A stretch of 64,000 bases of DNA from an uncultured Candidatus Saccharibacteria bacterium (GTDB lineage Bacteria > Patescibacteriota > Minisyncoccia > Phycocordibacterales > Zambryskibacteraceae). How positions within the stretch are numbered: the stretch's first letter is position 1; each line of letters begins with the position of its first letter. This document shows positions 1-64,000 of the stretch, piece by piece. The position numbers were made by a program, and so were the translations under genes. Location: assembly GCA_964355645.1 (NCBI GenBank), contig CAYHDI010000002.1:92522-156521 (forward strand). Reading direction: 5' to 3'. The notes under the pieces are model-generated. The model had not been told where the DNA came from. It was given only the letters and a program-made list of their open reading frames with translations, and did no database searches.

Positions 1-4
1 TAAA

Positions 5-244
5 ATGTATCATATTTATATTCTTAAATTGTCAAACGGCTCGTATTATGTCGGCAGTACGGGGAATCTAGAAAATAGAATGAAGGCTCATTCATCTGGA
101 AAAGTTTATTCAACAAAAAATAAATTACCTTTTATACTTTTATATACTGAAAAATTCTCTAATCGCTCATCCGCAGTACAGCGGGAATATCAAATAAAGA
201 GTTGGAAAAAGAGAGTAGCTATTGAAAGATTGTTAAATAAGTAA
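5..244 (+). CDS. GIY-YIG nuclease superfamily small protein (79 aa)
   Basis: Motif YYVGSTGNLENRMKAH is typical of the GIY-YIG domain. A stop codon of the previous gene sits at 1-3. Confidence 0.65.
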   Translation: MYHIYILKLSNGSYYVGSTGNLENRMKAHSSGKVYSTKNKLPFILLYTEKFSNRSSAVQREYQIKSWKKRVAIERLLNK

Positions 245-357
245 TAACATCACGTAAGGTCCCGACCTTGACTTCAGTCAGGTCGAGGACCCACGATTTT
301 GTATTCCGATCTTGAGATCGTGAATCCTCGATTGCAAAGCAATCGGGACAAAATCAA

Positions 358-429
358 GGCCCTATCGTCTATCGGTCAGGACACATCCTTCTCAAGGATG
401 GAAGCAGAGTTCGACTCTCTGTAGGGTCA
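358..429 (+). tRNA. tRNA-Glu (anticodon CUC), 72 nt
   Basis: Hand-folded cloverleaf. Acceptor is GGCCCUA/UAGGGUC with one G-U pair. D-arm GUCU-AUCGGUCA-GGAC matches E. coli tRNA-Glu (UCGUCUA...AGGACAC). Anticodon stem CAUCC/GGAUG with loop UUCUCAA gives anticodon CUC. Variable loop is 4 nt. T-arm is CAGAG-UUCGACU-CUCUG, discriminator A. Confidence 0.6.
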
Positions 430-460
430 TAAATATTTTTTGTTTAAAAGTTTTTAAAAA

Positions 461-493
461 GAAAAACCCGTTCCGAATGGAATTCGGAACGGG
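461..493 (-). terminator. Rho-independent terminator for the minus-strand gene ending at 506
   Basis: Hairpin cccgttccgaa/ttcggaacggg preceded on + by an A-run, which is a T-run after the hairpin on the minus strand. Confidence 0.5.
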
Positions 494-505
494 TGGACAG
501 AATCA

Positions 506-1150
506 CTAAATTACAGCATCGAGCAGTCCAAGCCTCTTGGCTTCGGGAGCGAGGATGAACCTTTCGTCCAGAAGGAACCCACGCACCTTGCTCGGGCGCA
601 ATCCGCTCCTGCTGGAGATTTCCTCGACGTAGCGTCTTCTAGCAAAATTCAGATTCTTGATATGCGCTCTGAAAGACGCAGTCAATACCTTGAGATTTGT
701 ATCTGGGGTAATCAAAGGCCTTGGTTCATACGTCGGATTGTGAAAGTGGAATCGGGCATTCTTTGCCCCGATTCTCACAGTCATACCTTGCATGATGAAT
801 GCTGCTGACGAATAAGCTTTCCCGAGTAGAACACCGATTGAAGGTGCTCTAATCAAACGAAGAGTATCGAAAATGCGCATGGCACCCTCGTGATTTCCTC
901 CGTTTGAATTTATTCGTACCCAGATTGGTTCTTCCGAACACTGGTCATCAAGTTCGTGAAGCTTGAGCACGATTGCATCGCACTCTGCTTGAAGCAAATC
1001 ATCTCCAAACCACACTGTTCGCGCGGGCCTCGACTTATGAATCAAGGCACGTGCGCCACCAGCTCTACGAATGAGGGGATGCATGCATGCCTCCGTTTTT
1101 GCGTTGGGGGGACTTGACTTCGGGTGAACAATCTGTATATAATATATCAT
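506..1150 (-). CDS. ClpP-family (S14-like) serine protease, GC-rich, likely horizontally acquired
   Basis: INSNGGNHEGAMRIFDTL resembles ClpP INSPGG...IYDT. GKAYSSAAF and HFHNP resemble the ClpP Ser and His regions. Local GC is about 55% against about 38% in the surroundings. The true start is uncertain. Confidence 0.6.
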   Translation of the reverse strand: MIYYIQIVHPKSSPPNAKTEACMHPLIRRAGGARALIHKSRPARTVWFGDDLLQAECDAIVLKLHELDDQCSEEPIWVRINSNGGNHEGAMRIFDTLRLIRAPSIGVLLGKAYSSAAFIMQGMTVRIGAKNARFHFHNPTYEPRPLITPDTNLKVLTASFRAHIKNLNFARRRYVEEISSRSGLRPSKVRGFLLDERFILAPEAKRLGLLDAVI

Positions 1151-1177
1151 AGCTTACTAATGTAGTCAAATATAATA

Positions 1178-1351
1178 ATGCCTGAAAAAGAAGAGCAGTT
1201 TAATCCAAGCGCCGATAGACCATTAGGCGTAGAGGATGACAAAAGAGGGGATGATGAAGAAATTGTATTTTGGAGTAGTCCGTCAGGAACGGTAGAAAAA
1301 GGAACCAGAGAAGAAAGAGATATAGCCATGGAGCATTACAAAGAGAGATAA
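1178..1351 (+). CDS. Candidate small acidic protein (57 aa), not in ORF track
   Basis: ATG at 1178 and TAA at 1349-1351. Product is MPEKEEQFNPSADRPLGVEDDKRGDDEEIVFWSSPSGTVEKGTREERDIAMEHYKER. A hairpin plus T-run follows at 1376-1411. No homology recognised. Confidence 0.2.
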   Translation: MPEKEEQFNPSADRPLGVEDDKRGDDEEIVFWSSPSGTVEKGTREERDIAMEHYKER

Positions 1352-1393
1352 AAGAAAAATTCATATCTAAAACAAAAACCCTCATCACATACA

Positions 1394-4159
1394 GTGGCGA
1401 GGGTTTTTGCGTGTTATAATTTTCGTATGCCAAACGAGACTCTTTCCTTTAAAAACTCAGCTGAAGAATTGGAGCATCTGCGTTCCAAAGTTTTAGAGCA
1501 AGAACGGCGTTTAGAAAAATTTGAAATTAAAAAGGATAGGAATGAGGTCATTCGTGATACATTTCGAGATTATAAAGCCAATCAGGTTTTAAATTTAACC
1601 CAGGTAGAAAACAACGAAGCAAGGTTAAACGCTGAGGAAATTTTGAAAAAGGAAGCCGATAGACAACTTCAGGAAATGATGGGTATTACGGAGAAGAAAG
1701 GTATCCTACAGGCACTCATTACAGTAGAAAAGATGAATGGCTGGAAGCTCGAAGACGATTTTCATGATTATTTGGTGAATTTAGTCAGTGAAGGTCTAGC
1801 CCCAAAGGGGGTAGAAGAGAAAGGTCCCCTCTATCGGGCGCTCAAGATGACTTTGTTTGAAGTGGTTTTACCAGACACAGCCAATACTGATGAGAACAAA
1901 AAAAATCTTGTGACGCTTATCTCAAGCATGGAGCAGTTTTATGCTGGTATGCTTTCGGTGTCAGAAGAAAAAACCATGGGGAAAAATTATTTTGTTTTGG
2001 AAATCGCTAATAGTCATGGAAGCGAAGAATTTATTTTTTATGTATCTGTGCCGAATGAGAAGAAGATGCTCTTTGAGAAACATTTGCTCAGCGTTTTCCC
2101 CACAGCTCGATTGGTCGAAAGGAAAAGGGACTACAATATTTTCTCCGAAGGTAGCATCGCCTTGGCCTCTGTGGCTCGACTTTCATCTCCATCAGCCATG
2201 CCTCTGAAAACTTATGAATTGTTTGATTATGATCCACTAAATACTATTTTGAATAGTTTTTCGAAGATTCCGCGTGATGGTTCTGGGGCGGCCATACAGA
2301 TTATCTTTAATCCACAAGGCGATTTATATACCAAGAAATACCAGTTTGCTCTTAAACAAATAGAGAAGGGAGAGAAAACTTCTGAGGCCATTGCCGAACG
2401 TTCGGGTTTGGCTGAAGTCTCTCATGCTTTCGGAGAGTTTTTCACTTCGACCAAAAAGAAAGATGAGACAAAGCCAATCCAAATTGATTCATTGGCCATA
2501 GAGAAAATAAAGACCAAACTTCTTAGCCCCACAGTCTCAACAAATATTCGCGTGGCTGTTTCCGGTCGAACTCCACAGGAGGCCGAACAAATTCTCGCTG
2601 ATATTGAGTCGGGTTTTAATCAATTCGAACAGCCAGGAGTAAACAAGTTTGTTTTCAAAAGAGTTAAGCAGAATGCTGCTCCAAATTTCTTTAGGAATTT
2701 TTCTTTTAGACTCTTCGCCTTCGATCAAGTGATACCTTTGAATCTCAAAGAATTGACCTCAATCTTTCATTTTCATACTGGAGCGCTCTCTGGACGAAGT
2801 GAACTCAAACAAACCAAGGCTGTTGGCTCAGGCGCGCCTCTCGGCCTTCCTTCATCCGGCACTCTTCTTGGTTTGAATCGATTTAGAAACATTGAGACGA
2901 AGGTTTATCTTGCTCCTGAAGATCGTTTGAGACATTTCTACACTATTGGTCAGACAGGAACAGGTAAGTCCACCCTTTTGAAAAACATGATTATTCAAGA
3001 TATTCAAGCCGGCGAAGGTGTGTGTATGATTGATCCACACGGAGTAGACATCACCGATGTGCTCGCGAATATTCCGAAAGAACGATGGGACGATGTGATT
3101 TATTTTGATCCGGCTTCAACGGATAGGCCGATGGCTTTAAACATGCTCGAATATAATTCTAAATATCCAGAGCAGAAAACTTTCGTCGTGAATGAATTGT
3201 TTAATATTTTCCAAAAGCTATACGGCAAGGTGCCCGAATCAATGGGGCCAATGTTTGAACAATATTTTAGAAATGCCGCCATGCTCGTGATTGAAGACCC
3301 CGAATCCGGTTCTACCCTGCTTGATGTCTCACGAGTTCTCTCGAACAAAGAATATCGAACGCTCAAACTTTCAAAATGCCAGAACCCAATCATTGTTCAA
3401 TTTTGGAAGGAGGTAGCCGAGAAAGCTGGTGGGGAAACTTCACTCGCCAACATTGTGCCTTACATCACTTCCAAGTTCGATGTCTTCCTCGCGAACGACA
3501 TTATGCGTCCGATTATTGCCCAAGAGAAATCGTCTTTTGATTTTAGGGAAATAATGGATAAGAAAAAAATCCTTCTTGTTAATCTCTCGAAAGGAAGGCT
3601 GGGAGATATTAATGCGAACCTAATCGGACTTATCCTGGTGGGCAAAATTCTGATGGCTGCACTTTCTAGGACGGATTCAATGGGTATGCCTATGCCCCCG
3701 TTTTATTTGTATATTGATGAATTTCAAAATATCACGACGAATTCTATTGCCACTATTCTTTCGGAAGCCCGCAAATACAAGCTTTCACTCAATATTGCGC
3801 ATCAATACATCGCTCAACTTGAGGAAAATATTAAAAACGCTGTGTTTGGAAACGTCGGTACCTTGGCTACATTTCGAGTGGGTACAGATGATGCAGAGTA
3901 TTTGGAAAAACAATACGCGCCGGTTTTCACTGCGAGTGACATTGTAAATATTGATAACCGTAATGCTTATCTCAAGATGCTTGTGGATGGTAGACCGGTT
4001 AAACCGTTTAATCTTGAAACCCTAGCTCCGCCGGTAGGGGATTCGGCCCAAATAAACATGCTCAAAGAAACATCGTTTGAAAAATATGGAGGCAACAAAA
4101 TGGAAATAGAAGCCAAAATTCTCTTAAAGTATAATCCGTCTGTTCAAGTAGGAAAATAA
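1394..4159 (+). CDS. Large P-loop NTPase of the FtsK/HerA/TraG(VirD4)-like superfamily, no N-terminal TM. Probable start at M12, near 1427
   Basis: Walker A IGQTGTGKSTLLKNMI and Walker B YLYIDEFQNITT sit in the C-terminal half. A coiled-coil N-terminal region of about 450 aa is of unknown function. Confidence 0.55.
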   Translation: MARVFACYNFRMPNETLSFKNSAEELEHLRSKVLEQERRLEKFEIKKDRNEVIRDTFRDYKANQVLNLTQVENNEARLNAEEILKKEADRQLQEMMGITEKKGILQALITVEKMNGWKLEDDFHDYLVNLVSEGLAPKGVEEKGPLYRALKMTLFEVVLPDTANTDENKKNLVTLISSMEQFYAGMLSVSEEKTMGKNYFVLEIANSHGSEEFIFYVSVPNEKKMLFEKHLLSVFPTARLVERKRDYNIFSEGSIALASVARLSSPSAMPLKTYELFDYDPLNTILNSFSKIPRDGSGAAIQIIFNPQGDLYTKKYQFALKQIEKGEKTSEAIAERSGLAEVSHAFGEFFTSTKKKDETKPIQIDSLAIEKIKTKLLSPTVSTNIRVAVSGRTPQEAEQILADIESGFNQFEQPGVNKFVFKRVKQNAAPNFFRNFSFRLFAFDQVIPLNLKELTSIFHFHTGALSGRSELKQTKAVGSGAPLGLPSSGTLLGLNRFRNIETKVYLAPEDRLRHFYTIGQTGTGKSTLLKNMIIQDIQAGEGVCMIDPHGVDITDVLANIPKERWDDVIYFDPASTDRPMALNMLEYNSKYPEQKTFVVNELFNIFQKLYGKVPESMGPMFEQYFRNAAMLVIEDPESGSTLLDVSRVLSNKEYRTLKLSKCQNPIIVQFWKEVAEKAGGETSLANIVPYITSKFDVFLANDIMRPIIAQEKSSFDFREIMDKKKILLVNLSKGRLGDINANLIGLILVGKILMAALSRTDSMGMPMPPFYLYIDEFQNITTNSIATILSEARKYKLSLNIAHQYIAQLEENIKNAVFGNVGTLATFRVGTDDAEYLEKQYAPVFTASDIVNIDNRNAYLKMLVDGRPVKPFNLETLAPPVGDSAQINMLKETSFEKYGGNKMEIEAKILLKYNPSVQVGK

Positions 4160-4169
4160 ACAAATGAAA

Positions 4170-4192
4170 GGGGCGGACTATGTGTCCGCCCC
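4170..4192. terminator. GC-rich hairpin, probable bidirectional terminator
   Basis: ggggcggac-tatgt-gtccgcccc lies between convergent genes. A T-rich tract follows on the minus strand. Confidence 0.45.
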
Positions 4193-4216
4193 ATTGACCG
4201 TGTTGGTGGTCAGCCA

Positions 4217-4573
4217 TCATCCTTCGAGCATCATGTCATGCATCTCGTCGCGCCTTGCTTCGACTCCGGCGCCAGCCGCGAGATCACGTCCCGAGAGCTT
4301 GGGTTCGTCTCGATGAGGACGAAGAACCAAAACACCGATGACCTTTCGGTTCTCAAACGACCTCTTGCTTTCCTCGGACCTCAGTGAGGAGACCTGATCG
4401 ACGATGTCAGCAACTTCATGCTCGTCTGATGTCACCCCTCGGACGATGCGCCGCAGAATCACGAACACATCAGTATTGGGGCTCTCTCCCATCTTGTCCT
4501 TCCAAGTTCTGAGTAGATCCGAGGCCTTCTCTTTGCTGAGTTGCATCCTGCCCTCCTTAGGGTTCGGTCGCAC
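4217..4573 (-). CDS. Hypothetical protein, GC-rich orphan ORF (about 55% GC)
   Basis: Long ORF in a compositionally foreign block spanning 4200-4600. No recognisable domain. Confidence 0.4.
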   Translation of the reverse strand: MRPNPKEGRMQLSKEKASDLLRTWKDKMGESPNTDVFVILRRIVRGVTSDEHEVADIVDQVSSLRSEESKRSFENRKVIGVLVLRPHRDEPKLSGRDLAAGAGVEARRDEMHDMMLEG

Positions 4574-4678
4574 TCACACATTGCCTAACATAAAGACTAG
4601 CACATCTGAATCAAAAAGTCAAGCACGAAATTGCAACTGGGGATAACTCTCCTTCGCTAAAGCTTCGGAAGGGCAGGC

Positions 4679-5137
4679 TTAAAAGAAGGAATCTATGGCC
4701 TTTTTTACCAGCATTCCGTCGGCTCTGCCTTTAAGTTCTTTCATGACAAAACCGAGAAATCGGTTTTTGTCACCCCGCGTAGCCTCTGGCGTAGTGGGGT
4801 CAGCAAACTTATTTTTCACATATTCAATTATTTCTTGTTCACTCATCTGAGCTGGTAAATATTTCTCTAAGATTAATAGTTCGGCTTTTTCTGCGAGAGC
4901 CAAATCTGTTCGGTTTCCTTTCTCAAATTGCTCAATCGAGTCTTTTCTTTGTTTAACTTGTCGGCTTATCACATTCAGTACGTCTTCGTCCAAAAGTTCT
5001 TCATCGGGTTTTCTACGCTTGGCTACTAGTTCGTTGGTGAAAGCCGAGACAAGCCCGCGCACCACTCCGAGTCGCACCGTATCCTTGGCCAGCATGGCCT
5101 CCTTTATTTCTCCTTTGATTTGTTGATGTAATGACAT
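4679..5137 (-). CDS. yqeY: GatB/YqeY domain protein
   Basis: Full-length similarity to the YqeY family: ...GDKNRFLGFVMKELKGRAD... Confidence 0.75.
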   Translation of the reverse strand: MSLHQQIKGEIKEAMLAKDTVRLGVVRGLVSAFTNELVAKRRKPDEELLDEDVLNVISRQVKQRKDSIEQFEKGNRTDLALAEKAELLILEKYLPAQMSEQEIIEYVKNKFADPTTPEATRGDKNRFLGFVMKELKGRADGMLVKKAIDSFF

Positions 5138-5153
5138 GTTATAATCCTATCAT

Positions 5154-6209
5154 ATGTCAGCGACCCTCATCACTCTTTTTGTCCTCATTGCTCTAGTGTT
5201 ATTTTTGATTTGGAAAACGAGTCAAAAGCCAGAAAAGGAAGAGGGGAAGGGGCTCGAATTGATTCTCCAACAGGTCAACGAACTTTCTCGGACGATGGAC
5301 AGCAAGATGAATGAGACGAACAAAATGATGCACGAATCAGTGCGCTCTCAATTTGGTGAATCACAGAAATTGATTAAAGATATCACTCAAGAACTTTCGA
5401 TGGTCAAGGAGACGGGGCGCAGAGTTGAAGGATTCGCCGATCAACTTCAATCTCTTCAGGATATTTTAAAAAATCCGAAGCAAAGGGGGATTCTCGGAGA
5501 ATATTATCTGGAAACACTTTTGAAAAACACCATGCCTCCGGGGAGCTTCGCGATGCAGTATCAGCTCGGTGCTGATGGAGATGGCAACAAACTTATCCCA
5601 GATGCAGTGGTGTTCGTGAAGGAGAAAATAATTCCTATTGATTCTAAATTCTCACTTGAGAATTATAACCGTCTAGTAGAAGAAAAAGATCCTGTTCAGA
5701 AGGACAAATTGGAAAAAATGTTTGTTAGTGATTTGAAAAATAGAATTAGTGAGACCTCTAAATATATTCAGCCGAGTTTGGGTACGATGGACTTTGCCTT
5801 TATGTTTATTCCTCACGAGGCTATTTATTATGATTTGATTGTGAACAAAATCGGCGCTCTCCAAGAAGATACAGAGAGTCTGATTCAACGAGCCGCTTCT
5901 AAATATAAAGTAATTATTGTCTCACCGACTTCATTCCTCGCGTACCTTCAAACCGTCCTTCAGGCTTTGAATGCCATGCAAATAGAAGAGAAAGCCCAAG
6001 ACATTATCAAGCGTGTGGGCGAGCTCGGGAAGCACCTCAAATCCTATGAAGATTATTATTCCAAGCTTGGAAATTCTCTTGGTACAGTGGTGAATCATTA
6101 CAATGCTGGAGGCAAGGAATTAAGCAAGGTAGATAAGGATGTTTTGCGAATTACGGGCAAAGAAGCCGGTCTTGACCCGTTGACTTTGGAGCGTCCTTCT
6201 GTAGAATAG
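5154..6209 (+). CDS. rmuC: DNA recombination protein RmuC
   Basis: N-terminal TM helix, coiled coil, and C-terminal motifs DFAFMFIPHEAIYYDL and VIIVSPTSFLAYLQTV. Confidence 0.8.
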   Translation: MSATLITLFVLIALVLFLIWKTSQKPEKEEGKGLELILQQVNELSRTMDSKMNETNKMMHESVRSQFGESQKLIKDITQELSMVKETGRRVEGFADQLQSLQDILKNPKQRGILGEYYLETLLKNTMPPGSFAMQYQLGADGDGNKLIPDAVVFVKEKIIPIDSKFSLENYNRLVEEKDPVQKDKLEKMFVSDLKNRISETSKYIQPSLGTMDFAFMFIPHEAIYYDLIVNKIGALQEDTESLIQRAASKYKVIIVSPTSFLAYLQTVLQALNAMQIEEKAQDIIKRVGELGKHLKSYEDYYSKLGNSLGTVVNHYNAGGKELSKVDKDVLRITGKEAGLDPLTLERPSVE

Positions 6210-6216
6210 ACTACCT

Positions 6217-6627
6217 ATGGAAACAAAGCCTAAAACCAAGACAATTAAACCTAAAGTAGCTTCTAAAACCACTCCAAAGGCTCAAAAGGCCCCTAAAACA
6301 GACACAAACTCATTTGTGGTATTTGCTACGGGTGGTAAGCAGTATCGAGCCTCAATAGGGGATTTGGTTAAAATTGAGAAGATTATCGGGGAATATAAGG
6401 AGGGAGACAAGCTCGTATTCGACAAGATTCTTCTTGTTGATGATGGAGCGTCTGAAACTTCTATCGGTACACCATTCATCAAGGGTGCAAACGTGGGTGC
6501 TACTCTAAAAAAGATTGGACGTTATCCAACTATTGATGTCATCAAATACAAACAAAAGTCCCGCTATTTCAAAAAGAACGGCCACCGACAACCATACTTC
6601 GAAATTCAGATTGATTCGATTAAATAA
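6217..6627 (+). CDS. rplU: 50S ribosomal protein L21 with a Lys/Thr-rich N-terminal extension
   Basis: FVVFATGGKQYRASIGDLVKIEKI matches the L21 core. Confidence 0.85.
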   Translation: METKPKTKTIKPKVASKTTPKAQKAPKTDTNSFVVFATGGKQYRASIGDLVKIEKIIGEYKEGDKLVFDKILLVDDGASETSIGTPFIKGANVGATLKKIGRYPTIDVIKYKQKSRYFKKNGHRQPYFEIQIDSIK

Positions 6628-6722
6628 AGGAAAATAAAACAAATTTTTCTTTGCACGATAGTTCTCTGCTGAAAACTTCTCCTCTCAAGCCAAGCTTTCC
6701 GAGAGGCACGAAAAAGTTTGTT

Positions 6723-7340
6723 TTATTTTGTTCTATGCAAGAACGCATTCTTTAGGGTTTCAGGGTCGGCGTATTCGAGTTCGATGCCGGTTGAAAGCCC
6801 TCGACCGAGAACGGAAACGGTTATATTGGGGGTGAGTTTTTTGATTTGTTCCTTCAGATAATCCGCCGTGTTTTCTCCTTCGGCATTTGCATTCATTCCC
6901 AGAATAATTTCTTTGATGTTTGACTTTTGACTTTCTACTTTTGACTTTAAGTCTTTCAGCCTAATGCGTTTCTCAGGTTCCTTCTCAAGAATCGGTAGTG
7001 AACCACCGAGCACGAAGTAGTATCCCTTGTACCCCCCACTTTTCTCAATCGCTTCAAGGTCAATGTCTCGAGGAACAATCATGAGCTCAGATTTATCTCG
7101 AGTATCATCCGAGCAGATTGAGCACTTTTTTTGCACTTGTCCTGAGCTTGTCGAAGGAAAAAACCTCATGCACTCATCGCATTGGGTAATTTCTTTTTTC
7201 AAATTTTCTATAGCACCGACTAAATCTTTCGAAAATCCATTTTGTCTATGGAGCAAATAATAAACAAACCGTTTAGCTTGCCGTGGTCCAATTCCGGGGA
7301 AGTGAGAAAATATTTCTGAAAGTTTATCTATTGAGTTCAT
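6723..7340 (-). CDS. recR: Recombination protein RecR
   Basis: HhH motif FPGIGPRQAKR, a C4 zinc finger (CDEC...CSICSD), and a Toprim domain. Confidence 0.9.
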   Translation of the reverse strand: MNSIDKLSEIFSHFPGIGPRQAKRFVYYLLHRQNGFSKDLVGAIENLKKEITQCDECMRFFPSTSSGQVQKKCSICSDDTRDKSELMIVPRDIDLEAIEKSGGYKGYYFVLGGSLPILEKEPEKRIRLKDLKSKVESQKSNIKEIILGMNANAEGENTADYLKEQIKKLTPNITVSVLGRGLSTGIELEYADPETLKNAFLHRTK

Positions 7341-7385
7341 TTTTCCTTATTTAACTTATTAACCTTATCAAACTTATTCAACTAA

Positions 7386-8795
7386 CTAAAAGTTTTTAAA
7401 CTCTTCCTCCGCCTTGCCATAGTTACTATAATCAATTTCAACGAAAGTATTGTGTCGTGTGTGATAATCGAGAGTGACGGTGCCGAGCGGACCATTTCGA
7501 TGCTTGGCAATGATTAATTCCTTGCGTTGAATTTCTTTTATCTTTCCGCTTTCATCTCGCAAATCATCTGTATCAGCATGGATAAACATCACGAGGTCGG
7601 CATCCTGTTCAATCGAGCCCGAATCACGAAGATCAGAAAGCTTTGGTTTGCCTCCGCGGGTTTCTACGGCTCTAGAGAGCTGTGAGAGGGCGATGACGGG
7701 TATATCGAGCTCACGAGCAAGGTGTTTGAGAGAACGAGAAATCTCTGTCACTTGTTGAACCAATGATTCAGAGTTCTTGGTGTTTGTGGGGGCCATGAGT
7801 TGAAGATAGTCCACAATCAAAAGTTTCAAGCCCTTTTCAATTTTGAGTTTCCTCGCTGCTGAACGCATTTTGAGTACGGTGTTTCCGGCTTGGTCATCAA
7901 TATATATTGGTGTGCGAGACAAATCATCGAGGGCATCGCGAATATTTTTGAAAGTATCATCTCTCCATGTGCCTGTTTGAGTACGAATGCCTTTCCTAAT
8001 GACCGAGGCGTCTATTTGAGATTGAGCGGAGACAATACGATCAACGAGTTGATCGGCACTCATTTCAAGAGAAAAGATTCCAACAGGGATTTGATACTGA
8101 CTCGCAGCTTTGCGGGCAATGTCCAAAGCAAGAGCCGTCTTTCCGACCGAAGGTCGAGCCGCGATAATGATGAGATCTGATTTTTGAAAACCTCCGAGAA
8201 TATCATCAAGTGATTTGAATCCTGTTGGTACTCCACGAAGCTCATGTTCAGGCGAGGACAGCTTTTCAAACCTCTCGTATGCATCCACCAGTAGAGGTTT
8301 GAGGTCTTTGAAATTTTGGGCCGATGAGAAGTGTTGAGTGATGTCGAAAACTTTTTTCTCTGCGTGATCGAGGATTTCTTCAAGCTCACCGGATTCATCG
8401 AAGCCGAGATGAGAAATGAATTCAGATGCGTTAATAAGTTCTCGCATCATAAACTTCTTCTCAACAATTTCGGCGTAATGCTTCACATTCGCTGAAGAGG
8501 GGACAATGGAAGTCAATTCGGTTAGAAATGTCGTCCCGCCAATTCGATCGAGAACTCCCTTCTCTTTTAATCTCGATGAGAGTGAGAGGATGTCGATAGG
8601 TTGATGTTTGCCGAAAATCTCAAGCATGGTCTCGAAGATTGTTCGGTGTTTTTCAAAATAAAAAGAATTCGCAGAGACAATATCCATCACTTCATAAATA
8701 CAATCCGGTCGAAGCATGACAGAACCGAGTAGGGCCATTTCAGCTTCAAGTGATTGGGGTGGAATTCTGAGTTTGGATTTGTCTATTTCGGGCAT
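7386..8795 (-). CDS. dnaB: Replicative DNA helicase DnaB
   Basis: Walker A ARPSVGKTALALDIA, a DnaB N-terminal domain, and H4 motifs. Confidence 0.9.
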   Translation of the reverse strand: MPEIDKSKLRIPPQSLEAEMALLGSVMLRPDCIYEVMDIVSANSFYFEKHRTIFETMLEIFGKHQPIDILSLSSRLKEKGVLDRIGGTTFLTELTSIVPSSANVKHYAEIVEKKFMMRELINASEFISHLGFDESGELEEILDHAEKKVFDITQHFSSAQNFKDLKPLLVDAYERFEKLSSPEHELRGVPTGFKSLDDILGGFQKSDLIIIAARPSVGKTALALDIARKAASQYQIPVGIFSLEMSADQLVDRIVSAQSQIDASVIRKGIRTQTGTWRDDTFKNIRDALDDLSRTPIYIDDQAGNTVLKMRSAARKLKIEKGLKLLIVDYLQLMAPTNTKNSESLVQQVTEISRSLKHLARELDIPVIALSQLSRAVETRGGKPKLSDLRDSGSIEQDADLVMFIHADTDDLRDESGKIKEIQRKELIIAKHRNGPLGTVTLDYHTRHNTFVEIDYSNYGKAEEEFKNF

Positions 8796-8870
8796 AAGCC
8801 TATGCTACCAGTCGGGAGGTTCTTCGCAAACTAGCAACAGAGTATAAATCGGTGTGTAAGGTGGGGATAC

Positions 8871-10301
8871 CTATTTTGAGGTTAAAACAGGTCCATTTTC
8901 AGTATCTTTTAGTGTGTAGCCTTTATCTTCTATTTGTTTTCTAAGTTCATCTGACTTAGAAAAGTCCTTGTTTTGGCGAGCTATTTCACGTTCATCCACA
9001 AGTGCTTGGACATTATCAGGTATATAAATTATCTTTTCTGGTTCATCAAGTCTAAGACCTAAAACTCTATCAAAATCAAGGAGAGTAAACCGTTTTGTAG
9101 CCACATCAACATTGCTATCTTTCAATAAATTCCAAACAACGGCCAGGGCTTCGGGCGTATTAAAATCATTTTCAATGGCTTCTTTGAATTCTTTTTTGAA
9201 TTCAATTGACACCTCACCCCAGCCCCTCTCCTTGTCAAGGAGAGGGGTCGACTCGTGGGCGACGAGCGAGGGTGAGGTGAATTCTTTTAATTTTTTATAT
9301 GCATTTTGCGAAGCCTGCAATCCTTCCCAAGTAAAGTTAGTTGGAGTTCGATAATGTGAGCCGAGCAGAAAATATCGATAGGCTAGGGGAGAGAAGCCTT
9401 TTTCTTCAAGAGTTTTAAGAGTAATGAAATTATTTTCTGATTTAGCCATTTTCGTATCAGACATATTCACAAATCCATTGTGTAACCAATAGTGGGCGAA
9501 TTTTCCACCACAAGCGTTTTCGGATTGAACGATTTCGTTGTTGTGATGAATGGGAGCGAGATCTATTCCTCCCGTATGAATATCAAACGTATTACCCAAA
9601 TATTTTGTACTCATGGCTGAACATTCAATGTGCCAACCGGGGAAGCCTTGTCCCCAAGGACTTGGATAACCGAGATTAGAATTAAATTTCCACAAGGCAA
9701 AATCTTTTGAATTTCTTTTTTCTGAATTCAAGCCAATTCTTGAGGTCGCCTCCTCTGATTCTCCAATCCCTCCCAACTTTCCATAGTTCTCAACTTTTGA
9801 AATATCAAAATAAATTCCATCAGTGGTTTTGTAAGTTAAATCTTTTGTCTCCAAGATTTTAATCATTTCAATATCTTCAACAATATGCTCCGAAGCCCTG
9901 GGCAGAACATCGGGCGTTTTAATATTTAATTTAGTGATATCTTCCTTGAATCTTTCAGTATAAAAATTAGTTAGCTCCTTCATGGAATCAAGAGAAATCT
10001 CCTTACCTTCGCGTTTCAAGCCTTTTATGATTTTGTCTTCTCCCTCGTCGTTATTTCCTCCGACTCCTATATCCGTAATGTTCATCACTTGCTTCACTTT
10101 ATAGTTCTCATATTCAAATACTCGACGGATTATATCCGCTGTGAAGAATGCCCGAAGATTTCCGATGTGCACAAAATCATAAACCGTGGGCCCGCAATGA
10201 TACATACTCACTTCGCCATCTTTAATAGGCTTAAATTCTTCAATCCTATTTCCAAGAGTGTTGTGAAGCCTAATCATTTTCTGGCCATGAATCCTATCCA
10301 A
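8871..10301 (-). CDS. cysS: Cysteine--tRNA ligase. Likely start at MIRLHNTL, near 10277
   Basis: HIGH region YHCGPTVYDFVHIGNLR and KMSKS-like KMAKSENN. Confidence 0.9.
   Translation of the reverse strand: MDRIHGQKMIRLHNTLGNRIEEFKPIKDGEVSMYHCGPTVYDFVHIGNLRAFFTADIIRRVFEYENYKVKQVMNITDIGVGGNNDEGEDKIIKGLKREGKEISLDSMKELTNFYTERFKEDITKLNIKTPDVLPRASEHIVEDIEMIKILETKDLTYKTTDGIYFDISKVENYGKLGGIGESEEATSRIGLNSEKRNSKDFALWKFNSNLGYPSPWGQGFPGWHIECSAMSTKYLGNTFDIHTGGIDLAPIHHNNEIVQSENACGGKFAHYWLHNGFVNMSDTKMAKSENNFITLKTLEEKGFSPLAYRYFLLGSHYRTPTNFTWEGLQASQNAYKKLKEFTSPSLVAHESTPLLDKERGWGEVSIEFKKEFKEAIENDFNTPEALAVVWNLLKDSNVDVATKRFTLLDFDRVLGLRLDEPEKIIYIPDNVQALVDEREIARQNKDFSKSDELRKQIEDKGYTLKDTENGPVLTSK
9210..9279. repeat. 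70-bp GC-rich MITE-like palindromic element inserted in-frame within cysS
   Basis: 10-bp terminal inverted repeats cacctcaccc/gggtgaggtg enclose two internal hairpins (cccctctcc...ggagagggg and ctcgt...acgag). The element is GC-rich inside an AT-rich CDS. It encodes roughly 10 extra residues compared with the E. coli CysRS linker. Confidence 0.5.
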
Positions 10302-11059
10302 ATCGAAATTATGCCAACCAAAACTGAAGCGGTGATGAAAACAACGGTTAGAGTTTTCATTGACTCATTTTGTTTGGTAGAAAGCAGGGCGTTGTTAGTT
10401 TCTCGAAGTTCATGTACGGTTTCAAACAAAACATCGAGTTTAGCCTTTGACTTTTCGAATCTTTCCAATATTTCTGCTGAAAGAGTGCTGAATTTTGAAC
10501 CGAAAATTTTTCCTCCTTCTGTCCCCAAAGTTTTGAAAACATCCGGATAAATAGCTGTGATTTTTCTAAAATCAATCAAATGTCTCGAAGCTTCCGAAAG
10601 TTCCAGAATTGTTTGCTTCTCTTGACCATTAAACATTTTGTTCTCGACCTCTCTGACCCAATGATCAACCGAAGAAAGTTTGTGTTCAAAGTTTCCTAAA
10701 AGCTCTCCAAGGAGCCCGAAGAATATTCCGTTCTCGCTTTCATCAGTTGGTTTAAATTTTTCTAGGGCTTCTACTCGTTCATAGCGAGCGGTGATAATCA
10801 CATTCTTGGTCAAAATGAAATCAACTTCATAAGCAGCGTCTCCGTTCTTCGATTCACCGAGGGCGGGGAAATGCAGAACAATATAAGCATGATTTTTCCC
10901 AAATTCTACTTTGTGTTTAAGAGAGGGAGACAGAAGTTCTTCGATTGTTTGAGATTCAAGTCCCGAAACCTCTGCCACTTCTCTGACTTCAATTTTTGAT
11001 GGGGTTTCAAGATCAATCCAGGTGACTCCGGCATGATTGCGAATAGTTTTCATATCCAT
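10274..11059 (-). CDS. CorA-like divalent cation transporter family protein, atypical or truncated (single C-terminal TM, no GMN motif)
   Basis: A soluble N-terminal domain followed by one TM (TLTVVFITASVLVGIISIWIGFM) resembles CorA TM1. The ORF ends at the cysS start, and TM2 and GMN are absent. Confidence 0.4.
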   Translation of the reverse strand: MDMKTIRNHAGVTWIDLETPSKIEVREVAEVSGLESQTIEELLSPSLKHKVEFGKNHAYIVLHFPALGESKNGDAAYEVDFILTKNVIITARYERVEALEKFKPTDESENGIFFGLLGELLGNFEHKLSSVDHWVREVENKMFNGQEKQTILELSEASRHLIDFRKITAIYPDVFKTLGTEGGKIFGSKFSTLSAEILERFEKSKAKLDVLFETVHELRETNNALLSTKQNESMKTLTVVFITASVLVGIISIWIGFMARK

Positions 11060-12347
11060 AAGTATACATTCATTATTTCTGTTGACCAAGGTGGTCGGGG
11101 ATGCGATAATTGAAAGAATGGAATTTCTTAAAAAGCACGCTTCATTGACTGTTCTCGGTATTATTGTTCTCTCCGTTGTATATTTTCTGGGTTTTAATTC
11201 TGGCAAACAAAGTGCCTACACCTCACTTGCAACGATTGCCACTCTTGAGAACAAAACGACAGGAGAACCTTCCACGGTTGATTTTGGAATATTTTGGAAA
11301 ACATGGAATCTTTTGAATGAAAAATATGTGGCCACAGCGACTTCTTCGAAACCGATAAGTGATCAAGACAAAGTTTATGGTGCTATCCAAGGCCTCGTAT
11401 CTTCTTTCGGCGATCCTTACACCGTTTTCTTTCCTCCTGTTGAATCGAAAACGTTTGCTTCAGAAGTTCGAGGAAATTTCGAAGGGGTGGGCATGGAAGT
11501 TGGGCCCAAAGATGGAGCCCTGACGGTCATCGCCCCTCTTAAGGATAGTCCCGCTGAGAAAGCTGGAATTCTTCCGGGCGATAAAATAATTAAAATTGAT
11601 GACAAAAGTGCTTCAAATTTGTCTACTGAAAGCGCCGTACAATTAATCCGAGGTCCAAGCGGTACGGTGGTCACTCTGACGATAATTCGTTCGACCAAAA
11701 AACAAGCTTTTGATATAAAGATTACGCGCGGGATAATCAACATTCCAACCATTGCGACCAAGAATTTGGGGAACGGTATTTTCAAAATTGATTTATATAG
11801 TTTTACTGCCGATTCACCCAATCTTTTCAGGGGGGCGTTGCGTGAATTTGTTCAATCGGGTAATAATAAATTGATTCTCGATTTGCGAGGGAATCCCGGA
11901 GGATATCTTGAAGCGGCGATAGACATGGCCAGCTGGTTCCTGCCGAGTGGCAAGGTGGTAGTCAAGGAGAGCTTCGGTCCAAACAAGGATGAAACTATTT
12001 ATCGAAGCAAGGGCTACGATGTGTTTAACAATAATTTAAAATTTGCGATTTTGGTTGATAATGGTTCAGCCTCGGCTGCAGAAATTCTCGCCGGGGCTCT
12101 TTCGGAGCAAGGTAAGGCTTTCCTCGTTGGTCAAACAACATTCGGCAAGGGTTCGGTTCAAGAATTGGTTGATATCACATCTGATACCTCTCTCAAGGTT
12201 ACTATTGCTCGTTGGCTCACGCCGAATGGACTTTCAATTTCTAAACAAGGCATTACTCCGCAATACGTTGTTCAGAGAACTGAAGCGGATATGCTCGCGG
12301 GCAAAGACCCTCAACTCGACAAGGCGATTGAGATTTTGAATCAATGA
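11037..12347 (+). CDS. ctpA: Carboxyl-terminal processing protease (S41, CtpA-like). Likely start MEFLKK, near 11118
   Basis: PDZ domain (GDKIIKIDD), LRGNPGG, and catalytic TFGKGSVQ. Confidence 0.8.
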
Positions 12348-12808
12348 AAGTTATTTTACTCAAAGATATCAAAGGGGTGGGAAAAAAGTTCGAAGAGAAA
12401 AATGTCTCGGATGGCTATGCGATGAATTTGCTTATTCCGAAGAAACTTGCCGTGCCCGCTTCGAATGCAGGGCAAGTGAAAACTTTGATTGAGAACAAAT
12501 TGGCCGAGGAAGCTTCGGCTCGAAAACATCTCGAAGAAAATATTCAGAAAATCAGTGGGACAGAAATCAAACTTAGTTTGAAGGCCAATGAAAAGAATCA
12601 CCTGTTCGCATCGTTGAATGCACAGAAACTTTCTGAGATTTTAAAGAAAGAAAGAAATATTGAAATTAGTCCCAATTTAATTGAACTCGAAACTCCTATC
12701 AAAGAAATCGGTACCTTCGAAATTCCAGTCAGGGTAGGGGACCCCGCAGGGCAAACCAACAGGGCAGGTAAGCAAGCAAAGTTTACGCTTGTGGTAGAAC
12801 CCAAGTAG
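12344..12808 (+). CDS. rplI: 50S ribosomal protein L9
   Basis: [32 protein letters not shown]. Confidence 0.85.
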
Positions 12809-12822
12809 CAGAGCAAAGCTCG

Positions 12823-13101
12823 CTACTGGGCCACGACGTGCATAATCTTCTTCAACACGACCGTATTGTCGAAATGAACTTTTCTCTTATAACCAAGTTT
12901 AACTAGACCATCTATAAGAGCGAAAAGGGTGTGATCCTTGCCCATACCTACATTCTTGCCCGGCATGACGTCAGTGCCTCTCTGGCGAACCAAAACGGCT
13001 CCAGAACGAGCGAAAGAGCCGGGTGCAAGCTTCATACCCAAATACTTTGGGTTAGAATCTCGACCGTTTTTTGTTGTTCCTGCGGATTTCTTATGTGCCA
13101 T
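12823..13101 (-). CDS. rpmA: 50S ribosomal protein L27 (start MAHKKSAG)
   Basis: [24 protein letters not shown]... Confidence 0.85.
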
Positions 13102-13121
13102 AGTGTTATATAATTGACCGA

Positions 13122-13505
13122 ATGAGTTTAACAGAAACCGTAGATTTTGACAAGGAGGGCAATGTAATTCGTTTTTCACCGATTAAGCGATTCTTTCTCA
13201 TTCTAGTCATTATCCTTGTGGCCTTATTCGCCTTCGGAATTGGAAGATTGAGCCGGACAGGGGATAGAGAGCCTATCAAAATTGAATATGACCAAGGTTT
13301 AAGCCAAGTCTCCGGAATATCTCAAACAGCCTCGGTGATTAATTCTATTCCTGCCGGAGGTGTATTCGCCTCGAGTAAGGGCAAGAAATATTATTATCCC
13401 GGTTGTTCAAATACTATTTCAGAGGCCAACAAAATAACTTTTTCAACTTCAAAAGACGCCGAATCAGCCGGTTTTACTCTGGCTTCAAATTGTCATCCAA
13501 AATAG
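13122..13505 (+). CDS. Membrane-anchored small protein with a degenerate Ada-like metal-binding domain
   Basis: N-terminal TM helix. C-terminal YYYPGCSN...[20 protein letters not shown] aligns to the Ada N-terminal IFCRPSC...FYANASEALAAGFRPCKRCQP, but only two Cys are retained. Confidence 0.35.
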
Positions 13506-13723
13506 GCGAAAAGTTATCCACAGCCTTTGATTAATATATGGCTTTGTAGAGCCACAATTAGACCATAAATTCGGTTAAAATGCTTGACTTTCTTGACGAA
13601 AGGTGATAAGCTAGTAGGGAATCAGCAAGGGCTGATTTTTCGTTTAGTGAGAGGTGACGGATACGGCATCTAAAGTTAAAAGTTTATCCCATTGTTATTT
13701 TACAGCTTACGACCCTTAGTCTC

Positions 13724-14200
13724 TTGTTCAGTCTTTCGTCTGCGTCTGCCGCTGTCGTCCCTGCAATAGTCGTTGGCCCACAGGTCACCTATAGCGAGGT
13801 TCCAAAAATGGAGATAGCCCAGCCCGCAGCTCCCAAAGAAGTGAAATCAGTAGACTATGCGCCGATTACCGATTCCAAGAATGTAAAGGAATTCGTGGCA
13901 GATTATTTTGCCGATACTCCTATACTCGTGACCATTGCTGGATGTGAATCCAAATATCGTCAGTATGATTCAAAGGGCAATTTGCTAAGAGGGGAGAAAA
14001 ACCGCTACGACGTCGGAGTGATGCAGATCAATGAACTGTATCATGATGATGACGCAGTGGCTCTAGGGTACAACATTCATACTATCGACGGAAATGTGGC
14101 TTTTGCCAAGCATCTGTACGAGAAGTATGGTGCGAAGCCCTGGTTCTCTTCTTCAGCATGTTGGGCCAAATTTAGCGGTTCGGAAATCGCCAGGAAGTAA
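13724..14200 (+). CDS. Lytic transglycosylase (SLT/GEWL-like) domain protein, TTG start
   Basis: AGCESKYRQ...DVGVMQIN matches the SLT catalytic Glu-Ser and GLMQ motifs. Confidence 0.5.
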   Translation: MFSLSSASAAVVPAIVVGPQVTYSEVPKMEIAQPAAPKEVKSVDYAPITDSKNVKEFVADYFADTPILVTIAGCESKYRQYDSKGNLLRGEKNRYDVGVMQINELYHDDDAVALGYNIHTIDGNVAFAKHLYEKYGAKPWFSSSACWAKFSGSEIARK

Positions 14201-14217
14201 TCTCCTTATCTCGATTA

Positions 14218-14255
14218 CCAAAAACTCCACCGAGCAATCGTGTGGAGTTTTTGTT
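14218..14255 (+). terminator. Rho-independent terminator
   Basis: aaaactccac...gtggagtttttg. Confidence 0.6.
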
Positions 14256-14399
14256 TGTCCTATTTATAGTTGTTTGCCTGAAGGGGAGTAAGAGCTTCTA
14301 GAAATAGATACGTGTCGCACAATATATCTTTTACACCATATACCTATATCAAACCACTTCCCTATAACCACTAAAATTTTAAATTCAAACGAGCCTCTA

Positions 14400-14603
14400 A
14401 GAGGGTAAAATCCCCTCGGTGATGGACCTACATGAGACTGTGGTGAATGTGTACAGAACTAGTATGGAGGTTCCCCGACAGCTCCATATTGACGAGACGG
14501 GAGATGGCAGGTCGACCATCGCATATGTTTGAAAAACCGTCCTCACTCACCATTTCCAAAGGTTGTCCGAGCCCCCCACCCCGTCATGCGGGGTGTTTTC
14601 TTT
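14400..14603 (+). ncRNA. Candidate small RNA or sORF transcript ending in a strong intrinsic terminator (14577-14603)
   Basis: GC-richer structured segment inside a 530-bp ORF-free gap. It carries competing hairpins (cctct/gaggg and gagggtaaaatcccctc) and a terminal hairpin caccccg-tcatg-cggggtg followed by TTTTCTTT. A possible 36-aa ORF starts at 14432. Confidence 0.25.
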
Positions 14604-14732
14604 AATCCAAAAGAGTTTCCCACCATTTGAAGGTGAAATGCATAAAGACATAAATCGGCCCGTAGATTGGGAGCAGAAGGAAAAAAATGATAGTTTTCAG
14701 AATCTTCATATGGCTCAATTTAACAAATTAAA

Positions 14733-15020
14733 CTAGCGAATACCAGACGCAGCGTTCTGTTGTCCCCACTGAAGAAAAGATTGAAAATTATTCCAAATAA
14801 CACCAACGAGCGGGAAGAAAATTTGGTTCTGAATAAAGATTATTGGAGGACCGATGATAGACCAAATTGAACCGAGAACTTGTTGAGTATAAGTGATGGT
14901 GCTTTGACCTTGAGGAGTGTTGGCCGCTTCAAAAACAGAAAAATTATACAAATATTTAAGAACAATAAGCGCAATAATGATTAAAACAACTAATCCAATA
15001 AATCCACGTTGTGTTTTCAT
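14733..15020 (-). CDS. Small membrane protein, hypothetical
   Basis: Hydrophobic N-terminal helix. Last gene of the gltX-M23 operon. Confidence 0.4.
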   Translation of the reverse strand: MKTQRGFIGLVVLIIIALIVLKYLYNFSVFEAANTPQGQSTITYTQQVLGSIWSIIGPPIIFIQNQIFFPLVGVIWNNFQSFLQWGQQNAASGIR

Positions 15021-15030
15021 TAATTTAATT

Positions 15031-16326
15031 TTAGTTCAATGAGGGCAAGTAAGCAAGTGGGTCAAGATAAGCCCGTGGAGGAGCAGCTACTGTCTTGATA
15101 CCCGAACAATTCGACTTGGCACTCAGGGTACCCGCGTCTACGATTCGAATACCCGCAGTGACGTATAATCCCAGATGCAAATGTGGCCCCGTCGAATAGC
15201 CTGTAGCTCCACTGTAACCAATGATTTGTCCGGTTTGAACACTTTGCCCCGGACTGACCAAAACGGATGAAAGGTGTCCATAAATTGTCGACATCCCGTT
15301 TGGATGCTTAATCAAAACCCATTTGCCGTACTGACATCCCGATTTAATTCTAAATGCTTCTGCATCAGTCACAGAACCAGAAAGTGAAGCGAATACTGGT
15401 GTGCCGATGCTTGCTCTCAAATCAATTCCTCCGTGTGAGCCAGAGACATACAATCTCTTCGCATCAACTGTCGCTCCGAAATATTGAGTAATCGAAATAT
15501 TTGAAAGTGGCCATGAGAGTATGCCCTTTTTTTGATTAGGAATACTTGATGGGTCGATGGTGATTTTCAATCGAGATTCATAATTAAACAAATCTGCTTC
15601 AAACTTCTTCTCTTGAGCAATGTTGTCAGCCAACATTTTTTGGTAAAGGGTTTCTTGACCTTTGGTTTGGGCTAAGAGTTTGTTTTTGTCTGCTTGAGCT
15701 ACCTCGACCGCAGTTTTTTGTCCTCCGAGTTCAGTTTTTAATCCCACTAATTGTTCCTTAGTCTTTTCTTTCTCTACTTTCTTTTGGTTCAAAACTTTTT
15801 GAGCATTCTGGAGCAGAGAAATTTCATTGATTAATTTACTTTGTAGATTAGCAAGAGATACCCTGTCCGTCCAAACTTCATTCAAATCCTTGTTATTTAG
15901 AATATCCATAACCAAGGAATTCGAATCGTAGGAAGACAATTGCTGAATTGCCGTAGAAATGGCTTTCTCATGTGTCAAAACCTGATTTTGCTTTTCGTTT
16001 ACTGAACTTTGAATAGTTTGAATGTTCAAATTGGCCAAAGTGATTTTTGATTGTGTCACTTTGATATCATTAGCCAACTTTGTTTTTGATGCATTCAAAG
16101 CATTGATGTTGCTCTGGAGAGTGTTTTTGTTCTTGCCAATAGCATCCAATTCAGTTTGGAGTTTTTGTTGTTGGATAAGCAATGCATCGAGTTGTTTTTG
16201 TGTCTCAGCTTTCCCTTGCAAAAGTTCGCTGACCGTATCGGCCAAAACAGAAGTAGGAAGTAAGAAGTAGGAAGTAAACCCGAGTAGAAACGCACTTATT
16301 AAAAAAATAGAAAAAACTTTTTTCAT
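15031..16326 (-). CDS. M23 family peptidoglycan metalloendopeptidase with an N-terminal coiled coil (EnvC-like)
   Basis: GIDLRASIGTPVFASLSG and HLHLG motifs. Signal peptide present. Confidence 0.8.
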   Translation of the reverse strand: MKKVFSIFLISAFLLGFTSYFLLPTSVLADTVSELLQGKAETQKQLDALLIQQQKLQTELDAIGKNKNTLQSNINALNASKTKLANDIKVTQSKITLANLNIQTIQSSVNEKQNQVLTHEKAISTAIQQLSSYDSNSLVMDILNNKDLNEVWTDRVSLANLQSKLINEISLLQNAQKVLNQKKVEKEKTKEQLVGLKTELGGQKTAVEVAQADKNKLLAQTKGQETLYQKMLADNIAQEKKFEADLFNYESRLKITIDPSSIPNQKKGILSWPLSNISITQYFGATVDAKRLYVSGSHGGIDLRASIGTPVFASLSGSVTDAEAFRIKSGCQYGKWVLIKHPNGMSTIYGHLSSVLVSPGQSVQTGQIIGYSGATGYSTGPHLHLGLYVTAGIRIVDAGTLSAKSNCSGIKTVAAPPRAYLDPLAYLPSLN

Positions 16327-16332
16327 TTTAAA

Positions 16333-17508
16333 TTACAAAAGTTCAATGGCTTTTCTCACTCTTTTCTCTGATTCATCCCGGCCAAGAATTTTGAGCAGAG
16401 TGAAAGGGTCTGGGGACTTCTCTTTGCCTGAAAGAACATAGCGAAGGGGCCAGAGGACACTCCCCTTCCCTACAAGATTTGCATAAGACATAATCGCTTC
16501 AGAATCATCAAGACAATCAACAATTTTTAACAAATGTTTTTTGGCCTCAACGGCATTAGAATCTTTCCAAGGAATTTTCTCTACTTCAAGCACTGGAGTA
16601 CTTGTATCGAAATCCTTGGCAACTCTATTTAATTGCTCTTCTGGAGAAAGAAGCTTGATGTGTTCTTTGTTGAACCAATTAAGTTTCTCAATATTAAATA
16701 CTGCGCCAGCCTTGTTCACACGATTGAGATCAAACACTTCAACTAATTCCTTCAAGGTATACAGTTCCCTCTCTCCTCCAGGATTAAACCCTAGAAGACC
16801 AAGAAAATTTACCATTGCTTCAGGTAAATAATCCTGATTGCGAAAATCACGAAGAGATGTCGCACCATGTCTAGCAGACATTTTGGATTTGTCTGGAGCC
16901 AATATAAGAGGAACATGCGCATAAATTGGTCTTTCAGCACCGATGGCTTCTTGGATAAGAATTTGTCTGGGCGTATTAGAAATCCCATCATCTCCTCGGA
17001 TAATATGAGTAATACCCATTTCAAAATCATCAACCACAACAGTCAAATGATAAAGAGGATCATTGACATTTCGAGCAATGACGAAATCCTTGAGCTCTGT
17101 TGTATCAAAAGTTATATCTCCATGAATCAAATCAGAAAAAATAATTATTTTGTTTGGGTTTTTAAATCTAATCACATCTTTGTTCGCCCCCTCGGTTTCC
17201 TTTGAAATGTAAGCCTTCCCTTCAGAGAGCAGTTTTTCTATATATTTTTTATAAATTTCTCCACGTTCGGATTGTCTAAATGGTCCGTGGTCGTAAGTTA
17301 TTCCTAGCCAAGCAAGTGATGAAATAATATCCTCTTCGTATTCTTTTTTTGAGCGTTCTTTGTCAGTGTCTTCAATACGAAAAACAATTTCGCCTCTATG
17401 TTTTTTGGCATACAGGTAATTAAAAAGTGCAGTTCGTGCTCGCCCAATATGAAAATACCCAGTGGGTGAAGGTGGAATTCTAACAACAATTTTATTTTTC
17501 GATTTCAT
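16333..17508 (-). CDS. gltX: Glutamate--tRNA ligase (short form, 391 aa)
   Basis: PTGYFHIGRARTA (HIGH-like) and KSKMSARHG (KMSKS-like). Confidence 0.75.
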   Translation of the reverse strand: MKSKNKIVVRIPPSPTGYFHIGRARTALFNYLYAKKHRGEIVFRIEDTDKERSKKEYEEDIISSLAWLGITYDHGPFRQSERGEIYKKYIEKLLSEGKAYISKETEGANKDVIRFKNPNKIIIFSDLIHGDITFDTTELKDFVIARNVNDPLYHLTVVVDDFEMGITHIIRGDDGISNTPRQILIQEAIGAERPIYAHVPLILAPDKSKMSARHGATSLRDFRNQDYLPEAMVNFLGLLGFNPGGERELYTLKELVEVFDLNRVNKAGAVFNIEKLNWFNKEHIKLLSPEEQLNRVAKDFDTSTPVLEVEKIPWKDSNAVEAKKHLLKIVDCLDDSEAIMSYANLVGKGSVLWPLRYVLSGKEKSPDPFTLLKILGRDESEKRVRKAIELL

Positions 17509-18634
17509 GCGATAGGGCGATTTTTAGGATTTCCTCGGCCACCATTCTGGCTGCGTCGGGTTTGTAGAAGGCTTTGGCTGCGGTAATCATCTTGCCTCGT
17601 TCAGGCAAATTATTCACCAAACGATCAATTTCTGCCCCGAGAATATTGGCGGTTAAATTCGATTGTTCTATCACTTCGCAAGCTCCAGCCCGGGCATAAG
17701 CGAAAGCATTTGAACGTTGATCATGACTCGTGGGTTCAGGGATAGGCACGATAATTGATGGAAGCCCCCAGGCAGCGATTTCAAAAATGGTTGAACCGGC
17801 TCTCGAGATAACGACCGAAGCTACTCCGGCGGACATCCTCATGGCCAGGGCGTTTAAATAATCAAATGGTTTGTATCTGTCCTTGTGTTCAGATTTATAA
17901 AGTACCGCGTCAGCGGTTGCTTTGGCCTCAACATACTTCTCTTTCCCAGTTTGATGAATGATGGCATACTTTTCAACCAACTTGGGCAAATCTTCAATCA
18001 AAATATTATTGATATGACCTGAGCCGAGTGAACCTCCGAGGACAAGTACAATGGGAATATTTTCTTCGATTTTTAAAAACTCTCGTGCTCCAGAGACAAT
18101 CGGGTCGGCAATATCCTTTCTCACGGGGTTTCCTGTATGAGCGATTCTATCTTGTCTATCCGCAGGGAAATACTTTGCTGCCTCTGGATAAGAAACAGCA
18201 ATTTTCTCCGCAAATTTTCCGGCCCATAAACTTACCCGTCCGGGGATACTATCCGATTCGTGGATGACGACGGGAATGTGAAGAAGCTTGGCCGCGAACA
18301 AGGCTGGGAAGCTCGCATACCCTCCTTTGCCAAAAACTACATCAGGATAAATCCTATAAATTTCATAAGTCGACACCAAAATACCAACGAAAGTTTTGAA
18401 CAAATCAAAGAAGTTTAAAATAGAAAAATAGCGTCGAAGCTTGCCTGCGGTATTTCTCTTATAAATTACATTGTTCTCGAAAAGCAGACCCGAGTTATAG
18501 GGGTTGGGGGACATATAATAAATTTCTGGCGCCAGGAGGTGTTTGTCTTTGACCAGCTGATTAAGTTCTTCAACTACAGCAATAATAGGATAAAAGTGTC
18601 CGCCAGTGCCTCCTCCAGTAAAAAGAATTCTCAT
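17492..18634 (-). CDS. murG: MurG N-acetylglucosaminyl transferase
   Basis: MRILFTGGGTGGHFYPIIAV plus the C-terminal GT28 domain. Confidence 0.85.
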   Translation of the reverse strand: MRILFTGGGTGGHFYPIIAVVEELNQLVKDKHLLAPEIYYMSPNPYNSGLLFENNVIYKRNTAGKLRRYFSILNFFDLFKTFVGILVSTYEIYRIYPDVVFGKGGYASFPALFAAKLLHIPVVIHESDSIPGRVSLWAGKFAEKIAVSYPEAAKYFPADRQDRIAHTGNPVRKDIADPIVSGAREFLKIEENIPIVLVLGGSLGSGHINNILIEDLPKLVEKYAIIHQTGKEKYVEAKATADAVLYKSEHKDRYKPFDYLNALAMRMSAGVASVVISRAGSTIFEIAAWGLPSIIVPIPEPTSHDQRSNAFAYARAGACEVIEQSNLTANILGAEIDRLVNNLPERGKMITAAKAFYKPDAARMVAEEILKIALSHEIEK

Positions 18635-18642
18635 TTTGTTTA

Positions 18643-19761
18643 TTAATTGTTTGTCCGCCGGTTGGCGGATTGTGATTTGGAAATTGAGAGAATGATGCCG
18701 ACTTCAAGTAGAGTGATGAAGAGTGACGTTCCTCCGTGACTCACGAACGGTAAGGTAATGCCTGAAAGAGGAAGAACTCCAAGCATGGCCCCAATATTCA
18801 CAAACGCTTGGGCTACAATCATTATAACAATTCCCACGACCAACAGTCTACCGAACATATCTGGTACTTTAGAAGCAATTTTCAAACCCCGCAGAGTAAA
18901 AAGTACATAAAGCATAACTAAAATGCATGCGCCGAGGAAACCGAATTCTTCTGCTTCTACAGCGAAGATAGAATCTCCGATTGGCTCAGGCAGAAAATTA
19001 AATTTCTGAATACTTTGTCCAAATCCCCTACCGAACATTCCACCCGAACCTATGGCGATGAGAGACTGCTGAATTTGATAGCCCGAACCTTGGGCATTTT
19101 CGCTTGGATTTAAAAACGTGGTGATGCGTTGCATCACATAAGGCCTTGAGAAAGCGAGGGCTCCTACAGCGAGTATGGCTGTTACTATGACAATTAAAAT
19201 ATATTTCCATCTACCTCCAGCCACGAGAAAAATAGCCATCCCAGAAAAAACAATCATCAGAAAATTGTCTGTGTCTGGTTGTTTTATAAGAAGTGCGCCT
19301 AGGACAAGAAACAGGGCGACCAGTGGAGCAAACCCATATTTGAAAGTTTTCATTTTGTCTTTCACACTTGCAGCCCACGCGGAGAAATAAACAACGAATG
19401 CCAGTTTAAGAATTTCGGCTGGCTGAATCGAAATTCCCGCAATAATGAACCACCTGCGTGCCCCACCGTATTCAAAACCAATGTGCGGGATAAGAACGAG
19501 AATATTGAGAATAATAGAAATAGCTAGGAAATAAAAAGCGGTTTTCTTCCAGATTTTATAATCAAATCTTGAGGTAACAATCATGGCGATGGTGCCGAGG
19601 AAAAGTCCGAGAATGGTTTGGGAAAATGTGACTGAGGAATATTGAGTATCACTCCTTGCGAGTAGTCCAAGTGAAGCGGAGCTAAAAATAAAAAACCCTG
19701 CGACCATCAGAGCCACAGTCCAAAATAAGAAAACCTTGTCAATTTTCCATTTCGAAAGCAT
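18643..19761 (-). CDS. ftsW: SEDS family peptidoglycan polymerase FtsW/RodA
   Basis: Ten predicted TM segments and the conserved SEDS loop. Confidence 0.85.
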   Translation of the reverse strand: MLSKWKIDKVFLFWTVALMVAGFFIFSSASLGLLARSDTQYSSVTFSQTILGLFLGTIAMIVTSRFDYKIWKKTAFYFLAISIILNILVLIPHIGFEYGGARRWFIIAGISIQPAEILKLAFVVYFSAWAASVKDKMKTFKYGFAPLVALFLVLGALLIKQPDTDNFLMIVFSGMAIFLVAGGRWKYILIVIVTAILAVGALAFSRPYVMQRITTFLNPSENAQGSGYQIQQSLIAIGSGGMFGRGFGQSIQKFNFLPEPIGDSIFAVEAEEFGFLGACILVMLYVLFTLRGLKIASKVPDMFGRLLVVGIVIMIVAQAFVNIGAMLGVLPLSGITLPFVSHGGTSLFITLLEVGIILSISKSQSANRRTNN

Positions 19762-19785
19762 TTCACGAATTATAACACTAAATAA

Positions 19786-20838
19786 TTATCCGAGCAGAGC
19801 AAGGACGAGGCCGAGCATGGCGCAGATGACACCAATCACCCAATAGCGCATAACGACTTTTGTGGCTGGCCAACCGAGAGCTTGAAAATGATGATGGAGC
19901 GGAGCAACCCGAAATATTTTCTTGCCATTCCGAAACTTTTTGGACAAAAGCTGAAGAGAACTTGAAGCAGATGAGACGACCAGAGGAAACGCGATGATTG
20001 GTAGGAGCAAGGCTTCTTGAGTGAGGAAAGCCACCACAGCTAGAGTCATGGTCAGGGCCATAATTCCCGTCTCAGACATGAAGAATCGTGCCGGTGGAAT
20101 ATTGAACCACAAAAAAGCCAGCAAGCTTCCAACAATGACGAAACAAAATGTGGCCAAGTCGATTTGATTGTGAAAAAAGGCAATCATTCCATAAGAACTA
20201 AAAATAGCAGTGAAAATTCCTCCAGACAAACCATCAAGTCCGTCTATTACTCCTCCTGAATATGTCCCGAGCATGACCAAAACGAAGAATGGAATGAAAA
20301 GCCAACCGATATTTAAAAGACCATAAAATGGCACCAAGATTGAGGTCATTTCAAGTTTAGAATAAAACCACCAGGCTCCAATCAAACCAACTACGAGAAC
20401 AACAAAAATTCTTTTTTTAAACGAAAGCCCGCCGGCTTTTTGATCATAACGTTCAGTGACTGACCAATAATCATCTACTAGGCCAATGAGTGCACCGGCT
20501 ATGAGAGTGAATACTGTGAGCCAAGTTTGATTGCGACTAAGAAAATTTAATTTATCAAATATTGGTCCGTCAACCATACTTGCGAACCAAAACAATCCAA
20601 TAGTAATAAGTGTGCTGGCCCAAATCACAATTCCTCCCATCCGCGGAGTTTGTCTCGCCTCATCATTATGAAGTGATTGGGTGATTGGTGCTGAAGTACC
20701 GTCCGTGGTCACGGCGACACTTTTCTTTTTCCAAAGTTTGTTTCGATACAGATAATCAGTGACCGAAGGAGTGATGAGTACACCCAATCCGAATGACACA
20801 ATTGAAGGTATAAATATCTTTACTACATCAGTAATCAT
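19786..20838 (-). CDS. mraY: Phospho-N-acetylmuramoyl-pentapeptide transferase MraY
   Basis: GLVDDY motif and the HHHFQ region. Confidence 0.9.
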   Translation of the reverse strand: MITDVVKIFIPSIVSFGLGVLITPSVTDYLYRNKLWKKKSVAVTTDGTSAPITQSLHNDEARQTPRMGGIVIWASTLITIGLFWFASMVDGPIFDKLNFLSRNQTWLTVFTLIAGALIGLVDDYWSVTERYDQKAGGLSFKKRIFVVLVVGLIGAWWFYSKLEMTSILVPFYGLLNIGWLFIPFFVLVMLGTYSGGVIDGLDGLSGGIFTAIFSSYGMIAFFHNQIDLATFCFVIVGSLLAFLWFNIPPARFFMSETGIMALTMTLAVVAFLTQEALLLPIIAFPLVVSSASSSLQLLSKKFRNGKKIFRVAPLHHHFQALGWPATKVVMRYWVIGVICAMLGLVLALLG

Positions 20839-20851
20839 AGAGCTATTATAC

Positions 20852-21769
20852 TTATTTTTTAAAACTTTGTATGCTTTCGAAGGTCGCCTCCACTAATTTT
20901 TCCATATCTGTAAACCTGTCTTCAGCGGTTGAACCTAAAACTGAAATAACGATTGGTCGACCAATTTCTGGATCGAAAGCGATTATAAGGTTGCCTCCGG
21001 CAAGGTCTGTGAAGCCGGTCTTTGAACCTTTAATTCCTGGAATATTTTCAGCAATAGGGTCAGTATTTTTCACTTTATGAACAATATTGTTTGAAGAAGA
21101 AATATTGAATTCAGCTTTGGTGGTGGCGGATAATAGATTCGGATAATTTTTCAAAATATAGGCGAACATGGTGGTGGTATCTCGTGCGGAACCGTAAGCT
21201 CCACCCCTTTGAGATGATTCGTCTATACCAGTTGGATTAAAGAAATAAGTGTTCTTCATTCCAAGTTCGTCGGCCTTGGTATTCATTGAATTAATGAAAT
21301 CTTTTTCTGCTCCAAACGCAAGGGCGACAGCTGTGGCTCCGTCGTTCGAGGAAGAAGCTAGAAGAAAATCCAAAAGTTTTTCGAGTGACCACTTTTCTCC
21401 AACTCGAAGACCACTATCCCCTTCTGCTCGAATAGCATAACTTGAAATGGTGACGATGCTGTCTTTGGATTCATGACTTTGGGCTACGAGGGCGGTCATC
21501 ACCTTGGTCAATGAAGCAAGAGGCAATCGTTCGTCAGGGTTGCGACTGAACAAAACTTTGTTTGTCCGTACATCATAAACAAAAATAGATTTGGCTGTCA
21601 GGTTTAAATTCTCAAATGGGTTTATGGCCACTTGTGCTGGTGATGAAATGCGATTGCGCAGAGCTTGATGACTAACAACAAATGAAACAACGATTATCCC
21701 AACTAGAATTGCTCCAAGGATAGAAAAGAATTTAATTTCAAATTGACTGGCTAAAAGTTTTTTATTCAT
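20852..21769 (-). CDS. D-alanyl-D-alanine carboxypeptidase (S11 family)
   Basis: SLTKVMTA (SxxK), SSN and KTG motifs. Confidence 0.8.
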   Translation of the reverse strand: MNKKLLASQFEIKFFSILGAILVGIIVVSFVVSHQALRNRISSPAQVAINPFENLNLTAKSIFVYDVRTNKVLFSRNPDERLPLASLTKVMTALVAQSHESKDSIVTISSYAIRAEGDSGLRVGEKWSLEKLLDFLLASSSNDGATAVALAFGAEKDFINSMNTKADELGMKNTYFFNPTGIDESSQRGGAYGSARDTTTMFAYILKNYPNLLSATTKAEFNISSSNNIVHKVKNTDPIAENIPGIKGSKTGFTDLAGGNLIIAFDPEIGRPIVISVLGSTAEDRFTDMEKLVEATFESIQSFKK

Positions 21770-22353
21770 TCTGTTTTTCCCGACGTTTCAGTCGGGACCC
21801 CGACCTCTTCGAGCGTCGGGGCTTCCTGGGGGATTTTAGAGAACTCTTCAATTTTTTCTAAGGCCTTCGCAAATTCAGGCAATTCCTCTTTTTTGGTCAC
21901 GCCCAAAAACCTCATAAGTTCTAGGGTTGATTTATAGCTGAAACTCCTTTCTCCGGCCTCGCTCTCACTCCTTTCTATAAGACCTCTTATAAGGAGATTT
22001 CGGAGGATAAAGCTCGAATTAACCCCTCGTATATAGTCTATCTCCCTGCGCGAAATTGGGCCTTTATAGAGGATTATAGCCAGGGTTTCGAGCCCAGCTC
22101 GGCCTATATCCCTTGATAATTCGTCCTTTTGGACCTTCTCAATGAGATTTGAGACCTGAGGGCTAGTGCCTAGACTTAGTTCATCGCCATTACTGATAAG
22201 CACAATACCCCTATCTCTATAGAAGTTTTGTAAACTTTCTACAGCCAAACGAATATCTTCAACAGGAGTGGAAAGCATTTTACCAAGTTCAACAAGAGTC
22301 ATTGGCTCATTTTTAAAAAATAACAAGGCTTCGATTTTTGATTCTAAATTCAT
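21766..22353 (-). CDS. scpB: Segregation and condensation protein B
   Basis: LEALLFFKNEPMTLVELGKML winged-helix repeats. Confidence 0.85.
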   Translation of the reverse strand: MNLESKIEALLFFKNEPMTLVELGKMLSTPVEDIRLAVESLQNFYRDRGIVLISNGDELSLGTSPQVSNLIEKVQKDELSRDIGRAGLETLAIILYKGPISRREIDYIRGVNSSFILRNLLIRGLIERSESEAGERSFSYKSTLELMRFLGVTKKEELPEFAKALEKIEEFSKIPQEAPTLEEVGVPTETSGKTE

Positions 22354-22354
22354 T

Positions 22355-23101
22355 TTATATTTTGTTTACAACCTCACTTTCCATTTCTATCTCTCCCTTT
22401 CCTATCTGATTGACTCGAAGGATATCACGTTTGACGAGCTCAAGCATAGCAAGAAAACCAACAATAATCATCACTTTCTTCTCATAGGTCATGGAGCCTG
22501 ACACTCCAAGATCTTGACCATAAAAATCCTTAAAATTCATTTTCATACCTTTGGAAATTCTCTCGGTTAATTTGGTGATGGTTTCTTCAAGGTTAATTAT
22601 TTTTCTGACTGTGGCTTTCGGCAACGACTCCTTCTGTGGAAGAGATTGAACCACTCGCATGAGAGCGAGATGGAGCTCACTCACGTTAGTTTTAGAATCT
22701 GGAGAGAAAACGATTGGGACATTCTTCGAGGGATTCTTTTCAAAAATAATTTTCTGTCCGAAGATTTTCTTTATCTCAAGTGAAAGTTCTTTGATGCGGG
22801 CATAAATCACTAAGCGCTTTTCCAAATCTTCAATTGAGGCCTCCTCTTCTTCAGTTAGTTCGAGCATAGGCAGAAGTGAGCGCGACTTCACGAGCATGAG
22901 GGTTGAAGCGATGACAATAAACTCGGCTGACTCCCCTATCGGAAATTCTTCATGTGATTCAATATATTTAATGAAATCATCCGTCACTTGAGCCAGCGAG
23001 ACATCATTCACAAACAATTTTCTTTTCTCTACCAAATCCAAAAGAAGGTCCAACGGGCCTTCGAATACCGCAGTCTTTACCGAGTATTTCAATTCATCCA
23101 T
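22355..23101 (-). CDS. scpA: Segregation and condensation protein A
   Basis: FEGPLDLLLDLVEKRKL. Confidence 0.85.
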   Translation of the reverse strand: MDELKYSVKTAVFEGPLDLLLDLVEKRKLFVNDVSLAQVTDDFIKYIESHEEFPIGESAEFIVIASTLMLVKSRSLLPMLELTEEEEASIEDLEKRLVIYARIKELSLEIKKIFGQKIIFEKNPSKNVPIVFSPDSKTNVSELHLALMRVVQSLPQKESLPKATVRKIINLEETITKLTERISKGMKMNFKDFYGQDLGVSGSMTYEKKVMIIVGFLAMLELVKRDILRVNQIGKGEIEMESEVVNKI

Positions 23102-23176
23102 TTATGAAATTATAGCTTTTTAAGCCGTTTTTTAAAAGAAAATGCCTAGGTATGAATTCATACCTAGGCGCTCAAA

Positions 23177-23554
23177 CTACTTCTCAATCGAACCAATTGA
23201 TGATGACGAGAATATTTCAAATGTTCTGAAAGGGATTTTACCCCTTTTGAAAAGCTCAATCTTCACAGTTACGCCACCAGATACATAAGAGAAGATACTC
23301 AGTGTTATTTGCACTCTGTGCGCATCACTGAATGCTGTAGTCCAGTTGTCGAAACCATTACAAATACGATTCCTCAACAGCAAAACGTGCTTGGGGATAT
23401 TCGAATCTAGATCCTCAGATTCTCCCCAAAAGGAGGCGAGGTCGGTTCCGATACGAAGTGCAGTTCTAACGCAAGGTTCGTTGCGAAACACAGGATCTGT
23501 TTCGATCTTTCGACGCAAATCAGGCATAACGTATATACCAATTTTCTTGAACAT
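23177..23554 (-). CDS. Hypothetical protein in a moderately GC-enriched patch between scpA and aspS
   Basis: 125-aa ORF with no recognisable domain. The span is overlapped by spurious antisense ORFs. Confidence 0.35.
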   Translation of the reverse strand: MFKKIGIYVMPDLRRKIETDPVFRNEPCVRTALRIGTDLASFWGESEDLDSNIPKHVLLLRNRICNGFDNWTTAFSDAHRVQITLSIFSYVSGGVTVKIELFKRGKIPFRTFEIFSSSSIGSIEK

Positions 23555-23720
23555 TTCGCGATTTCCTCATTGAAGGGTGGCTCGCTATGGCCACGTGGTG
23601 AAAGAACAGCCGAATCCCTATAATACATAAGTTTACGGGACTGTCAAATACGTTATAAATTACCTATAGGCAATAAGAAGCGTGTTGGAATTATTTTAAA
23701 GAGAACTTTAATTATGTTGA

Positions 23721-25157
23721 TTATTTCAATTTCAAACCCAATTCCTTGAGTTGTTTTTCTGAGGCTTCGGATGGAGAATCCATCATCAAATCCTTGCCCT
23801 CGCCGTTTTTAGGGAAAGCCATCACTTCTCGAATATTTGGCTCATTTTCAAGCATCATCACGAGACGATCAAGCCCCCACGCGATACCTCCGTGTGGTGG
23901 TGTACCAGAACGAAAAGCTTCAAGCATGTAGAAAAGATTTTTCTCTACTTCTTCTTTGGAAACTCCCATTATTTCGTATACTGCAAGCAGGGCTTCGGGT
24001 TTGTGATTCCTGATACTCCCTCCACCAATCTCATTGCCATTCAAAATAATATCGTATTGATTGGTGAGAATATTCGGGATGTTTCTTTTGTTCAATAAAT
24101 CTTCTGCGAATTCGGGTTGAGCTCCAGAAAACGGATTATGAGTGAAGGTCCATTCACCTGTGGCTGTCGGGTTATCAGATTTATCTGTTTTCTCGAAAAA
24201 TGGAAAGTCTACGACCCAGCAGAAAGAGAGAAGATCTTTGTCATCCTTATTCTTTCTCAAATCTGGTCTATCCGTCCCGTATTTTTTCACAGCCTCCTTA
24301 TAAGAAATTCTGGGGAAAGGAATTTCCTGAATCTTTTTGTCTGGATAAAGTTCTGTGACCAAAGCGATGAGAAGCTTCTCATTGAGCTCCATCACATCTT
24401 CTCTCTCCACAAAACTCATTTCAAGGTCGAGTTGAGTGAATTCCGGTTGTCTGTCACCACGAAGGTCTTCATCGCGCATACATTTGGCCATTTGGAAATA
24501 TCTTTCCATACCCGAAGCCATGAAAAGTTGTTTGTATTGCTGAGGAGCTTGAGGCAAAGCATAGAATTTCCCTTTCTCTAATCTTGAAGGCACGAGGAAA
24601 TCTCTCGCTCCTTCAGCGGTGGATTTAGAAAGAATCGGTGTCTCAATTTCAATAAAATTTTCTTGATCAAGAAAATCTCTAATAAACTTTACCACCTTGT
24701 GTCGGTGTCTCAGATTTTTCTGCATTCTTGGTCGGCGAAGATCAAGGTAGCGATATTTCAATCTATTTTCCTCACCAATTTCCTTTCCATCACTAGATAC
24801 ATCGAAAGCTGGAGTTTCGGCTTTATTAAGAATTTCAATTTCTGTCACCTCAAGCTCTAAATCCCCATTCAAGACGTCTTTGTTGATGTTTTTCTCGGGT
24901 CTTTTGTTCACTATTCCAGTAATTTTCAAAACCCACTCTGGACGCATCTTCCCGGCAATTTCCATTGCCGAGGATCCTCGACTTTCAGTCGGGACTTCTG
25001 CTTTCGCAGGCAAAACTACGCATTGAACCTTGCCGGTCATATCGCGCATGTCGAAGAAAACCATCTTGCCTTGATCACGACGAATATCTACCCATCCTGA
25101 AATGGAAACTTCTTTCCCTACATGTTTTTCTAGATCTTTAATATAAGTTCTATTCAT
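23721..25157 (-). CDS. aspS: Aspartate--tRNA ligase (archaeal/eukaryal-type short form, 478 aa)
   Basis: Class II motifs FRDEDLRGDRQPEFTQLDLEMSF, GGGSIR and GLDRLVMML. Confidence 0.85.
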   Translation of the reverse strand: MNRTYIKDLEKHVGKEVSISGWVDIRRDQGKMVFFDMRDMTGKVQCVVLPAKAEVPTESRGSSAMEIAGKMRPEWVLKITGIVNKRPEKNINKDVLNGDLELEVTEIEILNKAETPAFDVSSDGKEIGEENRLKYRYLDLRRPRMQKNLRHRHKVVKFIRDFLDQENFIEIETPILSKSTAEGARDFLVPSRLEKGKFYALPQAPQQYKQLFMASGMERYFQMAKCMRDEDLRGDRQPEFTQLDLEMSFVEREDVMELNEKLLIALVTELYPDKKIQEIPFPRISYKEAVKKYGTDRPDLRKNKDDKDLLSFCWVVDFPFFEKTDKSDNPTATGEWTFTHNPFSGAQPEFAEDLLNKRNIPNILTNQYDIILNGNEIGGGSIRNHKPEALLAVYEIMGVSKEEVEKNLFYMLEAFRSGTPPHGGIAWGLDRLVMMLENEPNIREVMAFPKNGEGKDLMMDSPSEASEKQLKELGLKLK

Positions 25158-26109
25158 TGTGATGAATTAATCCAACTTTCTTCCTAACTTCTATCATTTT
25201 CTCATGAACTATTTTTCTCATTTTCTCTCCTCCTTCTCGAATAATTTTATCCACTTCATCACCCTTCTTCTCCCACTCGGCTCGTCTATCTCTCATTGGT
25301 CCTATCACGGCCTTAATATCTTTGATTAATTCTTCCTTTAAATCCTTGTATTTGCCTTTTTTTTCTGCATACAACTTCTCAAGTTCCACCTCGGGTCTAA
25401 AGAGTTTGTGAAGCTCGAATACGTTTTTTGGAATATCTGTGCCCGAATCTGTGACTATGCTCATCACTGCTTTCTCTATTTCTTCATTTGTGGCAAAGAG
25501 TGGAATGGTGTTGTTGTAGCTCTTACTCATCTTTTGTCCATCTGTCCCGATAATTGTACCCACACTTTCAATAATCAAAGGTTCAGGTCGAACGAAAGTT
25601 TCTCCATACGCATTATTAAATTTATCTGCAACGTCACCGGCGATTTCTACATGTTGTTTTTGATCAGAACCCACGGGAACAAGTTCAGCATCGTGCACCA
25701 GGATATCCGCCGACATGAGAATCGGATAATTGAAGGTTCCAACATTCACATCTTTCTTCTTGGTTTCAGCATCCTTGAACGCATGTGCGCGAGAGAGGTA
25801 AGGAACAGTAACCAAGCATTCAAATATCCAAGCGAGTTCAGCCACATGCGGGATATCTGATTGAAGAAAAATGGTCACTTTCTCTGGGTCAAGTCCGGCT
25901 CCTAGATAATCCAAAACTAGATTCTTAGTATATTCAGAAAGCTTGTTTGGGTCCTGCGTGGTCGTAAGCGCATGCATGTTGGCCATGAAAAACCTGCATT
26001 CATACTTATCCTGTAAATCAATCCATTGTTTGAGTGCCCCAAAATAGTTTCCAATATGAAGCGGACCGGATGGCTGCATACCTGAAACCAGGATTTTCTT
26101 CTTTGACAT
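25150..26109 (-). CDS. trpS: Tryptophan--tRNA ligase
   Basis: HIGH-like region GPLHIGNYFG and KMSKS. Confidence 0.9.
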   Translation of the reverse strand: MSKKKILVSGMQPSGPLHIGNYFGALKQWIDLQDKYECRFFMANMHALTTTQDPNKLSEYTKNLVLDYLGAGLDPEKVTIFLQSDIPHVAELAWIFECLVTVPYLSRAHAFKDAETKKKDVNVGTFNYPILMSADILVHDAELVPVGSDQKQHVEIAGDVADKFNNAYGETFVRPEPLIIESVGTIIGTDGQKMSKSYNNTIPLFATNEEIEKAVMSIVTDSGTDIPKNVFELHKLFRPEVELEKLYAEKKGKYKDLKEELIKDIKAVIGPMRDRRAEWEKKGDEVDKIIREGGEKMRKIVHEKMIEVRKKVGLIHHNE

Positions 26110-26146
26110 ACGAAAATAATACCAAAATAGGCTCTATTTTGAAAGC

Positions 26147-26533
26147 CTAGAATAGGAGAATGGCAAGAGGCGCTATGAGCCAAATGGTGAAGATTTGTTC
26201 AGGAGCAAAAACTGGATTCAAATAGGCTGGGAAGTGATAGATGGAAGCAATAGGCACAATGTGATACAAAATAGATATAATTAAACCAATGATTGAGACA
26301 ACAAGCAGAATAATTTTTAAATATCTTTTGAATCCCCTATCGGAGTAAACAGAAATGTGTTTGTTTACCACATAAAATATTGGCAAGAAAAAGATAATGA
26401 GAATCATAATGTGATTCCAGAAAAGTTGATCAGAACCTTTGAGAATCGTCAAAGTCTTCACAAAAAACGCTTGAGTGTACAAAAGTATCGCGAGATAAAG
26501 AGAAATAAGTGCAGAGACTAATTTATTTTCCAT
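26147..26533 (-). CDS. Integral membrane protein (about 4 TM), hypothetical
   Basis: Hydrophobicity pattern. Immediately downstream of the C39-like peptidase. Confidence 0.45.
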   Translation of the reverse strand: MENKLVSALISLYLAILLYTQAFFVKTLTILKGSDQLFWNHIMILIIFFLPIFYVVNKHISVYSDRGFKRYLKIILLVVSIIGLIISILYHIVPIASIYHFPAYLNPVFAPEQIFTIWLIAPLAILLF

Positions 26534-26550
26534 GAATTAATTATATCCTA

Positions 26551-27066
26551 TTATTTTATAGTAATTAATAATGGGCAAAACAACAAGTGGTCTCTTAATT
26601 GAATGACAGCTTTTTGTAATACGGAACTTTCCACAATCCTACTTTCCCCGAACCACGGATCGAATATCTTATATGAATTATCATCATTAACAGATTCAAC
26701 GATTATAAAGTGTGGGGCGTGAGGGTAAATTCCTTCTCCAGCATCAATATATAATATGTAAGGAGTGGGTGTTGAATTCATTAAGTTAGAATCTATCGTT
26801 CGGGAGATAAGTTTAATATTTTTATTATCAAAATTAGTCTTCAAATCCTTAAGAAAGTATTCATTATCAACATACACATCAAAGTCCTCGCGGTACTTTT
26901 CAGAAAAAATATTCAGGACTTTTAATGCATAACTTATCTTTGTTTTGATGTCCTCAACAGCAAGTTCTAATTCCTCCCCTTCTGTTGCTTCACCTTTTGC
27001 AAGTAATAATAAACAAACAGGTAAACAGCCTTCCAAGGTTTCTTGTTTGTATGGCTTGAAATTCAT
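26551..27066 (-). CDS. C39-like (papain-fold) cysteine peptidase domain protein
   Basis: N-terminal QETLEGCLPVC (Gln...Cys) and C-terminal HAPHFIIV...DPW (His/Asp) match the Peptidase_C39_2 pattern. Confidence 0.5.
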   Translation of the reverse strand: MNFKPYKQETLEGCLPVCLLLLAKGEATEGEELELAVEDIKTKISYALKVLNIFSEKYREDFDVYVDNEYFLKDLKTNFDNKNIKLISRTIDSNLMNSTPTPYILYIDAGEGIYPHAPHFIIVESVNDDNSYKIFDPWFGESRIVESSVLQKAVIQLRDHLLFCPLLITIK

Positions 27067-27084
27067 ATCAATAATTTTAGCATT

Positions 27085-27168
27085 TTATACCCCCTCTTTT
27101 TTAAGTTCCTCAACCAACCTCTTAGCTTCCTTAGAGAGTTTGTCGGATATGTAGATAATTTTCCTCAT
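27085..27168 (-). CDS. 27-codon sORF re-encoding the DnaJ C-terminal tail, translationally coupled (ATGA overlap) to the upstream DUF4325 gene
   Basis: Product MRKIIYISDKLSKEAKRLVEELKKEGV matches the DnaJ C-terminus ...[22 protein letters not shown]. Its start codon overlaps the stop of the 27165-27479 gene. Confidence 0.3.
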   Translation of the reverse strand: MRKIIYISDKLSKEAKRLVEELKKEGV

Positions 27169-27479
27169 AATCCCATCTGCTTAACGGCTCGATTTACTAT
27201 ATCAGCCACATAGTCTTTTCGTTCCCTCGCTATTACGGGAAGTGCTATGCGCACAGAGGCATTATTCGTAGGCAGTAACTCAACTTTTCCATAATTAAAG
27301 TCGGCAAGGCGTGTAATGAATTCATCAAGCCAAGAAGGATTAACTGTGAGGACATCATCAAAGTCGATCTGAACAGGCAGATCTTTATTTAGCTGAGGAC
27401 GAATTGCATTAAAAGCTTCCTGTCCATTTGGTCGTCCTACTAGCACGTTACCGAATTTTTTAAGATGAATTGTTTGCAT
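27165..27479 (-). CDS. DUF4325-like (STAS-fold, anti-sigma-antagonist-like) protein
   Basis: IHLKKFGNVLVGRPNGQEAF...VQIDFDDVLTVNPSWLDEFITRL fits the DUF4325 pattern (IkikdfG..lgtR..G......lDFdgV..issSF.DEf). Confidence 0.5.
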   Translation of the reverse strand: MQTIHLKKFGNVLVGRPNGQEAFNAIRPQLNKDLPVQIDFDDVLTVNPSWLDEFITRLADFNYGKVELLPTNNASVRIALPVIARERKDYVADIVNRAVKQMGL

Positions 27480-27486
27480 AATGATT

Positions 27487-28215
27487 TTAGAATTTTATCA
27501 CACAATATGTACCTCGCACATTTTGCTTCGCCATACCAATGGTGAGATAGCCCGGTTTCTCAACTGGAACAGTAACCACCCCAATACCAGATCGGTAAAA
27601 AAGTCCCACTTCACGTGATTCAAGAACTCTAAGCACAACCTTCAATCCTTGGCCCCTCTTTTCTGGATTTCTTCCAGAAATAATTTCTGTAAAAGCAACT
27701 TTCAAAGCCTCTTGATCATCAACAATGGACGGCCTTACTTGTCTGAGGGTTGCTTTTACGCCTCGACCACGATCAGCTATCACTATAACCCTCTTTTTAA
27801 GATCATAGGCGTAGAATGTGCCCGAAATATCTGGCCAATTGCCTACATTATGAGCAAAAGAATTGTCACCAATTTCGCTGGCAATCAACGTGATGAGTGA
27901 ATCCAATGCTTCTGAAAATCGACTGTCCCCCTGGAGTTCCATGCCCATTTTTGTTACTCGACTGGTAAAACGATCAGGCAACTCACAGTAATAATCAATA
28001 GGAAGTTCAGGTGGTATCGCGCTTGTTGCCCATACCATCCCTAACGCCTCTATGTCTACAGCAAATTTTTTAAGATCCACTAAGTGGTAATATCGCTGAT
28101 TTCCAGCACTTCTTTCTGAGAGAAGTTTCCCGGATTTTTCCCAATTGCGAAGAGTCTGGGAAGTGACTCCAAGAATTTTAGCAGCTTCACTTATACGTAC
28201 TTTACTATCAATCAT
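27487..28215 (-). CDS. MerR-type HTH fused to a GHKL (RsbW/SpoIIAB-like) ATPase/kinase domain
   Basis: MerR HTH ISEAAKILGVTSQTLRNWEKSGKL. GHKL N-box EIGDNSFAH, G1 DRGRG and G2 GQGL. Confidence 0.6.
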   Translation of the reverse strand: MIDSKVRISEAAKILGVTSQTLRNWEKSGKLLSERSAGNQRYYHLVDLKKFAVDIEALGMVWATSAIPPELPIDYYCELPDRFTSRVTKMGMELQGDSRFSEALDSLITLIASEIGDNSFAHNVGNWPDISGTFYAYDLKKRVIVIADRGRGVKATLRQVRPSIVDDQEALKVAFTEIISGRNPEKRGQGLKVVLRVLESREVGLFYRSGIGVVTVPVEKPGYLTIGMAKQNVRGTYCVIKF

Positions 28216-28224
28216 AAAGGTATT

Positions 28225-28292
28225 TTATAAGTTTATACCCTAAACTTATAAAAGTCAAGTTAACTTTATAAGTTAATACCCTAAACCTATAA
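28225..28292. promoter_or_regulatory. Two copies of a 27-bp palindromic operator-like site (TTATAAGTT-N9-AACTTATAA) upstream of the HTH-GHKL gene
   Basis: 28225-28251 is a perfect 9-bp inverted repeat with a 9-bp spacer. 28266-28292 is a near-identical second copy. Both lie between the dnaJ stop and the HTH gene ATG. Confidence 0.4.
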
Positions 28293-28303
28293 TGAACATT
28301 GTA

Positions 28304-29233
28304 CTATATCCCCTCTTTTTTCAATTCTTCAATCAATTTCTTTGCCTCCTTGGATAATTTCTCGGGAATATTGACTGTGATGCGGACATACAAATCACCC
28401 CGTCTGTTCCCGCCTTGAGGTACACCCTTGCCTTTCACCCTAAGAATTGTTCCTGAATTTGTGCCAGCGGGAATCTTGAGTTCTATTGTCCCATCCAATA
28501 TTTGAATATTCTTTGTGGCTCCCAGAAGTGCATCCGAAAGTTTAATATTCAAATCCATGATTAAGTTGTAGCCTTCTTTTCTAATATTCGGGTGTCTTTT
28601 CACATGGACTTTGATATACAAATCTCCGGGTTGACCATTCTCAATCATTTCTCCCATTCCATCCATGCGAATCATCTGGCCACTCTCTATGCCCGCAGGA
28701 ATTGCAATGTTCACTTCTTTCTGTTTAACCAGTCGGCTGTTAATGTTGACCTTGCGTGTCACTCCGAAAACCGATTCGTAGAAAGTTATTTCTATATCCA
28801 CTTGAACATCACGGCCTCGACGCATTCTTCGCCCTCCGAACATACTGCTCAAAATATCATTCAAATCAATATTTTCGAATCCTTGAGCATTACCACTGAA
28901 TCCTGAGAAATCAAATCCTCCGAAACTCTGTCCAGCATTGAACCCGCCGAAGCCCGAGGCTCCAGCATTAAAGTTCCCGCTCCCTACGGCATCATATTGA
29001 GCGCGTTTGTTTTTGTCTCCGAGAACAGAATAAGCTTCACTGGCTTCTTTGAATCTTGCTTCATTTCCACCCTTTTTGTCCGGATGATGTTCGTGAGCCA
29101 ATTTGCGAAAAGCTTTCTTTATTTCGTCTTCTGTCGCGGTTTTAGAAACGCCGAGAATTTTATAGTAATCTTTAGACATTAGTTTCAGGAGCTGGACCCG
29201 TTCCCTCTGCTCCCTTATCTTTGAATTCAGCAT
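28304..29233 (-). CDS. dnaJ: DnaJ-class chaperone lacking the zinc finger (CbpA/type II-like). Likely start [11 protein letters not shown], near 29179
   Basis: J domain with HPD (HHPDKK), a G/F-rich region and C-terminal beta-domains. No CxxCxGxG repeats. Confidence 0.8.
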
Positions 29234-31088
29234 CCTTTACGGTTTCATCTTTAGGGGTCTCATTGCTGACTTGTTCTGAGCCTGACGAAGGATTTTTTTG
29301 CAAGTATTCACCGATTTTAGAAAGTTCAGCAGAAAGTGCTTCGGTCGCTGTCTTAATCGATTCGATTGTACCTGATTCGCGCTCTTTTTTAAGAGCGTTG
29401 ATTTTCTCATTCACTGCATTTTTAATATCATCGGGAATGTTTGCATTATCCTTCAATGATTTCTCTGCAGTATAAATCAATTGCTCAGACATATTCTTCG
29501 CATCAACCAAATCTTTTTTCTTCGCATCATCGCTGGCATTAGCCTCGGCTTCCTTCTGCATACGCGCTATTTCATCTTTCGAAAGGCCCGAAGAAGCTTC
29601 AATACGAATGGATTGTTCCTTGCCCGTGGTTTTATCCTTGGCCTTCACAGAGAGGATTCCATTCGCATCAACGTCGAATGACACCTCGACCTGAGGCATA
29701 CCACGAGAGGCTGGAGGAATTCCATCAAGAATGAATCTGCCGAGCGATTTGTTGTCTCCGGCCATAGTCCTATCACCTTGAACAATATGTATTTCAACAG
29801 AAGTTTGATTGTCAGCGGCAGTTGAAAATACTTGAGATTTAGATGAAGGAATAGTTGTATTTCTTTCGATTAATTTTGTGGCCACACCTCCCATTGTTTC
29901 AATTCCGAGAGATAGAGGGATAACATCAAGGAGCAAGATGTCTTTCACATCACCCGAAAGGATTCCTCCTTGGATAGCTGCACCGAGAGCGACCACTTCA
30001 TCAGGATTAATGGATTTGTTCGGTTCTCGGTTAAAGAATTTCTTCACTGCATCCGAGATAGCCGGCATGCGAGTTTGTCCACCAACGAGAATCACTTCGT
30101 TCAAATCAGCTATCTTGAACGGAGAAGCCTCCATAGCTCGCTTGGTAATAGTCATCGCTCGGTCAATGAATTCTGCTGTTAGTTCTTCGAGTTTGGCTCG
30201 GCTCATTTTTAATAGCAAATGCTTCGGTCCAGAGGCATCAGAAGTAATGAATGGAATATTTATTTCTGTTTCTGTGGCTGTTGAAAGTTCAATCTTGGCC
30301 TTCTCTGCGGCTTCATCCAAACGTTGAAGAGCTAGAGCATCATTACGGACATCAATACCCGATTCCTTCTTATATTCATCAGCAATCCAATTGATAACCT
30401 TTTGGTCAATATCTTTACCGCCGAGGTGTGAATCTCCGTCAGTCGATTTCACTTCGACCACATCATCACCCACTTCCAGAATGGAAATATCAAATGTTCC
30501 TCCACCAAAATCGAAAACAGCAATCTTCTCGTTTTTCTTTTTATCAAATCCGTAAGCCAAAGCAGCAGCCGTCGGTTCATTGATAATTCGCTTCACATCA
30601 AGTCCGGCAATCTGACCGGCATCCTTTGTGGCTTTGCGTTGCGCATCATTAAAATAAGCAGGGACAGTGATGACCGCTTCAGTAATTTTTTCTCCCAATT
30701 TAGTTTCTGCGTCGGCCTTCAATTTCTGAAGAATCATCGCCGAGATTTCTTCTGGTCTTTGATCCTTGTCTCCAAGATGAACGAGTACCCCGCCATCTGT
30801 TGAACTTTTCACTTCGAATGGAACGGTAGCCTTGTCTTTCTGAACAGCCGGGTCAGAGAAAATATGGCCGATAAATCGCTTGATTCCGAAAACAGTGTTC
30901 TTCGGATTGGTGACCGCCTGTCTGCGTGCGAGAAGTCCAACCATACGCTCACCGGTTTTAGAAATAGCCACAATAGAAGGAGTGGTTCGTGCTCCCTCGG
31001 AGTTTTCAATTATTTTCGGGGCACCTACCTCCATGATGGCTATCGCCGAGTTTGTTGTTCCTAAATCTATTCCAATGATTTTTGCCAT
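29172..31088 (-). CDS. dnaK: Chaperone DnaK (Hsp70)
   Basis: [18 protein letters not shown] and full-length Hsp70. Confidence 0.95.
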
Positions 31089-31156
31089 ATTTTTTGTGTT
31101 AGTTCGTTAATAATAGCACGATTTTACAAAATGTATTATTTCTTTGTCAAATTTAT

Positions 31157-31693
31157 TTATTCTTCAACAAATTCGCCTATTTTGACCTTTGCTGGTCTCA
31201 AAACACGACCATTTAGAATATAGCCTTCTTGTAGAACCTCAAGGATTTTGTGATCATCGTCTTTTGCTTCGGTTTTAATTGTCCCTACTGCTTCATGAAA
31301 GTTCGGATCAAACTTTTCTCCCATTGGATTTATTTCCTCAAGGCCATAATTTTTAAGAGTCTTAAGTAACATTGAATGTATTTGCTCGACGCCTTTATCC
31401 CCATGGGCCACGGCCAACGATAACCCATCGAGAACTGGTAGTAGTTCATTTATTAATCCTGCATTCGCAAATTTCAAAAATTCCACCTTGGCTTCCTCAT
31501 CTCTTTTTCTCAAGTTCACAAAATCAGCTTGAGCTCTCTGCCAACCATCCATATTTTCCTTGACCTTCGCCTCGGCTTCTTTCAGCTTCTCTTTGAGTTT
31601 TTTAATGGTGTCACCTTGATGTTCGTCAGTTAAGACTGAATCATCAATCCCCGTCTCGTTATCGAGCGTTATGTCGTCATCTTTGTCTGTCAT
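31157..31693 (-). CDS. grpE: Nucleotide exchange factor GrpE
   Basis: C-terminal GrpE beta-domain ...GYILNGRVLRPAKVKI. Confidence 0.85.
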   Translation of the reverse strand: MTDKDDDITLDNETGIDDSVLTDEHQGDTIKKLKEKLKEAEAKVKENMDGWQRAQADFVNLRKRDEEAKVEFLKFANAGLINELLPVLDGLSLAVAHGDKGVEQIHSMLLKTLKNYGLEEINPMGEKFDPNFHEAVGTIKTEAKDDDHKILEVLQEGYILNGRVLRPAKVKIGEFVEE

Positions 31694-31731
31694 AGACTAG
31701 TAGAATAATGAATTTCGTACCCAAAAGCAAG

Positions 31732-31904
31732 GATTATTTAATGAATTTGAAGGTTGAAATAATGCTGGCTGTGTTTTCAGAAACATTCTGAACAACCTCA
31801 AGTACATCAGTAACTTCAGTTCGGACGGATTTAAATTGCTCGTTAAATTGGTCGGTAATACGACCTTCCATCCCTTCTAGATATGTTTTAAGTTCTGATT
31901 CCAT
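31732..31904 (-). CDS. Candidate 56-aa small protein upstream of grpE, not in ORF track
   Basis: Product MESELKTYLEGMEGRITDQFNEQFKSVRTEVTDVLEVVQNVSENTASIISTFKFIK. Uninterrupted frame between rpsI and grpE. Confidence 0.2.
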
Positions 31905-31979
31905 AAATACATTATAACAAAAACCACTCCAGAAAGTATGGGTAGATAATGATTAAGGTTAAACCTTGCTCAATATTGG

Positions 31980-32387
31980 TTAACGTTTAGACCACTGTGG
32001 TGCCTTTCTTGCCTTTTTGAGGCCGAACTTGCGACGTTCCTTGGCTCGAGGGTCTCTCTTGAGCATGCCTTTAACCTTAAGTTTGGTTCGTAGATTAATA
32101 TCATAGCCAAGCAGTGCTCTCGCAATGCCATGTCTTACCGCATCAGCCTGAGACGAAACTCCACCACCATTCACATGTACTGTTACAGCAAATTTTTGCT
32201 CTAATCCCGAGGCATCGAAAGCTGACTTCACCGTATTTCTTAATTCTGCTGTAGGAAAATAGCTCTCAAGCTCACGATTGTTGATAGTAATACTAAATTT
32301 GGCTGATGGGGTAATACGAACACGCGCAGTCGAGGTTTTTCTTCGACCTACCGCTCCGATGTATTTGGTTGTGGATTTTTCAGCCAT
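31980..32387 (-). CDS. rpsI: 30S ribosomal protein S9
   Basis: C-terminus ...KKARKAPQWSKR. Confidence 0.9.
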   Translation of the reverse strand: MAEKSTTKYIGAVGRRKTSTARVRITPSAKFSITINNRELESYFPTAELRNTVKSAFDASGLEQKFAVTVHVNGGGVSSQADAVRHGIARALLGYDINLRTKLKVKGMLKRDPRAKERRKFGLKKARKAPQWSKR

Positions 32388-32411
32388 ATTATTTATAGTG
32401 AGTTTATCGAA

Positions 32412-32756
32412 CTAATCTTTAATAATTAAATTTTTTATCATCTGGGGTCGAAGTTTATTCTTCGGGAGCATTCCGAGGACAGCCCGACGAAGCACATCCT
32501 TCTCACCCTTGGCATTAATCACCTGTTGCATAGAAACAGTTTTTAAACTTCCTGGATAACCAGAGTGACTAACATATGTTTTGTCCTTTTTCTTTTTTGG
32601 ATCAATCCAAAGTTTAGAGGCATTCTGCACTTCAACTTTGATATCTGGAATTCTGTTCTTGGCAAAATCAGTACGATTCTTACCCATGAGTAATACGGCA
32701 ATTTCTGTAGCTAATCTTCCTATTCTCTTCCCCGTGGCATCTAGTGTGTGTTTCAT
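32412..32756 (-). CDS. rplM: 50S ribosomal protein L13
   Basis: DATGKRIGRLATEIAVLLMGK. Confidence 0.85.
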   Translation of the reverse strand: MKHTLDATGKRIGRLATEIAVLLMGKNRTDFAKNRIPDIKVEVQNASKLWIDPKKKKDKTYVSHSGYPGSLKTVSMQQVINAKGEKDVLRRAVLGMLPKNKLRPQMIKNLIIKD

Positions 32757-32761
32757 TTTGG

Positions 32762-33109
32762 TTAGACAAATTCAATTATGGCCATAGGTGCGCCATCTGA
32801 AGAACGACGAATGAGTTTGGTTATTCGAGTATAGCCTCCCTTCGTTTCTTTATATTTGGGTGAAAGTGTCAGAGCAATTTTCTTCCCGGCAATTCTCCCA
32901 ACTCGTGTATCAAGCAATCGACGACTGGCCAGCGTACCTTTCTTGCCGAAAGTAATGAGCTTCTCAACAAAAGGCCGAAGCTCTTTGGCTTTCGGTTCAG
33001 TAGTTTTTATTTTTTCTTTCACCACCAACGAATAGGCCAAGGAACGCAAAAGGGCTTTGCGCTGATTTGCTACTCGTCCAAACTTTCTGTTGGCGTTGTG
33101 GTGTCTCAT
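32762..33109 (-). CDS. rplQ: 50S ribosomal protein L17
   Basis: MRHHNANRKFGRVANQRKALLRSLA. Confidence 0.85.
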   Translation of the reverse strand: MRHHNANRKFGRVANQRKALLRSLAYSLVVKEKIKTTEPKAKELRPFVEKLITFGKKGTLASRRLLDTRVGRIAGKKIALTLSPKYKETKGGYTRITKLIRRSSDGAPMAIIEFV

Positions 33110-34116
33110 TATTTAAGTGTTATCCCGAATTCACCCAAAGCCTTTCTGATTTCCTGAATACCCTTTGAGCCGAGACCTTCAATTTCTAGGAGATCTTTTT
33201 CTTTCTTTCGAGCAAGTCCTCCGACTGTTCTAATGTTGGCATTCGAGAGAGCATTTTGAGTCCTGGCTGAAACATCCAGAGATTCAATTCTAGTTTTAAG
33301 GACTTCTGGATCAATTTCTCCTCGGGAAGAAATTTCCTGACCCAAATTTTTAGGAGAAATAATTTCTTCCGGTTCATCTTCTTTGAAACCTACAATCGCT
33401 TTGAGTTGATTAATCATTATTTCAATCGATTTGGTCAAAGCATCTTTGGGCGAAATTGTGCCGTCAGTCTCGATGAAAACCTTGAGTTTGTTAAAATCTG
33501 TTCGATCACCGATACGCATGTTTTCCACTTCATAACTCGCTCGACGAATCGGAGTGAAGATTCCATCCAGGGCGATGGTCCCTATATCTACGCGATTTTT
33601 CTCAAGCATTTCTTTGGGCACGAAGCCCATTCCCTTCTCGGCAATGATTTCCATTTCAAGTTCAGCAGATTTGCTTGTGATAGTCGCGATGTTTTGCTCT
33701 GGATTAAGAATTTCCACTTGTCCTGGGAGATCAAGATCAGCTGCCGTTATTATCTTTTCACCTTTGACCTTAAGATTGATTGTTTGAGGCTCATCCGTTG
33801 CAAATCGCATTCTAATTTTCTTCAAATTCAAAAGAATAGTGATGACATCTTCTTTGATGCCTTCTATAGTCGAGAATTCATGGGGTACACCAGTGATTTT
33901 CACTGAAGTAATGGCTATACCCGGAAGTGAAGACAGAATAATACGTCTTAGGCTATTTCCAAGAGTGTGTCCGTATCCCGGATAAAGGCCTTCGATTTCG
34001 AAAACACCACTCGTCTCTTTCTCAGAGATAATCTTTGGTTTAGATGGAAGTACAATTGTATAATCTGACATAAAAATATTTATAAAAATTAAATTAAGAT
34101 CTACTATAGAACTCAA
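33109..34116 (-). CDS. rpoA: DNA-directed RNA polymerase alpha subunit. Likely start MSDYTIV, near 34071
   Basis: GYGHTLGNSLRRIILSSLPG, NTD and CTD. Confidence 0.9.
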   Translation of the reverse strand: MSSIVDLNLIFINIFMSDYTIVLPSKPKIISEKETSGVFEIEGLYPGYGHTLGNSLRRIILSSLPGIAITSVKITGVPHEFSTIEGIKEDVITILLNLKKIRMRFATDEPQTINLKVKGEKIITAADLDLPGQVEILNPEQNIATITSKSAELEMEIIAEKGMGFVPKEMLEKNRVDIGTIALDGIFTPIRRASYEVENMRIGDRTDFNKLKVFIETDGTISPKDALTKSIEIMINQLKAIVGFKEDEPEEIISPKNLGQEISSRGEIDPEVLKTRIESLDVSARTQNALSNANIRTVGGLARKKEKDLLEIEGLGSKGIQEIRKALGEFGITLK

Positions 34117-34702
34117 GAACCATATTCAGGTCGAAAATATTTTCTCCTGGTGTATAAACCGGAAGCCCAATCACCTTGGCTTCTTTTTTCTCACCATTGA
34201 CCGCAATCCAGACCGGTACGGTAATCGTTTTCATCCTTTCTTCAACTCCTCCGAAAAGAGGACTCGAAGCGCTTCCTTCCCTTACGGTGACAATCGAATC
34301 TAATGCTAGCTTCATAGAAGGGATAGTCACTCGCTTACCCCGAACGACTGCATGCCCATGAGCAGCGATTTGCCGACCCTGAGCACGAGTCTGAGCAAAT
34401 CCAGAACGATAGAGAATATTATCCAATCGAAGTTCAAGAGATTGAAAAAGTTTTTGAAGTGGCTCACTTGAATGAATAGCTTCTTTCACATACTTGGCAA
34501 ATTGTTTTTCAGAAATACCATAAGAGAATCGAGCTTTCTGCTTTTCAACCAATTGTCGCCCGAATTCTGATTTTGGTCTTTGAGGAACTTTGCCGTTCTT
34601 TTCTTTTCTTGAAAGAGAAAGGGCATACTTCTGGCTTTGGGTTTTTTCAAATATTGGGGCTCCTAGTCTGCGAGCAATTTTGTATTTTGGTCCGATTTTC
34701 AT
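34094..34702 (-). CDS. rpsD: 30S ribosomal protein S4
   Basis: MKIGPKYKIARRLG... with an S4 domain. Confidence 0.9.
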   Translation of the reverse strand: MKIGPKYKIARRLGAPIFEKTQSQKYALSLSRKEKNGKVPQRPKSEFGRQLVEKQKARFSYGISEKQFAKYVKEAIHSSEPLQKLFQSLELRLDNILYRSGFAQTRAQGRQIAAHGHAVVRGKRVTIPSMKLALDSIVTVREGSASSPLFGGVEERMKTITVPVWIAVNGEKKEAKVIGLPVYTPGENIFDLNMVLEFYSRS

Positions 34703-34731
34703 AAAATTTTATTTATAGTGAGTTTATCGAA

Positions 34732-35187
34732 CTAGGCTCTTCGTGGTTTAGGGGGCTTAGGGCCATTGTGCGGAACCGGGGTCATATCCGAAATAGTGGT
34801 CAGGTTAATTCCTTTTGAAATAAAACCGCGAATCGCAGATTCACGGCCTGAGCCCACTCCCCTTACAATCACTTTGACTTCCTTAATTCCAAACGCGGTG
34901 GCATTTTCGGCAATTTTTTCTCCAATCTTGGCTGCAGCGAACGGTGTTCCCTTCTTGGCCCCTTTGAATCCAAGTGCCCCCGAAGTTGACCAAGCGAGAG
35001 TATTTCCTTTCGGATCAGTCAAAACAAGTTTGGTATTGTTGTAAGTGGATTCAACATACAAAATACCAGACTCAAAACGTTTCTTTGAGCCTGAAGTTTT
35101 TTTCGGTGTAGCACTTTCCACCGCCACCTCCTTCGATTCGACGATTTGTTCTACTTCTTCAGCTTTGATAATTTTTTTCTTTCCCAT
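34732..35187 (-). CDS. rpsK: 30S ribosomal protein S11
   Basis: GFKGAKKGTPFAAA...VRGVGSGRESAIRG. Confidence 0.9.
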   Translation of the reverse strand: MGKKKIIKAEEVEQIVESKEVAVESATPKKTSGSKKRFESGILYVESTYNNTKLVLTDPKGNTLAWSTSGALGFKGAKKGTPFAAAKIGEKIAENATAFGIKEVKVIVRGVGSGRESAIRGFISKGINLTTISDMTPVPHNGPKPPKPRRA

Positions 35188-35197
35188 TTATTTAAAA

Positions 35198-35578
35198 TTA
35201 TTTCTTATCTGCAATTTTGCGACCTGTGCCCATGGTTTTTCTGACATTTCCTCTTCGAGTACGAGAATTGGTTTTGGTTCTCTGGCCTCGAGACGGTAAA
35301 CCACGAGTATGTCTAACCCCTCTATAAGCCTTGATATCTTTCAAACGCTTAATATTCCCAGCAATTTTGCGCTTGAGATCTCCCTCTAAGGTTTTTGATT
35401 CAAGCAGGGTTCGGATTTTGTTTTCATCCGTTGTACTAATGTCCTTTGGCTTTTTGTCTCTTGATATTCCTGCTTCTTTCAAGATCTCAATCGCCCTTGA
35501 ACGTCCTACACCAAAAAGCACAGTCAGTCCAATGTCAATACGTTTATCTTCTGGGATGGTGATTCCTAGGATTCTCAT
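35198..35578 (-). CDS. rpsM: 30S ribosomal protein S13
   Basis: MRILGITIPEDKRIDIGLTVLFGVG. Confidence 0.9.
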   Translation of the reverse strand: MRILGITIPEDKRIDIGLTVLFGVGRSRAIEILKEAGISRDKKPKDISTTDENKIRTLLESKTLEGDLKRKIAGNIKRLKDIKAYRGVRHTRGLPSRGQRTKTNSRTRRGNVRKTMGTGRKIADKK

Positions 35579-35580
35579 TT

Positions 35581-35697
35581 TTAACCTTGTCTTTGTTTAT
35601 GTCGGGCGTTAGCTTTGCAAATCACGTATACATAGCCTTTTCTACGGACAATTTGGCATTTTGAGCACATTTTTTTGACCGAAGCCTTGACTTTCAT
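35581..35697 (-). CDS. rpmJ: 50S ribosomal protein L36 (38 aa), not in ORF track
   Basis: Reverse-strand translation is [38 protein letters not shown], which contains the Cys/His zinc ribbon of L36. Confidence 0.8.
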
Positions 35698-35762
35698 AGT
35701 GAATAGGTATTCTAGCTTATCTTGGTTTTAGTGTCAATAAAGATTGTGAATAAGAGCTAGAT

Positions 35763-35978
35763 TTAGAGCCTTTTTATGATTCTGGCTTTTCCACCATAAG
35801 GTTCGAGCTCAAGAATGACCCTATCTCCAACAAGTACACGAATCCTATGCAAACGCATTTTCCCAGAGAGATAAGATAGGGTTTCTACTTCATCACCATC
35901 GATTTTCACCTTAAACATTATGTTTGGTAAAGCTTCCGTGACCGTTCCCATTCTTTCTAAATCTTTGTTATCAGACAT
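35763..35978 (-). CDS. infA: Translation initiation factor IF-1
   Basis: S1-like fold ...GKMRLHRIRVLVGDRV. Confidence 0.9.
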   Translation of the reverse strand: MSDNKDLERMGTVTEALPNIMFKVKIDGDEVETLSYLSGKMRLHRIRVLVGDRVILELEPYGGKARIIKRL

Positions 35979-36000
35979 TATATATGATTAAGAATCAAAT

Positions 36001-37281
36001 TTAATTAATAGAATTTTTAATTATTTTAATTTTTGTTGAATCTGAAGGGAATGAACTTTTCCAGAATGGTCTGACAACAGCATTCGCATTAAGAATACTC
36101 GGATAACTTTTCTTCAGAATGGGGTCCAAATCACTTTTGTTCTTGTCAGTTAAATCATTTCTTAGAGAGCTTTCATCTGTTAGATAAACAGCCGTTGCTC
36201 CTCCGTTTACTTGGAAATTCAACTGATCAGCTTTCAGAAGATCCTTGGCCGTCTGTCCAACAAAAGTCAAATCAAGATTTTCAAGATCCGGAATATTTAC
36301 TGGGTTTTGTTCGGTGTCAGTTAATTTTTTGGAGGCCAAGAAACTGATGAGATCGACTTTTTTGAACATTACGCCATACAAATCCGCGTGCAGATTAACC
36401 GTCACTCCGTTGTCAGTCGGATTGGTTTGAGGAAGATTGCTATAAGAAATATAAACAAGATTCGGATAAATAATAAAGTCAGGAGGAACCTGAGCCTTGG
36501 CTTGATTCATAAGTTCTCCTTTGAGAGTTTCACCGAGGGTGGTGTTCGCCGCTTTAAGGTCTGCTTCACTTACTTTTTTCATGGCTCCGACAAAACCACC
36601 CGTCATCTGGGTTTTAGATCTCGCATAAATAGTAGTGAATTGAGGTGTTCCTTTGAATCCCGGAATGGTGAAGTCAGTTAAATCAATGTTGTAATCCACC
36701 CCGGGTTGATCAGCCACTACTGTAGTTTCTATAGAACCTGGGACAGTAGTTCCATTTTGAGTTTTTTGTCCAGGAACAATAATTTCATTTGGGATTCTGA
36801 AAATCTTTCCGTCTGGTGATTGAAAACGAGTATTCTTTATAAGTTTTTGATTGTTCTTGCCTGAATTGTTGTAAACCACTATTGTTCCACTCGCCTTCAG
36901 AGAAACGTTCTCTTCACCCGAAGCTGGAGTTTTCACTCCCTTATCTTCTGAGAGTTTAATGACACTGAAGAGCAAAACCTTATCCCCGCTTTTGTATGCA
37001 GTGTAAGTGTCCTTGCTGAATGCAAGCGAGGAAGATTTTGGAGTATAACTGACCGTCGCACCAGCGAAAAGAGAAAACGCAGCAAACGCCAATACTAGTA
37101 AGGCAATCACCGCCCCTATCCACAAAAATTTCTTTGAATATTTTGATGAATAGGAAGGTGGTAATGACCTGGGCCTCATAATTAAAGGTTCGGAGTTTGA
37201 TTTGCGATTTTCAGGAATAGGAATGCTCCTGATTGATTTTCTATTAATCGGAACCACTATATCATCTATATTCTTGGGCAT
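36001..37281 (-). CDS. Hypothetical membrane-anchored protein (cytoplasmic N-terminus, one TM, large extracytoplasmic domain)
   Basis: TM helix FLWIGAVIALLVLAFAAFSLF. No recognisable domains. Confidence 0.4.
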   Translation of the reverse strand: MPKNIDDIVVPINRKSIRSIPIPENRKSNSEPLIMRPRSLPPSYSSKYSKKFLWIGAVIALLVLAFAAFSLFAGATVSYTPKSSSLAFSKDTYTAYKSGDKVLLFSVIKLSEDKGVKTPASGEENVSLKASGTIVVYNNSGKNNQKLIKNTRFQSPDGKIFRIPNEIIVPGQKTQNGTTVPGSIETTVVADQPGVDYNIDLTDFTIPGFKGTPQFTTIYARSKTQMTGGFVGAMKKVSEADLKAANTTLGETLKGELMNQAKAQVPPDFIIYPNLVYISYSNLPQTNPTDNGVTVNLHADLYGVMFKKVDLISFLASKKLTDTEQNPVNIPDLENLDLTFVGQTAKDLLKADQLNFQVNGGATAVYLTDESSLRNDLTDKNKSDLDPILKKSYPSILNANAVVRPFWKSSFPSDSTKIKIIKNSIN

Positions 37282-37308
37282 AGTTTTATGGGTTTATTGT
37301 ATATCAGA

Positions 37309-37809
37309 TTAAAGGATTTGGAAATACTCCGTGTGCAGAAGCTTGGTGAGCTCATTCTTTGGTCCGAGAACGGAAATTTTGTTGTGAGAACTGATTTTTT
37401 CTAGAACCGATTGAAAGAATCCCTCGAACGGAGACCTGACATGCACAAATACAGCATAGGGTGAATCGACTTTGAAATATTCAGTTTGGCTCCATAAATT
37501 CATAAAGTAGGCTTCGCCTGAAGTCAAAACCTCCTCGAGTTTTCGTTTGGTTTTGAAATCCAGAGAATCTGTTTGCCAGAGAACCAGATAGCTCGAAGCC
37601 AACTTCGGTGAAATATTGAATCGTTCTGCAATTCTATTAAGAATATTGGTTGTGCCAAAGGGAATTTCGAGTATTCGACCACGCTTACCAAGATGATAGA
37701 AATCAAGTCTGGTATATTCATCACCCACAAAGACTATAAGAGCCGAAACTGTATGCGGGAAGGCTCGATGAATAATTTTTGAGAAAGTGTTTATCTCCTT
37801 GACTATCAT
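37309..37809 (-). CDS. Hypothetical protein (166 aa)
   Basis: ORF only. Confidence 0.35.
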   Translation of the reverse strand: MIVKEINTFSKIIHRAFPHTVSALIVFVGDEYTRLDFYHLGKRGRILEIPFGTTNILNRIAERFNISPKLASSYLVLWQTDSLDFKTKRKLEEVLTSGEAYFMNLWSQTEYFKVDSPYAVFVHVRSPFEGFFQSVLEKISSHNKISVLGPKNELTKLLHTEYFQIL

Positions 37810-37834
37810 GATTATATTGTACCTCGAAAAACTA

Positions 37835-39634
37835 TTATTGAAGTATGGCTTTGATTCTTCGTACTCCCGCAGAGACTGCTTCTTCTTTAGTAATCTTGAA
37901 AGTTTCTAATTCGGAAGTGTTTGTGATGTGTGGTCCACCACAAAATTCTTTGGACCATGCTGACTCAAGCGAATCACCAATATAATAAATTGAGACTTGG
38001 TCAGGATATTTCTGATCGAAGAAATGTCTGGCCCCGGTCTTCTCCGCTTCAGCTTTGTCCAACACCGAGTGTTGGACAGGCACAGCGTCTTTAATTTTCT
38101 GGTTCACTATATCTTCAACCTTTTGCTTTTCTTCATCAGTTAGTTTGCGAGGAAAAGAAAAATCGAAGCGCAATCTTTCGGTGTTTATATTCGAGCCTTT
38201 TTGCCCAACCTCATCCCCTAAAACATCATGCAGGGCTTGGTGAAGCATGTGCGTCGCAGTATGGTATTTAATCTCAATGTCTGAATGTCCAGCCAATCCC
38301 CCTTTGAATTTCTGCTCAGCACCTGCACGAGACAAATTTTGATGAGCTTTAAATTTCTCTTGAAAATCACTTTCATTTATTTGAATCCCTTTTTCTTTGG
38401 CCAATTCTTTGGTTAGTTCAAAAGGAAAACCGTATGTAGTGAATAGAGCGAAAGCATCTGTGCCTCTCTCGAATTCTTTTAATCCGGCTTTCAGCGTTTC
38501 TCTAAATTTGTTTTCTTCGTTCATCACAACATCATGAATAAGCGCACGCTTCGCTTCAAGCTCTGGATATACAGATAAACAAGCGTTGATAACACCTTGA
38601 GTAGCCAAATATCCAAGTTCCTGATTTCTGATGTTTAATCTATCTGCGTTCAAAACTGCTCGTCGCAAGAGACGACGCAAGACATAACCTCGATCAGTGT
38701 TTGAAGGTAAAACTCCATCAGCAATCATAAAGACGGCTGCCCGAAGATGGTCCGCTACAATTCTTTTATATTTAGCTTCATTTTCGGGTGTAAGATTTTT
38801 CTTCTCGTAAATTTGTGAATCTATTTCAGAAAAAATATGTTCAAAGATGTCTGTATCATAAGCAGTTTTCTTGCCTTGCATGACCGTGGTCATTCTTTCT
38901 AAGCCAGCACCGGTATCTACATTTTTGTTTTTTAATTTGCCGATTACTTTTCCATCTTTCTTTTCGTATTCCATAAACACATCATTCCAGATCTCAACAA
39001 CTGTTTCTGCCTTTACTGCTTTCAAAAAATCATCATGAGACAAATCACCCAGACTGTTTCCAGTCAGGTCATAAAACATTTCAGTGTCTGGACCGCATGG
39101 ACCATCATCCCCAGCGCTCCACCAGTTGTCTTCGGCTCCAAGAAAATAAATTCTATTTTCTGGTATTCCGGTTTTTTTCCAGATTTCTGCTGATTCGATA
39201 TCCTTTGGAGCGTTTTCATCTCCTTCAAAACAAGTTATATAAAGATTGTTTTTATCAAGACCAAGGCCTTCTTCCTTATTGGTCAAAAATTCAAAGCTCC
39301 AGGGAATCGCTTCTTCTTTAAAATAATCTCCCAGAGACCAATTCCCCATCATTTCGAAAAAGGTCAGGTGCCTGTTGTCGCCCACATCATCAATATCTCC
39401 AGTCCGAATACATTTTTGAATATTAACCAATCTCTTCCCTTCCGGATGCTCCTGTCCTAAGAGATAAGGTATGAGCGGCTGCATTCCAGCACTGTTAAAA
39501 AGAGTCTTTTGAGTCGCAGACACTTCCGCAGGAATAAGCGAGGCCGAAGGAATTTCCGCATGTCCTCTTTTGACAAAAAAATCTATAAACCTACGACGAA
39601 TTTCAGCTGAATTCATAGGTAGAATATAACACAA
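37835..39634 (-). CDS. alaS: Alanine--tRNA ligase, short form lacking the C-Ala domain (599 aa). Start likely MNSAEIRRRF
   Basis: RRRFIDFFVKRGH..., FNSAGMQP, and editing-domain HTATHMLHQALH. Confidence 0.85.
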   Translation of the reverse strand: MCYILPMNSAEIRRRFIDFFVKRGHAEIPSASLIPAEVSATQKTLFNSAGMQPLIPYLLGQEHPEGKRLVNIQKCIRTGDIDDVGDNRHLTFFEMMGNWSLGDYFKEEAIPWSFEFLTNKEEGLGLDKNNLYITCFEGDENAPKDIESAEIWKKTGIPENRIYFLGAEDNWWSAGDDGPCGPDTEMFYDLTGNSLGDLSHDDFLKAVKAETVVEIWNDVFMEYEKKDGKVIGKLKNKNVDTGAGLERMTTVMQGKKTAYDTDIFEHIFSEIDSQIYEKKNLTPENEAKYKRIVADHLRAAVFMIADGVLPSNTDRGYVLRRLLRRAVLNADRLNIRNQELGYLATQGVINACLSVYPELEAKRALIHDVVMNEENKFRETLKAGLKEFERGTDAFALFTTYGFPFELTKELAKEKGIQINESDFQEKFKAHQNLSRAGAEQKFKGGLAGHSDIEIKYHTATHMLHQALHDVLGDEVGQKGSNINTERLRFDFSFPRKLTDEEKQKVEDIVNQKIKDAVPVQHSVLDKAEAEKTGARHFFDQKYPDQVSIYYIGDSLESAWSKEFCGGPHITNTSELETFKITKEEAVSAGVRRIKAILQ

Positions 39635-40231
39635 TTAGATTAAGGTTTTCAGTACCTTGAAATCTTCCATTAAGGTTTCCTTGGTATGCTGATTATAAAT
39701 GGCCACTGCGGGATGATAGAGGGGTACCACTTTCACTTTCTCACCAGAGATCTCAGTTTCGAAAACTTTACCGTGTAGTGAGCTAATCGGTCCTAATTCA
39801 AAATCTAATCTATAGCGATTCATGATGTATTGCATCGAGAAGCGTCCAAGAGTAGCTAGTACTTTCGGTTTAATGATTTCAATTTGCCTATCAAGAAACG
39901 GCGCATAAATTTCTATTTCCTCGGGCAATGGGTCACGATTCTTCGGGGGGCGGTCTTTCACAATATTCGTGATATATACCGATTCACGAGGAATTTTAAT
40001 CGAGGCCAGAAATTCATCCAAGAGTTTTCCTGAACGACCGCAGAATGGTCGGCCTGTTTTCGCTTCGTTTTCCCCAGGTGCTTCACCAATAAACATAATC
40101 TGAGCGAAATGGTCTCCTTCGCCTATCACTGGGAAAACATTATTTTTTATTCTTTCAGCGTACAAAGGTGAAGCCTCAAGCTTCAGTACCTCCTCTTTTA
40201 TTTGTTTTAATTTCTCCGTTCGATCGTCCAT
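39635..40231 (-). CDS. Uracil-DNA glycosylase, family 4
   Basis: GEAPGENEAKTGRPFCGRSGKLL. Confidence 0.8.
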   Translation of the reverse strand: MDDRTEKLKQIKEEVLKLEASPLYAERIKNNVFPVIGEGDHFAQIMFIGEAPGENEAKTGRPFCGRSGKLLDEFLASIKIPRESVYITNIVKDRPPKNRDPLPEEIEIYAPFLDRQIEIIKPKVLATLGRFSMQYIMNRYRLDFELGPISSLHGKVFETEISGEKVKVVPLYHPAVAIYNQHTKETLMEDFKVLKTLI

Positions 40232-40236
40232 TAAGA

Positions 40237-40707
40237 TTATGAATCAGATTTTCGCAAACCGTTTCTGGTAATTTTGTGTTCAAGAAACCAAAGAATGGTG
40301 AAAGCGAAAAGAGTGACCACTGTAGTGAAAAATGCAATTGAAATAAAACCATACCCGACCGCTGCTCCTATCCCAGCCGTAATCCAAAGCCCAGCGGCGG
40401 TGGTAATACCTGAGGCATGGTCATGATTGTGTTCGTGATTATGTAGAATCGCTCCCCCACCAATAAATCCAATACCCATAATAAGTCCTTGGAGTACATA
40501 CATGAGTCCGGGTGATCCGGGATCAAGGACTGGAGCCATCATTTGACTAAGAACAACAAACAAACACGCACCCATAGAAACTAAACCGTAAGTTCTCATC
40601 CCGGCCGGCTTGCCAGCAAACGAACGTTCAATTCCTAAAAGTACACCCAAAAACAAAGCTACAAGAATTTGAAAATAAACCGAATGAACAAAAATTGTTG
40701 TAGTCAT
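40237..40707 (-). CDS. mgtC: MgtC/SapB family membrane protein
   Basis: LGIERSFAGKPAGMRTYGLVSMGA. Confidence 0.8.
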   Translation of the reverse strand: MTTTIFVHSVYFQILVALFLGVLLGIERSFAGKPAGMRTYGLVSMGACLFVVLSQMMAPVLDPGSPGLMYVLQGLIMGIGFIGGGAILHNHEHNHDHASGITTAAGLWITAGIGAAVGYGFISIAFFTTVVTLFAFTILWFLEHKITRNGLRKSDS

Positions 40708-40708
40708 A

Positions 40709-41413
40709 TTAAATTTCTTTTATTTTTAAAATTTCAAGAAGCCTCGGACTCGATTCAATCATGTCTTGAAGATTGCCGTGTTCCGGATAGTTCCATCCTA
40801 TCATAGTCAATTTTTGACACTCACCATAGTGAATAGCTGTGGATGAAAATTTAGTATTAGTAATAAGCCATCCTTCAGTTAATTTTCTATCCTTGCCTCC
40901 AAAGTTAAAGACGCTTTCTCTCAAATCATCAAAACGAGCCTTCACATACAAAACTACTTTTAAATCTGATTTGATACCAAGCTCGTTGTGAAATTTGGCC
41001 TCAGCCATAATTAATTTCTCATCATTCCAGGCCACTACATCCATCTCATGAGGCACACAAGCTCCGAGCACTTCCTGATCAGTCAAGGTTTCAAAACCTT
41101 TGTCCTTGAAATATTCAGCGATAAATTTCTCAAACGGAAATCCTGTCGGCCCGAGCTCCATGACTGCTCGACGAAGAGCATAGCGCATGGCCACGGGCTC
41201 TTTCCATTTGTGAAGAACATTAAATGCGTGTTTATAAATATCCGTGGTCGTCATTCCATCATGAAGCTCTGGTTCAATATGAATCAAAACATCTTCTACT
41301 GCTTCATCTGTGGCTCCGGAACGAAGCATTGATGAGCGTAGTTTTTCTTCATTAAAAAGTTCTCGTTGCCCGCTCGCTTTGACAACAAATATCTGTTTAT
41401 TCGCTATAGACAT
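40709..41413 (-). CDS. ATP-cone domain fused to a Mrr-like (PD-(D/E)xK) restriction endonuclease domain
   Basis: N-terminal ATP-cone (IFVVKASGQRELFNEEKLRSSMLRSG). C-terminal catalytic core D(VVAW)...x13...EAK. Confidence 0.55.
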   Translation of the reverse strand: MSIANKQIFVVKASGQRELFNEEKLRSSMLRSGATDEAVEDVLIHIEPELHDGMTTTDIYKHAFNVLHKWKEPVAMRYALRRAVMELGPTGFPFEKFIAEYFKDKGFETLTDQEVLGACVPHEMDVVAWNDEKLIMAEAKFHNELGIKSDLKVVLYVKARFDDLRESVFNFGGKDRKLTEGWLITNTKFSSTAIHYGECQKLTMIGWNYPEHGNLQDMIESSPRLLEILKIKEI

Positions 41414-41420
41414 AAAGTTA

Positions 41421-42470
41421 TTATAGCTTAATTTTGTTGATTATTGCTCCACCCAAACATTCTTCTCCATCGTAGAAAACAATAGATTGTCCCGAGGCCA
41501 CCGTTTGAGGTTCGCTAAAAATTACCTTGCCGCCGTCGACCTTTACTTTAAATTTCTTTTGCCTATATCTAATCCTACCCCATAGGTCAGACCTCTGTGG
41601 TTTAGTAATCCAATTAATATCCTTTATTTTAATTTCTCTCGTCGCGTGAGAATTAATTTCTATAGGATTATTTGAGACAGTAATAGTATTGTTCTCCATA
41701 CTCTTTGAGACAACATAAAACGGTTTTGAATTCGTATCTTTTTTTAAAATTTCAAATCCGTGTCTTTCCCCCACAGTGTAGTAGATAGCACCTTTATGTA
41801 GACCAATGATCTCGCCCTTAGTATTCAAAACATCTCCGGATTTAATCTTTAGAAAGTGAGGCAAAAAGGTTTCTAAATCAACATCACCAAGAAAACAAAT
41901 GCCCTGACTATCTTTCTTCTCGGCCACGGAGATTCCAAACTTCTTGGCCAACTTGCGAACTTCTGATTTCTCTAAATGGCCTATCGGGAAAAGTACGTGG
42001 GATAAATCTTCATGAGTCAAAGTCCACAGAAAATAGGACTGATCTTTTTCTTTGTCTTTTCCTTCTTTTAAAACTTTTGACTTTTGACTTTCAACTATCT
42101 GAGCGTAATGCCCCGTGGCAATAAAATTTGCACCCATTTCTTTCGCCTTTTCCCAAAAGATTCCAAATTTTATTTCCCTGTTGCAAAGGACATCTGGATT
42201 CGGAGTTCGACCCGCCTCATATTCTTTAATCATTAAATCTACTACCCCCTTTTTGTATTCGCGAGCAAAATCAAAAAACAAAAAAGGTATATCAAGCTTG
42301 GCTGCTACCCGCATGGCATCTCTGCGTTCGTCTCTCCATGTACAAGGCAGAAAATCAGGACTCCAAACTTTGATAAACACTCCTGTCACATCAAATCCTT
42401 GTTGTTTTAATAAAGCCGCGCTCACGGCCGAATCTACTCCACCGGATAATCCAACAAAGACTTTTTTCAT
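41421..42470 (-). CDS. mnmA: tRNA-specific 2-thiouridylase MnmA
   Basis: PP-loop VGLSGGVDSAV and the C-terminal domain. Confidence 0.9.
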   Translation of the reverse strand: MKKVFVGLSGGVDSAVSAALLKQQGFDVTGVFIKVWSPDFLPCTWRDERRDAMRVAAKLDIPFLFFDFAREYKKGVVDLMIKEYEAGRTPNPDVLCNREIKFGIFWEKAKEMGANFIATGHYAQIVESQKSKVLKEGKDKEKDQSYFLWTLTHEDLSHVLFPIGHLEKSEVRKLAKKFGISVAEKKDSQGICFLGDVDLETFLPHFLKIKSGDVLNTKGEIIGLHKGAIYYTVGERHGFEILKKDTNSKPFYVVSKSMENNTITVSNNPIEINSHATREIKIKDINWITKPQRSDLWGRIRYRQKKFKVKVDGGKVIFSEPQTVASGQSIVFYDGEECLGGAIINKIKL

Positions 42471-43360
42471 TATTTGTTCAAATATAGTGCCCTGTTTGTT
42501 TGATGTTCGTCAAACGTCTTCGCATAATACACCTTTCCCTTTTTATCAGTTAGAAAATAAAGGAATGAAGAAGCCGTAGGGTGGATAGCGGCCACGATAC
42601 TTTCTAATCCAGGATTTGAGATTGGCTCTTTCGGGAAACCTCTGTGATTATATGTTTCTAAAGACGAATCGACTTGTAGGGGCATACCAATTTTTAATCG
42701 TTTCCATAAAATTCCAGAAACAATAGACCTATCCTTGCTTGTGCGAGTTTCTGATTCAATGATTGAGGCCATAATAATGATGTCGTTTAAATTGTGGTTT
42801 GAATTTTTTATTTCTGTGCTCAATTTAAATGTTTTATTATCAAAATTGTTTCTTAAAAGTTTAATAGTAGAGGATGCTGTGGCTCCAACTTCAATGAAAT
42901 AAGTATCGGGGAACAAAAAGCCTTGTGGAGCTAAGGAGAGAAATTCTTGGTGGTCAAATTTTAAAAATCTTTGATCAAACAAGTCGGAAATTTCTTGGTT
43001 CGTAAATCCTTCAGGAATAGTAATCCTGACAGTCTCAATTCCTCGATTAGCTGTGGCAATTCTAAGGGCCACAGTGAAAACATTTTGCTCTCGTTCAAAA
43101 TAATAATCCCCGGCTTTCATCCCCCTTTCTCCACCAACACTGATGGCTGACATTCTAAACCAAAGTGGTGAACGAATGATGTGTTTGGTCTCAAGTTCGT
43201 TCGCCAATTGATCAAGATTTATTCCTTCTTCAACAGTGAAAATACTATTTTTTGGGAAATTGTCTGGAGGAGTAATGAAAAAAACATATGCCGAAATCAA
43301 AATCGCCAGAAAGACAAGTCCCAATGCTTGCCAACCTTTTTTGGTATAAATAATATCCAT
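42470..43360 (-). CDS. mltG: Endolytic murein transglycosylase MltG (YceG-like), short form
   Basis: N-terminal TM and the YceG catalytic region (...TYNHRGFPKEPISNPG). Confidence 0.7.
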   Translation of the reverse strand: MDIIYTKKGWQALGLVFLAILISAYVFFITPPDNFPKNSIFTVEEGINLDQLANELETKHIIRSPLWFRMSAISVGGERGMKAGDYYFEREQNVFTVALRIATANRGIETVRITIPEGFTNQEISDLFDQRFLKFDHQEFLSLAPQGFLFPDTYFIEVGATASSTIKLLRNNFDNKTFKLSTEIKNSNHNLNDIIIMASIIESETRTSKDRSIVSGILWKRLKIGMPLQVDSSLETYNHRGFPKEPISNPGLESIVAAIHPTASSFLYFLTDKKGKVYYAKTFDEHQTNRALYLNK

Positions 43361-43366
43361 TATTGA

Positions 43367-44614
43367 TTAAATCGGAAGATTTGATGGGGCCTCGGCTCGC
43401 TTCGAAGGTACTCGAGCAAGGGTCGGCGTAGCCGCCACGACGTAGCTCGGGAAATGAAACAAAGTGGCCAATTCTTCTGTGGTTAAAATAAACGGTTTAC
43501 CATGATAATTTTTAAAGGGAACATTAAAAAATGATCTGCGTTTATAGGCTTCGAGGAGTTCCTTTTCGTTCTTTCTACGACGACTTCCTTTGAAATCCTG
43601 CCACACATAATCATAAGCCGCTTTATAATCCGGACGAATACCATTCAGAGTTTGAGAATTAAATTGAGCGAAACTTCCGAGAAGTCCACCAATGTTGGCC
43701 ACATTAAATTGATCCTTTTCGGCAAAGTAAGCTCCCCGAATCATAGCATCGAATGGATATTTGGCTGCTGTTCGTTCTATGGCAGCAATCACTTCGGTTT
43801 GGCCTTTAGAAAGGTTAAGAGAAGTGGGATTTTTCTGATCTTCCGTCTTCATGGTCGCCTTTTTGATAATATCTTTGATTTCACTTTCAATTCCCGTTTT
43901 CCAATTTGGTTTAGGAATGATTCTTCCGTGGAGCAAACCCTCCTTGGCATGCGGTTGAATCAAAATTTGAATCCAGGCTTGCTCACCAGCTTTGAGTGAA
44001 CCTAGATATTCGAGGACTGCGACAATCGGATCATGTTTGTATTCTTCCTTGGCATCCTTGTCTAAACCATAATCAATATAAGTTTTAATTGGATAGGCAT
44101 CGGCCTTGGTCAGGGCAAACTGTCCAATCCAACCGAAAGAATATTTTGTAAGGTCGTGGTGCACACCGAGGGCATAATCAGAGACTTCATGTACTTCGAT
44201 ATTCGGGAATTGAGCGTAGAGTTGTGTTTCCACTCGACTTTTAAAATTTTTGTGACACCAAATATAGAAATGAACTTGTCCCCCGAGTGAAACGAGCTCC
44301 AAAGAGAACCAGGGGCGAATTCTGCCTTTCAAGTAGACGTCGAGTAGATTCCCAACACTGGCATTCGTGCCATACAAACTATTCAAAAATAATTCCATTG
44401 AGAGCGGAGATTTAAACATTTCACGCGGAATTTTGATTTCAAGCAGAGCCGAACCTTGAGCGTTTATATATTCTCGCCTTTTGTATTTAATCCAAAATTC
44501 AAGCCAAATCCAAACAAGCGCAAGCGGAATCCAAATCGGGGCGAGAGCCCAAATATAATGCCAAACTTGAAGCGAAACCGGATTATTTAAGAGAGAGATA
44601 AATTGTTCGAGCAT
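43367..44614 (-). CDS. Hypothetical membrane protein (two N-terminal TM helices, large soluble domain)
   Basis: ORF plus hydrophobicity. No recognised domain. Confidence 0.4.
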   Translation of the reverse strand: MLEQFISLLNNPVSLQVWHYIWALAPIWIPLALVWIWLEFWIKYKRREYINAQGSALLEIKIPREMFKSPLSMELFLNSLYGTNASVGNLLDVYLKGRIRPWFSLELVSLGGQVHFYIWCHKNFKSRVETQLYAQFPNIEVHEVSDYALGVHHDLTKYSFGWIGQFALTKADAYPIKTYIDYGLDKDAKEEYKHDPIVAVLEYLGSLKAGEQAWIQILIQPHAKEGLLHGRIIPKPNWKTGIESEIKDIIKKATMKTEDQKNPTSLNLSKGQTEVIAAIERTAAKYPFDAMIRGAYFAEKDQFNVANIGGLLGSFAQFNSQTLNGIRPDYKAAYDYVWQDFKGSRRRKNEKELLEAYKRRSFFNVPFKNYHGKPFILTTEELATLFHFPSYVVAATPTLARVPSKRAEAPSNLPI

Positions 44615-44624
44615 CCCCTACATT

Positions 44625-45662
44625 CTACACGATGTGGTATTTGTTGTCTTTGTCCTTTTTGAAGAACTTGTTGTTTTGGAGATTGACCATAATAGTATTC
44701 TCCTTCACATAGCGTTCTTTCAGAACCTTTTCGATAATTCTATCTTTGGATAGTGGGCCTTCCTTCTCGATGATTTTCTTAATCACATCCTTGACCACCC
44801 CAGACATATAGCCCCATTCAGCGAGAGCGTACAATCCTCGACCAACCAGCACGAAGCGCGGGTCTTTAATCAATTCGTTGTGAGTAGTGGCCACGTGAGC
44901 CTTCTTGTCAAAGTATTGAGAAATAGCTTTGGCCACTTCCTTAAAGTGGATTGGGGAGCCGTGCTTGCGAATCACTAGAAAGGCATAGTCCCTCATTCCT
45001 TTCGCATTAACATTTGAAGACGAAGTTTTTCCCCATTCACCCAAAGGATTCTTGCCTATTTTGTGTGAAATTGAAAGCCAGCGTTTGATGACTTCTTCGT
45101 TCTTGTACTTCTCATTCACCTCCTTGATTTCATCAAGAAAATTGTTTATCAAATCTCCTTCAAGTACTAATTCATCATCAGAAAGCTTGCTATAGAGTTT
45201 GCGAATGGCATTTTGAATTTTCTTGGCCAGTTCGGGATCCACATGCCATCTGTGTTTAAATTCTTCGTCTTCCTTTTCTCGTTTAAATTCTTCTCCGATG
45301 ACTAAAAGAAAATTGATATGATTTTGAGTGGCTGGGTCTTTCGAAAGGTGTTTGAGTAAATCCTTCTCGCTGATGATTCCCCCAAGTTCGAAGATAAGGG
45401 CTTTGAGTTCTGAAAAAATATTTTGAGTATCTTTGTATTCCTTAGATTTTCGAATAGCTATAACCGAATGATTTTCAATCTGACGAACTCGTTCACGAGT
45501 AATACCATATTTCTTGCCTATGGCATCAAGGGTCATCCTGGTAGACTTTGGACCGAGTCCATATCGACTCTCTACCACGTCTCGACCTCGTTTATTCAGA
45601 ATACTAAGCAAGTGCTTGGTGGCCTGTTTTGGTTTAAAACTTAGATTGATTTTTTCGCTCAT
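44625..45662 (-). CDS. Sigma-70 region 4-type HTH protein (sigma-factor-like regulator)
   Basis: TLDAIGKKYGITRERVRQIE matches the sigma-70 region 4 consensus. C-terminal winged-helix-like segment. Confidence 0.5.
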   Translation of the reverse strand: MSEKINLSFKPKQATKHLLSILNKRGRDVVESRYGLGPKSTRMTLDAIGKKYGITRERVRQIENHSVIAIRKSKEYKDTQNIFSELKALIFELGGIISEKDLLKHLSKDPATQNHINFLLVIGEEFKREKEDEEFKHRWHVDPELAKKIQNAIRKLYSKLSDDELVLEGDLINNFLDEIKEVNEKYKNEEVIKRWLSISHKIGKNPLGEWGKTSSSNVNAKGMRDYAFLVIRKHGSPIHFKEVAKAISQYFDKKAHVATTHNELIKDPRFVLVGRGLYALAEWGYMSGVVKDVIKKIIEKEGPLSKDRIIEKVLKERYVKENTIMVNLQNNKFFKKDKDNKYHIV

Positions 45663-45745
45663 AATGGTTTATATGCTATTTGTATCACTTGACGAACTTT
45701 GTGTCAAGTTCCTCCATCCGCCAGCTGGCGGATTCAATTGTTGGA

Positions 45746-48100
45746 CTATACCACAATGTTGACAATTTTGCCAAGGACCACAATGACCTTCTTCGGAGGC
45801 TCCCCACCGAGCCATTTGGCAAGCTCTGGGAGGGCTAAAACAGCCCTCCTGACCTCAGCTTCAGAAGTATCGGTCTTTTGCTTAAAAGTGGTTCGAAGTT
45901 TGCCGTTAACTTGAATTCCAATAATCACTTCCTCATCTTCAATTTGGTTCTCCTCGAAGTCAGGCCAGGACTCAAACACGATGGATTCCTGGTGACCCAA
46001 TTCATTCCACAGTTCTTCAGTGATATGCGGAGCAAACGGATATAAAAGTTTAATGAGAATTTCAAATTCATTTTGAGAAATTTCTGTTTGCTTTTCTAAA
46101 GCGTTCACCAGAATCATCAAAGAAGAAACAGCGGTGTTGAAACCCATAAGTTCAATGTCCTCAGTGACTTTCTTGATTGTTTTGTTAACTAGCGGAGAAG
46201 ATACAACTTTATCGAGAGAAATCTGGTCATGCTTTCCAAGGGAAACATCCGAAGATTTCTTGAGAGGAAGTTGTATCTTATCTTTAATCTTCCAAACTCT
46301 CTCAAGAAATCTTCGCGGACCCACGAGTGAATCCTCGTTCCAACTAATTGCTTGTTCAAACGGCCCCATAAACATTTCATACAAACGAAGCGTGTCTGCG
46401 CCGAAACGATTCACAATATCATCCGGGTTTACTACATTGCCTCTCGATTTGCTCATCTTCTCTCCGTTCTCGGCGAGAATAAATCCGTGCGAGGTTCGTT
46501 TCAAATATGGTTCACTCGTCGGTACTAATCCGAGGTCAAACAAAAATTTATTCCAGAACCTTGAATACAAAAGGTGGAGAGTGGTGTGTTCCATTCCCCC
46601 ATTGTACCAATCCACCGGTGTCCAATGATCGAGTTTATTTCGTGAAGCAAATTCCTTATCATTCTTTGAGTCTGTATAACGCAGGAAATACCAACTTGAA
46701 CCGGCCCAGTTCGGCATAGTGTCTGTCTCGCGTTTCGCTTTGCCTCCGCATAGTGGACACTTGGTGTCCACAAAGCTCGAAATAGAGGCCAAGGGTGATT
46801 CTCCTGTGTCTGTGGGTTCATATTTGGCCACGTCTGGAAGTAGAACCGGCAAATCTTTCTCTGGTACAGGCACCATTCCACATTTTGAGCAATGAATTAC
46901 TGGGATAGGTTCACCCCAATATCGTTGTCTACTAAACACCCAATCACGAAGTTTGAAGGTAGTTTTCTTTTCTCCAAAATCTTCGAAACCTGCAACTTTG
47001 TAATTTTTGACAATTGGCAAATCAAACTTTTCCGCAAACTCCATGTCCCGTTCGTCATCTGCTGGAACAGCCATGATGGCTCCGGTGCCGTAGTGCGGGA
47101 GAACATAGTCTGCAATCCAAATTGGAATTTCTTCTTTCGTAGCCGGATTAATGGCTTTCACTCCTTTTAATTCCACACCAGTTTTTTCTTTGTCCCCTGT
47201 TCGATCAATTTCTGATTTCTTTTTTGTATCTTTAATATAATTTTCAACTTCTTCTTTGTTTTCTACTTTCAGCATTAAACTTTTCACCAATTCATGCTCC
47301 GGCGCCAACACCATATAAGTCGCACCGAAAATCGTATCTGGACGTGTGGTGAAGACTTTCACTTTTGACTTTTCACTTTTGACTTCAAATTCTATTTCCG
47401 CTCCCTCACTCCTCCCTATCCAATTTCTTTGACTTAACTTTACACGTTCAGGGAAATCCACGGTGTCTAAATCTTTGTCCAATCGGTCTGCGTATTTGGT
47501 GATAGCAAGCATCCATTGTTCCTTTTCCTTCTTTTCTACCGGTGTACCACATTTCTCACAACAACCATTTACCACTTCTTCGTTAGCTAAACCAATTTTA
47601 TCATTCGGGCACCAATTGATAGCAATCTTCGCCTTATAAGCCAAACCCTTTTCAAGAAGTTTAAGGAAAATCCACTGCGTCCATTTGTAATACTTTGGAT
47701 CAGTTGTATTCACTTCACGTGACCAATCGAAAGAAAATCCCAACGATTTTAATTGCTTGCGAAAATTATCCGTGTTTTCTTTGGTAATCTCGGCGGGTGG
47801 TCTTCCAGTTTTGATGGCATAACTTTCTGTAGGCAACCCGAAAGCATCCCAACCCATTGGATAAAGTACTTCATAGCCTTCCATTCTTCTCTTCCTTGAG
47901 ATTATGTCCAAAGCTGTATAACTTCTCGCATGTCCAATATGAAGACCATCACCGGATGGATACGGAAATTCTACCAAGGCGTAGTATTTAGGCTTTCCGC
48001 CGGCTGGCGGACGAGTATCACTTGCCTCAAAAAGTTTTTTGTCTTCCCAATATTTCTGCCACTTTGGTTCTATTTGTTTTGGATCGTAATCCTTAGACAT
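45746..48100 (-). CDS. leuS: Leucine--tRNA ligase (short form, 784 aa)
   Basis: HIGH region PYPSGDGLHIGH and KMSKS. Confidence 0.9.
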   Translation of the reverse strand: MSKDYDPKQIEPKWQKYWEDKKLFEASDTRPPAGGKPKYYALVEFPYPSGDGLHIGHARSYTALDIISRKRRMEGYEVLYPMGWDAFGLPTESYAIKTGRPPAEITKENTDNFRKQLKSLGFSFDWSREVNTTDPKYYKWTQWIFLKLLEKGLAYKAKIAINWCPNDKIGLANEEVVNGCCEKCGTPVEKKEKEQWMLAITKYADRLDKDLDTVDFPERVKLSQRNWIGRSEGAEIEFEVKSEKSKVKVFTTRPDTIFGATYMVLAPEHELVKSLMLKVENKEEVENYIKDTKKKSEIDRTGDKEKTGVELKGVKAINPATKEEIPIWIADYVLPHYGTGAIMAVPADDERDMEFAEKFDLPIVKNYKVAGFEDFGEKKTTFKLRDWVFSRQRYWGEPIPVIHCSKCGMVPVPEKDLPVLLPDVAKYEPTDTGESPLASISSFVDTKCPLCGGKAKRETDTMPNWAGSSWYFLRYTDSKNDKEFASRNKLDHWTPVDWYNGGMEHTTLHLLYSRFWNKFLFDLGLVPTSEPYLKRTSHGFILAENGEKMSKSRGNVVNPDDIVNRFGADTLRLYEMFMGPFEQAISWNEDSLVGPRRFLERVWKIKDKIQLPLKKSSDVSLGKHDQISLDKVVSSPLVNKTIKKVTEDIELMGFNTAVSSLMILVNALEKQTEISQNEFEILIKLLYPFAPHITEELWNELGHQESIVFESWPDFEENQIEDEEVIIGIQVNGKLRTTFKQKTDTSEAEVRRAVLALPELAKWLGGEPPKKVIVVLGKIVNIVV

Positions 48101-48623
48101 TGTTTTTAAATTTCTTTATAGCCACCCAAATGAGAATGATGAGGGCTATGAGAAGAATGAGAACTTTAATCAGATTATCAGCCGAAGACCAATATCTCAT
48201 TGAAGCGATGATGAATGAGAATACTCCAGCAAGCGACAAGGATTGCCCGAGCACGAGATTCGACTTCAGATAATTGCCGAGCAGGACACAAAGCGCACCG
48301 AGGATGACAAGGGTGATGAAAACATTTCTATCATAAACTTTCTGAGCTGAATCAAAGTTTTGTCTGCAAGTGAATTGCAAATCACAATAACCACTCGAAT
48401 CAAATTTCTGAGGAGCATAGGCTGTGTTTTCATTCCACTGGCCACCTTTAACTACGCAGGAATCTTTCGTATTCGCTTCTATGATTTGAGCGGTGTTCGG
48501 GCAGTAAACATTAAACTCCGGCTGTTTGTAAATAAGAGAGAGAGCATAATTGAAAAACATATTGAGCACTATCACGATGCCTATAATAAGTGACCAACGG
48601 AGAACTTTTGATTGTGTGTTCAT
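48093..48623 (-). CDS. Hypothetical membrane protein with a Cys-containing extracytoplasmic segment
   Basis: N- and C-terminal TM helices. Confidence 0.4.
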   Translation of the reverse strand: MNTQSKVLRWSLIIGIVIVLNMFFNYALSLIYKQPEFNVYCPNTAQIIEANTKDSCVVKGGQWNENTAYAPQKFDSSGYCDLQFTCRQNFDSAQKVYDRNVFITLVILGALCVLLGNYLKSNLVLGQSLSLAGVFSFIIASMRYWSSADNLIKVLILLIALIILIWVAIKKFKNNV

Positions 48624-48718
48624 ATGTTTATTATATGAAAAAAATGGCTGATTGACAATTATATGATTCAGGAGTAAAAATTTTGTAGATTTCGGCCAAA
48701 CCCAAACCAGGAGCAGAG

Positions 48719-48919
48719 ATGGAACGGGTTAAACAACAAGCCTTTTGTACTCAGTGCAGAACAATTACACTTCACACCCACATGCACGATACTGCTCATG
48801 GAATCGAAGGAACACACATGGAAGGCTCAGAGCGCTATGTGTGCAACAGCTGTGGGGCATTCATTTCCAAGAATGAAGCGACGGAACGCAAACTCAATCT
48901 TATTTTTGTTTGTGATTAG
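48719..48919 (+). CDS. Small zinc-ribbon protein (CxxC...CxxC)
   Basis: CTQC...CNSC pairs. Followed by a terminator. Confidence 0.4.
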   Translation: MERVKQQAFCTQCRTITLHTHMHDTAHGIEGTHMEGSERYVCNSCGAFISKNEATERKLNLIFVCD

Positions 48920-48930
48920 AATTTCAACAT

Positions 48931-48957
48931 CCACCCCTTCTCGGGTGGCTTTTCATT
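48931..48957 (+). terminator. Rho-independent terminator
   Basis: ccaccc-cttctc-gggtgg followed by cttttcatt. Confidence 0.55.
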
Positions 48958-49774
48958 AAATCAAAAACTCAATCACATCTCCATCTTGGACGATATATTC
49001 TTTGCCTTCGGTGCGAACCCAACCTTTTTCTCGAGCCTTGGCAAACGAACCGGCTTCAAGAAGCTTGTCGTAGTGCACCACTTCGGCGCGGATAAATTTA
49101 TCTTTGAAATCATTGTGGATGGCTCTCCCCGCTTCGGGCGCAGTCGAACCGCGCTTCGTTGTCCAAGCCCTTGATTCGTCCTCACCGGTAGTGAAAAAAG
49201 TTATAAGATTCAACAAATCGTATCCGGCTTTAATTAAATTATCTAAACCTGTGCCGAAAATTGGATCAATCTCAATATACGGGCCAGGGAGCTTAGAAAT
49301 GAAATCCCCTTTCACCCTCTCGCTCGCTTCTGAGGTATTCAAAACATACAAGGTCGGTTTGTTTATGCCCGCAGCTTCAAGTTCAAGATTAATAATTCCA
49401 ATATCAAAAAGTGGATCAACTTTCTCATGAACATGAATAATGCCCGGATCTTCGAAAATCCTGACCACCTCAATAATGGCATCCACTTCTCTAATGTGCG
49501 AAAGAAACTTGTTGCCGAGACCTTCACCCTCGCTCGCGCCTTTCACTAATCCAGCGATATCTACGAATTCTACTACCGCAGGAATTGTCTTCTTCGATTT
49601 ACTCATCTCTGATAATTTTTCCAAACGCTCATCAGGCACTGGCACAATACCCACGGATGGGTCAATCGTACAAAACGGATAATTCTCCGCCGGCACAGAC
49701 TTTTTGGTCAAAGCATTAAAAAGCGTTGATTTCCCTACGTTCGGCAAACCTACAATTCCTATAGATAATGACAT
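48956..49774 (-). CDS. ychF: Obg-like ATPase YchF, shortened (no helical insertion)
   Basis: GIVGLPNVGKSTLFNALT, DIAGLVKGAS, and C-terminal TGS domain. Confidence 0.8.
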   Translation of the reverse strand: MSLSIGIVGLPNVGKSTLFNALTKKSVPAENYPFCTIDPSVGIVPVPDERLEKLSEMSKSKKTIPAVVEFVDIAGLVKGASEGEGLGNKFLSHIREVDAIIEVVRIFEDPGIIHVHEKVDPLFDIGIINLELEAAGINKPTLYVLNTSEASERVKGDFISKLPGPYIEIDPIFGTGLDNLIKAGYDLLNLITFFTTGEDESRAWTTKRGSTAPEAGRAIHNDFKDKFIRAEVVHYDKLLEAGSFAKAREKGWVRTEGKEYIVQDGDVIEFLI

Positions 49775-49827
49775 ACACAGATAATAGCTCGAAACATGGA
49801 ATTCCGCACTTTTTTATAAAAAAATTA

Positions 49828-50060
49828 CGCGAAAGCCCTTTCTCATAACAAGGGCTGCGCGTTTCCCCCTCCGAAGAACGCCCGTCTGACGAGGTAAATG
49901 AGCTGTGTACTTTGTAAGTTTCGGTACCCGCAAGTGTTGCCCAAAGGCAGCAACTTTAAATTGGGTCCACTTATTTTTATATTTGACAGCCTCCTCTTTT
50001 CAAACGAGTTGTATTAATAATCCTAGACCTTTAATCGAAAGTCAATAGTTTTCGTCGGAT
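49828..50060 (-). ncRNA. Candidate minus-strand non-coding RNA (about 180-230 nt) ending in a strong intrinsic terminator at 49828-49866
   Basis: ORF-free 350-bp gap. A -35/-10-like pair (TTGACT...TTATTA) lies near 50020-50055 on the minus strand. A long imperfect hairpin acgcgaaagccctt/aagggctgcgcgt is followed by a T-run on the minus strand. Confidence 0.2.
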
Positions 50061-50122
50061 AAACCTGTTAGTAACAAGTGGAAAAACCCAAAGAGTTGGG
50101 GACAAGATGATTTTCTATCTAA

Positions 50123-51088
50123 TTATTTTGTTGTATCAAACACTTCTCCGTGAAAACCGATGAAAGAAGTATTCGTGGCTGTTTTGCTTTTGGCCTTATA
50201 ATTGTTCACCGAATACACGCCGATGATTAAAACCAGGACAATCAAACCGTTGGTAATGAGAATCGGATGCTTTTTGTCCATTCTAATAAACAATTTGAAG
50301 AACAGGGCGAGCGCCACTAATATTCCGAGAATAATAAAAACGATGTTGGCGATGTGTCTCGGAGAAGTTAGATATTTTTCAAAAATAGTCGTACTTGGCC
50401 CTGCCACAGTGGTCACTTCCGTAGAAGCACCCAAAACTTTCGAGGTAGAGGCTGTTGGAATATTTGTCACCACTTTTGTTGCCCCATTCACTATGACAAA
50501 GTTTTTTGGTCGACCATAAACTTGAGCTACAAAAACCGTTGGCCTGCCTTCGAATGTGCCCGAGGCAATTCCTGTGCCCATTTCGGTGTAAGCGTTCTTC
50601 ACAATATTGGCTCTGTGTGTAGGAGAATTCATCCATGCGGTTGTCACATCTTGAGAATCGGTGAAATCAACAGCGAGATTTTCTCCGGCGTAATCATATT
50701 TGTATCCAACGAGGTTGAACCAGTACCAAGGAGTCTTCCCATCCGGACTAATATGAGCAAAATAGCTTTTGTCCGCCATATCCTTGGCTTTCAATTCGGC
50801 CACTTTGTTTAGAAGAGGGCTGATAGAAAGGACGGTTAAATGTTGACTTTGTCTTTTTTGATTTGAAAGATTATCTAGAACGGCCGGTAGGACCGCTGCA
50901 ATAAAGTTGTTGTTGGCTGGGTTTAGGACGGAAACATAAGGCAAAGTGAAAACACCCAACTCAATTAGAAAGACAATCAATACTACGAAGCGAATATTTT
51001 TGCCACGAAGAAAATGAGGCTGATGGTCATTGCTTTCGTGGGGAATAAAGTGCTTTTTAAACCATTTAATCATTAGTTTATTATACAC
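50123..51088 (-). CDS. CAP/SCP/PR-1 domain protein, membrane-anchored at both termini
   Basis: YFAHISPDGKTPWYWF...YAGENLA...AWMNSPTHRANI. Confidence 0.65.
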   Translation of the reverse strand: MYNKLMIKWFKKHFIPHESNDHQPHFLRGKNIRFVVLIVFLIELGVFTLPYVSVLNPANNNFIAAVLPAVLDNLSNQKRQSQHLTVLSISPLLNKVAELKAKDMADKSYFAHISPDGKTPWYWFNLVGYKYDYAGENLAVDFTDSQDVTTAWMNSPTHRANIVKNAYTEMGTGIASGTFEGRPTVFVAQVYGRPKNFVIVNGATKVVTNIPTASTSKVLGASTEVTTVAGPSTTIFEKYLTSPRHIANIVFIILGILVALALFFKLFIRMDKKHPILITNGLIVLVLIIGVYSVNNYKAKSKTATNTSFIGFHGEVFDTTK

Positions 51089-51143
51089 AATAAAACCTTA
51101 TGTGTAAAGATCTCATTTTATTTGAGTTTTGAATGATGCAGAA

Positions 51144-51368
51144 TTACGCAAACGCTGGCAAATCAACAAGTTTCTTCCCTATTGTGATTTTGCCAAAATT
51201 TTTCTTGCCAATTTTTTCACTGACTCCTAATATTTCAAGATAAAGCGGATTGCCCTTTTTATCCAAATCTAAAAAAATCTCAGAGGAAACTTCCACAGTT
51301 TTGTTTACTGGGCCAGATTTTAATACTATATTTAGAGCATCGGCTTCTTTATCGTAGCTTATTTTCAT
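51144..51368 (-). CDS. DUF2283 family protein (antitoxin-like partner of DUF4258)
   Basis: MKISYDKEADALNIVL... is the typical DUF2283 N-terminus. Confidence 0.65.
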   Translation of the reverse strand: MKISYDKEADALNIVLKSGPVNKTVEVSSEIFLDLDKKGNPLYLEILGVSEKIGKKNFGKITIGKKLVDLPAFA

Positions 51369-51415
51369 ATGATTATATTATAGCTTATTTTTGATCTTGG
51401 CAACCCAATGCGCAG

Positions 51416-51487
51416 TTATAACCAAAACGCTTTCTTTTTCCTTTGCTCGAGTTTTATTATCGAATGTTTGGTAAATATTATTAACAT
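51416..51487 (-). pseudogene. Truncated remnant of the DUF4258 partner gene (23 codons)
   Basis: MLIIFTKHSIIKLEQRKKKAFWL then stop. It resembles a DUF4258 N-terminus (F.kHa.e.m..R.i) and lies immediately upstream of the DUF2283 gene in the canonical order. Confidence 0.3.
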
Positions 51488-51531
51488 ATTTTTATTATAC
51501 AAAACAAAACTTCAAAAATACAGAATTAAAT

Positions 51532-51575
51532 AACGTGAATTCGGGTTATTTTTTCCCTAAATTCACGTTATTTTG
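51532..51575. promoter_or_regulatory. 11-bp perfect inverted repeat (TAACGTGAATT-N18-AATTCACGTTA), possible operator
   Basis: Palindrome located 45-90 bp upstream of the DUF4258-remnant/DUF2283 transcription unit. Confidence 0.25.
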
Positions 51576-51613
51576 TCTTAACTCATACAAATCTATAAAA
51601 TATGCTAGTTTAA

Positions 51614-51650
51614 CTAAAAAACCACCCGTGTCAAACGGGTGGTTTTTTAA
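51614..51650. terminator. Bidirectional intrinsic terminator
   Basis: A-run, then accacccg-tgtcaaa-cgggtggt, then T-run. Confidence 0.6.
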
Positions 51651-51687
51651 CTTTAAACTTTCCGCTTTATAACTTTCGACTTTTTTA

Positions 51688-52533
51688 TTGTTGAGCCTTT
51701 ATTTGATCTTGCAACATTTGAATCAACTGTTGCATGAGTATCGTGATTTGAGCTTTGCTGTGTATAATGAGATTATGTCAGATAGGCTAAATCCTCGTTC
51801 ATTGTTTTTTGTATTCATTTTATTCACCTTTTTTGGATTTTTTAATTTTGTATCTGCTCAAACTTCTACCTCTGCAAACCCTCTCAATGCTGAACTCCTT
51901 TCAAATATTTGGTACTCGACAACATCCATAAATGAGAACGACCAAATAAACATTTATGCTGGATTCCAAAACCATTCAGACAAAAACCTCTCGGGCACCG
52001 CTGGATTTTATGTAGACAATTTAGAAATAAACAAAATTAAATTTTCTATTAGCCCAAAAAGTTTAATCAAATTGGATTCACCCTATGAAGCTTTGTCTGG
52101 GAATCATACAGTTCAAGTGAAAATACTTGATTTAAATGAAGTACAGGGAAATTCTACTCTCCCACTTTCGGTTAATGATCTTTTGGCCTTTGAAAGTGAG
52201 AAAAGCGGTTTGAATGTAAAATACAAAATAACCAAAGACATTATCCTCAACAAAGTTAATACCATCGCGAATACTATTGTGAATAGTATTGATAAATCAA
52301 CTGAAAATTTGGCCAACCTAGTTGAAGATAAGAAAAAACCGGAAACCCCCACTTCCAAAGTCCTCGGGGCAAGTACTGGTAGTCCTCAAATTACCAAAGA
52401 CAATAAAGCTGGCACAGGATTTTCTTTCTTGAATACATCCATAGATATTTTGGCCTTTCTTCTTCGCCACTGGATTTGGACTTTTGTATCTCTAATTTTT
52501 CTTATTCTTTTATTTATCTTTAAGAAGGGTTAG
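51688..52533 (+). CDS. Hypothetical exported/membrane protein. Likely start MSDRLNPRS, near 51778
   Basis: N-terminal signal-like helix and C-terminal TM. No domain recognised. Confidence 0.4.
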   Translation: MLSLYLILQHLNQLLHEYRDLSFAVYNEIMSDRLNPRSLFFVFILFTFFGFFNFVSAQTSTSANPLNAELLSNIWYSTTSINENDQINIYAGFQNHSDKNLSGTAGFYVDNLEINKIKFSISPKSLIKLDSPYEALSGNHTVQVKILDLNEVQGNSTLPLSVNDLLAFESEKSGLNVKYKITKDIILNKVNTIANTIVNSIDKSTENLANLVEDKKKPETPTSKVLGASTGSPQITKDNKAGTGFSFLNTSIDILAFLLRHWIWTFVSLIFLILLFIFKKG

Positions 52534-52538
52534 AGGAT

Positions 52539-53138
52539 TTATTTTGCTTTTTGACCGAGATTATAAACTTTTCTTTTCATTCTCTCTCTCCGCCACATTC
52601 CGAAATGCTTGAGATATCCAAACTTGTGTACATAAATCGGAGAAAATCCCGAGAACCACAAAATGCCTTTCTTCAATTCATTCGTCGTATCACCGAAAAC
52701 AATTCTCTGAATCAACGGCATCGTATCCGAAGTGACAACCATGCTGGCCGACTTCCCTTTCATCAATTTTTTCCACATATATCCCCCTTCAATAAATTGA
52801 TAGGCAAACCCCGGCATCCACGTTCGATCAAAGAGACCTTTGAGAAGTGCAGGCATCGTTGACCACCAAGATGGATAAAAGATTACAAAGTGTTCGGCCC
52901 ACTTCACATTTTCTTGCAGAGCGAGGAGATCGGGTTCGAGTTCTTGTTTGACTTTGTAGCCGAGATGAAGTATCGGATCAAACTTCATATCTCCAATGTT
53001 CATTCGACGAGTTTCGTGACCCGCTTCATTCGCCCCCCGTTCATATTCGTCGGCCAAAGTACCATTCAAAGTATCTTTGTCCGGATGACCAAGCAAGATG
53101 AAAACCCTTTTCTTTTTGTTTTCGAATGGCCAACTCAT
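52539..53138 (-). CDS. NAD(P)H-dependent oxidoreductase, flavodoxin-like fold (Flavodoxin_2 family)
   Basis: RVFILLGHPDKDTLNGTLADEY...HFVIFYPSWWSTMPALLKGLFDRTW. Confidence 0.7.
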   Translation of the reverse strand: MSWPFENKKKRVFILLGHPDKDTLNGTLADEYERGANEAGHETRRMNIGDMKFDPILHLGYKVKQELEPDLLALQENVKWAEHFVIFYPSWWSTMPALLKGLFDRTWMPGFAYQFIEGGYMWKKLMKGKSASMVVTSDTMPLIQRIVFGDTTNELKKGILWFSGFSPIYVHKFGYLKHFGMWRRERMKRKVYNLGQKAK

Positions 53139-53386
53139 CGCATTAGTTTCTGAAATTCGGCCTGATGGTTGCGCATCACTTCCATGGTCGCGGACATTTC
53201 ATCTTTGCCTGATTTTTTCTTTGCTTCGACCTCCTTACCTATCTTTTCGAAGAAATCCGGGTTCTTTTCTATCATTTCCATGAACATTTTCTGCTGGGCC
53301 TCCGGCATGCCCTTCATCTTGGACTTAAGCATCTGCTTAAGCATAAAGTTTTTGAATATTCCCATAGTGGACATTATATAGTACAA
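53135..53386 (-). CDS. Small Met/Lys-rich hypothetical protein
   Basis: ORF co-directional with the oxidoreductase and overlapping it. Confidence 0.3.
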   Translation of the reverse strand: MYYIMSTMGIFKNFMLKQMLKSKMKGMPEAQQKMFMEMIEKNPDFFEKIGKEVEAKKKSGKDEMSATMEVMRNHQAEFQKLMR

Positions 53387-53438
53387 TATAGGGGTAGAGC
53401 TAGTTATTAAGTAAATGGCATATTAAATAAATAAATTT

Positions 53439-53696
53439 ATGGTTAGAACAGCCAATCCGGCTTTGTTGAAGCCCTATAATCTCTCTTCAGAACTCGAAGC
53501 GGTTGTAGGCAAAGGACCTTTACCTAGAGGTCAGGTAGTGAAGAAGATGTGGGAATATATCAAGAAGAATGACCTTCAGAATCCAAAGAACAAGCGCAAC
53601 ATCCTCGCGGATGCCATGCTTAAACCTTTGTTCGGAGGCAAATCAGAAGTCACCATGTTTGAGATGACCAAACTCGTCTCGGCCCACATGAAGTAA
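53439..53696 (+). CDS. SWIB/MDM2 domain protein
   Basis: LSSELEAVVGKGPLPRGQVVKKMWEYIKKNDLQNPKNKRNI...GGKSEVTMFEMTKLV. Confidence 0.8.
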   Translation: MVRTANPALLKPYNLSSELEAVVGKGPLPRGQVVKKMWEYIKKNDLQNPKNKRNILADAMLKPLFGGKSEVTMFEMTKLVSAHMK

Positions 53697-53725
53697 TCCG
53701 AAAGGAAACTTTGTGAATTACAAAA

Positions 53726-53750
53726 CCCCGGTTATGCCGGGGTTTTGTAA
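53726..53750. terminator. Bidirectional intrinsic terminator
   Basis: aaaaccccgg-ttat-gccggggtttt. Confidence 0.6.
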
Positions 53751-53752
53751 TG

Positions 53753-53823
53753 TGGACCTATCGAGAATCGGACTCGAGTTTCGTCATTGCGAACGACGCG
53801 TCGTACCACTAGACCATAGGCCC
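53753..53823 (-). tRNA. tRNA-Ala (anticodon CGC), 71 nt, atypical T-loop
   Basis: Hand-folded. Acceptor GGGCCUA/UAGGUCC has the G3:U70 pair diagnostic of tRNA-Ala. Discriminator is A73. Anticodon stem CGUCG/UGACG with loop UUCGCAA. T-stem UCGAG/CUCGA with loop UCCGAUU, which has C at position 55. Confidence 0.45.
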
Positions 53824-53963
53824 TGGGTGGTCACGAATAAATTTGCTGACACAAATTTTTCTCGACCCCGGCTCGTGGTTTTTGCCTTTCGCTTACGCTC
53901 AAACAAAAACATCACTCCGCCCTGCACAAGGCACAATCTGCCTAAAGCAGAAATTGTGTCCTT

Positions 53964-54036
53964 GTGCACCCTGTAGGGATCGAACCTACGACCTTTCCGA
54001 TGTGAACGGAATGTTCTACCACTGAACTAAGGGTGC
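53964..54036 (-). tRNA. tRNA-Val (anticodon CAC), 73 nt
   Basis: Hand-folded. Acceptor GCACCCU/AGGGUGC, D-arm GUUC-AGUGGUA-GAAC, anticodon loop UUCACAU, T-arm GUAGG-UUCGAUC-CCUAC, discriminator A73. Confidence 0.8.
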
Positions 54037-54058
54037 GTATTAACCAAAGTCAACGCTC

Positions 54059-55309
54059 TCATTTGTTGTACCAAGGTGATAACGAGAAAAAGACATTGGC
54101 AATGTTCGAGTAGCCAGTCAATCTACTTATTGGAGACGGGGTTGGTGGAGGAGTAAACGTGCCTGGAATTGTTTGAGGAGCAGTCCCTGGTTGAATGGTT
54201 TGAATTGGGTTAGGAGATAAAGGAGGAGTTGGACCATCGGGAGACATTGGTTGAATGATACCTTGTGGCATAATATTTTTTTGAGGCGACCTAAAGTTTT
54301 TGCATATTTCCGGATTGTTCTCACAAAAAACTTTACATTCCTCTTGAGTTTTGCAACCGCCAGGTCCAGCTTGTTCAGATCTCATTTGTTCACCAGGATT
54401 ATTTTCCCCACGATTTTGTCTAAATTTATTTCCTTCTTCAATTTGTTTTAGTTGTTCTGGCGGGATAAGCCCATTGTCCTTACCAAAATTAAAACAGATT
54501 TCCTGGTTCTCTGATTTATTACAAAAGGCATCACATTCTTCTTTCCCCTTGCACCCCCCAGGACCCTTGCCCCCGGTTTTTTTCATCATTTCTGCATCTT
54601 TCTCTGTCATAAATCCCGCAGCCTCAGCAAATTTGATACAAGCCTCAACATTTTCTGGTTGTGAACAATAAGCATCACAAGCTTCTTTGCCTTTACATGG
54701 CAAAGGAATTGCGCCTTTGTCTATTGCGGTCATCATTTTCTTCGCATCCTCTAAATCCTTACCCTTTATAAAACCAGCCTCCTCACCAAAAGCAATACAA
54801 ACTTTCATGTTGTTTGGATTTTCACAATACGCATCACAGGCTTTCTTGCTACCACATGGTGGGGGTTTAATTCCCCTGGCAATAGCCGATTGTACCAGTT
54901 TTGCCTCTGCCAAATCCTTTGGGGAAAGAATGCCAGATTTTTCTGCGAAAGTTACGCATTCATTTATGTGACTAACGTCGTCGCAATATGATTCGCATGA
55001 TTCTTTAGTAGTACATCCTCCAGGGCCCTTGGTCGCTGCATTGAGAAATTTATTGGCGGTATCAATCTGTTCCTTTGACATAAGATTGTTTTTCTCGGCA
55101 AAGGCCATACAAGATGATACGTTGTCTGGCTTGTCACAATACGCTTTACACGAATTTTTATCACTACAGTTTCCTAATTCAACAATAGGATATTGGATGT
55201 TATCTCCCTTTGTATCAACTACCGTATCTGCAAACACGGTTCCAAAGACGAATATGCTCATCAAGATTCCAAAACTAACGATGTAGAAAGAAGGTTGTTT
55301 GGTGTTCAT
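54059..55309 (-). CDS. Secreted protein with six tandem 4-Cys repeats and a Pro-rich C-terminal tail
   Basis: Signal peptide. Repeats of about 45 aa with pattern G-G-C-x5-C-x3-C-x7-C-x2-FAE/FGE-x-G. C-terminal proline-rich region. Confidence 0.5.
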   Translation of the reverse strand: MNTKQPSFYIVSFGILMSIFVFGTVFADTVVDTKGDNIQYPIVELGNCSDKNSCKAYCDKPDNVSSCMAFAEKNNLMSKEQIDTANKFLNAATKGPGGCTTKESCESYCDDVSHINECVTFAEKSGILSPKDLAEAKLVQSAIARGIKPPPCGSKKACDAYCENPNNMKVCIAFGEEAGFIKGKDLEDAKKMMTAIDKGAIPLPCKGKEACDAYCSQPENVEACIKFAEAAGFMTEKDAEMMKKTGGKGPGGCKGKEECDAFCNKSENQEICFNFGKDNGLIPPEQLKQIEEGNKFRQNRGENNPGEQMRSEQAGPGGCKTQEECKVFCENNPEICKNFRSPQKNIMPQGIIQPMSPDGPTPPLSPNPIQTIQPGTAPQTIPGTFTPPPTPSPISRLTGYSNIANVFFSLSPWYNK

Positions 55310-55311
55310 TT

Positions 55312-55548
55312 TTATTGGAATGGATTAGTTTTAATTGATCGAAGTGGATTTGAGGCGTTCACCGGATTAACATCCGGTTTATTCTCCAAAGGATTTGTGC
55401 TTCCACTCAAAGAAGGTAGGGGTATTTTGTTTACCACCTGATTTGTGCTTCCGCTAGTTTCGGATGGATTTTTTGGTCTCAAAAGAAAATATCCCACTAT
55501 TGCAATTATTACAATAAAAACAATAGTTAGTGTTGTTTTGCTATTCAT
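55312..55548 (-). CDS. Small membrane/secreted protein
   Basis: N-terminal TM helix plus a Ser/Pro/Asn-rich tail. Confidence 0.35.
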   Translation of the reverse strand: MNSKTTLTIVFIVIIAIVGYFLLRPKNPSETSGSTNQVVNKIPLPSLSGSTNPLENKPDVNPVNASNPLRSIKTNPFQ

Positions 55549-55619
55549 GAATATATTTATAAGTTGCTAGTTTTTTCCTCTTTTTATTATAACAAGTCTT
55601 AGTCAGATGCGGGGAATTA

Positions 55620-58229
55620 TTATCCACTCAAAATTTCAATTTGTCTGTTTCTAAAGAACCACTTTGCGATCTCGATCAATCCAATGTTCAAGAGACCAAT
55701 CAACACAACGCCAATCACCCAAGTGAGAGGCAGTGCCACTGTGTTGAAAACCGTTTGCAGTCCGGGTATATAAATGGCGACGGCCATAAGCACAAGACCG
55801 ATGAAAATACTGCCATTAAGATATTTGTTTGAAAACAGCGAATACGAAAAGATGCTTCTGTCCAGACTTCGTACTGAAAGAGCAACGAGCAACGTATATG
55901 TTCCGAAAGCCGCAAAAATAAATGTTCGAACGATGGTCTCATCGAAGTCAAGTCTCATCAGGACGTAGTAAATAACAAAGAGTAGAGCACTAGTCGAGAT
56001 GCCAATGACAAGGATAAGGAATTTCATAACCGGATCAAATAGTTTTATCTTGCCTCTCTTCTGGGGCTTGTGTTTGAGACCATCTGGCTCTTGCTCAAAC
56101 GCATAAGATACGGCTGGAAAACTATCGGTAAAGAAGTTCACCCAAAGGATCTGCAGTGCATTAAGTGGCAACGGCAATCCAGTCAAAAGCGATCCGCCGA
56201 TAAGGATGAGCCCATCGGTAACATTAGAAAGGAGATAAACGAGCACCTTGCGGATGTTGCCGAGAATCTGCCGACCCTCTTCAATGGCCGCAACAATGGT
56301 CTCAAAGTTGTCATCAAGAAGCACTAGATCAGCAACACTTTGTGCCACTTCCGTGCCTGAACCCATTGCGATACCTACATCGGCTTGCTTGATGCTCGGT
56401 GCGTCATTCACTCCATCGCCGGTCATAGCCACCACCTCGCCCATCTCCTGATAGAGCTTGGCAATACGGAGTTTGTCGAATGGTGTGACACGGGAAATGA
56501 CAACAAGGTGTGGCAGACGAGCCTTCAACTCTTCTTCTGAAAGTTTAGAGAGCAGAGACGCATCAAGCATCGACTCATCATCGACTTTCATACCAATCTC
56601 TTTAGCCACGGCCATGGCCGTTCCCCGATGATCGCCGGTAAGGATAACCGTCTTCACACCGGCATCTTGTACACGGCCTATGGCATGCTTGATGCCGGGG
56701 CGAATCGGATCACGGAATGTAATGAGACCGTTGAATGATAAGTGCGATGCCGACAAGTCTTTTGAAATAGAAAAGTTTTCTGTGTGAGCCATTTCTTTAG
56801 TCGCAACTCCAAGCACGCGCTCTCCGGAGAACGCGAGAGAGTCGATCTGCTCGAGTATCGCATTCTTTTCTTTTGCACTAAGTGACGAGTGGTTAACCAG
56901 AACATCGGGTGCTCCAAAAAATACGATAAGATGTTTACCTGATTCTTTAATCAAAGATGCTGAGAACTTTTGCACCGCATTAAAAGGCATACTTTGGAAA
57001 ACATGCTCTTTGCTAGTGATGTCGGCAAATGTCATACCTCTCTGACCAGCTGAACGAACAAGAGCTGTCTCCATGATTCTGCCGTTCATGCGCCATGAGT
57101 CGGGGTCATCATGAGGATTTTCAATAAGCACGTTTGCATTGGTCAAAGCTCGAGCAATCAGTTTCTGCTCATCAATCTCAAAAGGAATTATCTTTGACAT
57201 AACCATTTTTGCCATTGTCAAAGTTCCGGTCTTATCAGTGAGAATGACCGTGGTACTACCGAGAGCTTCGGCCGCAACGAGCTTGCGTACTACACCTTTT
57301 CGCTTTGCCATCCTCTCCACACCGACCGCAAGTATAACGGTCATAGATATTGGCAATCCCTCCGGAATGGCTGACACGGCGATAGCAACGGAAGTGAGAA
57401 ACATCTCAAAGGCGGAATGTCCAACGAGGATACCTATACCAAATACCACAAGCGTCAGCACACCGAGAGCGATGCCTGAGTAGATACTGAAATTAATAAT
57501 GGCTCTCTGAAGTGGAGTCTTCTCATTCTCCGATGTTGCAATGAGCGAGGCAATCTTGCCGAGCTCAGTGCTTGAGTCGGTACGGCAAACAATAGCGGCA
57601 CATACTCCCTGAGTTACGAGCGTACCGGCAAAGATCATACAATCCTGATCCGAAAGTCCTGCTGATTCCGGCGACGGGTCTGTGGACTTTGATACCGGCA
57701 AAGATTCACCAGTGAGTATTGCCTCATCCACCTGAAAGTCATTAATGAACATGACCCGAGCATCAGCTGATACTCGATCGCCCTGTGCCAGTCGGATAAT
57801 ATCGCCGGGCACGAGATCTTCCGCATCAATCTCTCGTTCTTGTCCGTCCCGAATAACTCGTGCTCGCTGTTTAAGATACGTTTTGATTTCCGAAAGTGCA
57901 CGCACGGCCTTATTCTCCTGATAGAAGCCTAAAGCAGAGTTGACGACAACGGCGAAGAAAATAAAGAGCGCATCACGGTAGTGCGAAATGGCAAGCGTAA
58001 TGATGCCAGCAACTATAAGAACGAGAATCAAAGGACTCTGTAACTGATTGAGGAATATTTTTAGTCCGGTCGCTTTTTTAGAAGTGCTAATCGTGTTCTT
58101 CCCAAAAGCAGAAAGCCGATCCTTGACTTCTTGTGCGGATAATCCTTTTTCTACATCCGTTTCAAATAACTGTGCTGTGTCTTCAAATGATAGATGCCAA
58201 AAGTTTTTGTTTTGTATATTAGAGTCCAT
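55620..58229 (-). CDS. P-type cation-transporting ATPase (type II, Ca2+/Mg2+-like)
   Basis: DKTGTLT phosphorylation motif, TGDGVNDAP hinge, and a cation_ATPase_N-like N-terminus. Confidence 0.9.
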   Translation of the reverse strand: MDSNIQNKNFWHLSFEDTAQLFETDVEKGLSAQEVKDRLSAFGKNTISTSKKATGLKIFLNQLQSPLILVLIVAGIITLAISHYRDALFIFFAVVVNSALGFYQENKAVRALSEIKTYLKQRARVIRDGQEREIDAEDLVPGDIIRLAQGDRVSADARVMFINDFQVDEAILTGESLPVSKSTDPSPESAGLSDQDCMIFAGTLVTQGVCAAIVCRTDSSTELGKIASLIATSENEKTPLQRAIINFSIYSGIALGVLTLVVFGIGILVGHSAFEMFLTSVAIAVSAIPEGLPISMTVILAVGVERMAKRKGVVRKLVAAEALGSTTVILTDKTGTLTMAKMVMSKIIPFEIDEQKLIARALTNANVLIENPHDDPDSWRMNGRIMETALVRSAGQRGMTFADITSKEHVFQSMPFNAVQKFSASLIKESGKHLIVFFGAPDVLVNHSSLSAKEKNAILEQIDSLAFSGERVLGVATKEMAHTENFSISKDLSASHLSFNGLITFRDPIRPGIKHAIGRVQDAGVKTVILTGDHRGTAMAVAKEIGMKVDDESMLDASLLSKLSEEELKARLPHLVVISRVTPFDKLRIAKLYQEMGEVVAMTGDGVNDAPSIKQADVGIAMGSGTEVAQSVADLVLLDDNFETIVAAIEEGRQILGNIRKVLVYLLSNVTDGLILIGGSLLTGLPLPLNALQILWVNFFTDSFPAVSYAFEQEPDGLKHKPQKRGKIKLFDPVMKFLILVIGISTSALLFVIYYVLMRLDFDETIVRTFIFAAFGTYTLLVALSVRSLDRSIFSYSLFSNKYLNGSIFIGLVLMAVAIYIPGLQTVFNTVALPLTWVIGVVLIGLLNIGLIEIAKWFFRNRQIEILSG

Positions 58230-58233
58230 AAAA

Positions 58234-58437
58234 TTAATTGAGCATCCAAGCCGGTGGATTGAGCGCCGGCTTGACCAGCATCGGGTACCAATCTTTCACC
58301 GAACCGATCGTAAAATAGCTTCCCAATCCTCCTGCCAACTGCGGAATAATAAGCGAGATGATAAGTTTGAATACCTGTCCTGAGCGTAGTCGAAGGGTGT
58401 TGACTCGTACTGAGCTTGTCGAAGTGTTGATTTTCAT
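58234..58437 (-). pseudogene. N-terminal fragment of a TspO/MBR family protein (truncated), in a GC-rich patch
   Basis: LAGGLGSYFTIGSVKDWYPMLVKPALNPPAWM matches the TspO N-terminal motif (GSLFT...WY..L.KP.f.PP.W). It ends after about 65 aa at the ATPase start. Confidence 0.45.
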
Positions 58438-58440
58438 AAG

Positions 58441-59289
58441 TTATTTTGCAAAAGCGTCAGAAAAAATCATGACCTCTCTGCCTTTTCGTGATTCGTAAGC
58501 GTTATAATTCAAAGTAAAATTAACAATTCTACGGTCCAGATACAACGTTTTAATTTCCTTTTTATTATCATATGTAAGTAGCCAAAATGCATCGGGATTT
58601 TGGTTAAGTTTTTTTGCCAGAGCTTCGTGATCTTCTCTTTTATAATGGTTCAGATATAGCATCGAACCTTTTTCAAAATAAGGTGGGTCAAGATATATAA
58701 ATGTGTTTTTTTTATTCAAATATTCACCGATCAACTGAAGCCCGTCCTTCTTAAAAACCGATATCTTATCTTTATTGAGAACTATCTTCCGGATTCGTTC
58801 TATTAGGGTATCTTTGGTAAACCGGGCATCGATTTTATATTTACCATTTTGTTTTAGTCCACCGATAGGTCCACCGTCCAAGATGCCAGACGTATTAGTT
58901 CTATTAAGGAAAAAGGTTGCAAAACCGAGGTCAAACTGACTAGCTTTCTGATCGCTGTAAATCGCTTTTTGTCTTTTCCATTCACTAATTGTTACGGGGG
59001 TGGATTTTATTTTTTTTATGAACTTTGCAGAATGAAATATGGCTGATTTCCAGAAAGCATATATGGCTCTGTCCAGATCATTGATTACGATGCGATTAAC
59101 TTTCCCCGACAGCAATAAGGCCAGTGCCGCACCGGCACCACCAGCGAATGGTTCAACATAAGTAATATTTTCGAGCTCGTTGTCTTTCATTACACTATCG
59201 AAAAAAGGGAATAAAAAAGTTTTTCCTCCGGGATATCTTAAAGGACTACAGTGGAGTTTTTGATTTCTTTTTTGGGGTATTTTTTTCAT
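58441..59289 (-). CDS. D12-class (Dam-like) N6-adenine DNA methyltransferase
   Basis: RYPGGK, EPFAGGAGA (motif I) and DPPYFEKG (motif IV). Confidence 0.8.
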   Translation of the reverse strand: MKKIPQKRNQKLHCSPLRYPGGKTFLFPFFDSVMKDNELENITYVEPFAGGAGAALALLLSGKVNRIVINDLDRAIYAFWKSAIFHSAKFIKKIKSTPVTISEWKRQKAIYSDQKASQFDLGFATFFLNRTNTSGILDGGPIGGLKQNGKYKIDARFTKDTLIERIRKIVLNKDKISVFKKDGLQLIGEYLNKKNTFIYLDPPYFEKGSMLYLNHYKREDHEALAKKLNQNPDAFWLLTYDNKKEIKTLYLDRRIVNFTLNYNAYESRKGREVMIFSDAFAK

Positions 59290-59295
59290 ATGAAA

Positions 59296-59868
59296 TTATG
59301 ATTTTTTGCCAAAGTAAAAATCTAAAATATCAGCGACAATAAAGGAATCCTTCAATATGTCAGCTCGCTTGCAGATGATGTTGCCGTGGGCATATTTATC
59401 CAAAATGACCCCGAGGTTTCGCTGGTCTGAAAGCCACTCATTGGTAAGTGAAACATCGTTTTTTTGATGCTGTTTGAGCTCTTTCTTTGCTTCTTTAAGA
59501 AACAGCTCGCAAACTTGATCCTTCTTAGCCTTCTTTCCATCATTTTGATTTTCGTAATGCACACGAGCGGCAACTTCTACTAAAAGACGTAGTGCCATAC
59601 CTAGGAATGGCAATATTGCGTCATTGCCCTGATTCCTTTTATCAATATCTACAAGAGCCCGATACAAGTCATTTACCTTGCCTGAATTTAAGGCGATAGT
59701 TCTTCCAAAAAGATCGTTTGCAGATTTGGTAACCGGTGTTTTTCGTATTCGAAAATTATAATTTGTCTCTATACTGGCTTTTCCAAAAAGATCACTCTGT
59801 TTATTGCTTTCAGCCTCTTTTATTTCTTGTTTTACTCGATCATAGTCCTTATCCGAAATATTTTTCAA
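59296..59868 (-). CDS. Hypothetical protein (190 aa) inside the R-M island
   Basis: ORF tightly packed between the methyltransferase and the ParB-like gene. Confidence 0.4.
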   Translation of the reverse strand: MKNISDKDYDRVKQEIKEAESNKQSDLFGKASIETNYNFRIRKTPVTKSANDLFGRTIALNSGKVNDLYRALVDIDKRNQGNDAILPFLGMALRLLVEVAARVHYENQNDGKKAKKDQVCELFLKEAKKELKQHQKNDVSLTNEWLSDQRNLGVILDKYAHGNIICKRADILKDSFIVADILDFYFGKKS

Positions 59869-59874
59869 ATAGTC

Positions 59875-60663
59875 CTATATCTCCTTGTTATTTAAACGAG
59901 AAAACAATTTACCATTGTGTTGGCCACTTTTGAGCACGTCCCAGACAATGACTTTTAGCTTTTTATCAAAATCGCCATCCTTTATTTTCAGTTTTTTATC
60001 GTCATCAAAAGAGAAACCAAAGAATTGCTGAGCTGGTGTTTGGCCAGTCAATCTCCAGAAAGTTGTCACATAACCCGGGCCAAGTACGGCCTCCTTTAGC
60101 TCGTTCGCTAATTCAAGATTATTAACGAATTTTGTAATACCGACTCTTATCAATTCTTTTTCGCCAGCCTTACCACGTCGTTCTTTGTGGTGAGCGATCT
60201 CGTTAGAACCCCAAGATACTTCGTTGTTTTGGTTAAGATGCTTTCTTTCGATGAATCGGTAGCCCTGTTCCAAGTCTTCGGTTACTAGGCATTCCACTTC
60301 GAAATCCTCGGAAATTCCAATCTTTGATTTAATTTTTGCGAACTTAGTTTCCTGTGCACCTGCTAATTTGGGGTTAGCTAACAATTTGTATGCGGCGATA
60401 CGCCTATTACCCTCAAGAACCACATTGCGATCATTGGAATGCCAAACTACAATTTTTTCCAACTGAGGAAGATCGACATCCTTTTCCATCTCACTAGCTA
60501 ATTTCAGAACTTGAAATTTACCCGTTAGGAAATATTTCAACAGGTCATCTTCTAGCAGACCGAAATACTGATCGGAAAAACGAGCATTTTCATCCCAGAG
60601 CGAAAAGTCCTTAATAGGGATATCTTTCTTTTTCCATTTTGAATTTTCGATAATCATATTCAT
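59875..60663 (-). CDS. ParB/Srx-like N-terminal domain protein (arginine-patch GNRRIAA)
   Basis: VVLEGNRRIAAYKLL matches the ParB GERRxRAA box. Confidence 0.55.
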   Translation of the reverse strand: MNMIIENSKWKKKDIPIKDFSLWDENARFSDQYFGLLEDDLLKYFLTGKFQVLKLASEMEKDVDLPQLEKIVVWHSNDRNVVLEGNRRIAAYKLLANPKLAGAQETKFAKIKSKIGISEDFEVECLVTEDLEQGYRFIERKHLNQNNEVSWGSNEIAHHKERRGKAGEKELIRVGITKFVNNLELANELKEAVLGPGYVTTFWRLTGQTPAQQFFGFSFDDDKKLKIKDGDFDKKLKVIVWDVLKSGQHNGKLFSRLNNKEI

Positions 60664-60680
60664 TTTTAAGCTAAATTTTT

Positions 60681-62216
60681 TTACGTTACACCATAAAGAA
60701 CATGATTGTTCTCGATATGACTAAGAAATTCCTCAATCGTCTTTGGCAAAATTGAAAGATTCTCTTTCTCCTTAACGTAATTAATCTGCATGACCGAATC
60801 TTTGAATATGCTTGGGGCTACGAAGTAGCACACGGAATCCTTTGTGCCTTTTTGAAATTCTCCTAAATGTCTTGAGATCGGCCAGACTTCCATCATGGTT
60901 TGCATACGTCCTTCAGACATAGTTACTTCAACCAATATACCCTTAACATCTTCGAAGCATTCGATATCACCTTTGTCTCCAACACCTCCAGCTGTTGAGG
61001 TCGGAAGTCCTTCGTCATCATAAGGATAATTGGGGATCACCTTAACATTTGGAAATTTTGATTTGATAGCCAAAGACACAAGAAACTCAAGTCTGACGGG
61101 ATTTGATAAGTATTTCAAAATATCGTCTTTCGTGAGTCTTTTCTTAGCCAGATTTAGCATTTCGTCCTTAATTTTGTTCCAAGGATAAATACCAATCCAC
61201 TTGGCCAAAAATGCATCTCTTTCGCCAACACTTACCGGTTTAGCAACAAACGAGATTAGATTTTCGTCCACTGCCGACATGTAATCAAAGTAAGATTCTT
61301 CTGCAGTGTATTTTTTGTAATCAGAATAATTTGCCAAAGCATAATCAACCTTCTTCTGCTCATTTCTGTTTATATCAACAAAGCGGCCAGCACCCCTTAA
61401 TGAGATCAACCCCGTGAGTCTCATTTTTCTAATGAATTCATCAGGGTAATCAACCATTATCGACTTCGGATTGAACTTCTTGAAATCACCCTTCATGATT
61501 TGGTTAACGCAAATATCAACGATAACTTCCCAGCTCGGGGTATAGCCATGTTCTTTTCTAATTTTCTTTATAAGCTTATATAAAGCATCTGCGTTATTGT
61601 CTTTCCAAAAGATAATCAATGGCAATTCCAGTTTAGAAATTCCGGTCCCGTTTAAATCTTTATCAGCATTTATTTTATTGATCACGCTCAGTAATAAAAT
61701 CAGTGGCGCATTTTCATTGAGTACTCGTCTGAATGGACTATTGCTTTGATATTTCACGAAAGCGTTCAGAAAGGCCTGTTGTTCAAATTCTGGGTGTTCG
61801 TTATCAACTAATTTTAATCCGATATCAGAAAATCTCACCTTTTCACCATTTTTGTAATAGACGAAGCCGAGTTCCTTGGCGATCTTAAACCAAGTATCAA
61901 ATCGGGAAGCCCAGCCCTTACTAAAACCGGCCTCTTTGTGATTCTGCGGATTGTCCTCAAGAACCTTTTTAACTTCAAAATCGGACAATGGTTCTTTTGT
62001 TTCAATCTTTTTCTTTATAACAGCACTTATCTTGGTCGGTTTATACAAGCCAACTCGAATGACTTCCCCGGAAATTTCTTCAGCCAACTGATCATCGAGA
62101 ACTTTCCCGTCATAATCCTTAAGGACTCCTAAAAACCACTTGAGTCTCTCCGGATTTCTAAGTGTGGTAGTAAACAATAGTGGTTTGTATTCTGATTCTC
62201 TTGTTTTTGTTTTCAT
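60681..62216 (-). CDS. Putative restriction endonuclease (511 aa), family undetermined, possibly type IIS-like
   Basis: No NTPase motifs. C-terminal acidic cluster GDKGDIECFEDVKG is compatible with a PD-(D/E)xK core. Flanked by Dam-like methyltransferases. Confidence 0.35.
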   Translation of the reverse strand: MKTKTRESEYKPLLFTTTLRNPERLKWFLGVLKDYDGKVLDDQLAEEISGEVIRVGLYKPTKISAVIKKKIETKEPLSDFEVKKVLEDNPQNHKEAGFSKGWASRFDTWFKIAKELGFVYYKNGEKVRFSDIGLKLVDNEHPEFEQQAFLNAFVKYQSNSPFRRVLNENAPLILLLSVINKINADKDLNGTGISKLELPLIIFWKDNNADALYKLIKKIRKEHGYTPSWEVIVDICVNQIMKGDFKKFNPKSIMVDYPDEFIRKMRLTGLISLRGAGRFVDINRNEQKKVDYALANYSDYKKYTAEESYFDYMSAVDENLISFVAKPVSVGERDAFLAKWIGIYPWNKIKDEMLNLAKKRLTKDDILKYLSNPVRLEFLVSLAIKSKFPNVKVIPNYPYDDEGLPTSTAGGVGDKGDIECFEDVKGILVEVTMSEGRMQTMMEVWPISRHLGEFQKGTKDSVCYFVAPSIFKDSVMQINYVKEKENLSILPKTIEEFLSHIENNHVLYGVT

Positions 62217-62220
62217 ATAT

Positions 62221-63126
62221 TTAGTAATTGGTAATTAACGCTTCCTTAATCTGTTTCTTACCATTATTGTGATAACTGATGTAATTGCTCTCTATCTTGT
62301 GGGTCTTATATTTTTTCATCCAGTCAATCAACAAATCATTTTTACTACCGTTATAGTGCGTCACATTCGATAGAGCAAACTTAACACCTTTTTTATCCAG
62401 ATCATCGATTGTTTTTAATAAGTCAGCTTCAGCTTTTTGATCCCACCGTTTGTTGTATTCGCTGGCTGTTATGAGGTATGGCGGGTCTAGATAAACAAAG
62501 TCGTTTTTCCCATATTTTCGGCCAACAAAATAACTTCTAAAATCTTTCGAGCTTAAAGTTATTTTCTTATTTCGAGTAAAGTCAAAGTAGCCATTCAGAG
62601 CATTAACAACATTTTTATTAAAATCAACATTGCCAACTGGTAGATTGAATTTACCGCCTCCATTGAATCTCAACATTCTATTGAATCCGTAGATAAGCAA
62701 GATATACAGAATTAGAGGATCGTTTTTTATATTCTTATTTACGCAAACTCTTAATTTCTCATAACCCTCTTTGTTAAATCTGGCAAAATAGGTTTTCTTC
62801 CATTCCTTTTTTAAAGAGACTGGGATTACGTCTTCCTTGTATGATCGTGATAGACGATACTTTTTTATTATCTTTTCTACATTCTTAAAAAATAAATCTG
62901 GGTTATTGGAACTACCAACTAAAAATCGATGTATATTAATAAGATTTTTGTCATTATCATTCAGGAAATATTTGTCAGCCTGAATATTCAAAAAGACCGT
63001 TCCACCGCCGACAAACGGTTCATAGAAGTTGCTTACTTCCTTTGGAAATAAACCAACCAACTGCTTCATTAACTTGTATTTATCCCCGACGTAAAACAGG
63101 GGGGATCTTTTGATTTTATTTTGCAT
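62221..63126 (-). CDS. D12-class N6-adenine DNA methyltransferase
   Basis: FYVGDKYKL, EPFVGGGTVF and DPPY. Confidence 0.8.
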   Translation of the reverse strand: MQNKIKRSPLFYVGDKYKLMKQLVGLFPKEVSNFYEPFVGGGTVFLNIQADKYFLNDNDKNLINIHRFLVGSSNNPDLFFKNVEKIIKKYRLSRSYKEDVIPVSLKKEWKKTYFARFNKEGYEKLRVCVNKNIKNDPLILYILLIYGFNRMLRFNGGGKFNLPVGNVDFNKNVVNALNGYFDFTRNKKITLSSKDFRSYFVGRKYGKNDFVYLDPPYLITASEYNKRWDQKAEADLLKTIDDLDKKGVKFALSNVTHYNGSKNDLLIDWMKKYKTHKIESNYISYHNNGKKQIKEALITNY

Positions 63127-64000
63127 AATCGGTGGTGGTCACAAACAAGTATTCCTTATGATTCTTGAAATCGGTATTACCGGCATTAAAATGCCTGTAA
63201 TCTTTTTCAAAAATCTTTGTTTTACCCTTTGATGTTAAAATATCTTTTATTTCCTGTAGTGTGATCTTATTTTTTGAAGAATTGCTTTTTGAATCGTAAG
63301 TATTGTTGTATGACAGCACTAGATATTTGGCATCTAAATCCCGGACCAACTCGGCAAGCCTATCTCTTGCCCGTACCTTACAGTAATCGCTCATATTTTC
63401 TTCTTCAGGTTTTAGTGCTGTTCCGTAGAGTTTTGGTTTATCCCACTTCGTAAGAGTCTCAAGTACATGATAAAAACGGCTGTATTGTCTTGAATTATAT
63501 GGAGGATCAATATAGACAACATCCGCTTTGATCTTTTTTGCCAAAAGATTTGTGTCTTCTCTAAAGATAGCCACTTTCTTTACTTCGATTGGATCAATTG
63601 GCCTCATAAAAAACCCGTCTTCAACATGATCCTTTTTGAAATAGGCATCATAGTGACCAACCGTATTTGCAACCTTATCAATTGAATACAACAAAGAAGC
63701 AACAAGAATATAATATTCCTTATCAGTTAAATTGCCTTTATTTTCCTCTATATTTTCTCTGATGAATCCAATTATCTTTGAGGAATTATGACTGAAATAC
63801 TTTCCACCAAAGTTTTCAGAGAAATAATTCTTTTCTAAGTCTTCGCCGTTGATGTTGTTGTAATTTTTGATTATATCGTCAAGCTTTTGTTTGTCCCACT
63901 TACCGTTACCGAAAAAAGCTTGATAGATTGCGTAATTGGAATGTAAAAAATCATTCAATATGATTTCATCAAAATGCCTAGCCGCGACAGCCGAAACCAC
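63116..64000 (-). CDS. D12-class N6-adenine DNA methyltransferase. The N-terminus lies beyond the window end
   Basis: VVYIDPPYNSRQY. The ORF is open at 64000. Confidence 0.7.
   Translation of the reverse strand: MVSAVAARHFDEIILNDFLHSNYAIYQAFFGNGKWDKQKLDDIIKNYNNINGEDLEKNYFSENFGGKYFSHNSSKIIGFIRENIEENKGNLTDKEYYILVASLLYSIDKVANTVGHYDAYFKKDHVEDGFFMRPIDPIEVKKVAIFREDTNLLAKKIKADVVYIDPPYNSRQYSRFYHVLETLTKWDKPKLYGTALKPEEENMSDYCKVRARDRLAELVRDLDAKYLVLSYNNTYDSKSNSSKNKITLQEIKDILTSKGKTKIFEKDYRHFNAGNTDFKNHKEYLFVTTTDYAK

Follow-up and report, generated by a model that had tools for sequence, protein, structure and literature searches.

An AlwI-family restriction-modification cassette beside a TAG-interrupted PD-Lambda-5-type pair: two probable defence modules in a Patescibacteria genome

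Six closely packed genes at the end of a 64,000-nucleotide stretch of a groundwater Patescibacteria genome (hereafter the window, meaning the whole stretch of DNA analysed) raise the question of whether they form a single restriction-modification island or more than one system. An initial annotation made from the sequence had opted for the former, describing three methyltransferases, a large putative endonuclease and an embedded ParB-like gene pair. An ORF check of the window confirmed the six overlapping or abutting minus-strand ORFs between positions 58441 and 64000, including a methyltransferase gene interrupted by the window edge; from this gene (M1) to the last one (B), the successive gaps are -11, 4, 17, 6 and 6 nt. 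As detailed below, the region very probably consists of two independent, horizontally mobile defence modules, both of known families, following each other in head-to-tail orientation on the minus strand, with the A gene of the second one split by a TAG codon.

The three methyltransferases were examined against protein family profiles. M1 (63116..64000, of which the window holds the C-terminal 294 aa), M2 (62221..63126, 301 aa) and B (58441..59289, 282 aa), all on the minus strand, exceed the gathering score of Pfam MethyltransfD12, with E values of 1.7e-23, 8.8e-28 and 4.6e-19, respectively, which confirms their assignment to the D12 class of N6-adenine methyltransferases. The sequence motifs attributed to them stood up in part: DPPY is present in each, while a strict FxGxG is found within the window in M2 only (FVGGG), the corresponding segment of B being FAGGAG and the FAGTG of M1 lying just outside the window edge. 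M1 matches the PADLOC profile MTase_II PDLC03373 (3.5e-109). M2 belongs to the Dam family, as indicated by NCBIfam TIGR00571 dam (135 bits for a cut-off of 114.85) and PADLOC PDLC03383 (3e-104), and among solved structures it comes nearest to GATC methylases, namely T4 Dam (1.9e-38), DpnM and E. coli Dam. The two genes are directly upstream of the endonuclease gene, the start of M2 overlapping the stop of M1 by 11 nt and a gap of 4 nt separating M2 from the endonuclease. Moreover, two profiles of fused two-domain methyltransferases, PDLC03292 (722 positions) and PDLC03287 (646 positions), match M1 with their first half and M2 with their second half. This arrangement recalls FokI-type modification, since M.FokI unites two D12 methyltransferase domains in a single protein, each serving one strand; here, however, the two domains are encoded by separate overlapping genes, and the endonuclease is of the AlwI family, not of the FokI family. 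The correspondence between M1, M2 and the two halves of the fused profiles is thus consistent with each strand of an asymmetric site having its own methylase, and by analogy with characterised relatives the two D12 m6A enzymes would each protect one of the strands.

The complete M1 gene extends past the window and encodes a 605-aa protein whose N-terminal part, beyond the window edge, is a RadC/JAB domain with an HNHPSG motif (match to PDB 2qlc, 2e-24). That this fusion might be an artefact of gene calling or recombination was ruled out: the gene is one uninterrupted ORF (1399-3216 of locus L001), and a RadC-methyltransferase fusion is found in 120 of the 120 top M1 homologue clusters. Highly conserved across phyla, these proteins carry the public label "DNA repair protein RadC", which is wrong, and no RadC-methyltransferase fusion of the M1 type was found in published RadC fusion lists. 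Past the window edge, the contig runs on for another 2.3 kb, comprising RadC-M1 and Fic, and then ends.

The 511-aa ORF lying between M2 and the second module (R, 60681..62216, minus strand) had been guessed to be a type II or IIS endonuclease, possibly of the AlwI kind. The guess proved right. Pfam RE_AlwI matches it with an E value of 6.1e-43 and 147.9 bits, far over the cut-off of 23.1, and the PADLOC profile REase_II PDLC03507 covers it over its full length (residues 6-505, 2.6e-128). It has more than 2000 homologues, which bear the NCBI name "AlwI family type II restriction endonuclease". Residues 396-497 align with the cleavage domain of N.BspD6I (residues 437-542, 1.5e-7), and D417, E430, E443 and H450 stand opposite identical N.BspD6I residues; the protein is therefore predicted from its sequence to end with a PD-(D/E)XK-type cleavage domain whose acidic residues are conserved. 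The 511-aa protein thus has clear nuclease homology, and the methyltransferases are not orphans. Its family, RE_AlwI, comprises AlwI, MlyI, PleI and N.BstNBI/BspD6I. AlwI and MlyI function as homodimers (PMC3017599). By analogy, the N-terminal domains of the single-chain endonuclease would bind an asymmetric site and its C-terminal domains would dimerise and cut both strands a few bases away. Alternatively, the protein could be a strand-specific nicking enzyme, or require a separate catalytic subunit, like N.BstNBI/BspD6I. Its only solved relatives are indeed N.BspD6I and the small subunit of that enzyme, and the PADLOC profiles that match it include one labelled "nicking endonuclease" (1.4e-37). 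However, the best profile, the full-length one cited above, is labelled as a restriction and not as a nicking enzyme; two methyltransferases are retained, as expected if both strands are at risk; and all ORFs neighbouring the endonuclease gene were accounted for (ORF list and PADLOC), no ORF for a small catalytic subunit being found beside it in any of the four contexts where it was inspected (L001, L088, L090 and L092). Nicking, or dependence on a second subunit, is therefore unlikely.

In these same four loci, RadC-M1, M2 and R occur together between unrelated flanks; the three genes thus stay together in three contexts besides the one studied here, and the A and B genes of the second module are absent from all three. 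Two methyltransferases followed by a long single-chain nuclease had rightly been recognised as the pattern of AlwI-like systems. Module 1 is, as judged from these matches and this gene order, a type IIS restriction-modification cassette of the AlwI family that comprises three genes, with RadC-M1 partly outside the window. It resembles the AlwI system (R.AlwI, GGATC 4/5) in that adenine methyltransferases accompany a single-chain enzyme, and differs from it in having two separate methyltransferase genes, one of which carries an N-terminal RadC/JAB domain; it differs from BstNBI/BspD6I in that it lacks the small subunit. As regards the recognition site, a Dam-like M2 fits a sequence containing GATC. 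GATC is the most depleted tetramer (observed/expected 0.56), and GGATC is depleted as well (0.74). Since many bacteria are depleted of GATC and GGATC only ranks 19th out of 512, a GATC-containing site, for instance GGATC, is a best guess.

What, then, is the function of the remaining genes? The 262-aa ORF that follows R (59875-60663 with its stop codon, minus strand) matches the PADLOC profile PD-Lambda-5_A (9e-26, profile positions 4-241 of 466), and 24 further PD-Lambda-5_A profiles match it too. An intact homologue, P0001, gives 2e-29 over positions 4-423 of 440, and more distant members of the family reach 3e-77 over the full length. B, which comes after A with a 6-nt spacer, matches the PD-Lambda-5_B profile with an E value of 3e-112 (positions 4-272 of 291). 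The second module can therefore be described as a PD-Lambda-5-type pair, in which A would combine a ParB-like N-terminal part with a variable helical C-terminal part and B would be the cognate D12 methyltransferase. The family is widespread (Patescibacteria, Bacteroidota, Proteobacteria, DPANN/Asgard MAGs) and often adjoins restriction systems of many types. The reference system, PD-lambda-5 from an E. coli prophage, was described as a compact "RM+Abi"-like system giving broad protection, and its cloning required an mrr-deleted host (Vassallo et al. 2022; PMC9519451). The locus studied here shares with that system the A-then-B gene order and the matches to both profiles, but it resides in a groundwater Patescibacteria genome, its A gene is interrupted by a TAG codon and the C-terminal subtype of A is divergent; defence has been shown for the E. 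coli system only.

The distribution of the pair bears directly on the initial question. If the three methyltransferases and the ParB-like genes all served the 511-aa endonuclease, one integrated restriction-modification island would account for the facts that all the genes are on one strand, that the gaps do not exceed 17 nt and that no terminator-like site separates them on that strand. Yet of 80 other genome loci with A, 76 have a B homologue downstream of it on the same strand, and in none of the 80 were AlwI genes (endonuclease or M2) found near the pair. In close relatives, the system that precedes A-B is instead of type I, of type III or of the GmrSD/HNH kind. A strict rule whereby A-B always follows a restriction-modification system was rejected, such enzymes representing only about one quarter of the upstream neighbours. 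Since A-B recurs without the AlwI genes and the RadC-M1/M2/R cassette recurs without A or B, the two modules are independent, and a separate PD-Lambda-5-type system accounts for the third methyltransferase and both extra ORFs. A single integrated island is thus extremely improbable.

The ParB likeness announced for these ORFs concerns their first part only and is limited to the fold. When a model of the intact A homologue was submitted to Foldseek, it matched ParB, Noc, KorB and sulfiredoxin (probability 1.0), with a modest best E value of 4.8e-3. An invariant EGNRR motif (E84, G85, N86, R87 and R88) occupies, in the N-terminal half of A, the place of the arginine-rich box of ParB, GxxRxxA, in the N-terminal CTP-binding domain of the ParB, Noc and KorB proteins. 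On the other hand, Pfam yielded no ParB match either for the window ORF or for 49 family members (E values up to 1), and a profile search of PDB sequences returned nothing. In contrast to ParB, this ParB-like part continues into a fused, helical effector-like domain and has a methyltransferase as its partner, and the locus lacks a ParA partner and a partition context. Since the genes around it encode restriction enzymes and methylases, the N-terminal half of A, as modelled, is ParB/Srx-like in fold only. The C-terminal half varies within the family, in which the ParB-like half is conserved. Alone, it is matched by none of the PADLOC profiles, and it appears from its sequence to be a divergent subtype. 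The model of the C-terminal ORF is all-helical (pLDDT 80) and would correspond to a helical bundle acting as a putative effector domain; R94, N137 and H161 are invariant in this part, and HEPN proteins appear only at E values of 3-4.

The ORFs taken for a gene pair are in fact one broken gene. The 262-aa ORF and the 190-aa ORF that follows it are in the same frame and are separated by a single TAG at codon 263 (59875..59877), so that the gene divides into 262 codons upstream (59878..60663) and 192 codons downstream (59296..59874), the 190-aa ORF being counted from a TTG at 59868 (59296-59868), all on the minus strand. More than 100 homologues of A are single chains; the intact ones, of 448-456 aa and up to 93% identical, span both parts with 98-100% coverage. 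The homologous codon is CAG (Gln) in the closest relative and TCA, CTT or CAT in others. A sequencing error was rejected as the origin of the TAG, which is present in two assemblies, being identical in the independent assembly L002. The PD-Lambda-5 member at this locus is therefore disrupted or, at best, split, and a single C-to-T change from CAG to TAG would suffice to cut A into the 262-aa and 190-aa ORFs. Comparison of the codons with those of relatives revealed no decay of A after the stop: dN/dS is 0.02-0.07 in both halves, and the changes unique to the lineage of the window comprise 12 synonymous and 0 nonsynonymous ones. This lack of decay indicates a stop that either arose recently or is tolerated.

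If the stop is tolerated, the 262-aa and 190-aa polypeptides, the latter made by re-initiation at the TTG, could assemble into an active defence protein. An AAGGAG sequence is present 12 nt before this TTG, which is in frame two codons past the TAG, and the C-terminal part could therefore be translated separately; the strong purifying selection on both halves, the unique changes being all synonymous, and the occurrence of the allele in two assemblies are also in line with a functional split protein. However, intact relatives also have AAG GAG and TTG, which are conserved codons of an ordinary kind and hence do not reflect an adaptation to the split. Furthermore, no other locus among the 88 compared is split at the position of the TAG. 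In the model of P0001, the break falls within a well-modelled helix (residues 255-264, pLDDT about 92), about 25 residues before a flexible linker and not in it, and the first helix of the C-terminal ORF is of low confidence when this ORF is modelled alone. Finally, the lack of decay is just as well explained if the mutation is very recent. A functional split protein is consequently rather unlikely: most likely, the TAG arose recently and inactivates A, B remaining as a methylase on its own.

A third possibility is readthrough of the TAG or its recoding, for instance to Gln, giving a full-length 455-aa A, which would agree with the Gln codon of the closest homologue at this position and with the absence of decay. 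But TAG ends 9 of the 39 other long ORFs of the window, the window contains no suppressor tRNA gene (the only tRNAs there are tRNA-Glu, tRNA-Ala and tRNA-Val), and one transition from CAG accounts for the Gln correspondence, which makes recoding highly improbable. I also consider doubtful the more ambitious proposal that the split A is a working two-piece system, with a ParB-like sensor and a helical effector acting in trans, and/or that the RadC/JAB domain endows the mobile AlwI-type cassette with an undescribed activity. The latter, if true, might consist in processing or binding incoming single-stranded DNA and altering its methylation or restriction. The locus is mostly ordinary: a type IIS restriction-modification cassette and, next to it, another defence system of a known kind, within a defence island of a candidate phyla radiation bacterium. 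For PD-lambda-5, no mechanism is known, and this natural nonsense allele near the domain boundary of A offers a ready-made test of whether the halves work apart and of whether an orphan B methylase is tolerated.

Outside both systems, the locus adjoins the 5' remnant of a TspO gene (58234..58437, minus strand). As initially described, this fragment is GC-rich (0.475 versus 0.363 for the island) and related to TspO: Pfam TspO_MBR matches it with an E value of 3.7e-6 over profile positions 2-39 of 145, the full five-helix domain not being present. When 30 full-length TspO proteins served as tblastn queries, the alignments were confined to their first ~50 residues, and only about 45 codons are homologous. 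The fragment lies 3 nt beyond the island, and its position there together with its higher GC content had suggested that the defence island inserted into the TspO gene and broke it. The orientation of the fragment argues against this scenario. It is the intact 5' end that faces the island, whereas the truncated 3' end lies on the far side, 4 nt from the start codon of an ATPase gene. In addition, tblastn detected no C-terminal TspO piece in the window, and the DNA just past the window edge is taken up by RadC-M1 and Fic as far as the contig end. Since the broken end faces the ATPase gene and not the island, insertion into TspO is unsupported and very unlikely. One candidate for the missing piece, at 5172-5414 on the plus strand (tblastn E ~0.006), turned out to belong to an unrelated ORF of 351 aa, of which it is the N-terminal transmembrane helix. 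The 60 GC-rich nucleotides preceding the TspO homology were considered as a dispersed repeat, a proposal that was rejected when the motif proved unique in the window. The fragment has 238 homologues in the representative library.

The six minus-strand ORFs that the initial annotation had placed at 58441–64000 were all found in the window. They are densely packed, with spacings of −11, 4, 17, 6 and 6 nt, and the island has a GC content of 0.363 as against 0.406 for the window. Three encode D12-class methyltransferases, as had been proposed, each scoring above the Pfam MethyltransfD12 threshold: M1 (63116–64000, partial), M2 (62221–63126) and B (58441–59289). The motifs ascribed to all three hold in part: DPPY is present in each, whereas a strict FxGxG occurs in M2 only, motif I reading FAGGAG in B and FAGTG in M1, where it lies just beyond the window edge. 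The genes form two modules, both of which are further members of already known families.

The first module is built around the 511-aa ORF (R, 60681–62216), which matches Pfam RE_AlwI (E = 6.1e-43; 147.9 bits for a cut-off of 23.1) and, over residues 6–505, a full-length PADLOC type II REase profile (2.6e-128). R has more than 2000 homologues, the nearest of which (74–94% identical, 507–525 aa, mainly from Patescibacteria) are labelled 'AlwI family type II restriction endonuclease' at NCBI. The profile matches and this naming bear out the central call of the initial annotation, an AlwI-like type IIS system. Over its C-terminal domain R aligns both to N.BspD6I, in the cleavage domain (1.5e-7), where D417, E430, E443 and H450 stand opposite identical residues, and to the BspD6I small subunit (1.4e-5). 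AlwI and MlyI have a single catalytic site per chain and cleave as homodimers; BstNBI/BspD6I require a separately encoded small subunit (PMC3017599). No gene resembling that of the BstNBI/BspD6I small subunit lies beside R, either here or in three other contexts of the cassette (L088, L090, L092).

The window stems from the end of a 162,569-bp Hainich groundwater metagenome contig (ENA ERZ1292618), and M1 was completed with a further 2.3 kb of that contig, past the window end (coordinates there are those of L001). The full ORF (L001 1399–3216, continuing window 63116–64000) encodes 605 aa, comprising a complete N-terminal RadC/JAB domain and the D12 methyltransferase. The RadC/JAB domain carries an HNHPSG motif, is 42% identical to the free-standing RadC of a relative and matches PDB 2qlc (2e-24). 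All of the top 120 clusters of M1 homologues are proteins of 601–611 aa with both Pfam domains, 76–96% identical across several phyla, and RadC-M1, M2 and R are found together again in L088, L090 and L092, between unrelated flanks; the fusion is thus a conserved trait of a very mobile cassette. Such proteins are often labelled simply 'DNA repair protein RadC'. The passages on RadC that were consulted describe fusions with HhH, ArdC, primase and helicase domains, and an R-M methyltransferase is not among the partners that they mention. A Fic-domain gene (L001 191–1354) lies upstream of RadC-M1. In a relative (L005 1256–2869) a Fic-domain gene likewise closely precedes the gene for RadC, which is free-standing there and has a type I R-M system behind it; this shared order suggests a common island backbone in which R-M cassettes have been exchanged.

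Two PADLOC profiles for fused double methyltransferases (PDLC03292 and PDLC03287) match M1 in their first half and M2 in their second, the pattern expected if the two enzymes were to share out the strands of an asymmetric site between them. M2 exceeds the NCBIfam Dam cut-off, and among solved structures it is closest to T4 Dam, DpnM and E. coli Dam, all of them GATC methylases. Of all tetramers, GATC is the most strongly depleted by a wide margin across the window and the 2.3 kb of L001 (observed/expected about 0.56); among 512 pentamers GGATC ranks 19 (0.74) and GAGTC 49 (0.80). Given a Dam-like M2 and depletion of GATC and GGATC, the best guess, and only a guess, is that the cassette recognizes a GGATC-like site.

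The genes that had seemed atypical members of one R-M island instead belong to a second known system, whose main gene is broken or split. B matches PADLOC PD-Lambda-5_B (3e-112), and the 262-aa ORF (59875–60663) matches the first half of the PD-Lambda-5_A profiles (9e-26). This ORF and the 190-aa ORF (59296–59868) share a frame and are separated by a lone TAG (AAG GAG ATA TAG GAC TAT TTG); the read-through product, A, has more than 100 single-chain homologues (448–456 aa, up to 93% identical, coverage 98–100%). An intact homologue covers nearly the full length of the profiles, and remoter family members score up to 3e-77. Among 80 A loci of species-representative genomes, 76 have a B-type methyltransferase downstream of A and in the same orientation, and neither the AlwI endonuclease nor M2 occurs in any. 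What precedes the intact pair in close relatives is a type I system in L005, a type III system in L095 and an EcoRI-type methylase with GmrSD/HNH in L003. R-M enzymes of many families make up about a quarter of 67 upstream neighbours, among which there are also housekeeping genes. The absence of AlwI genes from all 80 loci and the varied neighbours show the two modules to be independent, their side-by-side placement being a case of defence-island clustering. PD-Lambda-5-like pairs are widespread, occurring in Patescibacteria, Bacteroidota, Gammaproteobacteria and DPANN/Asgard archaeal MAGs (L008–L087).

PD-lambda-5 has been described as compact, 'RM+Abi'-like and broadly protective (PMC9519451), and a preprint lists a HEPN domain for it; no published mechanism was found in the literature searched. 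In an AlphaFold model of an intact A homologue (pLDDT 83.6), the N-terminal 285 or so residues resemble ParB, Noc and KorB (Foldseek E about 5e-3, probability about 1.0), residues 288–310 or so form a low-confidence linker and residues 325–447 a helical bundle. The ParB-like half is conserved, with an EGNRR motif invariant across the family, in which neither a Pfam ParB match nor a partition context was found. Variation is much greater in the C-terminal half, which retains invariant Arg, Asn and His residues and matches HEPN proteins at insignificant scores only.

The TAG is not an assembly error, as an independent assembly from another sample (L002) has the identical sequence. It is an ordinary stop in this genome, terminating 9 of 39 other long ORFs, and no suppressor tRNA was found in the window. 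The closest relative has Gln (CAG) at this position and others have Ser, Leu, Phe or His. That A is tolerated as a two-piece protein is a less likely but real alternative to inactivation: the absence of decay, with dN/dS of 0.02–0.07 in each half and 12 synonymous against 0 nonsynonymous changes unique to the window lineage, speaks for it, but the TAG falls within a helix modelled with confidence, some 25 residues ahead of the flexible linker, which argues against a clean domain split, and among 88 loci no other is split there (five have other interruptions). AAGGAG and TTG, possible re-initiation signals, are ordinary conserved codons also present in intact relatives. The TAG is most likely a recent inactivating mutation. 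The A genes of L026 and L071, two Candidatus Peribacteria MAGs, contain in-frame TGA codons, a possible sign of pseudogenes or of an alternative genetic code.

Insertion of the island into TspO, also proposed initially, is not supported by the geometry of the remnant. This minus-strand ORF (58234–58437; 67 codons, covering the first 39 or so positions of the TspO domain) has its start codon 3 nt from the B stop and its truncated end 4 nt from the start codon of a P-type cation ATPase (55620–58229, 869 aa, GC 0.46 as against a window mean of 0.41). The truncating event thus involved the ATPase side, with the break pointing away from the island; the window holds no further piece of TspO. The GC content of the remnant (0.475) is close to that of the ATPase (0.462) and unlike that of the island. 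Its first 20 or so codons (58375–58437) are not TspO. L094, the contig of the closest relative, shares without change the 13 nt that come next to the B stop (ATGAAAATCAACA); behind them stands an imperfect direct repeat (TCAACAC..TTCGAC.A.GCTCAG) whose motif is unique in the window. Farther along, 54059–55309 encodes a secreted-looking protein of 416 aa in which a Cys-rich unit of about 40 residues (C..C..YC......C..F) is repeated several times in tandem.

Follow-up and report, generated by a model that had tools for sequence, protein, structure and literature searches.

A PD-lambda-5-type gene interrupted by an in-frame stop codon beside an AlwI-type restriction-modification system in a probable CPR bacterium

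INTRODUCTION

What are a ParB-like protein of 262 amino acids and a 190-aa neighbor without a family name doing between a DNA methyltransferase and a restriction endonuclease? The question is posed by one end of the window, by which we mean the whole 64,000-nucleotide stretch of DNA that was analyzed. The setting appears to be a low-GC defense islet in a groundwater bacterium that probably belongs to the Patescibacteria (CPR). An initial annotation, made from the sequence alone, described the two open reading frames (ORFs) as a pair nested in a restriction-modification (R-M) operon, either an uncharacterized accessory of that operon or a separate defense module. The value of the present analysis is mainly corrective: what looked like a "ParB-like accessory in R-M operon" is better read as a known PD-lambda-5 system beside an unrelated type IIS R-M system, its effector gene probably disabled by a single-base substitution.

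PD-lambda-5 is listed as "ParB/HEPN, methyltransferase" and is an anti-phage system in Escherichia coli (Vassallo 2022, Nat Microbiol; PMC9519451). The E. coli system gives broad protection, its cloning required an mrr-deleted host, and Vassallo et al. call it "RM+Abi"; phage protection has been shown only for the system of E. coli ECOR7 (PMC9519451). We found no mechanistic study of PD-lambda-5 in the literature searched.

RESULTS

The features of the locus are listed below in window coordinates.

59296..60663, minus strand: gene A, PD-lambda-5_A type, 455 codons if read through, with one in-frame TAG (end-to-end match to PADLOC PDLC04013)
59875..60663, minus strand: N-terminal ORF, 262 aa, ending at the TAG (PD-Lambda-5_A match)
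60280..60636, minus strand: predicted ParB/sulfiredoxin-like domain, approximately residues 10-128 (AF2 and Foldseek)
60379..60423, minus strand: motif VVLEGNRRIAAYKLL, residues 81-95 of the 262-aa ORF, proposed counterpart of ParB box II GERRxRAA (read from sequence)
59875..59877, minus strand: in-frame TAG stop, codon 263 of gene A
59296..59868, minus strand: C-terminal ORF, 190 aa from a TTG at 59868, with two codons between TAG and TTG
59311..59679, minus strand: predicted C-terminal alpha-helical bundle, residues 64-186 of the 190-aa ORF (AF2, invariant residues)
58441..59289, minus strand: gene B, PD-lambda-5_B-type D12-class N6-adenine DNA methyltransferase, 282 aa, intact (PADLOC, Pfam)
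60681..62216, minus strand: AlwI-family type IIS restriction endonuclease (Pfam, PADLOC)
62221-63126, minus strand: D12 methyltransferase 1 of the AlwI-like system (PADLOC MTase_II)
63116 to beyond the window end, minus strand: D12 methyltransferase 2 of the AlwI-like system (PADLOC MTase_II)

Both ORFs lie exactly where they had been annotated, between the D12 methyltransferase and the AlwI-family enzyme as had been described. They share one reading frame, separated by the single TAG. Homologs of the read-through (n = 24; 72 to 93% identity, coverage 98 to 100%) are all single proteins of 448 to 456 aa, and the 190-aa ORF is 83 to 88% identical to residues ~266-455 of the intact homologs. An exhaustive phmmer search returned the 190-aa domain almost exclusively as the C terminus of proteins of 410 to 514 aa; among 68 library representatives of the C domain, nearly all were fused and full length, the short ones being mostly contig-end fragments. 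Gene A is an intact single ORF in 72 of 77 usable loci, which are species representatives ranging from CPR bacteria to Streptomyces and DPANN archaea. The one intact polypeptide of ~430 to 590 aa that is typical of PD-lambda-5_A is interrupted here by the TAG at codon 263. Since the frame is shared, only one TAG intervenes and close homologs are all fused, the ORFs are not two genes: by homology they are the two halves of a single gene, gene A. The annotated "pair" thus dissolves, and the 190-aa "unknown" becomes the C-terminal domain of the gene A product.

The stop codon is real, since six independent assemblies from different sequencing runs and projects carry the identical TAG (one of the TAG-bearing contigs has a divergent 5' end) and this genome uses TAG as a regular stop, closing 11 other long ORFs in the window, where all three stop codons are used. 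TAG-to-Gln recoding occurs in some phages, and the closest homolog of gene A (P0001, 93% identical) has Gln at the TAG position, a single transition away (CAG to TAG). These points could speak for a sequencing or assembly error or for a TAG read as sense through recoding or a suppressor tRNA. We consider such an explanation very improbable. Agreement among the six assemblies, and a lesion that is a substitution and not a homopolymer indel, speak against an error; the use of TAG in 11 long ORFs, with no suppressor found among the three tRNAs, speaks against a sense reading. Across the family, the homologous residue varies (Q, S, L, H, F, E, or N), and the CAG, TCG, or TTG codons of relatives each become TAG by one base change.

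In a PADLOC scan, the 262-aa ORF matched 25 PD-Lambda-5_A models (best E value, 9e-26), covering only the first ~245 positions of these 440- to 500-position profiles, and the 190-aa part alone fell below PADLOC thresholds. The read-through aligned with PDLC04013 from end to end (residues 12-438 against profile positions 5-423 of 440; 3.5e-27). P0052, a family member at 45% identity, matched PD-Lambda-5_A over its full length at 1.4e-71. Gene B matched PD-Lambda-5_B (PDLC04018) at 3e-112, ahead of every generic MTase_II model (next best, 4e-88), and Pfam MethyltransfD12 at 4.6e-19. Judged from these sequence matches, genes A and B represent PD-lambda-5, a previously reported anti-phage system of two genes, and the finding is in that respect largely ordinary; the C-terminal domain belongs, on the same footing, to a diverged sub-variant. 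"Uncharacterized" is therefore not an apt description, as the family includes a system with demonstrated phage protection in E. coli (PMC9519451). Like that system, the locus has a ~450-aa ParB-like protein with a helical C-terminal domain and, immediately after it in the same order, a D12 adenine methyltransferase. The family HMMs recognize both genes, and the island context is typical of defense genes. The differences are that gene A is cut here by an in-frame TAG after codon 262 and that the host is a probable CPR bacterium, as opposed to an E. coli prophage. A kinship with DndB or DpdB, which had been suggested for profile searching, was rejected: no such model matched, the PADLOC hits being PD-Lambda-5_A models and one weak PDC-M38A match, and no dnd or dpd genes lie nearby.

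The linkage of gene A to a methyltransferase is nearly invariant. A B-type methyltransferase lies downstream on the same strand in 74 of the 77 loci, in a family that spans CPR bacteria, Bacteroidota, Gammaproteobacteria, Streptomyces, and DPANN archaea. The gap between genes A and B is 6 nucleotides in the window, and in two close relatives (L001 and L004) the D12 methyltransferase begins 5 to 6 nucleotides past gene A. The upstream neighbors of these two differ, being a type I R-M system in L001 and an EcoRI-type methyltransferase with GmrSD/HNH in L004.

The AlwI-family enzyme is recognized by Pfam (RE_AlwI, 6.1e-43) and PADLOC (REase_II, 2.6e-128), and the two methyltransferases on its side match MTase_II models (3e-104 and 3.5e-109) as well as the C and N halves of PDLC03292, a model of a fused methyltransferase of 722 aa. 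A tblastn search with the AlwI enzyme of the window found no homolog in 85 loci of other genomes and assemblies. Because none of these loci carries an AlwI-type endonuclease, we assign the enzyme and its two methyltransferases, from sequence comparison, to a separate neighboring type IIS system. The initial annotation had been open to refutation by a lack of conserved linkage to methyltransferase or endonuclease genes; linkage to a methyltransferase held, and linkage to this endonuclease did not.

These data also bear on the view that a ParB-like protein and an unknown partner are distinct accessory genes within an AlwI-type R-M operon. In its favor, the six ORFs of the row are codirectional with gaps of 3 to 17 nucleotides and may be cotranscribed. 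A scan of the row for promoters and terminators revealed none that was convincing, but it gave fewer sites than shuffled sequence and is thus uninformative. Against it, besides the single frame and the fused relatives, the A-B cassette of close relatives adjoins type I R-M or GmrSD genes instead, and the AlwI system needs no further part, having one endonuclease and two strand-specific methyltransferases of its own. We regard the accessory reading as refuted by the comparative data, with only a slight chance of being right; the other option, a separate defense module, is borne out in that gene A is independent of the AlwI system and linked to its own methyltransferase.

The motif VVLEGNRRIAAYKLL is where it had been placed, and the family match that includes it is far beyond chance (HMM E value, 9e-26, to PD-Lambda-5_A models). 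Residues V82, L83, E84, G85, N86, R87, R88, Y92, K93, and L94 are invariant in a 20-sequence alignment, and E84, G85, N86, R87, R88, and Y92 remain so among 77 homologs. The AF2 model of P0001, with a pLDDT of 84.7 overall and about 90 over the N-terminal domain, had as its top PDB matches in Foldseek the N-terminal domains of CTP- or CDP-bound ParB, Noc, and KorB (probability, 0.96 to 1.00; ParB 7bnk, E = 2.8e-3, probability 1.00) and also matched sulfiredoxin (6ky4, TM 0.60, probability 0.99). BFVD structural matches included viral ParB, GmrSD-N, and DndB-like proteins. Sequence profiles gave a different picture: Pfam ParB_N/ParBc matched neither the window protein nor any of the 77 homologs at E ≤ 1, Pfam and NCBIfam had no matches to the 262-aa and 190-aa ORFs, and PDB sequence-profile searches with the full-length protein and the C-terminal domain returned only spurious coiled-coil and pheromone-binding-protein matches. 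For the E. coli PD-lambda-5A protein, HHpred gave ParBc at 96.4% (Vassallo et al., PMC9519451). The proposed ParB relationship therefore stands for the fold and fails for the ParBc profile. Structure comparison, and not Pfam, supports a ParB/sulfiredoxin-type fold for the modeled N-terminal region; from motif position and fold match, the EGNRR patch would be the equivalent of GERR.

The best structural matches, the CTP-dependent DNA clamps ParB, Noc, and KorB, resemble the gene A product in the N-terminal domain and the helical region that follows, with GNRR at the place of the CTP-binding GERR box. They differ in their parA/parS context, their C-terminal domain, and their Pfam ParB match. Despite the similar fold and the resemblance of GNRR to GERR, a genuine chromosome or plasmid partition ParB is an exceedingly improbable identity for this protein. 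As had been annotated, no parA is adjacent, the neighbors being the AlwI endonuclease and the D12 methyltransferase; this context, the missing Pfam match, and the methyltransferase linkage effectively refute a partition role, and the family is a validated phage-defense system (PMC9519451).

Further relatives to compare are the type IV GmrSD/DUF262 enzymes, DndB, and DpdB, which also have a ParB/sulfiredoxin-fold domain of nucleotide-binding type in defense systems that read or write DNA modification, and which are found among the structural neighbors of the gene A product. They are unlike it in giving no HMM match and in their motif (DGQQR or DGQHR versus EGNRR here), and the partner here is a simple D12 methyltransferase, not sulfur or deazaguanine chemistry; nor is there an HNH domain.

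Structure prediction had been proposed for the 190-aa part and yielded a helical bundle (AF2 pLDDT, 86 to 97). Its invariant residues include N (N66 of the 190-aa ORF), R, H, and F. No Rx4-6H HEPN motif is conserved in an alignment of 23 C-domain sequences, and the invariant R94 and H161 (190-aa ORF numbering) are 67 residues apart. Foldseek of the 190-aa model against the PDB returned only generic helical bundles, none significant, the best HEPN structure being 8xeh_D (E = 4.5, probability 0.07). Pfam scans of 77 full-length homologs and 23 isolated C domains recovered neither a ParB nor a HEPN family and gave just a few scattered matches attributable to chance, with DUF4145 in 1 of the 77 members (E = 0.027). 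The published HHpred result for the E. coli system gave DUF4145 at only 35.6% (PMC9519451). Neither motif, Pfam, PDB-profile, nor Foldseek results thus confirmed HEPN, the published label of the C-terminal domain.

DISCUSSION

We propose that the locus is a PD-lambda-5-type module beside an unrelated AlwI-type R-M system and that gene A was recently inactivated while the methyltransferase was retained, a reading that we consider somewhat probable. Gene A would normally encode a single ~455-aa protein with three regions: a ParB/sulfiredoxin-fold domain whose EGNRR arginine patch may make it an NTP-binding, DNA-engaging sensor; a helical middle; and, beyond a flexible linker, a helical domain at the C terminus whose invariant Asn, Arg, and His suggest an effector, for which the HEPN label rests on weak evidence. 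The gene B methyltransferase presumably marks the host's own DNA, and in an intact system, as in R-M, the A protein would act on, or be triggered by, DNA without B's methyl mark. The TAG at codon 263 splits gene A into a ParB-like fragment of 262 aa and a remainder of 190 aa, and the most likely consequence is that the effector is inactivated or crippled and the methyltransferase kept. R-M-like modules usually begin to decay in this way, since a cell that lost the methyltransferase before the effector would die.

The decay of type II R-M systems to orphan methyltransferases offers a parallel: there too, a methyltransferase gene lies in tight linkage with that of a putative effector directed at DNA, and the effector gene is disrupted while its partner stays intact. 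Other lineages combine a broken A with a retained B, the lesion being a TAA near residue 152 in L042 and a frameshift in both L062 and L064. Unlike type II enzymes, the gene A product has no recognized restriction-nuclease domain (PD-(D/E)XK, HNH, or other), and DNA cleavage by it is only putative.

The mutation is probably recent, since 190 codons downstream are without further lesion or excess amino acid change. The dN of the window C part against L001 is 0.063, compared with 0.078 between intact copies, and thus gives no sign of relaxed selection, at low power because dS is saturated (>1.8) between the window and intact homologs and dN/dS cannot separate a recent pseudogene from a selected gene.

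The same clean downstream frame is consistent with an alternative hypothesis, that the split is tolerated or even selected and the 262-aa and 190-aa pieces associate as a working two-polypeptide PD-lambda-5_A. The 190-aa piece would be made by termination-reinitiation at TTG 59868 and held by noncovalent contact, e.g., through helix 267-282, which is kept on the C fragment. The TAG falls only ~20 residues ahead of the disordered interdomain linker, and the TTG is 6 nucleotides past it with AAGGAG upstream. Neighboring genes start 4 to 17 nucleotides past the preceding stop without Shine-Dalgarno sequences, and short-gap restarts seem to be the norm in this operon; given these starts and the AAGGAG, the C-terminal piece may well be made. 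The allele occurs in several samples and runs and therefore persists in the population, and a Vibrio phage has a 252-aa stand-alone look-alike of the N half. In L093/L094 (60% identical), an in-frame TAA only a few codons from the position of the window TAG is followed by an ATG-initiated 182-aa ORF and then the methyltransferase.

Weighing against two working pieces are the fusion of nearly all library representatives and the intact single ORF of most loci, as well as the other disruptions, which lie at unrelated positions (152, ~186, and ~200). The TTG codes for a Leu that is conserved in intact proteins and so did not evolve anew as a start. In L093, the contigs end 140 nucleotides upstream, the alignment is ambiguous there, and the case came from a search biased towards this outcome. 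On balance, we think it unlikely that the two pieces work together. The fuller claim, a viable split PD-lambda-5_A in which termination-reinitiation yields two subunits, a ParB-like sensor on its own and an effector domain translated apart from it, we hold to be rather doubtful; L093/L094 may be a second lineage in which such a split arose independently, at almost the same helix. If true, the split form would show where the protein dissects into sensor and effector, and it would hint that restart efficiency tunes effector dosage.

Under the favored reading of inactivation, four lineages have lost A and kept B, a recurrence that points to A as the dangerous component and to B as the one that protects. 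PD-lambda-5 is very widespread, and its near-invariant methyltransferase linkage supports an R-M-like logic of self and non-self. Concrete targets for mutagenesis are the conserved EGNRR patch and, in the C-terminal domain, the Asn, Arg, and His that do not vary.

Gene organization at the right end of the window

On the minus strand, six ORFs at the window's right-hand end form a tight, co-directional row, in which the initial annotation had correctly placed a 262-aa and a 190-aa ORF and the motif VVLEGNRRIAAYKLL (residues 81 to 95 of the 262-aa ORF):

63116-64000+ (-), D12 methyltransferase extending past the window end; half of a fused methyltransferase model
62221-63126 (-), second D12 methyltransferase; half of the fused methyltransferase model
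60681-62216 (-), 511-aa ORF, AlwI-family type IIS endonuclease (Pfam RE_AlwI, 6.1e-43; PADLOC REase_II, 2.6e-128)
59875-60663 (-), 262-aa ORF, N-terminal part of gene A (PADLOC PD-Lambda-5_A)
59296-59868 (-), 190-aa ORF, C-terminal part of gene A, with a TTG start according to the ORF finder
58441-59289 (-), third D12 methyltransferase, 282 aa, gene B (PADLOC PD-Lambda-5_B)

Gene starts in the row at 58441-63126 (-) lie 3 to 17 nt past the preceding stop or overlap it, and no recognizable Shine-Dalgarno sequence was found at them; the row's upstream regions contain a single AAGGAG, which lies within gene A and precedes the TTG at 59868. The G+C content of the region (0.34 to 0.385) is below the window average of ~0.41.

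The AlwI-family type IIS restriction-modification (R-M) system is complete at 60681-64000 (-), its first methyltransferase gene running past the window end. Its methyltransferase is encoded by two separate D12 genes with an 11-nt overlap. In PADLOC each matches one half of a single 722-aa fusion model, and in related systems their counterparts are the N and C halves of fused ~720-aa methyltransferases. Two such enzymes are what an asymmetric type IIS site would call for. At the other end of the row, a 67-aa ORF (58234-58437, -) lies 3 nt 3' of gene B, and its product on an identical contig (L087) has a weak Pfam match to TspO_MBR. This ORF looks like an N-terminal piece of a TspO gene, and the fragment may mark the edge of an inserted defense islet.

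Gene A is one gene interrupted by a nonsense codon

The 262-aa and 190-aa ORFs, previously taken for a gene pair, share a common frame. Read as one, 59293-60663 gives ...SRLNNKEI*DYLKNISDKDY..., with one TAG (59875-59877) between the ORFs, followed by two codons and then the TTG. The read-through translation retrieved 269 homologues, and the closest 24 (72 to 93% identity) are all single proteins of 448 to 456 aa with 98 to 100% query coverage. The stop column is variable in the alignment (Q, S, L, H, F, E, or N); the closest homologue has Gln there, so that a single transition, CAG to TAG, would account for the stop. With the 190-aa ORF as query, phmmer run exhaustively against 1.84 billion representatives matched only 68 proteins, nearly all of 410 to 514 aa with the match at the C terminus.

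The nonsense allele is genuine and established in a natural population, since the same TAG occurs in six assemblies, TAG ends other ORFs, and the tRNAs are ordinary. The sequence ...GAGATATAGGACTATTTG... was present in 6/6 loci from separate runs and assemblies (Hainich aquifer samples and others), with 99.2 to 100% identity over genes A and B, and the exact 190-aa protein has already been recorded from several sources. Eleven other long ORFs in the window end in TAG, all three stop codons are in use, and the three tRNAs found are all of ordinary type. Its nearest relatives and the names of the samples suggest that the host is a Falkowbacteria-like member of the Patescibacteria living in groundwater.

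The cassette belongs to the PD-lambda-5 kind

Pfam and NCBIfam gave no match to either ORF. PADLOC identifies the 262-aa ORF as PD-Lambda-5_A, N-terminal half: 25 models match it, the best at 9e-26, and the alignments take in only the first ~245 of 440 to 500 profile positions. With the TAG taken as Gln, model PDLC04013 is matched end to end (residues 12 to 438 against profile positions 5 to 423 of 440, 3.5e-27), and P0052, another member of the family, aligns with PDLC03998 along its entire length (1.4e-71). Gene B matches PD-Lambda-5_B at 3e-112, ahead of every generic type II methyltransferase model. The locus is thus a damaged copy of an already known kind of system rather than the uncharacterized accessory that had been suggested; the alternative offered with that suggestion, a separate defense module, holds, genes A and B forming a PD-lambda-5-type cassette distinct from the AlwI system.

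PD-lambda-5 was obtained from E. coli ECOR7 by functional selection, is listed as "ParB/HEPN, methyltransferase," gives unusually broad protection, and had to be cloned in an mrr-deleted host (PMC9519451). HHpred assigned ParBc to residues 6 to 89 of the E. coli A protein at 96.4%, while the HEPN label derives from DUF4145 at only 35.6% (PMC9519451). The searched literature naming the system reports no mechanism.

Gene A is linked to a methyltransferase and not to AlwI

Two intact homologues, P0005 (90% identical) and P0012 (85%), each have a 284- to 289-aa D12 methyltransferase 5 to 6 nt downstream, whereas what lies upstream is not shared: one has a type I R-M system there, the other an EcoRI-type methylase together with a GmrSD/HNH enzyme. 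We surveyed 80 species-representative genome loci from Patescibacteria, Bacteroidota, Gammaproteobacteria, Ignavibacteria, Streptomyces, and Pacearchaeota and Aenigmatarchaeota archaea; three were cut by contig ends, leaving 77. The co-occurrence analysis proposed with the initial annotation bore out the methyltransferase linkage, a same-strand downstream homologue of gene B being found in 74 of the 77 loci. It directly abuts an intact gene A in 68, follows an AAA_15-type ATPase gene in 3, and lies behind a disrupted gene A in 3. At one more locus, a D12 methyltransferase is present in convergent orientation.

No homologue of the AlwI-family ORF was found at any of the homologue loci searched, and the proposed tie to an AlwI operon falls away. 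Because of this absence, and because the cassette adjoins other R-M systems in relatives, the "R-M operon" is two systems side by side: a complete AlwI-type system and a PD-lambda-5-type A+B cassette.

In the three-gene variants (L024, L039:7359-8936, and L068, from a Bathymodiolus symbiont relative, a gammaproteobacterial MAG, and Olleya), a ~515- to 525-aa AAA_15/AAA_21 (OLD/AbiEii-like) ATPase lies between gene A and the D12 methyltransferase. A temperate Pseudomonas phage (L092, OQ658368.1, 2992-5263) carries a gene A copy annotated only as a hypothetical protein; beside it is a convergent 291-aa D12 methyltransferase ORF (4388-5263, minus), absent from the record's annotation.

Predicted domains and mechanism

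An AF2 model of P0001, an intact homologue (93% identical), was built from a 77-sequence alignment (mean pLDDT, 84.7). All of its top PDB matches are N-terminal regions of ParB-family proteins with nucleotide bound (M. xanthus ParB with CDP, B. subtilis ParB, Noc, and KorB; probability 0.96 to 1.00, E values 3e-3 to 5e-2), followed by sulfiredoxin (TM, 0.60). Matches in a viral structure library include ParB, GmrSD N-terminal, DndB-like, and "ParB-like nuclease" proteins. The ParB-like character first noted from sequence is therefore supported at the fold level; none of the 77 family members matched a Pfam ParB model. The best viral match to the full-length model (BFVD), a stand-alone 252-aa protein of Vibrio phage ValB1MD-2 (A0A7D7IC55; E, 9.5e-7; TM, 0.56), resembles only the N-terminal ~260 residues, the portion remaining after the truncation in the window.

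The P0001 model comprises a ParB-like domain (~10 to 128), a helical region, a disordered linker (283 to 323), and a helical bundle (325 to 447); the TAG position falls in helix 255 to 263, ~20 residues ahead of the linker. Modeled alone (pLDDT, 81), the 190-aa "unknown" forms this same bundle. The bundle carries invariant Asn, Arg, and His; no Rx4-6H motif was found in it, and it had no significant match in PDB (fold or sequence) or Pfam.

We speculate that, in an intact system, gene B would methylate adenines of host DNA; the reported incompatibility of the E. coli system with Mrr implies that its methyltransferase is active in vivo. Gene A may engage DNA through its ParB/Srx-type domain, which has an invariant EGNRR patch and an invariant basic cluster (R136, R140, K141, H142, R162, and R163), possibly in an NTP-dependent manner, for which ParB, GmrSD, DndB, and DpdB offer precedent (PMC12839542). 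Where the methyl mark is missing, gene A would fire its C-terminal domain, a putative effector whose output might be cleavage of DNA or RNA, or growth arrest.

Fate of the split gene

We lean toward a recent event that knocked out, or at minimum severely impaired, the effector gene and left the methyltransferase in place. This reading is favored because a broken gene A beside a kept gene B recurs elsewhere, because in R-M-like modules the effector is expected to be lost first, leaving an orphan methyltransferase, and because 72/77 genomes keep a single intact gene A ORF. In locus L042, gene A is interrupted by an in-frame TAA around residue 152, and in L062 and L064 by frameshifts near residues 186 to 200; the methyltransferase persists in all three, and assembly error may explain some of the frameshifts.

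A naturally split protein that still works in two pieces appears unlikely, given the preponderance of intact ORFs and disruptions that lie at other positions. In its favor, the 190 codons after the TAG carry no further lesion, the TTG is 6 nt past the TAG with AAGGAG upstream, and restarts after gaps of 4 to 17 nt, lacking a Shine-Dalgarno sequence, appear normal in this row. The dN of the C-terminal part is not raised (0.063 against homologue locus L001, versus 0.078 between two intact copies), a weak test with dS saturated. In a second lineage, 60% identical (L093 and L094), an in-frame TAA lies no more than a few codons from the TAG position, but its contigs stop ~140 nt upstream, the alignment in that stretch is uncertain, and the search that turned it up was biased toward splits. 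In that lineage (L093:1-722 and L094:1-721), the TAA is followed by an ATG-initiated 182-aa C-terminal ORF and then a D12 methyltransferase, the N-terminal part lying beyond the contig end. Locus L073 retains a short gene A remnant without a methyltransferase.
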